Source of the DNA: Octopus vulgaris
Lineage: Eukaryota
DNA length: 64,000 nucleotides
Direction: 5' to 3'
Assembly: GCA_951406725.2 (NCBI GenBank)
Contig: OX597814.1
Location: forward strand, 210,056,001-210,120,000
The position numbers and the translations under genes are program-made. Under the pieces are notes generated by a model, which had not been told where the DNA came from, searched no databases, and saw nothing but the letters and a program-made list of their open reading frames with translations. This document shows positions 1 through 64,000 of the stretch, in pieces; position 1 is the first letter of the stretch; each line of letters begins with the position of its first letter.

Positions 1-644
1 GTATTGTAGTTACATATATAGATGTGAAAAAATTAAGATAATAATAATAATAGAAATAATAATATACTATGCTTATATATATATATAAGAATATATATAT
101 ATACATACATATACACACACACATATATATATATACATTTATACATACATACATATATATATATATATACATGTATATATGTGTATATGTAATGAAATCT
201 ACATATGTGTTTCTATAAATATATATGCTGAACAAGGTGTTAATATATATATATAATTTTTGTACGTAAGGCACTGTCTAATTACGGTCATATAAACAGT
301 CGTAGATACATACAGACACACGCCTATGTGTGCAATAACATATTTGCATAATCTATTACCCTGCTTTAAGTAGTTGTCTATCTGGTGCAGTTTTATTATT
401 TAGAGCTTTGATGTTCTTATTTACGTATATAATGCTCGACTTTTGTGACTCAACTAGCAGAGTAATTCATGGAAATGTTACTGAATATTTGTTTACACAT
501 TTAATATTATATTCTATTAATTTTTGCAGACATTCAAATACAAAGATATTAAAAGAAATGCAAGCACATACCCGCCTATTTTACGAAACTCGTAAATATT
601 AAACGATATATATATATATGTATATTTCAGAGATTTATTATTGG

Positions 645-692
<48 letters not shown>

Positions 693-1178
693 TAACATTT
701 TATATATATATATATATTGATTAACGTTTTTTTCGTTAAATTATATTCTATTTTCTTGAACAATGGAATTCGGTTTACATATTTCAATTCCGTCGGCTGC
801 AGGAGATTACAAGAGAAGATTTATAGAAACAATGAATTTTATCTTAGTCTATTACAAATAACGAACCATAGAAGCAAACTAATTGACGGCACATTAATAA
901 ATTTAAAAAAAATCTGGATCATACTCTCCTAATATTTTGAGAAACAAAGAGGAACTGGCGCGTTCTTGGCGTGTTCATCACCGTGGCCATCCTTGCTGTA
1001 TATTGTATTAAAGAAATTGAGTGACCAGCAAGAGAAAGTATAATATACTTTGATAAAACGATTACATTCCATAAGATTAGCCGCTGCATGTCGGATGTGT
1101 GTATACACACATATGTATACATATGTATTTTATATATACATACATGCATATATGCATACACATGTATATAAACATACA

Positions 1179-1209
<31 letters not shown>

Positions 1210-1689
1210 ATATATATGTATGAATTTGCATGCATGTATGTATGTATGTATGTATATATATATATATATATATAATATACACATAGTTCTCATTGGAGCG
1301 ATAAATCTCGAAGCAAACAAAGCTATAAATCATAGCGAGTTCAAAAGTCCTTGGTATAAGAAGATTAATGGCTGCTCGCGCGACTCGAACCCACATCTTC
1401 TGTAAAGCTGAGAAGCGTTTTGCTACAAGATAATGCTCTCTGAAGAGTGAGAATTTTATGTACAATAATATTTTGGTAAAAATAATATTTTCAAAACGGA
1501 TCCAGAAATTAGAAGAGAGGATTTGATCCGACTGTAGAACTCCTGTCATGCTTGTAGGATGTATAAGCTCGAATATCTCCGGCTTACACAATTCAAAGAT
1601 CTTTACAGTGTTTTTTTTTACCTTTATGTGTTTCGAGATCCCTTGTTATTAAAACGAAGCAATTTATCTTCACTCGACGTTTATAATTT

Positions 1690-1756
<67 letters not shown>

Positions 1757-1789
1757 AATTGTAAAGGCGCTATTCGCCACCCAAAGTTT

Positions 1790-2230
1790 TGGGAATGGTA
1801 ATAAATTACGTACTCTGCTGCTTTAATCAACGTATTTGAAAACACCTTTCCTAACTCTAAATAGGCTAGTCTATGGAGATCGCGCAGTATAAAGTAAAGG
1901 AACACAGATTGCATAGTCAACATCCCCTACTTATTCTCTTCCGATTCCATACGGTCTGTTTTCAAATCCAGCCGGAGTCTACGTTGCCTATTATTCCTCC
2001 AGCAGTCGACAAAATAAAGAACGAGTTAGTTACTTTCATCAGTTGTACTGACTACTCCCTCTTCCTTCGAAATTACTAGAAATTTACCTTAATAAGAAAG
2101 CATCAGTAGTAGTAGTATTAATAGTAGTTGTGTTACTGGGTACACCTGCGGGAAAATATTTTCCAACTATAACCAAGTCATCCGTAGTTTTCTTCCCGAC
2201 ATTGTGAATTCAATACTTCTTAATTTATCG
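1790..2230 (+). mobile_element. Highly decayed Mutator/MULE-like transposase remnant
   Basis: Broken frames read YSAALINVFENTFPNSK and YKVKEHRLHSQ...LPIIPPAVDKIKNEL...FLRNY, resembling the MULE motifs AxINAFxxxFP and RKVQExGL...LxFxP; stops and frameshifts present. Confidence 0.35.
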
Positions 2231-2459
2231 TAATGCTAGTTTTAATCTGTATTTCATGTAAACTTGACGGCGATTGCTCACAAGTTGTGGTACTCTATAT
2301 AGGTCACATATGCCATAAATAATCTTATTGCTGGAGTACTACTAAGAAAAGGTATTTAAACACTATAACAAAGAAAATAATTTAAATGTGTTATAGAACT
2401 GCAGTGGCCTTGCAGGTCGAAAACCAATGCTCAATTCTTAATTGTCAAGATATGTGATG

Positions 2460-2460
<1 letters not shown>

Positions 2461-2538
<78 letters not shown>
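2461..2538. repeat. (ATT)n microsatellite
   Basis: Perfect ATT run in the sequence. Confidence 0.98.
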
Positions 2539-2539
<1 letters not shown>

Positions 2540-3039
2540 GTGAGAGAGCAGTGCAAGCCATCAGAGTGACACTGTATACCCATCATGACTACCCTTATGA
2601 TAAGGGTACAGCAGGCACATACATCACAACCATATGTGCGCGACATGGTGATTGCAGGTGGGGCCCAGTTAGAATTTTCTTCTAGTCGAGTAGCCCATCC
2701 CGCTCAAAAGGTCACTGATTAAGGATTTTCTAAGGATGTTGAACAAACAACCCATGTTTCCAAAGGTGAAGTATTCAAACCTCCATGAATCCTTTTCAAC
2801 ACACGGCTGTGATGCTCCCCCACTACTTCTGCTCGTGACCAGAAATGCACATATCGTCAGCCACTAAGGAGCATGGTCAACTGGTTAAGGTCAAACAACT
2901 GACAAGCAAATCTATGTATTGAGCAGAATATTTGCTGTAGCCCATCTTTTATACCAAGACAAAACAATGTACATGATAGCACTTCCAATCAGTTAAGATC
3001 AGAAGCCATGAGAGTCACTGTCTGGTACTGCATCAGGGC

Positions 3040-3040
<1 letters not shown>
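2539..3040. mobile_element. About 500-bp interspersed repeat embedded in an (ATT)n tract
   Basis: GC-richer block with sharp edges and same-orientation ATT runs on both sides (2461-2538; 3041 onward). No ORF. Resembles a repeat I recall as common in Octopus assemblies. Confidence 0.6.
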
Positions 3041-3109
<69 letters not shown>

Positions 3110-3656
3110 GTTATTATCATTATTGTTGTTATTATCATTATCCTTACTCTTGTTATTTTTGTTGTTGTTGATGTTATTATCATTAATATTGTTACTATTG
3201 TCACAAGAGAATTCATGGTGTTGGTGATAAAGTTTTGCGTTTAACATATATATGAGTTGATATACTGCTAAATAAAAAGTAACATGTCATGCAATATTGA
3301 AAAATAATGGCATTTATCGTTTATAAAATATTCCTTCTTGAATTTTAGGTGTGTTAGTTAAGAGATAGTTCTAGGTCCATTAACTAACATTATAAAACGA
3401 ACGCATTGGCACTAGCTATTAGATATAAACACGGAATAACCGTAAAAGCAAATATCTAAATAAAATTTGCACACGAATATAGGCGCGAAAACATGCAGGC
3501 ATACATACCGTGATATAAACACACACATACACACACAAACACGCACGCGCCGCTCACACACACACAAACACAAACACCTTGAAATAGACCTATATAACTT
3601 TATGTTCGTTAGCATATATATTTATAAGAATGTATATCTGATATATATACACGTAT

Positions 3657-3737
<81 letters not shown>

Positions 3738-3871
3738 TACATATATATATTTCTACATATATATATTTCTACATATAGGAAAGTCAATATCGAACGCAAA
3801 TCATATTTTAAAGATTATATTATAAGGAAATAACAGAAAAAAATATGTTGATGATGATAATAATAATAACG

Positions 3872-3944
<73 letters not shown>

Positions 3945-4112
3945 AATTAAGAATATTCGAAGAATAATTCTAAAAACTAGCAAGAACAACGATGAAGATA
4001 AGCGAAGATAAAACAGTACAAAAAAGCTCGGGGTCACCACATAAGAGGCATATTCTTTGTGTTTAGTAATGCGAGAAATGGAAGCGTTTTGAAGGGATAC
4101 ATATGTATATAC

Positions 4113-4244
<132 letters not shown>

Positions 4245-5257
4245 TTAGATCAAATGACAATCATAAACCATCTTGCCAATACAATACAAATGAAAAGAAA
4301 ATACAGAAACAAAAAGGACAAAACTTGAAACAAAGCCGTTACAAAGTAAAATATATGACAATACACAGACAGCTATGTGAAATGTGTTAGAAAAGAAGCA
4401 AGACTAGGCAAAAATGATTTGATGCATCGAAAATGAATTTAAGAATGAAAATGAAAATACTACCGTAGTAACTCAAATTTTGTAACAAGACATTATTGCT
4501 GTTCAATTGAATTTAAAACGTGGCTATGTATTAAATTTATTTTATTTTGTTTTTAGTAGGTGATAATGAATGAATTAGATTGGCGGAAGTTTTATTTTTC
4601 AATTGCTAAATTTTCGAATTCGTACTTTAATTCTGGAATAATTTTCTGAATTATGACAGCCAACAAATGTAATAGTTTGTCCTATGGAATTATTAAAGTA
4701 TTGAAAGCATGGACAATAAATGCATATTTTTTTATTTGACAATCACTATGTTGTATGTTGCCGTGTACATTAACTGAATATATTAATATATTTACTAGTT
4801 AACCATTTTTCTGAAATTTATCCTTTTTCTTCCGTAATAAGTCATGTGTTATTAGGTTACTTTATAAAAGGGTATTGTTGTTGAACATATGAAAATAGTA
4901 TAAAATAGCCTATCACTTGATTATTTGAAATGGAAATTTCCTAATTGAGATGTCAGTTTTATTTCGAGCCAGTATACGAAGGTTATTGAGGACAACTTCG
5001 AGAAACTTTAACGATTGTGATTTCAAACTACATATATCTTAATCGAAAGCTCCTAATAGAGGATTGATATAATACTAAATGTACTTGCATGTATATATAT
5101 ATTCGCAAAGAAGCGTACAGTAGCAAACGCCAACATATCAAAATCGTACACGTTATTTATGCAATTTTTATGGAAATTTGCATATAAAACATGAAGTATG
5201 TTTATATATTTGTTGTGCAAGATTTTTTTATGTGAAGCCGTGTGTTGAAACAGGTAT

Positions 5258-5459
5258 TGTTATATTTCGAAATGGTCATTTTGCCAGTTTAGCCAATAAA
5301 AACACACGCACTATATATTTGGTGTTATTTTGCTTCAGTGTTAATTATTTTTTACATTAATGTAAAAAATAAATAACACTGAAGCAAAATAACACCAAAT
5401 ATATAGTGCGTGTGTTTTTATTGGCTAAACTGGCAAAATGACCATTCCGAAATATAACA
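5258..5459. repeat. 202-bp spacer-less palindrome
   Basis: 5258-5358 is the reverse complement of 5359-5459 with 2 mismatches; centre ACATT|AATGT. Confidence 0.95.
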
Positions 5460-5799
5460 TGAAGTATTGTTTCTGAAAATTTCTACCTAATTTAATCCGA
5501 GGTGTTTACAGGTGCGTCAGTTACTTCTAGGGCAGGATATTTTGTTACTTATAATGAATGATTTTTAGTGCATTTACGGAACACTTACAAATATATTCGA
5601 ATTCACTTACACTGACACACACGCACTAACAAGTAGACACAAGGCACAAAACGGGATCCTCTACACAGTTGCCTGACTTGCAAGAAATAACAGATTTCAT
5701 TCAAGTCTGACATACCATATTTAAGAAGAGTCTAACATAGAAGGGGGCATGCATACATACACATGTACACATCAATCATATACATACATACACACATAT

Positions 5800-5985
5800 A
5801 TCTTTTATCTTTTAATTGCTTCAGCCATTGGACTGAAGCTTTGTGGGGGCACCATCCTGAAAGGTTTTCTCGATCGAATCGATCAATTCCCTTTTTTCTG
5901 GAAGCATAGTACTAATTTTTTCGCTGTATCTGGCTGGGCCGCTAAGTTGCAGAAACGTACAAAATACCGGTTGTGAAGTGGTGGA
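5800..5985 (-). mobile_element. Decayed 3' half of SINE family A
   Basis: Reverse complement resembles the 3' part of the 63623-64000 copy (aaccgg...cttagcgg...gtcgat...ggtgccccca...aatggctgaagc). Confidence 0.5.
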
Positions 5986-6857
5986 CACACACACACATAC
6001 ATATATATGGTAAGAGAGAGAGAGAGGGAGAGAGAGAGAGCGAGAGAGAGAAAGGGGGATTTTATTTTACATGAGCAGAAGAAATATTGAAGTTGAAAAT
6101 ATACCGGGAGTCTTTTAGATTTCTTTTATTTTTAAAGACTTGAGCAGTATTAGATTTTTCTGATTTTCAAAAGTTGAGAGAGAAAGACTACGTTGCAATT
6201 CTCTTCGGATTATAGTTTGAAAATCTTCTTGCTTTTATAGACAGAAGATGTCTCAAATAAGAATCTGTTCACCATACAATTTGATTAACAAAGGATGTTC
6301 ACATGATTAAGTTCAGAAAATTTTGCAACTTTCCAGCTACGTCCGTGCGTTAGTGTAATGGGACAATATTTTTGCGCTGAAAATTAAGGCTGACACGGTT
6401 CAGGGAAACATGTCTCATGATGGTCTCAAACAATCAAGGTTCTCTGAATTTTATCTGTCAAATGTAGCAGAGGAAGATTACTTGATTGACTGATATTATG
6501 CGTTGATATAATGTGGCAGTATTGTTTGCGACGAAAATTAAGACTGACACATTTGAGTGAACGTATCTAGCGACAGTCCCAAACGATTAAGATTAATATG
6601 TAAAGTGTTGCAGATTGGACAGGGGTTGTTTGTATTTGTCTACTGAGTGAACACATTAACATATGTGCAAAAAAGAAAAATAAGTAGCAAAACTGCCACT
6701 TTACATTTTCTTCAGTCGATAAAAAGTCAATCCAAAATAACGAAAGAAAGTATATTCATACATCAATACAAACGAAAACTGAATAAAGTGTAAAAAAAGT
6801 GCATTCAACATCAACTACGCACACATAAACACATTCTGCCGCTTGACATGTTGAATA

Positions 6858-7572
6858 CGAGGTCTGATCAATAAGTAACAGGACTGTTGCCGTTGTAACA
6901 AAGCTAAAGTAGGTAGAGTGAGGTCACTGGGCAAAGATTCACACTGACCCCTACTGTGTATGCACACTAAGTTTTAAAGTTCTAGATCACTTCCACTGTT
7001 TACAACAATGCTTGGAAAGAAGGTGTATAGCGTTTTATCACATGGTGATATCTGCTCAGATGCTTACGCAAAGCTGCAGAAAGTGTATGGAGAGGAGTGT
7101 ATGAGCCGCATATAAGTGTACGAGTGGTTCAGACGTTTCCACGATTTCCGAAAAATTGACGATATTGCCGAACGTTCTCGGAGACCCGCAACCAACATAA
7201 CTGAGAAACACATCGTAGATGTTCGTGCAGCTGTGATGGAAAATCGTTGAATCACCATCCATGTGTTATCAGGGGATGTACAAATTAGTTACGGTTCAGT
7301 TCAGTCCATTATCACTGAAGATTTGGGTATGAAACGCGTGTCTGGCAAGTTTGTGCTAAAACTGCTTTCAGCTAACCAGAAAGACAGTCGGATTTCAGTC
7401 GCACAAGATCTCTTTCATTGTGTCAAGAACGATTAAATCTTTCTGAAAACTTTGCGTAGGCTACTGAGCAGGTATCGCCAAGCTTTTAGCAAAATTTGAT
7501 GCAGAGTCTTTACTCAACTTTCTATGCCATAGTCAATGCGATGATCACACGCTACACACCTTTTCAAATACT
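6858..7572 (+). mobile_element. Mariner-family transposon remnant with fold-back of its 5' region
   Basis: Starts TA|CGAGGTCTGATCAATAAGTA (mariner-type TIR). About 7045-7450 translates AYAKLQKVYGEECMSRI*VYEWFRRF...RSRRP...ENR*ITI...ISYGSVQSIITEDLGMKRVSGKFVLKLL (transposase HTH region). About 7440-7572 on the minus strand encodes the N-terminus RLCIKFC*KLGDTCSVAYAK. Confidence 0.85.
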
Positions 7573-7584
7573 AGCCACTAAAAC

Positions 7585-7743
7585 TTTTACTATTTTCTCT
7601 CCATGTTTATTCCTGTCTTCCTTTCTGTTGAGAAGCTAAGGCTCGAAACGTCAAAGATTTTCTCACTTTCCGAGCGTTAAACTAACATATCTGTTTGTTG
7701 TTTACACACCCGGCTGCGTCTTTTTTTTTTGTATATTCCCACT
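7585..7743 (+). mobile_element. Penelope-like terminal-repeat fragment with a degenerate hammerhead-like motif
   Basis: tgagaagctaaggctcGAAACGTC has the GAAAC-GUH end of a minimal hammerhead, but the CUGANGA part is decayed; T-rich pLTR-like flanks; abuts the truncated mariner arm. Confidence 0.4.
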
Positions 7744-7767
7744 ATACACGAACACACACACATATAC

Positions 7768-7946
<179 letters not shown>

Positions 7947-7947
7947 A

Positions 7948-8113
7948 TACGACGGGTTTCTTTTAGTTTCCGACTATGAAATCCAATCATAATGATTTGT
8001 TGGACCGAGGCTATGGTACAAGAAACTAGTTCAAAATGCCATGCAATGGGACTCAACCCGAACCTATGATGTTGGTAGGCAAACCTCTTTTACCACTCAA
8101 TCACATCTGCGCC
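7948..8113 (-). mobile_element. SINE family A, tRNA-derived head (decayed)
   Basis: Reverse complement ggcgcagatgtgattgagtggtaa...ggttcgggttgagtcc...atagcctcggtcc...ggaaactaaaagaaacccgtcgta matches the copies at 44595 and 63623. Confidence 0.8.
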
Positions 8114-8597
8114 TCTACGCCTAGGGCGATATAAGTAGGTGAAGAGATAGAAATGTAATGTGTGGCTGACAGATATAAGTTGTATACATCAGACATTCAT
8201 CATAATAATAACGGTACTCATCTGATATACAACATTGTGACAACATTGTATGTCAGATCATCTCCAAGCATGCTCTTGTCTTCAACTAATTCGTTCCAAG
8301 TAGATTCAATGGTCAGTTTTATTGGAAAAGAGGTCTGCGTCGCCGTTTATACCAATAACAGTGAATCCGATATATCATTTAACAATACAGAACGTATTAC
8401 AATATTGGTTTCGTTTGATTTTACATTCGCACACACCGACACAAACACAGCCACATACACAAACATTTAAAAGGATACAATGTACAACATTAAATAAATA
8501 GCACAATAATAGAAGTTCTGATTATTTATTGCTGTAATTAATTATAATTTTCATTTTCATTTCCGTTCTGATGCAGCTTTAGAAGAACCGCGTGTAT

Positions 8598-8628
<31 letters not shown>

Positions 8629-8659
8629 CATACATACATACATACATACATAGATACAT

Positions 8660-8706
<47 letters not shown>

Positions 8707-8846
8707 TATAATATATATATATATATATAATATATACTGGACGTGTCAGTTTTAATAAATATCAAAAAATATTCGAAAATCATGAATATACATACGTTTC
8801 TGTGTATATGTGTGTTATGTGTATATCCTGTAAATATATGCACATA

Positions 8847-8902
<56 letters not shown>

Positions 8903-8920
8903 GATATATATACATATACA

Positions 8921-8973
<53 letters not shown>

Positions 8974-9354
8974 GTGGGTTTGTGATAATAGACTTCCGTT
9001 GTCTGATAAAAATGGTCCTGCAATGTATAGTAACACTACCTACACAAATTATTTCTGTATATTGATGAAATGAGTGTGCTGTTCATTGACTCACACCCAC
9101 CTGCGAATCAACATTTCCTAAACAATTGCACGGTGTACCACACCTAACGTTTCGAAGTGATCGCAGAGAAAAGTGAAAACAAAGGTTTCGGTGAAGAATA
9201 TAACGCACACCCCGATGCAGGAATTGAAACCACACATTAACTACTGAACCAGGCGCCATTATACAATATATCCATATACGCATGCAAATACTTAAATATA
9301 CATGTATCCATACATACATGTCCATTCATAGATACATACATTATATCTATACAT

Positions 9355-9445
<91 letters not shown>

Positions 9446-9525
9446 CACGTCTATATACGCACAGGGAAATCAGACATGTGGCAAGTTCTAAGCTGCTTTT
9501 CCACATGTGCGCGCGTGTTTGTGCG

Positions 9526-9587
<62 letters not shown>

Positions 9588-9589
9588 CA

Positions 9590-9726
9590 TAATTATTTAC
9601 TTTACTTACATTTACGCAGGTTTGTCCTCATCTTGTTTGTTGTTAACACAACGTTTCGGCTGATATAACCGCCAGCCTTCATCAGATGTCATGCGTAAAT
9701 TTCGAACCTTGGTTCTCATTTTTCGA

Positions 9727-9783
<57 letters not shown>

Positions 9784-9922
9784 AATTATTATTATTATTA
9801 TTATTATCATTATTATTATCCAGGTCACTACGTCATTTGCCTACGAGCATATGGTATAGTGGTTAAAGGCGCGGGCTACTAACCCCCAAATTCCGATTTC
9901 AATTCCAGGCTGTCACCTGAAT

Positions 9923-9984
<62 letters not shown>

Positions 9985-10180
9985 CAACAACATCGAAAAA
10001 TACCTTAGGAAGGAGAACCCAGGTTCGAATTTCCCCAAATCACCTGCTTAAGGCTGGAGGGTATATCAGCTGAAACGTTGTGTTAACAAAATACAAGCTG
10101 AGGACAAATATCCGTCAAACGTAAATAATTTAAATAGTGTACATAATTCCTTATTTCTTAAATATAGAACTGTATATGCA
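9590..10180. mobile_element. Inverted pair of a composite element: tRNA-like head, (AAT)n/(CAA)n, then Penelope-type hammerhead repeat
   Basis: 9590-9840 is a reverse-complement, partly deleted copy of 9845-10130. The right arm has an A-box-like tggtatagtgg, a degenerate B-box, an AAT run, then aggctggagggtatatcagctgaaacgttgtg. Confidence 0.8.
9645..9690 (-). ncRNA. Minimal type-I hammerhead ribozyme motif (Penelope type)
   Basis: Minus strand GACAU-CUGAUGA-A-GGCUG(gcgguuauau)CAGCC-GAAA-C-GUU-GUGUU: helix I GACAU/GUGUU, 5-bp helix II, loopless palindromic helix III (AACGUU). Confidence 0.7.
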
Positions 10181-10226
10181 TAATGTTTATATATGTGATA
10201 TATATATATATATATATGTAAAAACA

Positions 10227-10270
<44 letters not shown>

Positions 10271-10311
10271 AACACGCACTCATGTATATATACAAACGCA
10301 CACTCATACAA

Positions 10312-10377
<66 letters not shown>

Positions 10378-11033
10378 GCGTACATGTATATATTTATGTC
10401 CATATCTATCTGTGTGTTTGCCTATCTATCTCACGAATATATATACACATACGCCCACGCATATTATAAATAATAACTTTACTGCCCCTACACAGGATGT
10501 AGTTCTTCAGACAACCAGCTATATTTTCAGAAACTTTAGGTATTCTCATGCTTCTACACATTACCCCACTGCCTTTCTTCTGACCACACTTTTCATTGTC
10601 CTACTCCCAATTCTGAATTCCGTCTAACATTACTTACTTCCTTCCTCTACCCGTTTCGCTTCTCAAACTTTTTTCTTACAACTGTTTTCTTATTTCTTGT
10701 ATTCATGTTCCTCAGTCTCTTTTCCTGAACTTGTTTTCCAATCAAAATATAGCTACACATCACTTTGGCCAATAGCCATTAACCATTATTTTCACCGAAT
10801 GTAAACCCCTTTTGGTGAAAAATTGTCTGGTGTTTCGCTGGAAGTTAAATATATTTTTAAAAATATTATTGGCTGCATAAGCCGTTCAATCAAAAACTTG
10901 AAGTGCCATTCAAAGCAATAATATCACTAAATACTTCACCAGAAGTAATGTTTCATTTCCAGTTAATTTTATATGTAATACCGAATTATATGTGTGCATA
11001 TGTATTATAAGCACACTTAATTAAATGCTTGTT

Positions 11034-11072
<39 letters not shown>

Positions 11073-11159
11073 AATATATATATATATTACATACATATAA
11101 GTTATACATATGCATGTATGTATAAAAACAAATTGGGAAGATTCTACATAATTTTGTGG

Positions 11160-11400
11160 AAATTGCATCAACTCGAATAAGCTATGAGCGACAAAGGAAT
11201 GTATCTGCAACTCAAGCCTATTATATACAGCTGTGCCTGACCATCTGACCTCAATCTCAAAATTACTGTGCATGTCTGCAGACGATGGTAACAAAATACA
11301 CTGGCCTCCCAAGACATTCATCAATACATAAATTTACTACCGCTTGGCTTTGACAAATGAGACCAAGTGGATGCATGTTAGTACTACACAAATTCAGCTA
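11160..11400 (+). mobile_element. Possible very old non-LTR reverse transcriptase fragment
   Basis: Frame reads KECICNSSLLYTAVPDHL...CMSADDGNKI, spaced like the QG...SPLL...(F/Y)ADD motifs. Confidence 0.3.
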
Positions 11401-14188
11401 TTCTTGTCTAGGCGACTTTTCTTCGTAAATGTTATGCACTAATCTAACACATACACCCAAGAACACTATTAATTTTCGAATTGCCCAGTTAAAACCAGCG
11501 CCTCTCTGATGTTGTATTATATAGAATAATGATACCCCTGTTTATGATATCGAGAGGAATTTTACCGGGATCGCAGTATTATGTAGACCCACACAGCTTG
11601 AGGAACTGGATTTACTCTCTTATCCTGGAATATGCAGAAGTTAGGCAAGACATTTCATGTAATGATAAGTGGGAATTAAAACTAGTGTGAAATACGATTC
11701 GAAACCATGTTGCAGCTGTAATTCGCCGTGAGATTCATTACTTTTAAATCTTCGTTGACTTATCGTAACAAAAAATGTGCGAGAGGAAATAAGAAGAGAT
11801 GGGTTAATTGTCATGAATCTAGGGCGAGGATTTTTATGCTAATCGTTAATGGGAGAATAAGTATTTATTGGCAGCATTTGTTTTTGAAATCATAAAGACC
11901 AAATTCAGTTTGGTTCATAAAAAATACGAGATAATTATGTACAAATATAAATATTTAAGAAACTCGGGTGCTCTCAAATTTTACAACATGATGATCGTGG
12001 TGACGATCATGATGATGATGATGATGTTAGGTGTGGTGAAGGTATTCGTGATTATCTGGCGATGATGATGGGTATGACTTTGAGATGCTAGTGATGATGC
12101 AGCAGTATGAATCTTGTGAGTTTCTGCTTTCTTTATATATCTAATATATGTTCATACCAACAGATATATACGTGTGTTTTTGTGTGTTTTTTTGTGTGTA
12201 TGTACATATGTGCGTCTGCTCAAGGAAATAAAATAAACACTTTAAATTTCCGTGCGTCAGGTCTTAAACAAGGAATACACAAAACAGCATTCACTTCTAA
12301 GTTTCTCTATATCTACTTATCTACTACCAGACAATGGAGTATAGAAACACTATCAATTCTAATAAAGTAGTCTCAAGTTTTTATGTATGCAAGAGATAAA
12401 ACAATGTTGATGTAAATAAAGTAAATGAAATGATTGTTAACAGAAAGTGGAAAACTAACTCAACGATAAAACAGATCTTTGCAAAACACAGAAGATAAAA
12501 ACCACTACTTACAAAACATAATTGTTTTAAAAGTCTTACATTATCACGTAACAGATTTTAAGGAATACGGAAGACCTATGCTTGAACTTCATGTTGCTAA
12601 CACTGAAACTCCTAAGATAAATACTTTAAATATTAGCCAGAACATTATACAAAACTTTCTTTAATATATACAGGTGTAAACAAAATAAATCTGATAAATC
12701 AGCGCCACCAGATTTTTTACTGGATGAAAAACAAATCAATGGTGATAAAATTCTAATACGTCTCGGCCAAAGTTTTCTTTCAGTTTCGAACAGGAAAAAA
12801 AGAAAAGTTCTTTGCAGTAACCACGCATCGTGACTTTTATTCAGAACATATGTTTAGAAACAGAATTTTTCATAACTAACAATATTTTTAACGTAACTTA
12901 TACGTTATGCTACAGTGTGGATATTAGATATTATTGTAAGTTAAATACATACCAGTAATAATAGTGATTTACTTCTGAAATCTGCATGCAGTGTTCTGTT
13001 CATATGTATTATGTGTATAATATTGTTCATACTTCCTGTTAAGATGCTTTACATACTTAAGTTAAACTTCATTAATTGCAGTCAGGCGATTTTACGCCCA
13101 TCCCCATGTAATGATATTCATAAATTCATTGTTCAGACGTTCATCATCTCTGATCGTTAGATAAATTGATGACAATTGAAATAGCTTTTCATCTGAAAAT
13201 CCTAAATCTATCTGGAATTATGTACGTGATATACTGTAGTTCTCTGCTATTATTTAATGGTATTATAATTTGCGGCTCTTTCATCATAACATCACCGTTT
13301 AATAATGGCATTTCAAATGTCACTGTGAATTCTCTACAAGTTTTAAGGCCGTTTATTTACATACGGTTTCATTTCCATTATTTCATATTTTAGAATACAT
13401 GATAGACACCCTACTATCTCTTTTCTCTCTCTCCCTCTCTTTTCCTCTATGTGTAATATTTATGTCTATTACTTCGAATATTTTATCGTTAAGTATCACC
13501 ATCATTCCTGGCATATTTTACAGAGGATGAGGCATACTATAATAGTAAGAGTAACAATGACAGAAATATATTTATATACATAACAAAACTAATTTCCTAT
13601 TTAACTACTGAAGGAAACGTTTCTCATCTGACAGCATTTGAAGATGAAACAATTTTTGTCATATTTCCAATTTAGGAGAAACAATATAGACCGTAAGTAT
13701 ATATGTATCTTACATTTAAGGTCTATGATTTCGATAAATAATCTCCATATTATGTTTGGAATATAAGGTTCGTTAAGAAGGCAAAGAATATTTTCTCGGT
13801 AAATAGGAAATCTTCGACTTCTCTACTCTTGTATTTTTCACAGCTAAGACAATACTTACATCAAATGAACTGTCATCTGTGTAAAAATCGATTCAGGCGA
13901 GTAATATCAATTCAGGCGAATACATATCTGTGTAATATCGATTCAGGCGAGTACATACCTACCTCTGAGTACAAACGTAAGAAAAATATATGGAGTTGTT
14001 TAAGAATATGGATTTGATTGACAGTCAAGCCTAAGGTCTCACAGGAGAAGTTGGTACATTAGTAAGTTTTACAATCAGTTTTAACGAGACACATAAGTGA
14101 AAGAAATTTGTACAGTTCAATATACTTATGCACATATACAGAAAAGACGCCCCACACACATGTATTTCTACACATAAATATATATTTT

Positions 14189-14318
<130 letters not shown>

Positions 14319-14439
14319 GGAAATGAAGAAAATGCTGACAAATAATTGAAGTAATTTAAGTAATTTAATTAGGTGAAAGTTCTTTTTACCGGTTGCGCAT
14401 TTGTTATGCTTATCAAAATATGGAGATATATATATATAC

Positions 14440-14512
<73 letters not shown>

Positions 14513-15614
14513 TAATTCAGGTTTTCGACCTGAAATACTATCTCTTATAGATGTAGTGTTTAGAAAACACCAAATATATATGACTATACGACAAAAACTG
14601 CCCAGCAGTGGTGGTACAATTGTCAACTACACGTTTGTGCCTCTTTGAATTTTGCTAACAAGTATCTATTCGCAGTTGTCAGTGAATTCTTGCAACTAAT
14701 AGAACTAATGGAACCGAAAGAAGCAGAAATGCTCCTGGACCTCTATTGGACAATTTGTATATAATTTTGTATTTTAACTCATATAATTTTGTATGTTAAC
14801 TCTCTAAATCTATTAGAGATGCTGTATCAGGGTGAATACCGCCGCTGTTTAGGCGTCCAATAAGGTGTCCACATTAAATATGATACACAGATTGCTCTTT
14901 CTCTCTCTCTCTCTATGTTTCGATATGTGTGTGTATGTGGGCGTGTGTGTGTGTGTGTGTGCATGCATGCGTGTCTGTGTACTTCTATATTAATAAAAGC
15001 GAAATTGGACCCCTGTATCTCAGTCAGCATTTGCTCTACATATACGTATTATATCTTTTTTGAAATCAGGATGACCACGGGATTGAAAATCTGTCCTTCG
15101 TTTGGTTCTTAAACATTCCGCATTGGAATGGAATTTAAAATCACCTAACATTTACTGCATAGGAAAGTAAATGCAATCCGGGATTTGACCCATGAATTTC
15201 GCGCAGATTAAGAACTGGATGATAAATGTCCCCCGTGAATAATGATGTGTGTAGTGCTCATCTAGGAAATACCCTGCGTGCTAATCTATTTATAGTACCA
15301 TCCAAGTTGCTCTTTTATAAGCAAATGAGACAGGTCACTGGAACGAAGGAGATAAAGACAGCCATACAAAAAAAAAAAAAAGAAAACAAAAACGCATGAG
15401 TAAATCCGAAACGAGGTTATTCGCGGAATACCAACTACTTCAGAGCAGGTGAAAACGTGAATTTCTTGAGGGGTTGCCAAGACATGAAACGACACCACAC
15501 AAGAGATTTGTGCCATTTTCGGAATATGATATTCGCAAGTGGAAGAGAAAGTAAGAATTGAAGCGCTTTGTGACCAGCGATGTATAGAGCCATCTGATCG
15601 TCTGGTCCATAAAG

Positions 15615-15615
<1 letters not shown>

Positions 15616-15700
<85 letters not shown>

Positions 15701-15712
15701 ATATATATATAT

Positions 15713-15784
<72 letters not shown>

Positions 15785-15798
15785 ATATCTATCTATCT
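15616..15798. repeat. (TATC)n microsatellite
   Basis: Direct observation, with a short TA interruption. Confidence 0.97.
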
Positions 15799-15800
15799 GT

Positions 15801-16176
15801 GGAGGCGCCATGTCTCAGTGGTTAGGGCAGCGGACTCGCGGTCATAGGATCGCGGTTTCGATTCCCAGACCGGGCATTGTGAGTGTTTATTGAGCGAAAA
15901 CACCTAAAAGCTCCACGAGGGTCCGGCAGGGGATGGTGGTGATCCCTGCTGTACTCTTTCACCACAACTTTCTCTCACTCTTACTTCCTGTTTCTGTTGT
16001 ACCTGTATTTCAAAGGGCCGGCCTTGTCACTCTCTGTGTCACGCTGAATATCCCCGAGAACTACGTTAAGGGTACACGTGCCTGTGGAGTGCTCAGCCAC
16101 TTACACGATAATTTCACGAGCAGGCTGTTCCGTTGATTCGGATCGACCGGAACCCTCGTCGTCGTAACCGACGGAG
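15801..16176 (+). mobile_element. tRNA-derived SINE family C, tail type 1
   Basis: A-box tgtctcagtgg and B-box gtttcgattcc; about 170-bp head shared with 22404 and 45344; distinct 3' body ending cgtcgtaaccgacggag. Confidence 0.85.
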
Positions 16177-16244
16177 AAAGAAGAGATTTATCTATCTATC
16201 TGTCTGTCCGGACGTATGTATAAGTATTTATGTGCATATGCATA

Positions 16245-16298
<54 letters not shown>

Positions 16299-16347
16299 CA
16301 TATATATATACATATATATATATACATACATATATATATATACATCC

Positions 16348-16379
<32 letters not shown>

Positions 16380-16447
16380 ACATAGCATATAAACGTGGTT
16401 GTGGTGTCTATGTGTACGAGTATGCATATGTCTACATAAGCACAGAG

Positions 16448-16498
<51 letters not shown>

Positions 16499-16723
16499 CA
16501 GAGAGAGAGACAGAGAGAGAGAGTGAGAAATCATAGAGTAGCTTTTTCCGCGTTATAAATCGTCGACGACAGGTTTTCGATATATAACTCTAAGTAGTTA
16601 TAAGTAGTTATCATTGTGAATGCTTCTAGCAGCTGTTGACAGGAAGACGGTGAGTTAATTCAGGAAGACTGAAATCGCTATACTCAATAATGCCGGTTTC
16701 TACGATTATCATCATCATATTTG

Positions 16724-16792
16724 ATCATTGGCTTTGACGTCATTGACTTGGCCATCACAATCATGAATGTCTGATCAACAATGGCATTGGTA
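16724..16792. promoter_or_regulatory. Candidate cis-regulatory cluster: perfect CRE with inverted CCAAT boxes
   Basis: TGACGTCA at about 16736-16743, flanked by ATTGG at about 16726 and 16786, in non-repetitive sequence. Motif match only. Confidence 0.25.
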
Positions 16793-16937
16793 ATTGAAAT
16801 ATATAATTGTTGCTGTATAGATCAAGGGAGAGAGAGAAAGAGAGGGAGGGAAAGAGAGAGAAAGAGAAAGAGAGAGAGACAGACAGACAGACATGTATAT
16901 GTGTGCATGTGTATGTACATATATATAAATATATGTT

Positions 16938-17026
<89 letters not shown>

Positions 17027-17151
17027 GTATATTGTGTATATATATACATGTCGAATTGATTATATATCTGTATATGTATATTATGTAATATATAATATAT
17101 ACATATATGTATATGTATGTATATATATATATATATATATGTCTGTGTGTG

Positions 17152-17206
<55 letters not shown>

Positions 17207-18225
17207 CTGTGTCTGTGTGTATCATCAAATAGATTACAAAGAAAGGGAAAGTGTTGGTGTTTTCTATTAAAAAATGTAGCAAGTTTTATGTTTGTTTCAT
17301 TTTATTTGTTAATATATTTATTTTATATACTCATGTTGTTTTTTTTTTTTTTTTTGTCATAACGGTTTTCCTTAGCTCGGAACACCTGCAGCGACTATGA
17401 AAAAACATAACTCAGCAACAGCAGTAACAAGAAGACAATACCAAAAAAAAAAAAAAAAAAAAAAAAAACAAAACAAATTAAAAACAAAATAAAAAAAAAA
17501 AACAAACAGTAACAACAGTAACACCAGATAACCAATAATGATGCTGTCAACTTGAACACAGACACAGAATGTGAAAAGAAATATGAAAAAAAAACAAAAC
17601 AAAACAAAATAAAATACAGAGAGCAATTTACTTATTAGTATATTAAATATACATACGAAAGACACATCTAAACGCCATACAGAAGACCACCACCACCACC
17701 ACCACCACAACCATTACCATATATCATTATAGTCAACACGACCACTTCCACCATTATCGTCAACGGTATCGTCATCATCCATATTATTTTTACGACAACA
17801 ACATCACACAACATCACTAAAAACGAGTTTAGATCTGACGAATTAATACAACTACACACAACAAACAGTATTTTATGAACACTTATAGTTGGCTTTAAAT
17901 CCCGAATATCTAAGAGCAATTCTAGAAAATGCAGCTGTATTTTCGATGAATGCGGATGGAGTTGATATCGTATTCGGATGAAGTTGCTATTTTAGAAGTT
18001 AGACAACTTAACCTTCTGACTTGGATGCCATTCTGACTGTCAGATCTAGTTAGTAAGCATCTGCCATTCATTCTCATCTCAGCGTTAATTCGTGAATGCA
18101 TTACGGAACTGAATTTATTCTCAAGAGCAAATAATGGCAATTTTATTCATACGGACATCCGTGATTGTTGTTGTCCTCATTGCTGTCGTTATTTATAATA
18201 ATAATAAAAATAAAAATAATAATAA

Positions 18226-18266
<41 letters not shown>

Positions 18267-18415
18267 ATAATAATGATAATAATAATAATAATAACAAAAA
18301 TAATAACAATGGTTTCAGACAAGCTATACTATTGAAGCAAGGAGACCAGCTATAATCATGGAGTGCAGAAACACACACACACACACACGCACGCACACAC
18401 GCACACACAAACACA

Positions 18416-18454
<39 letters not shown>

Positions 18455-18477
18455 ACACAAACAGAAGGAAACAACAT

Positions 18478-18796
18478 CAAAAATTGTATGATCACAGATT
18501 TTGCAATAACATATGATAGTAGATAGGATATCAAAGAATTTTGAGAAAATTGAGAAAATTAAGAAATATCAGGATCTAGCCAGAGAGATGAAGAGATTGT
18601 TGAACACAAAGGTGAAAATTGTTATTAATTGGTGCACTTGGCACAACGTTCAAAGAGCTAAGAGGCTGAAGGATATTGGAAATGAGATACGTGCTGTCGA
18701 CCTGCAGTAAAAGTGCTTTCCAGTAATCCTAAGAAAGATTCGGGAGATTTGAGGAGACTCACTGTCACCAAACCTAAGGAAAACATCCCTGCTAAT
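18478..18796 (+). mobile_element. R4/Dong-like RLE non-LTR retrotransposon 3' fragment (copy 1)
   Basis: KNCMITDFAITYDS...EKIKKYQDLAREMKRLLNTKVKIV...GALGT...RLKDIG...DLQ is a restriction-like endonuclease C-terminus. Confidence 0.75.
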
Positions 18797-18927
18797 TCAA
18801 TTTTCATTTACTCTTGTCTTAAACCATTTGAAGCAGACAAACCTACTGTTGAAATATTCTGTGTTTTATTGCATATTACCATCAATATTTTCTTATATAT
18901 CGCTCTCTTCTGATTGTATATTATTGC

Positions 18928-18983
<56 letters not shown>

Positions 18984-18984
<1 letters not shown>

Positions 18985-19379
18985 GTTTTTTGCTTCTTTC
19001 TTCAAATTTTCTTCCGTTTCTCGCCGAGTGTTTTCCATACACCTAGGGCAGAGAAGGGCATTGCATGCATTCCCAGATTACACGCGCAAATTCACAGATA
19101 AAATATGTATTTAAAAATTAATAAATAAATAAATTCATGGATGGATGTTATTTTCACAGCGATAGTGTTCTTCTCAGTACATGAGCCGTTCCAGTCAATA
19201 CGATTTTTTGCACTTCCTGTAGGGATGGTAAGCCTGGAATCATTTTCAAATAGGTTTCAGTACCTTTTTTTATCATTCCTAGAGATCCTACAATCACTGG
19301 CACTGTAGTCGCCTTGAAAGGCAACATTTTTTCAATTTCTATTCGCAGGTCTTTATATTTACTAATCTTGTCAAATGCT
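18984..19379 (-). mobile_element. R4/Dong-like RLE retrotransposon 3' fragment (copy 2)
   Basis: DKISKYKDLRIEIEKM...TVPVIVGSLGMIKKGTETYLKMIPGLPSLQEVQKIVLTGTAHVLRRTLS, then a 3' UTR running into (TAA)n; ATT runs on both sides. Confidence 0.85.
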
Positions 19380-19399
19380 TTATTATTATTATTATTATT

Positions 19400-20123
19400 C
19401 AGTAGTATATTTTTTATATCGTGCTTTCACTTCACTACCGAGCGCAGCTCTGTGTGCCTCGGGTATGTGCTGTGATTTGTTGTGATGTTCTGATGGTTAT
19501 TGCATGGAAAGTGTTCTGCGTAGGATGTGTGCAGTGCCTAGTAGTGCAATTTTCTGTATGTTATATGTGTTTGTAAGTCCTGGTGTTTTTGTTATGTATT
19601 TGTCTGAATATTTTTTTATCATGCCTAATGCACCTACTATGATAGGAATTGTTTCTGTTTTTAGATTCCACATTCTGGTTACCTCTATTTCCAGGTCTTT
19701 GTATTTTGAGAGTTTCTCCATTTCTTTTAGAGACACGTTGTCATCTGCCGGTATTGATACATCAATTAGAAAGCATTTTTTTCTTCATGATCTCTGACAA
19801 CTATATCTGGTCTGTTGGCCTTAATTTCTCTATCTGTGTGTATCGGCATATCCCAGAGTATGGTTGCTTTCTCGTTTTCTGTGATCTTTTCTGGTGTGTG
19901 CCTATACCATCTTTTTTCTATTGTTATTCCATAGTGTTAGCATAGTTTCCAGTGTGTGTAGGTTCCAACTCTGTCATGTCTGTGAATATATATTCCTTCT
20001 TAGCCAGGACTGGGCAGTCAGAGATAATATGATTTATTGTTTCTTGCCCATCTCCACATATTCTGCAGTTACTTGTTATATTTCTTTTCATTACATGTTT
20101 TTGGTAATTTCTGGTGGGGAGGC

Positions 20124-20124
<1 letters not shown>
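19400..20124 (-). mobile_element. R4/Dong-like RLE retrotransposon 3' fragment (copy 3), CCHC plus PD-(D/E)xK nuclease
   Basis: CRICGDGQETINHIISDC zinc knuckle, RHD, ANRPDIVVRD...LIDVSIP...EKLSKYKDL...IIVGALG...LGTAHILRRTLS; bounded by ATT runs at 19380 and 20125. Confidence 0.92.
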
Positions 20125-20179
<55 letters not shown>

Positions 20180-20277
20180 TTCAGAGTTCAGATTCCGACG
20201 AGGTTGACTTTATCGTTTATCCTTTTGAGATGCATTCCGTCAATATTTCAAGCCCTGTGGCTATAGTAGAAAGTCGT

Positions 20278-20600
20278 CTTCTTCTTCTTCTTCTTCTTCT
20301 TCTTCTTCTTCTTCTTCTTCTTCTTCTTCTTCTTCTTCTTCTTCTTCTTCTTCTTCTTCTTCTTCTTCTTCTTCTCCTCCTTCTTCTTCTTCTCCTCCTC
20401 CTTCTTCTTTTTCTTCTTCTTCTTCTAAATAGTAGTAGCAGTGGTGGTGGTAGTAATAGCAGTAAGGGCAGTAGTAGTAGTAGTAGTAGTAGTAGTAGCA
20501 GTAATAGTGGTGGTGGTGATGGTAGTAGCAGCAGCAGCAGCAGAAGCAGCACCAGCAGCAGTAGCAATAGTAGTAGTGATAGTAGTGGATGCTGCTACAG
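20278..20600. repeat. (CTT)n followed by (AGT/AGC/GGT)n compound microsatellite
   Basis: Direct observation. Confidence 0.97.
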
Positions 20601-21311
20601 TAGGAGGCCTGGTGTACGAATTTAGCTCAAATTTCCATTTGTTATTGTTTTTAGTTTGATATGTCCTTTACTATATCAGGATCTCGTCTCTCGTTACAAT
20701 GTCTTGTATATCACAAATACAAAGAAAACATTGCGATTAAATATCCACCAACACCTCACAATTTTGCTCAACTAGGTGGGATTTCAAACACAACAACGAT
20801 GTTTATCGAAACATATTCTTCCATTCTTTTTGGAGTTTGTTTTCCTCTTTTATTCCATTCATATATTCTAGAAAGTTTCTCAAGTACCCACTGTCGCTCC
20901 TCGTCTTCTCTCATGTTGTATATTCTTATTTTTCTTGCTTGTACATATATTGATATTTTTCCTTGAAGTTGTTGAAGTTATTCCTATAAATGCTATTATC
21001 ATTGTTGATATTACTGTTGGTAGAACGGCATTTGGAAAAGAAAAATAAACCAACTAAACGTAAATAAGAAAAGAATAAAACCCCATCTATTCCAGCGTTA
21101 GAGATTCCCACTTTGGTTCCTTTGCCAAATCTTCCAATAATGCAGTACAATTTTAAAACATTTCTTCCATTTTATTTTTCTGTTTATCGCTTTATTATCC
21201 TACCTTGCAGCATATAATTTTCTTGCAAAATACTGCTAAACAACACATATGTTTTAACAAAATACTCGTGTTTTACGAATCCATATGCACAACTCGTACG
21301 TTATTTCTTAG

Positions 21312-21363
<52 letters not shown>

Positions 21364-21364
21364 G

Positions 21365-21442
<78 letters not shown>

Positions 21443-21583
21443 TGTTTATATATATGTATATGTGTAAGTATATCTATCTCTATAGATATATACATATATG
21501 TATATATATGCATACTCACATATGTATGAGTGTGAATGTCAATGTGTGTGCGTGTGTGCATATATATATATATAGGTATACAC

Positions 21584-21623
<40 letters not shown>

Positions 21624-22122
21624 GTTGATATATATATGTATGTATATATGAATGTTTGTATGTATTATGCTGTGAAATTTCCGTAGTTATGTATAGAGAC
21701 TTTACGTTACGCCCTTGGCTACAAAACGAAGGAACTCAAATTATAGTTTGATGTGCCAAAAGATATACTAAAATATTTCTTTATTTCGTGCTGCACGAAA
21801 CCCATGCTTCTAGTATGAAAATTCTAAGGAGAATTGGGCAAGAATAAGCATTTTTCAGCCAAAGAAATTCCATGGGAAAGTGGTTATATTTGTATCATAT
21901 TGTGTGTGTTTATTCAGTAATATACCAATAAAAGTTTTAATTGACACATGATTCTCATACTGAAAATACATACGCTCATGAAAATACATACATACTTACA
22001 CAAATGCGCCACACGTATTCACGCATACACATACAACTATATGACACGAATGTATTGTTAGTGACGATGACTCTTAACAAAAATAACCATTCAAAGACAG
22101 GCACAAACTACCCGTCTATCTG

Positions 22123-22195
<73 letters not shown>

Positions 22196-22217
22196 ACACA
22201 ACCACCCACCCACATCC

Positions 22218-22250
<33 letters not shown>

Positions 22251-22288
22251 CACACACATACATATATACTTACATATGTGTATTTATA

Positions 22289-22336
<48 letters not shown>

Positions 22337-22360
22337 ATTATATATGTATATTTATATGCA

Positions 22361-22401
<41 letters not shown>

Positions 22402-22403
22402 AC

Positions 22404-22706
22404 GGAGGTGCAATGGCCCAGTGGTTAGCGCAGCCGATTCGCGATCGCCGTTTCGATTCCCAGATCGGGCGTTGTGTGTGTTTATTGATCGAAAATTCCT
22501 AAAAGCTCTACGAGGCTCTGACAAAGGGTGATGGCGACTCCTGTTGTACTTTTCACCACAACTTTCTTTCGCTCTCCCTTTACGTTTCTTGAATAACGCT
22601 GCGATGGACTGTCGCCCCGTCCAGGTGTGGGGAACACATACGCACAGAAACCTTGAAGCCGGGCCCATGTGCCTGGGTAGGCTTCAAAAACGGGCGACGT
22701 TTTTAT
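22404..22706 (+). mobile_element. tRNA-derived SINE family C, tail type 2
   Basis: Same head as 15801 with a small deletion, then ctgcgatggactgtcgccccgtccagg...cagaaacc, reminiscent of V-domain SINE bodies. Confidence 0.8.
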
Positions 22707-22726
22707 TGTTTTATATATATATATAT

Positions 22727-22793
<67 letters not shown>

Positions 22794-22808
22794 ATATATA
22801 TATATATG

Positions 22809-22865
<57 letters not shown>

Positions 22866-23528
22866 ACATACATATTTACATATGTATATGCTGATGAACA
22901 TATATACATAACTATATACATTTATAACATCGGTATATGTGCATGTGTGTGACTATGTGTATGTGTACTTGCGCATATTGACCAACATTACCTATATAGC
23001 AAATATTTGGAATGTTTGATAGAAGAAACATTTTAAAAATTACATTAAGCCTTTTTAGGTAATTTCTAATGTATATCTATTGAGGATATCAAAAATAATA
23101 TTTCATCAAAAAGAAAAAGAATCTACAATCAAATTAACATGACAAAAATGCATAATAAATTGCTTTCCTTAAAAAAAAAATGAAAATCTATTGATGAATA
23201 TATGCACGATATTTATATGTGCATGTGTATGCGTCCATGTGCATGTGTGTGGATATGTGTGTTTTACTTTTGTCCAAATCCTCGTTGAAAGTAAATGAAG
23301 AAAATACTACTTTGAAATAGAATGGCTGTTTGGTAATATGATTTGTTTTCGCAATAAATTCCAAATTTTGAAATGTAATATGGAAGATGATTTTTTTTTA
23401 AGAGATGCTTTAATGTACATATTTGTTCTTTATTGATTTGTATATGTTCCACAACTTTTGGTGTGGTTTTTGTCGTTCTTAACGTCATGTTATTTGATGG
23501 AGTAAAAGAAAAAGGGGCACAGAAAGAG

Positions 23529-23566
<38 letters not shown>

Positions 23567-23764
23567 AGGTGAAAGAAGATAGAGAAAAGGAAAGAAAATG
23601 AAAGTAAAAGATGAGTGGGCGGCCAGGGGAGATAAGAGAGAGAGAATTACATAACAGGAATGCATATGACATCAATTGTTATGCGTACACACGCACACGC
23701 ACACACACACACATATATTTGTATACACACATACACATATATAGATATATGTGTTTGTGTGTGT

Positions 23765-23803
<39 letters not shown>

Positions 23804-23970
23804 CGTGTGTGTACACTAATGCGTTATGTGTTCATTTTGTTTTAATGTTCTGCTACACTCACTGGTTGAATACACATATACGACTTAGCAAACATTGATG
23901 TGATAAACAGATGTAAACATCTTGATGTAAATCTGCGTATAGATAAATGCACATGTGCGTATATATATAT

Positions 23971-24013
<43 letters not shown>

Positions 24014-24221
24014 TATGCGTGTAAGTAAGTATGGATCTCTGTGTCAATGTGTATTTACGACATGGAACGACATCTTAGACAACGAATAACATCTAATAGA
24101 TGTCAAGGCTTAATACATTCATTAGATGCTAAAAAAACATTCTATACACACATATACTTATACATACCTATATACGTATATACGTGTTTATATATATTTA
24201 TATATATGTATATATATATAT

Positions 24222-24264
<43 letters not shown>

Positions 24265-24389
24265 CACAAGAATATATATATATATATATATATATATTGA
24301 TAAAAATGGTAAGACAACAAAAGAAAGAAACCGATATGCAATATGTTGTCTTCTTTTGTCTTCTCTCTCTTTCTTTCACATATTACATT

Positions 24390-24424
<35 letters not shown>

Positions 24425-24784
24425 TTGTGTGTGTGTGTGTGTGTGTGCATCTATTCATGTATGAGTGTATATGATGGAGTTTCTATTTTTAGAAAATCTA
24501 GCAACTATATATAGAGATCATCTGCATGTCTTCTGCCAAACACTATCTAAGGGGTCACGATATGTTTGTTATGCAGTTACAGTTGGTATCAAGTCTGTCC
24601 CATGGTCAAATGGTTTGTATGTAATGTATTTATATATATTTATGGATACACAAGAAAATAGGATGTGTGCTGAGGCAGATGTTCTTCCAACTTGTTTCTT
24701 ACCACATACCAGCGCTTGATATGGTATGAATGTGTGTGTTTGTGGTGTTTGTGTGTATGCGTGTGTGCGTTTGTCTGTGTGTGT

Positions 24785-25078
24785 TGGGCTGTGCTACCCG
24801 AAAAAGATTCTCAATGTCATAGTTTCTTTTCAGTAAATGATGATGGCTTCTGTCAGATCTAGCGGGGAAGAGCCCGATTCATTCACAGTTTCAAATGAGA
24901 CAAAACCTGGCTGTGTTCTTGCGTTACTCTTTTATGCATTGCATTTCTCCATCACGTTGGAAACAGTGTTCGATGGTGTTAAAGAAGCAATAAACTTTGA
25001 GTAGAGAACTGGTGGTGGCTTGTTGAACCAATCCCGTTTCAGAGTAAAAATTAAGTCTGTGGTGAAAATAGTTTGAAT
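24785..25078 (+). mobile_element. RTE (BovB-like) reverse transcriptase fragment
   Basis: PEKILNVIVSF*MMASVRSSGEEPDSFTVSNETKPGCVLALLF...FE*RTGGGLLNQSRFRVKIK matches RTE motifs GVKQGCVLAP...YRTDGxLFNLRRL. Confidence 0.8.
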
Positions 25079-25217
25079 AATATATATATGTGAGAGAAAT
25101 TGGTATCCAGAAGACAGGTAAGATGACAGGTAAGTCAACGTAAGTGCTTACTGGACTCTCGGTTCGATAATAATACGAATGAGGAGTCTAATGCGGGTTT
25201 TGTGTGAGTGTGTAAAC

Positions 25218-25681
25218 GTTAAATAAACTGAGACTCAAAAACAAGGCTGTGTGGAATTTATAGAACATTTATAAAGAGAAAAGTAGACTTAAAGCTGTTT
25301 CTGGGATAATAAGGATATTCCTGCATCAGAGACGATAATAGAGTTAACAAGAAGGAAATTGTAGAGTTCAATATAAGGGGTTATTTTGGAAAAGGATGAA
25401 TATAGGAAGTATAATGGGAAATAACTCATTCCTTGGATAATGGAAATCCAACTGTAACATCCCACAAATATTTAAACTTTATTTTTATTCTCTTATTTCT
25501 CTTTATACTTCCTACAAAAATAACTCCCCATATTACTATTTCCTTCAGGTTAACTGTCTCATATCCTCTCTGATGAAGGGATATCGCTAATATCTTAGAA
25601 ACAATGTAAAACTACCTTTCCCTTTATAAATGTCCTATAAATTCCATACAGCCTTGGTTTTGTTGTCTGATTTTATTTAAC
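25218..25681. mobile_element. Inverted pair of Penelope-type terminal repeats, each with a decayed minimal hammerhead
   Basis: Arms about 25218-25420 and 25500-25681 are reverse complements. Plus arm CTGATGA-A-GGGATA...TATCTTA-GAAAC (25570-25602); minus arm CTGATGC...TATCCCA-GAAACAGCT. Confidence 0.75.
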
Positions 25682-25825
25682 ACACACACACACATACACA
25701 CACACATATATATATTCATCTATATGTGTGTGTATGTATATATATATATTTATATATATATGTATGTATATATGTGTATATATATACAGATGGGAGTATG
25801 TGTTTATGTAAACATTATCTCTGTC

Positions 25826-25887
<62 letters not shown>

Positions 25888-26172
25888 TATACATATATAT
25901 ATGTATATATCGTTATATTTACATATGTATGTACGTATATATATATGTGTGTGTGTGTGTGTATGCGTGTGTATATGCATATATTTCCAAATATATGTGT
26001 ACATGAGCATATAGATACATGTATGTATCTATTTCTATCTGTATTTATCTATCTCTATGTATTTTTGCGTATATATGTGTTTGTAAATTTATATGAATAT
26101 GTATGCATATATAATATATATACATATATATATGCATATATATATATATTTATATATATACATGTATATATA

Positions 26173-26211
<39 letters not shown>

Positions 26212-26229
26212 AATGCATATATATATAAT

Positions 26230-26292
<63 letters not shown>

Positions 26293-28187
26293 GCATATAT
26301 ATATATATAAATAAATATACATTTTACGTGTATGTGCGTTTTATGTATACTGTTACGATAAGCGTATTATATTGATATAATTGAAATGTTCCAATAGAAT
26401 TCGAAAGATAACTACTTCAATTATTTTTCCTAATAAGAATAAATTTCATTTTTCTATTATGAGCAAACAATGCTTTTTTTTCAATTAATCACTAATTGCA
26501 TTGTATAATTATGGTTTTGTTTAAAACTATACTTTAGTCATGCTTATTTTCTTCAATTTTCTTTTATCAGTTTCTCTTTGTGCAAATGATTTTTCTTTAT
26601 TCTCTTTTACTGATTACTCGGAACGACGTTGCGCTCTCTTAGTCAGAGATAATAGTCTGAAAGTCTGGTTAATGAATCTTTCAAACAAAATAGAAATGAA
26701 CAGCAAGGAAAAGTGGAAGACATGAATAAATTAGAAGATGGTAACAACTCCGATAACGATAACACAACGGATTTTATAGGAAGATTCCAATTGTAATCAC
26801 GATTAGAAATTAATTGAGAAATGATTATGAAGTAAGCCAATATTTCATTCTTCTAATTCCCATTTTATTTCTCCTAAGATTGTTTGAAACTAATGAGATG
26901 TTTCCTTGTATCTTTGTTTTAAATATCTACATCATGCAAAAAATAGGTTAGCTTATTCGGAACTGCTAACCTGTATATTTTACATCTAGCAGTCTTATAC
27001 GATGAAATGTAATTTACTTAATATATAATTCACGTGTTCATCCATATATAGATAGCAAATATCAAAATATCATTTATATATTTGATTGTTACTAGTCCAT
27101 AAATGCATAATGTGTATGCATAGTCGACTGAATCTTCTCCAATATAAATTCAGCATTAATTTATAGACTCGGGCGACATGAAATACGAAGGTGAATTTAC
27201 AAAATATGAAGTAAACACATCATGTACGACAGTAAATTCCATTAATTTATTTATTTGGACGCTCTACTATTTCCTAAACTTTGGAGAAATATATGTAATA
27301 CTAACAATATCTTTATTTAATTATGCCTACGATTTCTTAACATGTTCTACGGAATATGGTTTGGTAATCAACCTTGTCCAAAATAAAAGCATCTAGCAAG
27401 CTGATTCATTAACACTGCTTCGAATTAATTTTAAAACTCATTAAATTTCGTGTTAGATTTAAGCTCCCTTGCAAGAAAAAAAATATCATTAATCTCAGTA
27501 TCAAATCCTGCTCTTCCATGACAATATAATTGCAATGGGATTATCAAAATGTAATCGTTATAATGGTTTCGTTGTCCATATTACTTCAGCATTGATATAC
27601 GTTAAAAATATTGCTGGATATAACATTAATATCACAACTTTCACCACAAACTTAATGATGATTGAGTTTTTCTATGTAAAAATTATAAATTTATATTTCC
27701 TAAATTATCTAACATGCTAATATAGCTGAAACCTTTAATTGAGGAATTATAGACTGCATTCCTCTGATGTTGGTGAAGAGACAAATTTGACTAATTTCTG
27801 TAATAATCAAACAAACAATTGGTTATATATTTGCTACGTTCATTTAAATAGATGTGAATGATACTTAGCTAGCGAAACTGGAGCAGATTCTCAATATATG
27901 GTCAAACAGTACCCATGCAAAAACTTGTTTGTGATTTCATTCCCATCTATTTTTCATACAGTATGAGTATAATTGTTATTCCTTGCAAACAATATATAAT
28001 TCCACTTTTTTATCATTTCCTGACATTCAATGTACATTTTAATGAAGAAATTCAGTGACTGCTACTCGATGTTTCCAGATGTCACCTATTGCATTTCGTA
28101 GTGAAGGTTAATTGAACTTTATTTTAAGTAGTTTCCTACTCACCAGAAACTGCAGGAGAGTTAATGCTATCAAATTGCAACGATACG

Positions 28188-28390
<203 letters not shown>

Positions 28391-28983
28391 CAGCATGCGT
28401 ATTGAGTGCTTGAATGTTTGAGAGTAAAATTCACTGTTCATAATATGATGTAGCACTGGGCACGAATTGAGGACATCTCAATTCCTTGTAACGTAACTTA
28501 GCTGTTCTCAGTGAAATTTGGCGCAAAACAGACTTTTGCATTTACTATAATCAACCATATCGTATATCACTCAAACGATATCAAAAATAATTCTAAATGT
28601 GTCTTAAGGACACAGATTCTTTGGACGTCGTCTGATGTGAAACAGTAAAAACAAAACAGTATTTAGTTTTACCAATGGAAGAGATTCCAAATTAGATTAC
28701 AGAAAGTCCGACGTAAATAGTGGAAATCATTTAATCTGTACTTTATCTAGTCTCAGTCTAGAAAGACGTCAACATTTACAAGTATTGATTTCTTATATCG
28801 GTACATCATGAAAAAATCTGTATGAATGTGAATATAAAAAATCTATGATATTCAAGCATGTCGCAAAAAAAATCATTAAGATAACTGAAATCTAAATGGA
28901 TACAATAGGAAAGCAAAATGACGTTAAACCGAGACTTTATCACTGGGACTTGAGCTTTCATAACATTAATACATCATAATATA

Positions 28984-29217
28984 AAGGCGGCGAGCTGGCA
29001 CCGACGTTAGCACGCCAGGCGAAATGCTTAGCGGTATTTCGTCTGCCGTTACGTTCTGAGTTCAAATTCCGCCGAGGTCGACTTTTCCTTTCATCCTTTC
29101 GGCGTCGATAAATCAAGTACCAGTTACGCACTGGAGTCGATGTAATCGACTTAATCTCTTTGTCTTTCTTGTTTGTCCCCTCTATGTTTAGCCCCTTGTG
29201 GGTCATAAAGAAATAAG
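28984..29217 (+). mobile_element. tRNA-derived SINE family B, well preserved
   Basis: aaggcggcgagctggc head, B-box gagttcaaattcc, core gaggtcgactttcctttcatcctttcggcgtcgataaatcaagtaccag; several paralogs in the window. Confidence 0.85.
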
Positions 29218-30699
29218 AAACCTTAATACATCGTGATTGCTGTTGTCAATGCATAGAAAACAAATATTTCAGAGCAGCTAAAATAAGAAAAGGCGATGTT
29301 GTGAGGTTGATACATTTTCGCAAAGATATTACCGAGTGTAAGCGAGATTACAGTTTTGCTGTTTGGCAAATGCCGGGTTGCCCCAGCTGATTACTAGTTC
29401 ACAACAAAAGGAGATTAAAATTAGTACTGTTTGGTCTTCATTATATTTTTAAAGGCAATATTTGAAATCAGTATTTCACTGGGAGGGCAGAAATTTCAAA
29501 CTCCAGGAAAATATTAGCAAAAGGTCAGTTATGAATATAGACATAATTTTATGAATATAGACATAATTTTTCTGTGTTAAAGTATCGAGTCGAATCTTAA
29601 CAGAACGTCAGTCTAAAAGCCCCACCGCATTCAATTGGTTTTTATTTCCATCGATCATGAGTTTATGTACAGCACATCAGCATATGGCTAGAATCGAATC
29701 ACTCCAATATATTCCTTCCCAACAAATTTGTGTACTTTAGCTTATACAAGAAACCAATACTTTGTGAAACGTCAGTGAGCTACAACTTACAAAATATTTG
29801 AAAAAGATAAGACTTCTAAAACTAAAAGAGGACAACATGATTTTGTAGCTGTAGCCAATAAATGTTAATGCAATTTACTGAAATAATACCATTTGGGAAA
29901 ACATACATATGGTGTATTTGTGATCACTGAGCAATAGATCACATACGAAGAGCTAACAAATGTCACACTATCCTTATTTTGTTTACTAACATTTTAGAAT
30001 ATTTTAGGACTCGTAAATAGGTAGGTAACCATTACAAGTGTTTTTATTCGTTTTAGAAAGCTTTCTATTGATATGTTGGACATCGTTTATATACATTATA
30101 TACAAAATTTAGCTGTGTTTTACTTTAAATTATTTTTGTATATCCGTAGCTTAACGTTTGATTGTTTATTCTTCGATAAAAAGGAAACAAATATTACTAT
30201 TAAATGGAATGACAGCCAAAGGCTGACACGTTTTGAATTTTGTAAGAAAATTATAGAATAAAATTTTGTGTTTAATCGCAGCTAACCTTTACACAAAATA
30301 CTTTTCGTATAGATACAATATAATGAAATATGTAATAAAACTTTCATTAACAACAATGGATAAATAAATGAAATAAAAAGCTCATAAACATGCAAATAAA
30401 AAGAGATTAGATAAGTGATGCTTTATTGCCTGATAATAGCAACAAATAAGAGAATGATGTATGCTTTAGAATTTCTGTTTGAATTTTAATGTAGATATGC
30501 ATAATTCTATGGAAAATAAAGTTTATGGCAGATTTAGTTTGATAAGAAATACAATTATATGACAATTATTCATCCTGTCTACGATAACAGCTTTGGTTTG
30601 TTGAAAACCGTTTTCTATATTTGTCTCGAAATAAAATTATATATTTTTCGTCATTATTAAGGGACATTATTAAGAGTGTATGCTAGGATAATTGTTATC

Positions 30700-30876
30700 A
30701 CGCTGGACCAGATGTTTATCGGCGGTTTTTCTGGTTTTGGTTCTAAATTTAAATTCCTCGGAGTCAACTTTGCTTTTCATCCTTTCGAGCTCAGTAAAAT
30801 TAGTACCAGGCGTATGTAATACACTAGTTCTTCTCCGAAAATTTCAGTCCTTGTGCCGATGATAGAAAGAATTATC
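30700..30876 (+). mobile_element. SINE family B, decayed
   Basis: gagtcaactttgcttttcatcctttcg...agtaccag...cttgtgccgatgatagaaagaattat matches the family core and tail. Confidence 0.7.
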
Positions 30877-31369
30877 AAATGTCTTTAAAGTTGCGATGAC
30901 TACCGACGATGAGGATTAAGTTTCCAGTGAACAGTGTTTACAGACTAGCTTTGAATATGTTGGAAGTTATCGGTCTCACACTAATTCATATTTATTTATT
31001 AGTAATAAGTAGCTTAGATTACAATACGTGAATCTGTCGATAAAACGTTTCGGCTTACTAAACAAATGCAATAAGTAATTATTGGATGTCACCGAAGATG
31101 ATTCTATAAAATGATAGTAATTTCTCCATTGTACTTTGGTAACGTACAAGGAATAACTTTGTTATCTACACGCAGGAGTGACGAATTATTACCTAAAATA
31201 TTATCGGTAGTTGTGTTATCGTTCAAGTGGAGATAAAAATGCATGGCAACCACGTTCAAAAGGATTTGAAAACTAATTGAAAAATTATGCTTCTGTCAGC
31301 TTCATGGAATTGAACGTGGTGCATCACCACTTCTACCTTTTCTAATTTTATTTAAAAAGTATGTGTGTT

Positions 31370-31560
31370 TTTGTTTTAATGGACTGTAGCCATGCTAGGG
31401 AACTACCTTGAAAGGTGTAGTCAAATATATTGGAACCAGAACATATTATTTTAAAGCTTTGTACTTAATATATTTGTCTATTGATGAATCAATAAATTAC
31501 GTGAATGGAAAAAAACCAATGTGGGTTGACAAGCCGTTGGAAGGACAAACACAGACACAA
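31370..31560 (-). mobile_element. Decayed 3' half of SINE family A
   Basis: ggactgtagccatgctaggg...ccttgaaagg...gttgacaagccgttggaaggacaaacac is the reverse complement of the family A tail. Confidence 0.5.
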
Positions 31561-31914
31561 AGGCCACAGACATATGTACTTACATACATGCACACATATA
31601 TACACACATACATATCTGTCTGTCTATCTGCCTGTCTGTCTTCTGTTTATGTATTTATGTATTATGCATGCATGTATGTATGTATGTACGTATGTATATA
31701 TGTATGTATGTATGCATCTATCTTTCTATCTATCTTTCTATCTATCTATCTATCTATCTATCTATATATCTATCTATCTATCTATCTATCTACCTGCTTT
31801 CTAATTGTTTCAGGCATTAGATTCCGCCTTGACCAATTCCAATAAATAGACGCCAGTATTTATCTCCTTAAATCTGATACTTATTCTACCGGTATCATTT
31901 GGCGTACATACACA

Positions 31915-32713
31915 CTGGGTGCGACGGGTAAATTGTCGCCATTTTATAGCTTTAATTTCATGCACGTGCATTGTTTACTTTTGATTACTATACGTAATAT
32001 AGTAGGGTCCTTTGGGCACTGTCTGTGACAAAACAGCACTATGACGCAATTCGCTCTGCCGGAAATTTGGAAACGACATGCTGTGCTGCTTGGAATTCGC
32101 GCCAAAAGCGCCAATACGAACATTGCAGAGTATTTGGGTGTCAATTTGAGGACATGTACCGAGAGAGATAAAAATCAAACATTCAGTCATGTCATGATGT
32201 TTGGAGTGATCACTAGTAATGGCAACATTGTGCCTCCATTCATGTTCCCACACGGCCTCAGACTCAATACAGAGGCCTGCATCAAGTGCCTGGAGGCGGT
32301 AGTGTTGTTCTGGGTCAAAAGGGTGGCTGCTGAAGGACCATATGTCTGGCAGCAGGACTCTACTCTCTGCCACACATGCAGGAGAACCTAGTCAAGGCTG
32401 TCAGACAGTTTCTGCGACTACATCACTCCTAAAATCTGGCCACCTAACTCCCCAGACTGCAAACACTTTGATTATTATGTGTAGGGTGCAGTTGAGCGAG
32501 AGACCAAGACAACACCTTGTAACACCAAAGATGAACTGAAGGCAAGGATTATGGCAGCATTCACTAGCTTAAACAAGGAGACCGTCCAGAACAGTTGGAG
32601 GAAATTCTGAAGTCGTTTACATTTAATTTTGGTAAATATATCTGTTAAAATGACATGTCAATATTATTTTCATTTTTGTGTAATTTAGTCGGCATTTTAT
32701 TCACCGTACCCTG
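31915..32713 (+). mobile_element. DD37D (maT) Tc1/mariner-superfamily element, internally deleted
   Basis: Imperfect TIRs ctgggtgcgacgggtaaattgtcg and ggcattttattcaccgtaccctg|TA. HVMMFGVITSNG...WQQD and WPPNSPDCKHFDYY have 37 residues between the last two Asp; stops present. Confidence 0.9.
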
Positions 32714-33449
32714 TATATGTATTTATACGTATAGATGCACATGCACGCACACACACATACACACACACACACACACAAACATACGTGCGTGCGCGCACGT
32801 ACACACACAATGAAGACTTCATGGAGAATTATAAGTCTTCAAAATGTATTTATTTATTACAGTATTATTCTCATTAAATTCACATTCGATGTGAATCCGA
32901 CAGGTGTTTCTGCTGGATAAGTGTTCTAGTGTCCGTTGATGTAGCATTCATTCGCAGTACATATTCATTCAAGGTAGAAGCAGTTTCGTTCAATGATTTA
33001 CCTATTTGGGTGGGTAAAGTGAACTTAGGAATACGTCTAAAAATATATTATGAGGGAGCTTATAACCTCAGGGTAGAGAATGATCTTTGTATATATTGAG
33101 GAAACAGGCTATTTCATACACATAATAGAAGAAAAAAATTAATTCAGGATGCATTAATAAATAGGATACCATGATACCATGTAAGATAAATAAACAAATT
33201 TAAAAGGAATCGCATGAAAAAGAAATAATTGTCGTTTCAAGTTGGATAGTCTTACCAGTCCATAGCAATAAAGTTTTATGCTTTTTTGAATATTAGAAGT
33301 CTAGAATTGGTTGAAATGAATAAAGTAAGTTGAAATTTTAACCATTTTTTGTCTCAATTCAAAAAAATAAAGAGAAAAATGTATCATATAAATAAAATAG
33401 TACGTTAACGTTTCATTCGGTACACACTCATAAGAAAAAACATGCTTTG

Positions 33450-33514
<65 letters not shown>

Positions 33515-34003
33515 ATATATATATATTCAAAATGTATATCATACAGAATTCCGCTGTCTAGCATACCCATCAGAGAGCCAGACGCATTTGAAAGCTATTT
33601 TTTTAAAGTTGAACTTTCCGTAGCTTTTTTAGACAATGCATTATTTTTATTTCATTTTCGCCCATATGACTGCATTTATATGCATATATATATATACATA
33701 CATATATATATATATACATATATATGTATATATATGTATGTATATAAATGTATATATATAACACCATCATCATGACTACCACCATAACTACCATTTTCCT
33801 CCTCCTCATCATCTTCATCATGATCATTGACAAGTTGAGACAACTAATAGGGTATTATTAAATATTTATAGGAACTACCACGAAGCAGACAACCAATAGA
33901 GTAGAATATTTAATACTAAACTCTCTAATATATACTATGTATATATATATACACACAAAAATATATATACATACACACACGTAAATGTATGTGTATATAT
34001 GTA

Positions 34004-34046
<43 letters not shown>

Positions 34047-34779
34047 TTATGCACATACACACATATATGCATGTGTATAATATGTAATTGTAAATTTTAT
34101 TGTATTTTACTTATTGTTATTTCTGTATATTGTATGCGTGTTCATAATTTATGTATGGTATTTGAAATCAAAATTGAACTTTTATGAAATATCATCGAGT
34201 TATTAGTTAATTAATTTTATTAATGGCATTCACTTGAAGAATCAATTGAATCGAACATATATAATACAGCTATACCTTTCCTCATGGTGAAACATCCCCC
34301 GTCTCCCATCCTGCCTTTATATTCCGCAATCATTCTTGTCATTTAGTTTTCGCTTTAGTTTTCATGCGTTTTTGTAAATTTATATATATTTATAAAAAGC
34401 TGTAAAATTCTATATGTAAAATTGTAAGTAAATGTGAATCTATAAATTATGAGAATTATTGTATCTATATACTTCTATTTTATATTGCCTTCTTATAGGA
34501 TGGAAAATTTTATTTTTAAAACAAAATCACAGTATTAAGAAAGAATTACATGTTATTTAAATTTCCTCTTATGAAGTTCAAGTAGAGATCTAGTTCAGTA
34601 GAAGTTGTATTATTAGGCTGATTAATTGCAGAGTTAAAATTTACTCGATTCCTACATTGTCCCCGTTTAATAAATATTTAAAAATAATACGTATACGTTT
34701 GGTATGGCTACTTATACAAACCAATACAATTACTTTAGTAAGTTTACATTAGTAAATTATCTCTTAATATAAGTTTATT

Positions 34780-35810
34780 TGAGCAGCCAGAATTGAAAAA
34801 AAAACACGTCCAGTTCTTCACGTGAACAGCTCACCGTTTCAAGCGACGAAAGTAGTTTGACACAAATTAGATTTAAATGTTGAAGTGAAACTAACGGATT
34901 TTGTGTGTTGTTGAATGACTTACAAACATCATCCACGTTGCAATTGTTTCTGTTTCAGCACACAATCTTAGGTCAAGTCACTTGCTCTGCAAGTGTATCT
35001 CCGTAATTTTTTCAAGTCACTGTGGTTAAATGCCTTGACCTTCCCAGGGTATCCATTATTTTAATTTCTCAACAGAAACGATCGGGGGCAGGGTGTGGGG
35101 CTGCAGCAGATTCATAATTTCTCAAATTTTCTTTTTTATAGCATATAAATGTATTTATGGGGAAATATATTGAAAAACATTCATACATGCGAGAGTGATA
35201 AAGAAAGGAGGGTTGTCTTTGGATGTGCTAGAAGCAACAGCCAAATATGCCTTAAATCATTCACTTTTCCCTCTGAAAATATTAACAATTTTTTCTTTTT
35301 TTTTTACCGAAGAGGCTCTGCCCATGGTTTTGAAGTAAAGAGAAGAAAAATTGGCCAAAATAGGTGCGGTGTGGGATGATGAGGGAGGCGGTTTGTAAAA
35401 AAAAATAATTTTCAAAACTTTTCATGCTAAGATGCCCCCAATTCCATGATTTGGAAGGGTGCGGCTTAAAAAATTGGGAGAATCCCCAAATTCTCCCCAC
35501 AAATTTCTTTAAAATCGTAATCTATGTCGTTTGAAATGGATTTGTAAAGATTTTTATTAAAATATATCCATTTATGGATATATCCAGATATGAGAGAAAA
35601 AAGTCAGATCATGTGAATTTTCCCAAACTCCTCTCTCGACCCCCTCGGATAATTCCTTTCCCATAAATCCCTATATACTCTGAACCCACAACATCAAAGC
35701 GGTATTTTTAGAAAATTTTGTTAAAATGTATCCATTTCTCTGGATGTTATGAAGCAACACAGTCAGGGGTGTATACATCTGTAGTAATGCCCTTTTATTT
35801 ATACGATTTT
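34780..35810. mobile_element. Unclassified interspersed repeat(s), possibly non-autonomous Helitron/Helentron-type
   Basis: Compositionally distinct block ending cccttttatttatacgat, like the TTTTATATATATAGAT ends of such elements; no ORF. Confidence 0.25.
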
Positions 35811-36224
35811 TTCATTTCATGTTTGTCTCATTCATTGTTTGCAATGCTCTCTCTATCTCTCTCTCTTCTCTTTCTCTCACACACATACATACACACCCTC
35901 TCTCTTCCACACACTACAAAGCTTACAATTGGGCTGCTAAATTGTAATCTCTATGTTGCTTTGAGGGGAAGGTAAAACTTAACAAATTGGCTCTCCCTCC
36001 GTTGTTGGACTACTTAGATGTTTGTTTAAAAGAGAGAGATTATGACTGGGATAAAATAAAGCAAGCAATATTTACTAAGTAAGTGAGCATTATTATATAA
36101 AGAAATGATTTGACGTAGAATATAAAAATATTGGGTTTGGGAATCAAATGTGAAAATATTATCATGGGGATAGCAGAAAACCGCCTGGAGAGCGGTCTAT
36201 CTGCTAGTATATCTAGTGTATATG

Positions 36225-36281
<57 letters not shown>

Positions 36282-36284
36282 ATG

Positions 36285-36316
<32 letters not shown>

Positions 36317-36609
36317 CATATATATATATGTGTGTGTGTGTGTTTGTGAGTATGTATGTATAATACACACACATACACTCATACTCACATACATATACAC
36401 GTACTTATGCACATATATTGATGTTTACTCAGAGAAGTAGATTATTTATATACACAATCATGTGTTGGTAAATGCTTAACATGAATACAGCAAGAATCTA
36501 GCTCCCCTTGCACATAAATCTCCTCGCAAACCAATATGGCTGTTTTTATTGAACATATTGAATATAGTTCGACTACCTTCTCTTGTTAACTTCGGGATCT
36601 ATTTGCACT

Positions 36610-36690
36610 AAGATGCAGTGACTTGGCCACATCTGCTGACCCGCCAGCGGGAGGGTGTTACGGCTCAGGGTCGAAACACATGATGATCGT
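36610..36690 (+). repeat. Upstream duplicate of the HERO-like element's 3' UTR segment
   Basis: aagatgcagtgacttggccacatctgctgac...ggctcagggtcgaaacac aligns with 37867-37935. Confidence 0.85.
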
Positions 36691-36924
36691 TTTCAAATTT
36701 ATTCATTATTTACATATTTATACGCATACATACATACGCGAGTATATATATATGTGTGTGTGTGTGTGTGTTTTTACAAATAGATGTAGTTTTAGGTAAA
36801 TATTTATTTGTATATGTACAAATAAACACACACACACATACACATATATATATCCGTTCATATGTACACACACTATATATGCATACGTACATATATGTGA
36901 ACATATAAATATTTGTATATATAC

Positions 36925-38030
36925 ATCCCAAACTCTCTAGAGAAGCGAGGAAGGATGATAGACTCAAAAGGACAGATCCATCGGTGACGACAAGGAATGA
37001 TTTACGGACGCAGAGGCAGCCCCAATCACCCTTAAGTGGAGAGATATTGGGAGTGAAATGTTACTGTGGTAAAAGCTACAAGAATGCAAAAGGGGTCAAT
37101 ATACACCGAACCAAGTCGAACTGTTGGAAGGAAGAGCCACAATTGCAGTTCTTGGTGTGAGAAAAAGTTGAAACATCAATAGTTAGGGAGGTATGGGAAG
37201 TAACATGTCATTGCAGAAAGATCTGCAAGAATGAGAAAGGGCTCAAGATACACCGAGCGAGGTCGGTCTGTGGAAAAGATGGGGCACAGATGCAGCGCAC
37301 AGTCGTATTAACTGGCATGATTCAGAAGAGGTTCAGGCAGGAAGCATCCAACAAAACTAGAAGTCTCTCAGTACCTGTGTCATCTCACGTCCTCAGGAAG
37401 GGCAACACATCCAACACCACACCAGAGAGAGCTTTATCCCAGCCAGCGAAAGAACCAATCAAATGGCCCAAGATCGATGAAATAAAGAAATGACAACAAC
37501 TGCACCAAGGCCTCGACATTATCCTACCATGCTGAAAGAAGGTGGAAGGATGTTTTGCACCAAAAGAAGAACACTTCACAGCCGTTACTCACACTCTCGT
37601 GGGAAGAGGTTTGTGATGAGGCCCATGAACGGATGCGTGCCAGATATGAGAGCCTTCTGAACGAGTGCAGAGAGAAGAGATGGCAGATATGGCTTTTCTC
37701 AGTCGGCTGTAGACGATTCCCTGCTCAGTCGGTATGGAGGATGCTTACAGTAGGTGAAATAAAAGGTAAGGAAAGAAGGGTGGCTATGCGCAGGATGGGT
37801 GAGGCTGCTGCAAGAGGCTCTTGTTGGCTTTGGAACAAGAGAGAAGAGTTAAGCTTGGAGGAAATGAAGATCAGTGACTTGGTCACCTCTGCCGACACAC
37901 CAACGGAAAGGCTCAGGGTCGAAACACCCGATGAATGTTGGATACCGTCTGATGACATCAGTTCCTCCTGGTCAAGGCTCCATTACTTTGGTGAATGGAA
38001 AAAGCACCTCCATATAGGTGTCATTAACAT
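36925..38030 (+). mobile_element. HERO-like RLE non-LTR retrotransposon with the RT region deleted
   Basis: Two N-terminal fingers CYCGKSYKNAKGVNIHRTKSNC and CHCRKICKNEKGLKIHRARSVC, then IKWP...QQLHQGLDIIL joined to the RLE C-terminus LTLSWEEVCDEAHERMRARY...VGCRRFPAQS...AAARGSCWLW, then a 3' UTR. Confidence 0.85.
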
Positions 38031-38339
38031 ACCAACAGAAACTGCATTAATACCGAAACCATATATGTTTTGTATTTTCTATTTCTGTGTGAGCGTGTGG
38101 GGAGGGGCATGCGCATGTGTGCGTGTGTGTATGTGTGTGTATGAGAGTGGGAAAGGCAAGTGCGTGTGTTTGAAATCAGTGAAATATAGTGTTTAAACAT
38201 GAAAGGGTTATGGGGCTCCACAAGATTGGAATAGTAATTCAAGGGGTCCACATGTAAAATACCATTGAAAACCGCTGATTTAAGTATTAACAAATTGTTA
38301 ACAGAACTTGAAAATATGTTTACATTTATTTGCCAACTA

Positions 38340-39800
38340 GTTTAAAATGTTTTCACACCTTCATTTACCGACTGTATTTATTTTAGAAGATTTGTATTTC
38401 CGATGTTGGTAACTCCTACGAGGTTTCTCCTGATTTATATTAGGTTTTTACTGTCATATAAAACACCTTTATTCTGCACGTATTTTCCTCCTTTTTATTG
38501 TTTTTTTTTATACACGTGCATATGTTTAAACAAATGATATTTCTTCTCCTATTTGTATAACTGTCTTTCATATTTTAAAAGTAAATCATCTATTTGCTTA
38601 AACTATCCTTCGTATTCAAAGTGTACAACATCTGCTTCGTCCCTAATCTTATGGGAACGCCTGTTTACTTCCCCATGACTTTATATATAACATAACAGAA
38701 GCAAATGAATAATTTTCTGTATTCTTTTGGTTATTTCAGCGTATTCTCTCTAAACTTATACTGTTAAATGTATTTACCTGATGTTTATCTGGATTCCATA
38801 AAAAAATATTTTCTCTGAATTTAATTTTCTTTCCAATTAACTACTGTTTTGTATTTCATGATCTTTGTGTTGTGCTTCATTGTTTTCCATCACACTAGCT
38901 GATGTTTTCTGCGTCGTTGAGTCTTTTGTTTTATACCTCTTGGAATATTTATGTACTGGATGACAATATGCTTATCAGTGTACTGATATACTTTGTAATT
39001 ATCCACTTATCTATCCAGATGTGTTAGTGAATTGAATGTTTATATGTTTCTGCATTTTCTTTCCCAGTTTTTTTTTTCACGGCTTTTATTGAATTAAAGT
39101 TTGAAAGTTATACAGAAATAAATTACATTCAAGCCTGTTTCTATGGTATATTTATGTTCAGGCTATTTCTAAGAAGAGTTTTCTTTACGCACATTCTAAT
39201 TCTATTGACATTTAATTTGTCATTTGGACGGCGGTATTTTTATGGTTACGGTAGATGAAGATTTATGGTTTGTTTACTGGAATGATAGGATACTTGAGCC
39301 TACATATTCTCACACTCCAGCTACATTATCATGGTTTTGAACATGTAATCTGCGTGCATTCTATTTTATTGACCAGATCATTTTCCCTTACCTAACAGTA
39401 GGATATTTCTAGCATAAAACATTACAATCTTTCTTGTCTAGGCTGATAACCCGTTCAGTGTTTTCAATAGCTTTATTCAGTAATGACGTATTTATCGTCT
39501 GGTAGAAGGTCTTTTATGTCGATTTTTGATTACTATGTTGTTCAAACACTAGATAACATTAACTGTATTCTGACACTATGATATAAAGCCTATACATACA
39601 TTTATAAAACATATATCTCTTTCTTAGCTTTAACATACATTAGTTTGGTTCCAATAATTAATTGGCCAGTAATCCTCATCTTATTAACAATACTTGTATC
39701 AATATCATCCATGCCGATAATGGTATTCTTGTTGACGCGTCGAGGAAGGATCATGTTATCTGCCGAATCTATTGTAAAGATAATTCCAACTCTTTTCTTT
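38340..39800 (-). mobile_element. Highly decayed Penelope-like ORF (RT plus GIY-YIG)
   Basis: Colinear motif relics on minus: CQNTVNVI*CLNN (QWxNTxxVIxWF), DIKD..TINTSLLNKAI (FDIxDFYPSI), AGV*EYVGSSIL (GAEVCELVG), IYRNH (LYRDD), CHP (SNHPP), EG*FKQ. Many frameshifts. Confidence 0.55.
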
Positions 39801-39887
39801 GACCGGGAAAAACAGACAGTTTGCTTGTTTGGTAACTATGCCGGAAAAGTTTGTGAAGCGGAGGCAACAGGAGAGACTATTATTGTT

Positions 39888-40775
39888 AAGGTGGTGAGCT
39901 GGTAGAGTCGTCGGACAAATGGGTAGCGACATTTCTCCCGATTCATTGCGTTCGTAGTTCAAATTATGTCGAGGTAAATAAACTTTGCCTTTCATTCCTA
40001 TAGTGTCGATAAAATAAAGTACTTGTCAAGTAATGACAATCGGCTAACCCCCTTCCACTCGATGTAATCGACTAACCCCCTCCACTCGATGTAATCGACT
40101 AATCACCTCCACTGAATGTGCTGACCTTGTACCAACATTTGAATTTACGTTCTTGGGTTCACATTTCGCCGATATCGTATTTGCCTCTCATCTTTTCGAG
40201 GTGGATAAAATATGCATCTTTTGAGCAGTTGGAGTCGATGTAATCAATTAAACCGCTCCGCCCGCGTCCCCTGAATTGCTTGCCTTGTACCAAAATTGGA
40301 AACCGGTAGTATTATTCTTATTAAAGTGGTGAAGTAGCAGAATCATTAGTGTATGAGACAAAATATTAAAACGGCATTTTATTTGGCTCTTTAAGTTCTG
40401 AGCTGAAATCCTACAGACGTTGATCTTGTCTTTTCTTCTTTCTGAGGTCGTTAAAATAGGTTTCTGTTGAGCATTGTCGGTGATGAAATTGACTGACAAC
40501 CGCGTCCTAAAATTGCTGACCTTGTGCCAAAATTCGAACGAACTAATACTGTTGTTGATATTGCTATTATTCTGAGGTGGAGACAGAAAAACAAGCAAAA
40601 ACTAGCAGTTTTCCTGCTCTTTTCACTCGTGGTTCACTTTCCTCTGAAGTCAACATTATCTTTCCCATTCTGGGGCCGATAAAAGTACCAGCCATGTACT
40701 GTTTCTGCTAACGCTATCTCGGTATCTACTGACCCCTCCCCTCAAAATTATTGGCCTTGTTCCTAAATAAGAAAA
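39888..40775 (+). mobile_element. Head-to-tail cluster of about 4 decayed SINE family B copies
   Basis: Heads aaggtggtgagctgg (39888), aagtggtgaagtagc (40323) and gaggtggagacag (40573), plus a head-less copy at about 40145; each ends gaccttgtaccaa or gccttgt. Confidence 0.75.
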
Positions 40776-42979
40776 TATATATTATTTTGTTTTAAATTTT
40801 GAAAGTTGATCTAAATAGGATGTTATACACGATTAAATAAAAATAGATTAATTAATAAAATAACAGCAACAACAGCAGTTGTAACTGTATTAGCAGTACT
40901 GCATATTTTTTTTTAGCTTATGTAGTAATGTAGCAAGTACTATATTGTTAATAATAAAAAAAAAAAATAGATATGTAAAACAAAAGAAACAGAAAAATTC
41001 AAAACAATGCTATCATAGATAAGAATAAAGGAACAGAAAATCTACTGTTGTAACATTAGTGACAGAAACTAACAATAACATTAATATAATAAAACAAGAT
41101 TCTCTCAAACAAAAGAAGAGAAAACAAAAACCTATCGGTACATTTGTTGTTAATGTGAGTTTTATTTCTAATATTATTTTTATGTTTTCTTTCAGATGGT
41201 TTCCTAGTTGTGTGATTTTTTACTAATGTATTATTTGCTGCCATGCTGTGTTTGACAGACTGTCAGTAGCAGCGGTGGCCTTTTTTTTTGTTATTTTTTT
41301 GAGTTTTTGTAATGTATCGCTAATGTATTTTAACCCGCGTCTAATTTACTCCCACTGTGCATAGTTCTATGCTCTAGGACAGTATTACAGCTTAGCTTAC
41401 GCGACTTTGTTTTTTTTTTTTATTATTGCTATTGATTTCCTTATTGGTTATTCGTTTTTGTTCAAATCTTCATTTGTTATTTATTCATTGTTCATTTAGA
41501 CATATTTTAAACGCATTTTTAAATAGATGTCTATCTAGGCCTATGCTAATCTATGTGTGATGCGTATGTATGTGCATATATGTACGTATGTGTGCGTATG
41601 TGCGTGCTTTATGCAGCTACGTGTGCTGATATATGTGTAATTGTGGTATCTGTAAATATGTCTGTGCGATTACCTGCGTATGATTGAGTTGATTTCTATG
41701 GTCATATACACGCGCATGCCTACATAATACACTTTCAAATGTGTAACAAATATTCATAAATGCGAGTGTGTAAGTGCATTTGTATTGTGTATGTGTGTGT
41801 ATACACAAACTTACACACACACATACACTTACGTGTGCGCATAATGTTTGTTCTTATGTGAGCGCGTATGTTATTTTTATATATTCACGACTGTTACTTT
41901 TGAGATTAATATGATAATCATTGAACTGTTCCTTGAAACATGTATGCATGCCTACTAATGCGTTTGGCTCATTCCGTCCTATATACGTATGTCTTCGTAA
42001 CTATTCTGTGATCATGTACGGGTAGACATAGAGCAGCGTTTTTCTTCTTTTAATCGTAGTCAGTAAGAATGTCCAACAGATAAAGATTTTCAGCATCATT
42101 ATATGATTATGTAGGCCAAGGAATGATTTGTAATGTGAAGGTCTTTTGTATAATTGTGAAGTTCTTTTGCGCATTTGTGAAGGTCTTTTGCGCATCCGTT
42201 TCTTCATTTCGTTATCAGCGATCTATCTTCGCCTAATCACAAGAATTCCAAAGCCTTTAGAAATAGCAAACATTTTAGGCAACATTCTCCCTCACTATTA
42301 TTCTGCCAGTCTGGACAACAGGTGGTCAGAGATGCTACTAATGATTACCTTGTTTGGCGACTCGTGTCTGTGTGTATCAAAGCCTTACTATATTTTTCTG
42401 TCCATGCCCTGTTTGTAGTAAACTTGTATGTATATTTTATTCTACATTTGATTGTGATTCTTGTCCTGTTGTCAACGTATATAGATATAGTTGTCACTGA
42501 TTTTCCTCATCTATTTATTTGTTAGTATGGTTAATCCAATTTTGAATACATGAATTTAACACTAGGGACCGCTATAATATTAGAATCAGTTGTTCCATTA
42601 TATTTTGACGAAAACCAAAGGGATCTCCAATTTTGATCTACATAAAGCATCAGGAAAAGTAATTATATTTTAAATAGAAATATGTAAAAATAAAAAAAAA
42701 TGAGAAAGCTTTATTGAGAATATATAAGAGTTAACAGTTCTTTCTGTGTTTGAAGGCTATGTAAATATATAGAACAATATTATAAGATTTGTACTATGAA
42801 TAAAATATATATATATAGCTATTGTCTCACTTAGAACAGTGGATATTACAGTAATGTCAAGCTTGAGAATGTGGTAAAGGTATTGTATATCTTCATATTA
42901 TTTGGGAATTAAGAAGCTGCATAATTCTTTTGTGTTCAGCCATTAAAAAAATTATTATTCATAGAAATAACTATAATAA

Positions 42980-43108
42980 TCCTTTCTGCCAAAAAAAGGC
43001 TAAGCAATCTTCGGTGGAATTCGAACTCAGAATGTAGTGACAGGCGAAATACTGCTAAGTATTTTGTCAGCGTGCTAAAGTTTCTGCCAGCTCGCCTCCT
43101 TATTAGGT
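42980..43108 (-). mobile_element. Internally deleted SINE family B with a 13-bp target-site duplication
   Basis: Head aaggaggcgagctggcagaaac...gagttcgaattcc on minus; ATAACTATAATAA at 42967-42979 and 43109-43121. Confidence 0.8.
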
Positions 43109-43909
43109 ATAACTATAATAAAATGCAGTTATTTCTATGAACAATATGCTCAAATTTTACAGGAATTGAATCTTTGCATATACATATGTGGAACTTGATG
43201 GATTTAATGAGAACGAAAGACTCTCAACAGAATGATACTTTTGTTGAGAATGACTGTCAGTTATCTGTCCAACCACTTCGTAACATTGTAAAATGAAAAA
43301 ATGAAATATAACATGCATTGGAATGAGATATCTCATGGCAGCTGTAATGCATTTGATCATAAGTAAGGCTTTAAATGGGACTAAAAAAGACCAATAACGT
43401 CGCTAAAAGCGACATGTTCTTTGTAGAGATGCATGTATTAAACTATATGCCATACGGTCCTGCTGGTTTCTCTTACAGCATAGCTTAACATAATACGCCA
43501 TGCATACTAACTATAATTGAAAAAAAATTATCATTCACTATAACATTGATACCTAACTCTCTTATGTATCTACCAATCAATATACCTCCACATAAATATA
43601 CACACATATTTGCACAGATTCACATACAACACAAACACACACAAACATACAAACTCAGATGAGAAACACACACACACACGTACGATATATTTATGCATGT
43701 ATGCGTGTTATTGTATATGAATATATATGAATATTTCTCCAAAGCTATAGAGAATATAAAATAACGATCATCATAAATATGTTCTGGGATATTAAAATGC
43801 CATTCCTCCATGATTCTTGAGGTATAAAATACAACAGCGAAAGGATACAATGCTTCAACCTTTAACTCTAAATCAGATTCCTACTTATATATATATATTT
43901 TTTTATTTA

Positions 43910-44125
43910 TTTAAAGCAGCAGAAAATTCAACAAAACCTGTTACTCTGAGTTTCACGTTGCCGTTCGTCGGACAGTTTTTGCTAACTGTCCGATGAACGG
44001 CAACGTGAAACTCAGAGTAACAGGTTTTGTTAAATTTTCTGCTGCTTTAAACAAAGCATATTACTCTACTACTGGTATTTGAGTACTCTTTTTTCCATCT
44101 TGTTTCACATTTATGTGTTTACTCC

Positions 44126-44127
<2 letters not shown>
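43910..44127. mobile_element. Penelope-type terminal repeat with a 68-bp inverted duplication
   Basis: 43910-43977 and 43984-44051 are reverse complements (2 mismatches, 6-nt spacer); the right arm continues to about 44127. Confidence 0.85.
43986..44023 (+). ncRNA. Minimal type-I hammerhead motif, U4C core variant (mirror copy on minus at 43938-43975)
   Basis: CUGU-CCGAUGA-ACG(GCAA)CGU-GAAA-CUCAGAG-UA-ACAG: 4-bp helix I, GNRA-capped helix II, near-palindromic helix III, GUA site. Confidence 0.7.
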
Positions 44128-44212
<85 letters not shown>

Positions 44213-44594
44213 TCGTGTTTGCGTTTGTGTGTGTGTGTATGTATACACACACACATACCAGGAATATTGGTCGAGGCATAACTACTTTATATTCTAAAAG
44301 AAAGTGATAATGGAAGTTGTGATGATGTGAGGAATCATCAGAAATTAACTTTAGGCAAGTGAGTTAATTTCTGTGGCTCATATAATTGATATCACAATAT
44401 AATTCTCTTTTCTTTGTTTGGCAAATGTCTGTAGCAGGAATGTTTCTTATTGATACCAAATCAACAACGGGTTATACATACGAGATATTTGTAAATTTAA
44501 ATGAGGTTTTAAATTGTAAACACACACATTCACACACACACACACAAATTCTCTTACATATATTTTGTAATATATAAGATGCCTTATTGTAATA

Positions 44595-44752
44595 GATGCA
44601 GGCGTGGCTGTGTGGTAAGAAGGTTGCTTCCCAACCACATGGTTCAGCGTTCAGCGTGGCACGTTGAGCAAGTGCCTTCCACTATAGCCTCAGGCCGACC
44701 AAAGCCTCGTGAACGGATTTGGTAGTCTAAAACTGAAAGAAGCCCGTCGTAT
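44595..44752 (+). mobile_element. SINE family A head
   Basis: gcaggcgtggctgtgtggtaaga...ccaaccacatggttc...ctatagcctcaggccgaccaaagcc...aactgaaagaagcccgtcgtata; paralog of 63623. Confidence 0.85.
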
Positions 44753-44866
44753 ACACACACACACACACACACACATATATACACACACATATATATATAT
44801 ATATACACACACATATATATATATACACACATATATATATATATATACACACACACATACACACAC

Positions 44867-44909
<43 letters not shown>

Positions 44910-45042
44910 GACACACACACATATATATATATATAGTTAATCCCAAAAAAGAAAGCATAAAAAAACACAACAACGCGAGGACGTGGAACAAATATAGTAT
45001 TATTGGACGCTCAGGAAAGAAGGAATATATATACGTATATAT

Positions 45043-45344
45043 ATCACATCACGTGACCGACCAGACCATCAGATGTTGTTACACATCGCTGGTCACAATG
45101 CGTTCGCATTGTGTTAGCCTTCGAATGACGCCACCCCGCTGGCTAAGCGAGCAGGCCAACAGAAGAAAGATTGGGAGAAAGAGTGGCGAAAGAGAACAGC
45201 AGGGATCAACACCCCCTGCTGGAGCCTCGTGGAGCTTTTAGGTGTTTTCGCTCAATAAACACTCACAACGCCCGGTCTGGGAATCGAAATCGCGATCCTG
45301 CGACCGCGAGTCCGCTGCCCTAACCACTAGGCCATTGCGCCTCC
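45043..45344 (-). mobile_element. tRNA-derived SINE family C, tail type 3
   Basis: Head near-identical to 15801; tail acaatgcgaacgcattgtgaccagcgatgtgtaacaacatctgatggtctggtcggtcacgtgat. Confidence 0.85.
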
Positions 45345-45346
45345 AC

Positions 45347-45509
<163 letters not shown>

Positions 45510-45869
45510 TATATATGCTAAAACGAAAAAATGATTTCACCATTCCATTTCTGTCTGCATTAGCAACAGTTTTAGCTGAGCAATAATACTTTGTTGGGTA
45601 TATAAAATTGTAACTCCATGCATGTATGATATTTTCAGTTACAAATATTTTCGAAAAACTGTCGTATGTGGACTTATTACACTTTTGAAAAATGCTAAAG
45701 CGTTGTGCAACAATTTTCATCCGAAGCTGGAGATACGCTACTTTGGACAAAAAAACTGGTTATTACCAGCAAAATAAAATACTGAAAATAACAAAAAAAC
45801 ACCCAAAAAATGACAAAAATACGCTTTTGGCCATATTTGGACATATGATAGTTTAATATAATAGTAATA

Positions 45870-45927
<58 letters not shown>

Positions 45928-45994
45928 GTATAAATTAGAGAAGAACCACCTTTTATCAATTCAACAGGGAAATAACAATGATATAATTATCATT

Positions 45995-46060
<66 letters not shown>

Positions 46061-46142
46061 AATATATTAATATGTATTTTGTGAAATTTGATTGAGCAAT
46101 ACTAAATTGATTTTTTCCTTTTAAGTTTGGAATAATATTGCC

Positions 46143-46297
<155 letters not shown>

Positions 46298-46595
46298 GAG
46301 ACCGAATACGCGAATACGTCTAATACTTGAGTATAAGGACAAAAATCAAAATATATAACTTAGATTATAAATATAAGCATACATATGGGGCAACACCAAA
46401 TGGCGGTGCCCCAGCATGGCCACAGCTCATAAGTTGAAACTAGAATCAATCAATCAATCAATCAATCATATCTTCGAAAGAACGGACGTAATTTCGTACG
46501 CAATGCAATGCTTAGTCACATTTACAAATCTTGTAATAGTTTCCCCTGTCTTCCCATCTTAATTTCTATATTTGTATTCCAATACATTTCCTCTG

Positions 46596-46636
<41 letters not shown>

Positions 46637-46871
46637 ATGTATTTATATCTGTATTACGTATTTATGTATGTATATATGTCTACATGAATATATATCAACT
46701 TATACCTACATGCGTGTATGCATATATATGTGTGTGTGTGATTACATGATTTTATGTTTATAGATATACCTACGTATAGATAATTACATGTGTGTAGATC
46801 AATATTTGTGCTTGAATACAATTACATATGTATGAAATACGCAAACCCACATGCGTATATATGTATCTGTG

Positions 46872-46930
<59 letters not shown>

Positions 46931-46944
46931 ATATATATACATAC

Positions 46945-46991
<47 letters not shown>

Positions 46992-48221
46992 TATATATGT
47001 GTAATATACATATACACATACATACACATATCAATGTGTGTGTGTGTGTAGATATTCTTATGTATTTTTCCTAAACACGTAGATATACACCAATAGTTAA
47101 ACCCATATACATAACACTCACACACAACATACTAACTAGAAACTTATGCAAAAAATATCTGAACAGGCATTCTCCAATATGAATGTTTCTTATTTATGTT
47201 ATTCGTATCTTCCATTTATATTATGCATTTACCTGTTTTTTTCTCTTTATACACCGTCTCTAAAAGACAGAAGACATTTTGGTTCGCTAATAATAAGAGT
47301 TTCTGAAACGTTCTTTGAATTGGTTGCCATTTGGAAAACCAATCTTCTATCGTATTCTGTCTAATTGGATATCATCGTTTCTAATATTTTCTTTCATCCT
47401 TTATTACATATCAGTCCATTCACCATACTACTCATAACAATGTTGCCACCGCATTTAACTGCTGCCTTGCACCACCACCACCAACACTACAGCAGTAACT
47501 GCAATAGCACCAACAATAAATACAACAACAACAACAACAGCAACAACAACAACCTACTACTGACATTTGCACTTTATGTAAGCATTAGTCGAGGTCGATA
47601 TTCTGCATTTAGTTATTTCCCTTCTTAATTATTTTTTCTTTTCATTTTAAATATTTTTACTCTGAATTTGTTTTGTTGCTATTTGTATTGCGTTTTCGCT
47701 GATGATGATATTAAGATTTTTCTTTTTTTCTTTTAAACTATGCTATTCATCTTTACATTGTAACTTGTTCCTTTTTCCAACTTTTTTTTTTCTACTACGG
47801 TTGTGTAAGTGTATGGAAGATGGGTTGCCCGAGTTTAAAGTCTAATCAAGAAATCACAAATCAACAACGATTGTTTTGATCTTTTTTCTTCTTCTTCGAG
47901 ATATATCCTGAGAGATACATCAAAATTGTTCTGCCAACCGACGAATCTTTTCATAAGCCATTACAAAGCTAAAGTGATGCCTTGTATTGATTCTATTATG
48001 ACTATGTAGTAGTATCAGAGAAATAAGAAATATAGGAATAATAAAACAACCGCAAAATAAAACACAAACCAGATATACAGAAATATACAATTCCATTGAC
48101 TATAGAATATATGAATTTGTACATATGTATAGGTTTATATAAATATGTATTCGTATCTGTGCATGTAATGTACGAATGTAGATGTACACTGTGTGTATGT
48201 ATATATATATATATATATATA

Positions 48222-48470
48222 ATAAATATTAGGGAATAAATCCAAATTTACAGGGACAAAAATCAGATTTAGGATTAAATCCAATTTTATAGTAAAATAT
48301 TATATAATATTAATTAGAGACAAAACCACTATTTTGCAAAACAAACAAGGAAAGACTTAATCAATACATAAAATTTTAATAAAAAGTCAAAAAAACCGCC
48401 ACTACAATTGTTTCTTGTCCTGATCGACAATCTTCAGGTGGACTTCAAATTTTCAAGTCAGTTTCAAATT
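48222..48470 (-). mobile_element. Penelope-type terminal-repeat fragment between TA tracts
   Basis: Contains the intact hammerhead listed next, followed on minus by a T-rich tail; bounded by TA microsatellites. Confidence 0.6.
48399..48441 (-). ncRNA. Intact minimal type-I hammerhead ribozyme
   Basis: Minus strand CCAC-CUGAAGA-UUGUC(GAUCAG)GACAA-GAAA-CAAUUG-UA-GUGG: all conserved core nucleotides present, perfect helices I and II, palindromic helix III ACAAUUGU, GUA site. Confidence 0.85.
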
Positions 48471-48553
48471 ATGTAATATATATATATGTGTAATATATGT
48501 AATATATATATGTGTAATATATATATATATATATATTTATATACATGTGTGTG

Positions 48554-48592
<39 letters not shown>

Positions 48593-48896
48593 TTGTGTAG
48601 GACGTATAGCTTTCAAAACTGTGGAATTTTAATCATAATACCTTCGGTAACTGGGTTCAAATATCACTCGTAATAATGATTTTGATGTTTGTTTTTTTAT
48701 CACCTACAAAACGAATTAATAATTACCAATAATGTCCAAGATAATCTAATTTCATAATTACCCACCTTAGACCTGCATTAACGAAATATATTCAAAGGCA
48801 CTCAATTAGTTGAGTGGAAAAAGATAATCTATATATAACTCTAATTCATACAGTAGTATTCGTATATCTAACTGTAGACACAGTACATACACACAC

Positions 48897-48940
<44 letters not shown>

Positions 48941-49337
48941 GGTGTATGATCGAATGGTTGAGAAGTTCGGTTCGTAATCAAGACGTTCCGATCAGGATAC
49001 TAATCGTGTATTTTTGGGTTCTAAGTCGTTGGAATTTTATCTGTTATTTAGAGGGTCAACCTTGTCACATGCGGATTCTTCCTGAGAAGTTTGTTAAATC
49101 TCAGCAAGACAATGGAATACTGAACAATTTCAGGTGTTTATTTAGTGAATGGAAAATTCATCTATTGAAATACATGAATACTCATGTTGAAATCGACAAA
49201 GCATATATTTGTTTATGTATACATGCGTGCACCCCACACAGAAACTTACACACACTTACATAGGAACATACACTTACACACACCTACTCATGGACACATA
49301 CGTACATACATATACAAATGTTTAAGTACATATGTAT

Positions 49338-49396
<59 letters not shown>

Positions 49397-49443
49397 CATA
49401 TTTATATGTATATACGTATTATGTTTGTGTGCATATATATATA

Positions 49444-49584
49444 GGTGAGCCGTCAACAGAAAAAAGGAGGCTTTCCTGTACGCATGTAACTCGAACCCAC
49501 ACACTTAGTCGCATTAACAAAGATATATGTATACGAATCCCGCGAGTACGGGAAAGCCTATTTTTTTCCTGTGGAGGGCTTACC
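49444..49584. mobile_element. 141-bp MITE-like element with about 40-bp imperfect TIRs
   Basis: ggtgagccgtcaacagaaaaaaggaggctttcctgtac and gtacgggaaagcctatttttttcctgtggagggcttacc; flanked by TA repeats. Confidence 0.6.
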
Positions 49585-49743
49585 GATATATATATGCCCA
49601 TTTATTATACTATTTTCCTTTGTCATTTGTACGGTGGTCGCTATAAGCTTTAATTTTGAAAAAATACCATTATTATTATTATTATACATAATTGTAAAAC
49701 TCGGCAACGCTTAACATAACCATTCTCACCATATCTATCTCAC

Positions 49744-49800
<57 letters not shown>

Positions 49801-49803
49801 ATC

Positions 49804-49844
<41 letters not shown>

Positions 49845-49853
49845 ATATCTATG

Positions 49854-49926
<73 letters not shown>

Positions 49927-50378
49927 ATGTGTATATATATATATATATTTCAATTTACATATACAGCTGAAAATTCAAGCAATTGTGATAATTGAACAGG
50001 CATATTTATAAAAGACACCATGTATCTTAAAGCAATCGTTCATACTCTGTTTCTGATTTATAAAGTTGCCCAAACTGTACAATGACGGATAGAAAATGTT
50101 TTTTTTTTTTTTTTTTATATGAATGTATAATTTCTGAACTGCGATTCAACGAAGATGACGCCGAGAAAATCATCAGTGCTTTTGAAAATGGTGCCGCACA
50201 TGATTGCCATTGAATTACCAGCAGCAGTATAGAACTGAATTATAATATACGCACTCACTCATATACCTCATAATACATACTAGATACATACACGCAATCA
50301 CACACACACACATATATATCTATATGTATATATGTACATGTACATGTACATATGTGTATGTGTGTGTATGTGTGTTTG

Positions 50379-50419
<41 letters not shown>

Positions 50420-50422
<3 letters not shown>

Positions 50423-50844
50423 GCACAACTTCATAAGCCAGCCCCATGCTCAATTCGTCCTGTCGAAAGACCCTTGTCCTACGTCCTGGTTTTGTTTTGT
50501 TGTTTATTTTTTATACTTTATTTTTACCGTTATTGTTTTTACGTTTTTGTATTCTTATTGTTGTCACGTATTCTGTATTTTTGTTCGTGTACTTTGTTCG
50601 TTTTCCGTCCTCGTGTTGTATACATTCGAAGCTTTCTTCCAGGGGATCTAATGCCCTTGGCTTAGATTTCCCGTGGCGGGCTGCCCATATCGGAGCAATC
50701 TCAAGATTAATCAGCCGAAATTGCTAAGATGATCTGGTTCTTGACTGATGACTGAGGGCTTCGAATGTCCCGTCCTGTGGTTCTTGTGTCGTCTCTGTGG
50801 CGTTTCATGTTCTTGTCCATGTCTGTAATTATTTTTACTGTTTA

Positions 50845-50846
<2 letters not shown>
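50420..50846 (+). mobile_element. Interspersed repeat, probably a retroelement terminal region, carrying a structured RNA
   Basis: T-rich flanks between TA tracts; an 11-bp stem (50622-50632/50758-50768) encloses a hairpin and the permuted hammerhead. Confidence 0.55.
50685..50755 (+). ncRNA. Candidate non-circularly permuted hammerhead ribozyme
   Basis: AGCAA-UC-UCAAGA...UCAG-CC-GAAA-UUGCU...UCUUGA-CUGAUGA-CUGA: helix III AGCAA/UUGCU, helix I UCAAGA/UCUUGA, helix II UCAG/CUGA. Confidence 0.7.
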
Positions 50847-50886
<40 letters not shown>

Positions 50887-51521
50887 TATATATATATGTA
50901 TAAAATTTATTAACAAAGCTGCAAAGGCATCACAAAAAAAATCTGTGACTCAGATAAAAATGAAAGAGAAAGATAGATGCGTTGCTGTTGCGTGTATGTA
51001 AGCCTGTCTGTTTATGTGTGCAGTTTGATATGAGTGCGTTTGCAAGCTTACTGAAGTATCTAACATTTTACTTTTTAGGAACGCCAACTTCCAAATCATT
51101 TCTTACTCTCTATCTCTCTCTCTCTCTGTATGTATGTAGTTTTCTCTTTTTCTTTTTTCTTCTCTTCCATCACTGTCTTCTTGTTTCTTTCTCCCACCTT
51201 TGAATCTCTGGTTTACTTTTCGTTTTCTTTGTTTAGCTTGTAACAACTAAGTTGTATATTTGAAATACACACGAAGTATTACACTATGTAACAAATTTTA
51301 GACTTTTGTTTCTCTTTGGTCATTAAGTGTTATTTCCTGGTTGCTTTGGTCTAGAAAGCAAAGGATATTATTATTAGTCCCTTCAAACTTTGGTTCTGTG
51401 GCCAGAGCATTGATGTTTTAAAGATAATGTTTATATATATATTGTAACCTGAATTAATGTTTTTAAAGTAATAATACTACTTAATGTGCGTTTTTGTGTA
51501 CGTATAAATATATATATACAT

Positions 51522-51586
<65 letters not shown>

Positions 51587-51779
51587 TAAGACACAGAGTT
51601 GAAATGCGTTTGGACAACAAATCAGCATGTAAAGATATCTCTATATTTATCTCTAGAACATTCTGGCAACACTGAATACTCTATAAATAAAAGGATTCAG
51701 GAAACAGACTCGTTAGTTCAGTCTACTTCTTGTTGTCAAAGTGGACACACAACGTTATTGATAGCTGCATTCGTTACAA

Positions 51780-52455
51780 ATGGCATCAAGAGGTTGTAAG
51801 CATCCGGTTGATGGATTTTGTTATATTTGCTGTGAATTTATCAAGAGAAGATAAAAAAAAGTACTCTGTAACAACACCTGCTAAAATGTGAGGCCTACAA
51901 GGCAAATTTCATCATGCCTGTCAGGATCAGCGTAAACCCTGGGCGCCTCTCTTCACCTACGAACTCTGCAAAAGAACTCTAGAATGTATGACGGAAAATT
52001 TTACCTATTTGGATAGTGGAACTTTTTAGTGTAAAAATTTTGAATTTTCTTCTATTTGTTACCTCTTTGTTAACCAGTGTTATAGAAAATATATATGCTG
52101 TAATTAATGAAAATATAATATACAAAATCAAGTATCATACAATATCTAATGTAACTACATGTGTAATTGTAAATATTTCTTTATGGGTGGAAGATGAAGA
52201 ATGATTAGGAACGCAAGTGTAATATAATTGCATTTTTATACTCATATTTTTTATTTTGCTCTTTTGCAGGATGGTACAGAGGAGAGAAAAGAGCCATGAA
52301 ATTCGCAATCCAACGAATTTGGAGAGAACCAGCTGACCACGTAGACAGCTGCTTATTCTGCATGACTGATACTTCCGAAGAGAGAAACACACCAGAAGAC
52401 ATTGAAATCGTTGATCCAGATTTCAGAGGTGCAGTTAAAGAGAGAAACCCATACT
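51780..52455 (+). mobile_element. Sola2-like transposase 5' remnant with a spliceosomal intron (51986-52269)
   Basis: Exon 1 MASRGCKHPVDGFCYICCEFIKRR...AYKA...DQRKPWAP...CKRTLE, then GT...ttttgcAG, then exon 2 WYRGEKRAMKFAIQRIWREPADHVDSCLFCM (WREPxDHxxxCYFC motif). Confidence 0.75.
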
Positions 52456-52744
52456 CCTCCATACACACACATACATACACACACACGCACACAAATACAC
52501 ACACATCGATATATGTTATTACGGGTGAGGCAGTAGTCTTAAAGTTTCAGATTATTATATAACAAAAAATATGTGTGCTGGACATTAACAATTGTGTATA
52601 GTCTTCACTAGACAGGTTGTTTTTCAAGGACTTCAGGTAGCGTGTTTTCTAAGAATGATTTTCTTTAGTTAGGTAAAGTATGGAAATCTACCAGGAAAAC
52701 GGATCACTGAATAGGCTTCGGCGAAAGGAGCATGGAAATCATCA

Positions 52745-52973
52745 TTAACCACTTAGCATTTAAACCGGCCATGTCTGACCAAAATATTATGCCACTTTTA
52801 TGATCAAACTGACAAAATCCTAAATGTCACACCTACTTTACAATGTCACTCAAAAAATAAACAATCGCACTATAACAATGTTGAAGCTGTGAGACAATGC
52901 ATGATTAATTCAAAACATTGTAAATAAATAAACATTTCATTTGACAGAAAAATCGTAATTCTAAATGGTATAA
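52745..52973. mobile_element. piggyBac-type MITE (decayed)
   Basis: TTAA|CCACTTAGCATT ... AATTCTAAATGG|TATAA: imperfect TIRs with TTAA-like flanks. Confidence 0.55.
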
Positions 52974-53034
52974 ATGATTAAAATAGATTGAAGAAATATA
53001 TCTCACTCGAAATAAGTTAGGTAGTATCAACCAA

Positions 53035-53700
53035 GGATTCTTCCTTTTCGTCTTCGGCCCAGTGCGTCCATGCTGCCAACAAAGCACGCGGAGTTCTGTT
53101 TTTGATTCGACGGTCATTCGGAATGCTCACAGCAGCCATATTCCTACCGCTCTATGTCACACTGGTGAGACCCATATTGGAGTACGGGATTCAAGCCTCT
53201 TCTCCTTATCTCCTCAAAGACATACAGCATCTCGAAAGAGTCCAGAAGCTGGCTACCCGCATAGTTCTTGGTCTCAAGCATTTGTCTTATGAAGAAAGGC
53301 TGAAGACGCTCGACCTTTATTCTCTAGAAAAACGACGACGCCGTGGTGATCTCATTCTTGCTCACAACATCATAAGCGGAAAGTGTAACCTCTCGAAAGA
53401 GCTGTTCTTCACTCCTGCTCCAGAGCGTCGGCTGCGGGGTCACTCCGAAAAGCTCTATCTGCGACGATTTCATCTCAATCGAAGGAGAGGGGCTTTCTCC
53501 GTTTGGGTTGCGGATCCGTGGAATAAGCAGCCGGACGAGATAGTGAAGATGCCGACGACCGCTCGGTACAAAGTCTCCCTTGACCACGAATGGCCTGAAC
53601 TCTTTGCATGAACACCCTCGCTGTACATAACTCCATGTCCCCCTACATGGCCTAGCTTTTTTGCTTTTTGAGCCAAAAAATTAACTTAACTTAACTTAAC
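53035..53700 (+). mobile_element. CR1-clade LINE 3' end (5'-truncated, relatively young)
   Basis: Open frame LYVTLVRPILEYG...LERVQKLATR...LSYEERLKTLDLYSLEKRRRRGDLI...RGHSEKL...WN ending at the stop at 53611; short 3' UTR and (TTAAC)n tail. Confidence 0.93.
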
Positions 53701-54704
53701 TGAAACAAAGTTCAAAACATACCGGCTGTAATTTGAACTCATGGTATTTTCAGTTTAGCTCTTCAGTCTAAAATCTTATTATTCTTTTGGATGCACTTTC
53801 CATTAAGAAGACAAACATTGAAAAGATATTGTTGCAAGGATAGCATGATCCCGATGGAAGAAATTATTTCCTTAAAAAAAACAAAAAACAATGAAGATGA
53901 GTGTTATTTTTGTATCAAAATCCCTTGGCTAATGTGGTACCATAAAGAGCAGATCTCGTTTTAGAATACAAGCCGAAAAAGGTTTAAAGCATGAAATTTA
54001 TCATAAATGCAATGTTAGCAGTTTGTTTTATTTGAGTCATAATATCTATTGTCCGTTGATTGTATCTCATCTCTGCTTATCCTCGATTCATTTGAACGTT
54101 GTTTCATTATGAACTCTAAGTACATCGCCTTCAATTTGGAGACGAAATGCATTTTCATCCCGTACATCAAACGAATTATAGACTAATATGCGTGTGCTAC
54201 AATTTATTAATTTAATAAAGGAGAGAAAAAAAACGGGATTTAAAGAGAACGAAATTGCAAAGAGTATAAAGGTTTGCCATAATTTTATATTGCATAACTG
54301 CTATTGATATAACATTTAGCTAGCGTTTCTATACGAATGTCAATATCAATGGTTGCTCCACGAATATCACTAATTTCCACACACGAACCATTAAACTAAC
54401 TATATAAATACATGTTCTTATATCAATCAGTTATGAAACTTATTTTTCACCCATATAAAATATTATGTGCGTATTAACACCTAAATCTCCACTCCTAAAC
54501 ACATACGCACATAGGCGTACAAGCGCAAATATACACATATATTCATCACATAAAACATCCATCTGAATGTTTACAATCAATATTTAAACATTTTATAGGA
54601 TGGATATTTTTTTGCGATGAATATTTTTTGCTACTCCTAACTGTCAGATTTGATAGCAAATACAGTATTAGCCGTTTGTGTATTTTTTATTCGTATCACA
54701 TTAC

Positions 54705-54774
<70 letters not shown>

Positions 54775-55431
54775 AAAGAAGTATTAAAAGACATGTCAAT
54801 AAAATGCGTATATATTTTATAGGAGCAAATTATTGTGTTACAAACACCCAGTAACGTATCCTAATTGATTTTTAAGAGCGATTCATTAATTGATTAATCA
54901 TGAATGTTGCCAGAAGAAGTTAATAAAAGAGAATAAAGTAAGACCTGCTATAATAAATGGCCATGTTTATTTAGCACATTAAATGTGATGTTGCATTTGG
55001 ATTCTCTCTCCAATTAGAATGTGCACAAGCACCTATACGCAAGCGCAAACAGGCACTCACATACATACACGCGCGCACACACACACACACTTGTGTATAT
55101 ATGTATAGATGCATATCTTTGCATGCATATGTATATGTATACGCATACACACACACACACACACAGACACACATATTTCTGAAAAGATGTAGCTGGGACA
55201 AGTTAAAGTTTGGATCGCAGGAAAATATTCATGAAGTTAATAAAATACGATAAGTTTGTGTGCCGTAAGAAGAGACTATTCGCACACACACACATACACA
55301 CACACCACGCACACGTACACATATTTATGCATATACATACACACGCACGCATACCACAAATACACGCCCATATGTATATATATATATATACATATATTCA
55401 TGTTTGGGAATATATACATGTGTTTACATCA

Positions 55432-55524
<93 letters not shown>

Positions 55525-56364
55525 AATATGCACGCGTATGCGTACATATGTGTATGTGCAGGCATAAGCACACACACACACACACTCACACAGACGCGCG
55601 CACGCGCACATAACTGCATTTTTTTAAGTGGTTATGCCTTACGTATAGCATTAAAAAGCCAAACAAGCTAATTCTCAAAATATGTTCAGTATCAGTGGCC
55701 GCAGTCATGAACGAAACATCAAGACAGCAATAACTTTGTTATGTCAATAATTTAATAGCAATATTATATTTTGTTATAACTAAAAAATAAACAAAGAAAA
55801 ACGCCACAATCTTTGATATTCACTATAAAGTCTTTTTGATCTTTTCTATTCCACACATTAGAAGAATTCCGCCATATAAACGCAATGCAACGCACTGCAC
55901 CGATATTATTCTCTATTCATTTTAGGCAAACGCCAAAGGTTAAGAGTATAACTTCCTGCTGATTCGAGTCTATGATCCGATTTCGATTGCGGATTGAAGC
56001 CATTTTTCATTCATTTGTATCACTAATGCATTTAGAAAAGATAGCATTAAGACAGCATTACACATCGTCAAACATTTTTCTCCCTAAAATATGAGTTTTC
56101 TCTCCTCACAAAAGGAACTACGTTCTACTTTATTTGTAATGACTTGCATCGAGTGAAAGCTAACGTACTGAAATGTTCAATTCAGATGTCTTCTCTATAT
56201 TAATGGTGCTTATTTTATCGATTACGGTACGATTTGAATTTAGAGAAATATCGATTCAATTTGTTTTAAAATTTTTAGAGTCGTATCATTGAAAGGGAGT
56301 GGGGAAAATCTACCTAAAGGTCCACAATTTGTATCAAACGATGCTCATTACTATTTTCATTTCT

Positions 56365-56766
<402 letters not shown>

Positions 56767-57248
56767 CACTATAATATTTTCTTACATTGACTACCATTTT
56801 TGTAGCTAAACAGAATTATTACGGGCGAGGACTGTACGACAAGCGTTAATTTTTGCGGGGAGCTGAGATGGGAAATCGTTGGCAATATCCGGTTGGTAAC
56901 GGTTCATATCAGTTATGGTCATAGCAAAAGCATCTTTCGGGATGGTCTGAAAGTCATTACTTTACATTTCCTCTGTATCTCTAAAATATAAGTATGGTAG
57001 GAAGACATTCCCTAAGCAGAATAAATGAGTACATATTTGATATTCTTTTCATATAATACAGAGAAATAATTCTATCTCCTCCTAAACGAATTTTGAACGT
57101 CTTGTAATCTGCCTTTTTTTCTGTTATTGAGACCGATGGAACCTTGTGTTTTATGTAATAAATCAATATATATTTTCATTATATTTTACATCACAGATAG
57201 AGAGAAGAAATATCTGCACATGAAAATGAATATTTATATATATACATG

Positions 57249-57369
<121 letters not shown>

Positions 57370-58219
57370 GTTAAAAGTATTTGGTAAGTTTGCAGTGCTT
57401 TGTTCGCTTCAAAAAGAAAGAGAAAATGAGAAAGTGGAGGGTCGGGAGAAGGAGTAATCATCTTTATGTGTATATTGACAATATTACATTCACATTTCCT
57501 TTTTTTTTTATAAATATCATAGGGAATTATTATTTATTATTTCATTCATACGTTACAAATTTGATCTAAAACCTGTTGATGCTGAAGGGATAAAAAGTGC
57601 GTTTTATCTTTTCGTAATATTATTTGATAGACTAATATTTTCCAATATGAGAGAGAAAGAAAGGGAGAGAGAGAGATAGAGCAAAAAAGTAAGAGGAAAT
57701 TGAAAAGCGTTCGGTACTGTGATTGTAATAACCTTTCTTCTCATCGAACAAAGTATATTCAATTGAAAATATGATTAAAACTTGAATTAATCATGATTTC
57801 AATGTTGAGCTTACTTCTGTACTTATGTAACTTCACTTCTGCCCAACAACTGAATTGAATTCATCATATTAAGCTAAGGATCAACAAGTAAATTTTCGAC
57901 TTATCACTACTTTCAGTAACCTAGGTTTGCATCTGTGGTAACAACAGAGAAACGCATTGTACAATTAAAATATTAGCACCTTGTCCATGGACAAATTACA
58001 AACGTTGCCATGATATACTGCTATATCTCACCGCTTGTCAAGAGAAACCTAAAACAGACACTCCAGTTCATATTTATTTCATTGACTTATTTTAGTTTTC
58101 TTTCTCACGTTCCATGATAACATAACCTCTTTTTACAACATTATCAACATCATAAAAGCTACGATAATAAATATTGAATGTATACAGACATGGTTATTTA
58201 TATGCGAGGCAATATATAC

Positions 58220-58392
58220 CGCTTCACAAACAGTGTTGTTGTGTTTATAGTGCCGTACCTGTGCGGTTCAGCAAAAGAACGAATAGAATAATTTCCAGGC
58301 TTTAAAAATTAAGCATAGGGTCAATTCGTTCGACTAAAATCGTTCAAGGAGGAGCCCCAGCATGACCATAGTCTGATGATTGAAATAAGTAA
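58220..58392 (+). mobile_element. SINE family A 3' half (decayed)
   Basis: gcggttcagcaaaagaacgaatagaata...gggtcaattcgttcgactaaa...gccccagcatgacc parallels 63885-64000. Confidence 0.7.
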
Positions 58393-58620
58393 TATATGTA
58401 TGTAAGTATGTATGTATGTATGTATGTATGTATGTATGTATGTATGTATGTATGTATGTATATATATATATATATGTGTGTATGTATATATATATATATA
58501 TATTTGTATTTATGTATTTACGTGTTTATGATGCGCATACACATGAGTACAAATTTATATGCATGTTTGTGTATTCTTTTGTTCTTTTCCTTGTTTCATG
58601 CTGCGGTCATGCTGGAGTGC

Positions 58621-58652
<32 letters not shown>

Positions 58653-59164
58653 GTTTTATATATATGTACGTATCTATGCTTGCATATTTGGCATATATGG
58701 ATATGTACATAGCTAGTCAAATGTGGGTTTTAAATTGTTTACGGTATGCTATAAAGACACATGAACTCTACAGTTTATGTAAACCTTATAAATTCTACTT
58801 GACGCAATGGTGTAATTATTTCTTTAAGATTTATGAACTCCGAGTGACCTTTAAAAAAAAATAAAAGAACCCATACAAACTTTGTTTAAAAGACATACCA
58901 ATAAGAAATATGTTTTATTCGTTGCTATTTGTGAATTTCTACTTTTATATAGTCAAGTTCAAGATAAAATGGAATTGATTGAAAATGTCTTCTGTCAAAC
59001 CTCATTGGAAAACATTCAAAATATTGACTGAATTATGATATTAGATTTGTGTTTATTTTGGGATAATCTCTGAAATCAACGTTGTTCCTATATACATATA
59101 TATATGTGTGTATGAGTTGTCGTCTCTCAGTCTATACATATATGTATGTTAGCATGCGTATATA

Positions 59165-59281
<117 letters not shown>

Positions 59282-59631
59282 TTGTGTGTGGCTGTGTGTG
59301 TGTAGATATGCAATATGTTGGAAAGAAAGAGAAAACGAGGACAAGACGGAAGCATATAATGCAGATTGTTGAAAGCATAAGGTCAAAGAACATTTTTTTG
59401 TTATATATATATGTTTTTTCTTTAAATAAAAGAAAATATATTATATTGCTAGCATACGAATTTGATTTATCTTTTGCCCTGATTTATTTGTGAAAATAAG
59501 CTTTATGAGAACGCGAAGTTATTTCGCATACTTTTCAACTAGAAAATGCGACACACGTACACATAGATAGACCGAGCAGCATTACTTCATACATCGAGCA
59601 GTTGGATTTGATCACTATCTCTCTTTTCCTT

Positions 59632-59663
<32 letters not shown>

Positions 59664-59862
59664 GCACTCACTTTATACGTATATGTACTTTGATGCACAC
59701 ACAGACACACAACCCACACATATATATTTATATACAAATCCAGATAATATAGAGGGCATGGAAGAGATAAAGAGAGCGTCTGATACAGGAGATTAGACAG
59801 TGTCAATATGTAAGCAATTTATGGAGTTGCCTTTTGCGTTTAATATATAATGCAATAAAGAT

Positions 59863-59936
<74 letters not shown>

Positions 59937-60164
59937 ATATATATTTATATATGTATGTATATATATATTATATATATATATGTATATATTTATATTTATA
60001 TATATGTATGTATATATATATATGTATATATTTATATTTATATATATGTATATATTTATATTTATATATACGTATGTATATATGTATATATTTATATTTA
60101 TACGTATATATATATGTGTATATATATACATATATATGCATATACATATATATATATATATATG

Positions 60165-60650
60165 TCTGTCACTCTCTCTCCCTCACTCGTCCTCCCATGC
60201 TCACGTGGCTCCCATGTGACTATCGGCCATCTTTATTCTCCTAACTTGTGTTTCTTTCTCTCCGTTGTAGCTGGATCAATGAAGTCGTGTTCTTGTCTGT
60301 CTCCTGTCCAAGCTTAATTTACGCGTTCGCCACGGCAACCTCGTTTAGTGTGAGCAGCCCTTTTTGTTTGTTTTCACTGTCCTGCTTAGGGTACCAATTT
60401 TGACCCTCCGCAAAATTCAAAATTCTACTGAATTTGCTTTGCGGTAGCAACTGTTGTATCGGAAGCGTATATTGTTATTAAATGCTCGAAATACGAGAGT
60501 AGAAAAACAGCCAACAACTGATGAAGGTTCGTTTTTTTTTGTGTTGTTTGTGTTGTTTTCCATGTATGTCTTACGTTCGAAAAAAGTAGTTCATATTCTA
60601 TCTGCTCGTACTTCGTGTACACGTTTCGTGACGTCCTATGCCCACATATG
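60165..60650 (+). mobile_element. Interspersed repeat, probably a retroelement terminal region, with a structured RNA
   Basis: Block between TA tracts; hairpin ccgcaaa...tttgcgg (60408-60444) precedes the permuted hammerhead; T-rich tail. Confidence 0.5.
60451..60530 (+). ncRNA. Candidate non-circularly permuted hammerhead ribozyme (second family)
   Basis: CGUA-UA-UUGUU...C-GAAA-UACG...AACAA-CUGAUGA: helix III CGUA/UACG and helix I UUGUU/AACAA; helix II is weak. Confidence 0.6.
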
Positions 60651-60658
60651 CTTGTATA

Positions 60659-60698
<40 letters not shown>

Positions 60699-60752
60699 CA
60701 CATATATATACATACATATATATACATATATTATATATATACATATATATGT

Positions 60753-60833
<81 letters not shown>

Positions 60834-60932
60834 CATATATATATATATGTGTATATATATATATATATATGTACATTTATATAGATGTATGTACATACGC
60901 GTATGTATAAATGCATGTATATATATACATTA

Positions 60933-60970
<38 letters not shown>

Positions 60971-61149
60971 TAAAAAGAAAGAAACATGGTACTTTTCAAT
61001 TTTTCAATTGCTACGATCAGTTGCATTTTGCCCTCAGCAACGTGAAAATATGCCTTGTATGTTGAAATTATCTTGAAATTATTTTGAAACTCTCCGTGAA
61101 GTGGAGCCTCGCTTTCTAATTCTTTCCTATTCACGCACTGTATCTACAA

Positions 61150-61445
61150 TTCTCATAGTCCTTCCAATCCTGAACAGTTGTCTGATTGCACTTTCTTCAG
61201 TATTATGGTCATATATTTGTCCTAACCTTTCTTGGATTTTAAGATGCTTGTGATAGTCAGCGTACACAATCCACCCTTACTGTATTACTTAATCCTTGTC
61301 CTTTGCTTGATGAAGGCCCAGGCTACATCATTTGTTACCTTCAGTTTTCTGTAAGAAATTTCATCCGCTCCTGATCTTATTCCCTACACGAATCCACACA
61401 TCCCAAATACTTTTAATCTGTTCTGTAACTTCAAAGAAACTCAAC
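61150..61445 (-). mobile_element. Possible old LINE (RTE-like) C-terminal fragment
   Basis: Minus-strand relics KYLGCVDS and DEISYRK resemble FKYLG...EIxxRI; frameshifted. Confidence 0.3.
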
Positions 61446-61739
61446 ACGGCTACTACCATCGTCTATACACCGATTGAACCGTCCAATTATTTCTTTATCA
61501 AGTAACATAACTTACAACCATCGAAACGTCTAGTACTCAAAGTTAGTTGGTTGGCGGTCTGCTAGTTCTAAGTATTGATAAATCAATCATAATACGAACG
61601 TTCAGTTGAACATTTATTGACGTAAGAAAATATAACCGTTTAATCATTAAACAATACTTAGACTTAATCTACTTGAAAAACGAAAACTTCCTTATTGTTT
61701 TTATGCAGATATTATTGACAGCCTTGTCTCTACAATAAG

Positions 61740-61779
<40 letters not shown>

Positions 61780-61821
61780 TATATATATATACATACATAT
61801 TTATAGCTGTGTGTGAGTGTA

Positions 61822-61919
<98 letters not shown>

Positions 61920-62883
61920 TTTTGTGCGTTTGTGTGTGTATATATGTACATGAATGCATATACATACACACATACATGCGTACACAAACATATATATATA
62001 TAGTAATTTTCGTTTTTATGAGCTTTTTTATATGTTTGTTCCTTTAGGTTGTCTTTAATGTAGGTATTGTCTTATTCTCTCTAAGCAATTTTACGTTGTA
62101 AGGAAGCAAGACGGACTAAAGCACTGAAAATGTAATTCTCTCAAACAGTGGAAAAATATCAAACCTAAATTTCCAACACTTTTTGTTATTGAGATCTTAT
62201 AACATGCGCAACCAGTTGTTAGAAGGCTTCTATTCGTACATCATAGTAGGAACGATTCTCAGGACAAGAACTAAGAGAACGCAAATACAAAACAAAAACA
62301 TAAGTAACTTTTACAGCAATAATAAAATTAGGTAAAAAGGAAAAATATTATAGAAAATGACATAGATATAATAAAAATAAAATAAAATAAAAATATGCAA
62401 TTTGATCATTTAAGATTAAGTGTTTGTATAAGTACAGAAAGAAGAAAACAAACTGTTGAGCACCTTGCACCTTTAATATATATAAAATACTAAAGCCTTT
62501 TGGCTAGATATAAATACAAAATATTAACTGGAGTCATCTTAACTTATATAGCATAAGTGTGTGAACAGATGTCATTCTCTTAATCATTATTTCCAACCGT
62601 TGATCGCAGAAACATTTTTCTTCGTTTTATTATATTTGTGTGTGTATATATGCGGGGTGGGTGTGTGTAGTTAGTGTCATCCTGGAATTTTTATGTCTAC
62701 GAAAATTCAGTTTTGGGTACATCTGGTGTAAATATGAGAATAGTGATATGGTGGTTTCTTAAAGAGATGATATTGATTTTTAGATCAGATTAACTTGCAC
62801 GCAACCTGACATTTCTAAAACATTTAACAAATCGGACTGTGTATTGCACTTTCGTAGCTGAATAGTTTCTCTCTCTCCCCCTC

Positions 62884-62985
<102 letters not shown>

Positions 62986-63009
62986 TATGTATATACTTAT
63001 ATTTATTTA

Positions 63010-63040
<31 letters not shown>

Positions 63041-63099
63041 TATATATATATATATATATGTGTATGAATATATATACATACATAAACACACACACACAC

Positions 63100-63136
<37 letters not shown>

Positions 63137-63622
63137 AAAGGGGGAGAGAGAGAAAAAGGGAGAGAGAGGGAGATGTGTGTGTTAGATGTAATATATCGTG
63201 GTTTTCCTCTTAAATAGGTACAAAATACTGCCTGCATATACTTCCGTATCTTAAACAAATGAATCACGTACAGTAGCAATAACAGGTATCTCACTATATG
63301 AATACAGGGAAGAAAATACGTTCGAAGAGTATGGAAGCACTAAATAATTGGACAATGTATAAATGGGAATCAAAACACACTTTAAGAATTCTATAAAAAT
63401 AAAAGTTAGGAATAATTATATTTTGAAATAAAGCAAAGAAATCTGCGTTGTGTTTGTTACGTCGAAGCATGTCTTGTAGCTTCTGAGTATAGCATTCATT
63501 CAATTACATTGATTTTACAAATCAGTGCAAGAAATGTAACGAAAACTGACTGTTTATACGGCATTCTAGATAGATTTTATATTTTGTCGATATAAATATC
63601 TATATATCTATATATCTATATA

Positions 63623-63760
63623 GGCGCAGGAGTGGCTGTGTGGTAAGTAGCTTGCTAACAAACCACATGGTTCCGGGCAAGTGTCTTCTGCTATAGCCCC
63701 GGGCCGACCAATGCCTTGTGAGTGGATTTGGTAGACGGAAACTGAAAGAAGCTTGTCGTA

Positions 63761-63817
<57 letters not shown>

Positions 63818-64000
63818 ATGTGTCTGTGTTTGTCCCCCTAGCATTGCTTGACAACCGATGCTGGTATGCTTACGTCCCCGTCACTTAGCGGTTCGGCAAA
63901 AGAGACCGATAGAATAAGTACTGGGCTTACAAAGAATATGTCCCGGGGTCGATTTGCTCGGCTAAAGGCGGTGCTCCAGCATGGCCGCAGCCAAATGACT
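63623..64000 (+). mobile_element. SINE family A, near full length with an internal TA/TG microsatellite (runs off the window)
   Basis: ggcgcaggagtggctgtgtggtaag head with the B-box region deleted relative to the 44595 and 7948 copies, central microsatellite, and 3' body to ggtgctccagcatggccgcagcc. Confidence 0.88.

Follow-up and report, generated by a model that had tools for sequence, protein, structure and literature searches.

The described systems closest to the element reported here are the type-SGC hammerhead ribozymes, the hammerheads of Penelope-like elements and the 5′ ribozymes of other non-LTR elements. For the first of these, the portions of Eckert et al. 2023 (PMC10085705) considered here take block C as uninterrupted beyond 1-2 nt and report that active type-SGC ribozymes often carry a one-nucleotide insertion at A9/G10.1; the term type-SGC itself was confined to one paper in the open literature searched. 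For a Penelope-like element, the portions of PMC11167929 used here report that hammerhead cleavage was dispensable for insertion in vitro, that reverse transcription started internally on unprocessed RNA, and that no RNA-seq reads ended at the hammerhead site. The HERO clade has been described in PMC4640811, in the consulted passages of which neither a ribozyme nor terminal redundancy is mentioned.

The present study concerns the window, a 64-kb stretch of Octopus vulgaris DNA, and relatives of one element within it. Its main result is that the HERO-type 3′ UTR holds a covarying hammerhead-type core with a stem II strand lying upstream of the cleavage site; from its sequence the core is predicted, and very likely, to self-cleave after H17. 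The open literature searched (Repbase Reports and most subscription journals lie outside it) contained no link between hammerheads and HERO and no report of this wiring. The link was likewise absent from the parts considered of PMC13725137, PMC4640811, PMC3088659 and PMC7650587, and the word HERO occurred 0 times in the searched main text of two bioRxiv preprints. As such, the HERO fold represents a hammerhead variant new to the searched literature, in a clade not known to carry one.

Two ribozyme-like fragments in a decayed retrotransposon

An earlier note on this DNA had proposed that the 3′ UTR of a HERO-like element with a restriction-like endonuclease (RLE) encodes a permuted hammerhead, split between two defective copies at 36644-37970. 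Direct reading verified all strings named there. The upstream fragment has GGGTG at 36653 and GAAACAC at 36673-36679 and no CTGATGA downstream of them, and the downstream fragment has CCAAC at 37900, GAAACACCC at 37921-37929, GTTGG at 37937 and CCGTCTGATGA at 37945-37955, with an 8-nt gap at the position of the upstream fragment's stem III 5′ strand and UH site. The spacing from G12 to C3 was also as claimed, being 28 nt at 37921/37949 and equal to that at 50717/50745. The core parts of the earlier ribozyme model therefore stand as read, and what it had overlooked is stem II, a further helix (P0) and the hairpin between them: in the upstream fragment GACCC at 36638 pairs with GGGTC at 36668, and directly after A9 a P0 helix joins 37857-37869 to 37956-37968 with 11/13 pairs (hand count), which is also present in the MFE fold, a method that cannot represent pseudoknots and was applied solely to view P0 and the hairpin. 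The fragments differ at 12 of 73 aligned letters (hand count), and a profile built from 40 outside sequences had exactly two matches in the window (nhmmer, E 7.5e-9 downstream and 1.3e-8 upstream); the likeness of the two fragments to a ribozyme is not chance. The features of the element are as follows, where L with a number denotes a locus of the metagenomic sample described below and Ph the hairpin.

36610-36686, plus strand: upstream HERO-type 3′ UTR fragment with the 5′ half and G block, without the stem I 3′ strand and CUGAUGA (blastn to L003/L033, 79-85% identity; nhmmer E 1.3e-8)
36615-36637, plus strand: hairpin Ph, weakened, with a self-complementary loop hexamer at 36624-36629, abutting G10.1 (sequence; family hairpin)
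36638-36642, plus strand: stem II 5′ strand, beginning with G10.1, upstream of the cleavage site, 5/5 pairs with 36668-36672
36653-36663, plus strand: block S, with the stem III 5′ strand, U16.1 at 36658, H17 at 36659 (predicted cut after H17) and the stem I 5′ strand (by analogy with the hammerhead core)
36668-36679, plus strand: block G of the upstream fragment, with the stem II 3′ strand, GAAA at 36673-36676 and a truncated stem III 3′ strand
36687-36920, no strand assigned: AT-rich, microsatellite-bearing interval in place of the remaining 3′ UTR and the 5′ UTR of family tandem junctions
36921-37517, plus strand: decayed 5′ part of the ORF, with two C/H zinc-finger-like motifs, stops and frameshifts (translation; blastn/tblastn to L003 and other loci, best E 9e-20)
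37518-37586, plus strand: internal deletion junction, about 2.6 kb including the entire reverse transcriptase lost (L003 matches jump from ~3693 to ~6340-6420)
37587-37860, plus strand: C-terminal half of the restriction-like endonuclease domain (protein relatives, see below)
37857-37869, plus strand: P0 5′ strand of the downstream fragment, with its partner at 37956-37968 directly after A9 (sequence; family test)
37872-37904, plus strand: decayed hairpin Ph, stem II 5′ strand and stem III extension strand of the downstream fragment
37916-37968, plus strand: 3′ half of the downstream fragment, with the stem II 3′ strand, GAAA at 37921, stem III 3′ strand, extension at 37937-37941, stem I 3′ strand, CUGAUGA at 37949-37955 and P0 3′ strand (nhmmer E 7.5e-9)
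37969-38031, plus strand: last part of the 3′ UTR, reaching about to where the element stops, without poly(A) (blastn to L033 stops at 38011; other copies diverge at 38031)

In the downstream fragment, the Ph loop hexamer is one change short of a palindrome, the stem II 5′ strand (37894-37898) has one mismatch and is followed by the stem III extension strand (37900-37904), and the cleavage site is deleted near 37908-37912. Judging from these sequences, neither window fragment should cut.

The frame ahead of the downstream fragment encodes the C-terminal half of a restriction-like endonuclease, with 472 relatives at E<=0.001 and a best identity of 63%. In long relatives, RVT_1 precedes the RLE stretch that was matched, giving the layout of a single ORF with a reverse transcriptase (RT) and a C-terminal RLE. 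The window copy keeps its ORF start joined to the RLE half, with no RT match anywhere in the window. Pfam gave no family for the window ORF pieces, and a word-index protein search gave no match among longer proteins. Named relatives (8 proteins checked) came from fishes, amphioxus and bivalves, where the link is by protein alone. By eye, the RTs of the relatives P0095 and P0103 were far closer to the HERO-2_DR and HERO-1_BF rows than to the CRE row in the part of the PMC5678591 supplement used; on this likeness, the assignment of the element to the HERO clade is a strong lead. A Penelope-like identity was ruled out by the RLE type of the endonuclease and the absence of any GIY-YIG family among the Pfam matches of 10 relatives.

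From the upstream G12 to the start of the ORF the distance is 248 nt, near the 259-328 nt seen in ten family junctions, suggesting that the two fragments are probably two ends of one insertion. The defects of the two copies proposed earlier are real, and these copies may belong to a single insertion: the window element is probably a dead, internally deleted, terminally redundant copy whose middle was replaced by AT-rich sequence. It is unlikely that the pieces are instead independent neighbours, a very short 5′-truncated copy beside a deleted long one, a reading that concerns the local arrangement only. The differences between the fragments, the contig depth, which peaks over the 3′ UTR as an abundance of short 3′ copies would produce, and the lack of any 5′-UTR remnant seen in the 36687-36920 interval speak for such neighbours, whereas the shared strand and the G12-to-ORF spacing speak against them.

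Further repeats were observed in the window. Between the fragments, 36760-36845 forms an imperfect inverted repeat with microsatellite-flanked AT-rich arms, possibly a small inserted element; a 309-nt sequence occurs twice in opposite orientation (15630-15938 and 45207-45515, 83% alike) as a dispersed repeat; and 5266-5451 is a long, near-perfect, MITE-like inverted repeat. Scanning the entire window with Rfam gave only microsatellite-driven matches among the 150 listed of 441, and no ribozyme match was found in the two window stretches tested.

Occurrence of the motif behind HERO-type endonucleases

Metagenomes were scanned with an alignment of 31 among the 150 listed relatives, which yielded 449 pattern matches, 260 of them confirmed, and the best 80 were kept. 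Loci were selected by the HERO-type endonuclease protein alone, and 64 extended 200 nt or more beyond the match. A descriptor requiring stem III, UH, stem I, GAAA and CUGAnGA in this order (S-G-C), with G17 excluded, was matched in 47 of these 64 loci compared with 2 of 1,280 dinucleotide shuffles, and in neither the 64 reverse complements (0/64) nor the 61 ORF interiors (0/61). The profile found 10 further loci, leaving seven detected by neither test: L046 and L055 are decayed versions (by eye), L077 ends early, and L032, L064, L074 and L079 show none. Two of 16 short loci also matched, giving 49 descriptor matches in all, which lie 36-210 nt after the ORF match and form 40 clusters at 80% identity, the clusters being related and coming largely from few assemblies.

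These counts bear out the claim of a rearranged hammerhead core in the 3′ UTR of HERO-like RLE elements. The earlier note had made that claim depend on intact copies carrying all three segments together, and they do so in the 47 loci (L012, L024, L028 and L073 are examples of copies intact from P0 to P0) and in contigs of four sequencing runs, none of them recorded as RNA, that contain this stretch. In those runs, 38, 5, 37 and 7 contigs, respectively, had a loose end before 37913, and their majority letters supply the stem II strand, the extension strand and the site lost downstream (majority line, agreement 0.68-0.72).

Four loci (L076, L082, L038 and L046) have long 3′ UTRs, in which the motif lies 390-710 nt after the ORF (L038, L076 and L082) or, alternatively, 400-500 nt separate the motif from the next 5′ UTR; L038 and L046 have an altered CUGAnGA. 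After position 2400, L079 carries a HERO-like element without the motif and with a pentanucleotide repeat tail, possibly a ribozyme-free lineage. In viral contigs, no relative of the element protein was found, and the 2 pattern matches obtained there lacked a HERO protein or convincing stems. Among 63 GAAA-CUGAUGA matches in viral contigs, 2 were in S-G-C order and both were without the upstream stem II, giving no sign of the HERO wiring in these contigs.

Fold and covariation

Hammerhead numbering and cleavage chemistry are used here as established. Across the 40 clusters, H17 was U in 15, C in 14 and A in 11, N7 varied freely (U23/C8/G5/A4), and the rest of the core was fixed. Stem II opens with G10.1-C11.1 in 36/40 clusters, a pair outside the descriptor requirements, and A15.1-U16.1 is present in 39/40. 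The 5′ strand of stem II was located 19-25 nt before U16.1, where all five pairs form in 32/40 clusters compared with 284 of 1,560 cross-pairings, whereas pairing between the strands that follow CUGAnGA and precede GAAA is possible in 4/40 only (cross-pairings 6%). Because its stem II partner lies upstream of the cleavage site, the topology is not that of the published SGC type, and a plain type-SGC ribozyme was ruled out. The same upstream strand excludes a degenerate or absent stem II, which had been the first impression from the window. The cyclic order S-C-G of types I, II and III and of the Rfam models was also ruled out, the order being S-G-C and no Rfam hammerhead match being obtained; nor did Rfam find any ribozyme, hammerhead included, in the 10 loci that include 5′ UTRs. 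Of the permuted hammerhead proposed earlier, the S-G-C core is thus retained and the topology corrected.

Moreover, the bases right after A9 form P0, of at least 9 bp, with a farther-upstream strand in 29/39 clusters compared with 135 of 1,521 cross-pairings; like the upstream stem II strand, P0 was not used in locus selection. Between P0 and G10.1, 35/40 clusters have a hairpin of at least 6 bp, and the parts abut, with a spacer of 0 nt between P0 and hairpin in 26/27 and between hairpin and G10.1 in 35/40. The A9-G10.1 link carries two helices and the RNA's own ends. In addition, the strand next after the stem II 5′ strand is a stem III extension that finds its partner in the strand just before the stem I 3′ strand; from its position, this extension may stand in, with other connectivity, for the SGC helix that joins the far ends of stems I and II. 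The hairpin loop holds a palindromic hexamer in 21/40 clusters (five different hexamers, against an 11% background), and 19/40 loops are without a perfect palindrome.

In a plain MAFFT alignment, 93.5% of 767 cells in stems I, II, III and the stem III extension were paired, with 211 double changes, a count in which stems I and III were selection criteria and stem II and the extension were not. The proportion was 92-95% for each helix, double changes occurred in 18/20 pairs, none of 500 shuffles reached the observed pairing, and slid registers gave 36-43%. All helices occur together in 26/40 clusters only. The predicted cleavage products are joined by a median of 27 bp, since both halves contribute strands to P0, stem II, the extension and stem III, and they would therefore remain paired.

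A second instance of the wiring at 50.7 kb

A second, sequence-unrelated instance of the same wiring was found in the window, as the sole full descriptor match on either strand.

50622-50768, plus strand: P0 at 50622/50758, hairpin at 50642-50672, stem II 5′ strand at 50679, U16.1 at 50699, GAAA at 50717 and CUGAUGA at 50745

The earlier note had seen the same fold at both places, and the agreement extends to the offsets (20 nt and 28 nt), P0 and the hairpin. The HERO profile had no match to this motif, and its flanks held no recognisable ORF. Whether by sharing or by exchange, as the earlier note suggested, the module may have come to occur in more than one class of retroelement. The surrounding 50400-50830 appears as an element with a U-rich stretch followed by the complete six-helix wiring, and constitutes a separate family.

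Element ends and tandem junctions

In comparisons of closely related pairs, genomic 3′ ends lay 42-81 nt beyond C3. The suggestion that they might pile up at the predicted UH site was not borne out, and with ends so far past the core, cleavage does not set the genomic 3′ end of the element. No run of 8 A, that is, no poly(A), was found among the motif loci (42 with at least 150 nt after the core). At tandem junctions, the 3′ UTR enters a conserved, hairpin-rich 5′ UTR without a spacer, ~10-24 nt later in most pairs. A new HERO ORF begins downstream in 10/80 loci, and the 5′-UTR signature follows the core in 9/41 loci under a strict pattern. Furthermore, seven of the eight loci that reach their own 5′ UTR have 3′-UTR sequence before it (L003, L024, L029, L040, L044, L071 and L077, by eye), the eighth, L059, having a 5′ end without such a piece; three of these seven junctions are in assembler-closed contigs (L040, L071 and probably L044). 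Positions 1-6800 of L003 contain two near-full-length HERO-like elements head to tail, 69% alike. The L029 contig begins one base into the predicted 3′ product with a piece 92% like its own 3′ UTR, and of the 13 loci whose contigs stop less than 150 nt from the ORF match, L020 ends exactly at the predicted cut and L065 possibly does; these two ends, on contigs that may derive from DNA or from RNA, are only a weak hint of cleavage.

The 5′ UTRs of twelve loci (L007, L011, L012, L014, L015, L026, L028, L029, L044, L054, L056 and L071) repeat a short hairpin with a purine-rich loop three to four times. After the repeats, the same twelve have a conserved GGG-loop-CCC hairpin. This array, which gave no Rfam match, is a candidate protein-binding or promoter element.

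Possible functions of the ribozyme

The best explanation, held tentatively and as somewhat short of probable, is that the ribozyme cuts head-to-tail transcripts into units that are re-closed as circles for more-than-unit reverse transcription, as was proposed for Penelope-like elements in the parts of PMC4209133 considered. It builds on what is seen, namely the core, the six helices with their covariation, the upstream stem II strand, the 3′ ends without poly(A) and the direct junctions, and on cleavage as predicted from them. Cleavage after H17 by ordinary hammerhead chemistry would yield unit-length RNAs from tandem transcripts; the ~27 bp between the halves would hold the 5′-OH start and the cyclic-phosphate end of one unit together while the ribozyme reassembles; and the reassembled ends would be sealed into a circle by the ribozyme or a host ligase. 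Self-complementary hairpin loops could bring two copies together, and target-primed reverse transcription would begin inside the RNA just before the 5′-UTR hairpins and pass one turn, leaving an intact ribozyme in every copy and a 3′-UTR piece ahead of the ORF. Several points weigh against circles: the L003 partners, at 69% likeness, are not expected from one rolling event; three of the seven 5′ junctions are in assembler-closed contigs, and L059 has a 5′ end without a 3′-UTR piece; nearly half of the loops have no perfect palindrome; the Penelope-like element of PMC11167929 inserted without needing its hammerhead; and the strong pairing between the halves would also hinder the strand exchange that the model needs.

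A linear scheme is also conceivable and rather unlikely: the ribozyme would only give the element RNA a defined 5′ end, together with cap-independent translation, from a tandem or host read-through transcript, and the template would remain linear, its own 3′ ribozyme uncut or nicked and still paired, with internal reverse transcription. It is favoured by the insertion of unprocessed Penelope-like RNA with internal initiation (PMC11167929, in the portions used), by the 5′-end role reported for ribozymes of other non-LTR elements (PMC8501958; R2, PMC7650587; likewise in part), by the start of L029 one base into the predicted 3′ product, and by 10 loci whose 5′ UTRs gave no Rfam ribozyme match. 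Nevertheless, with only the 3′ half passed on upstream, a daughter would be unable to cut a second time and the scheme, without fresh tandems, would not renew itself, and the upstream fragment of the window starts ~48 nt before the cut site. More improbable still is a brake on expression, in which the ribozyme cuts its own mRNA in the 3′ UTR, so that ORF and priming end come apart and expression or read-through is restrained, with tandems arising by adjacent insertion or recombination. A 3′-UTR hammerhead that lowers expression is known in a mammalian mRNA, and the short distance of the motif from the ORF match and the divergence of the L003 partners fit such a role; however, the spacer-free 3′UTR-to-5′UTR junctions in many families, the absence of poly(A) and the ~27 bp holding the products together would be left unexplained. 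Very improbable, finally, is a reading without catalysis, in which the fold serves the element protein as a scaffold and the two inserted helices disable the core. Such an insert at A9/G10.1 is without tested precedent in the portions of the literature compared, and PMC10085705, as far as considered, assumes at most 1-2 nt there, yet conservation tracks hammerhead chemistry over 40 divergent clusters, with N7 and H17 variable, A15.1-U16.1 nearly always present and G10.1-C11.1 kept despite strands far apart in sequence.

Cutting and re-closing thus remains the preferred reading. In its widest form, which we consider doubtful, a hammerhead whose wiring is not among the six published permutations, and whose core is opened at A9/G10.1 by a two-helix insert, would serve as a HERO-wide cut-and-reseal device operating through palindromic-loop kissing, tandem cutting, circles and internal priming; HERO would then be the first R2-like clade with Penelope-style more-than-unit replication, and the module would also serve the unrelated 50.7-kb element.

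Significance and comparison with known systems

With this fold comes a ribozyme architecture for which current permutation schemes leave no room and which Rfam models miss, so that in animals a large class of hammerheads in the genome may have escaped counting. Non-circular hammerheads, so far described from environmental RNAs, are thereby tied to a eukaryotic retrotransposon clade, and both the poly(A)-free ends of HERO RNAs and the head-to-tail arrangement of copies receive an explanation that can be tested. This has a bearing on the replication of early-branching LINEs and on RLE elements as tools for RNA-templated insertion, and for anyone wishing to graft whole domains into a hammerhead, A9/G10.1 would be the natural place.

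Compared with the portions of PMC4640811 considered, relatives of the element resemble the HERO clade in their single ORF with N-terminal zinc-finger-like motifs, RT, zinc knuckle and RLE, and the window copy differs in being without the RT. With type-SGC ribozymes (HRIMA-1 and variants, Eckert et al. 2023, PMC10085705, in the parts compared), the HERO form shares the order cleavage site, GAAA, CUGAnGA, a short linker from stem I to stem II, a pseudoknotted core and an insertion point after A9. In contrast to them, its stem II partner lies upstream of the site rather than within 0-2 nt after CUGAnGA, it has two helices at A9/G10.1 where type-SGC has 0-1 nt, and the RNA ends open inside block C. 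In addition, the HERO form occurs in genomic retrotransposons, whereas the type-SGC alignment rows compared were environmental contigs; as three rows of the SGC-variant alignment were covered, it may include a eukaryotic member.

The pseudo-LTR hammerheads of Penelope-like elements, as described in the portions of PMC4209133 and PMC11167929 used, are similar in having a terminal-repeat ribozyme, head-to-tail or partial tandems, a palindromic loop suggesting dimers, a bulge at the stem II 5′ end and internal RT initiation. They are, however, minimal or canonical circular permutations in GIY-YIG elements, whereas the HERO form is six-helix and non-circular, belongs to an RT-RLE element and carries its palindrome on an extra hairpin, not on loop III. 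Likewise, the 5′ ribozymes of non-LTR elements (HDV-like in R2; twister variants in Perere-3, PMC8501958, in part) are self-cleaving RNAs that plausibly free the element from a longer transcript; these belong to other ribozyme classes, and the HERO fold is distinguished from them by its place behind the ORF.
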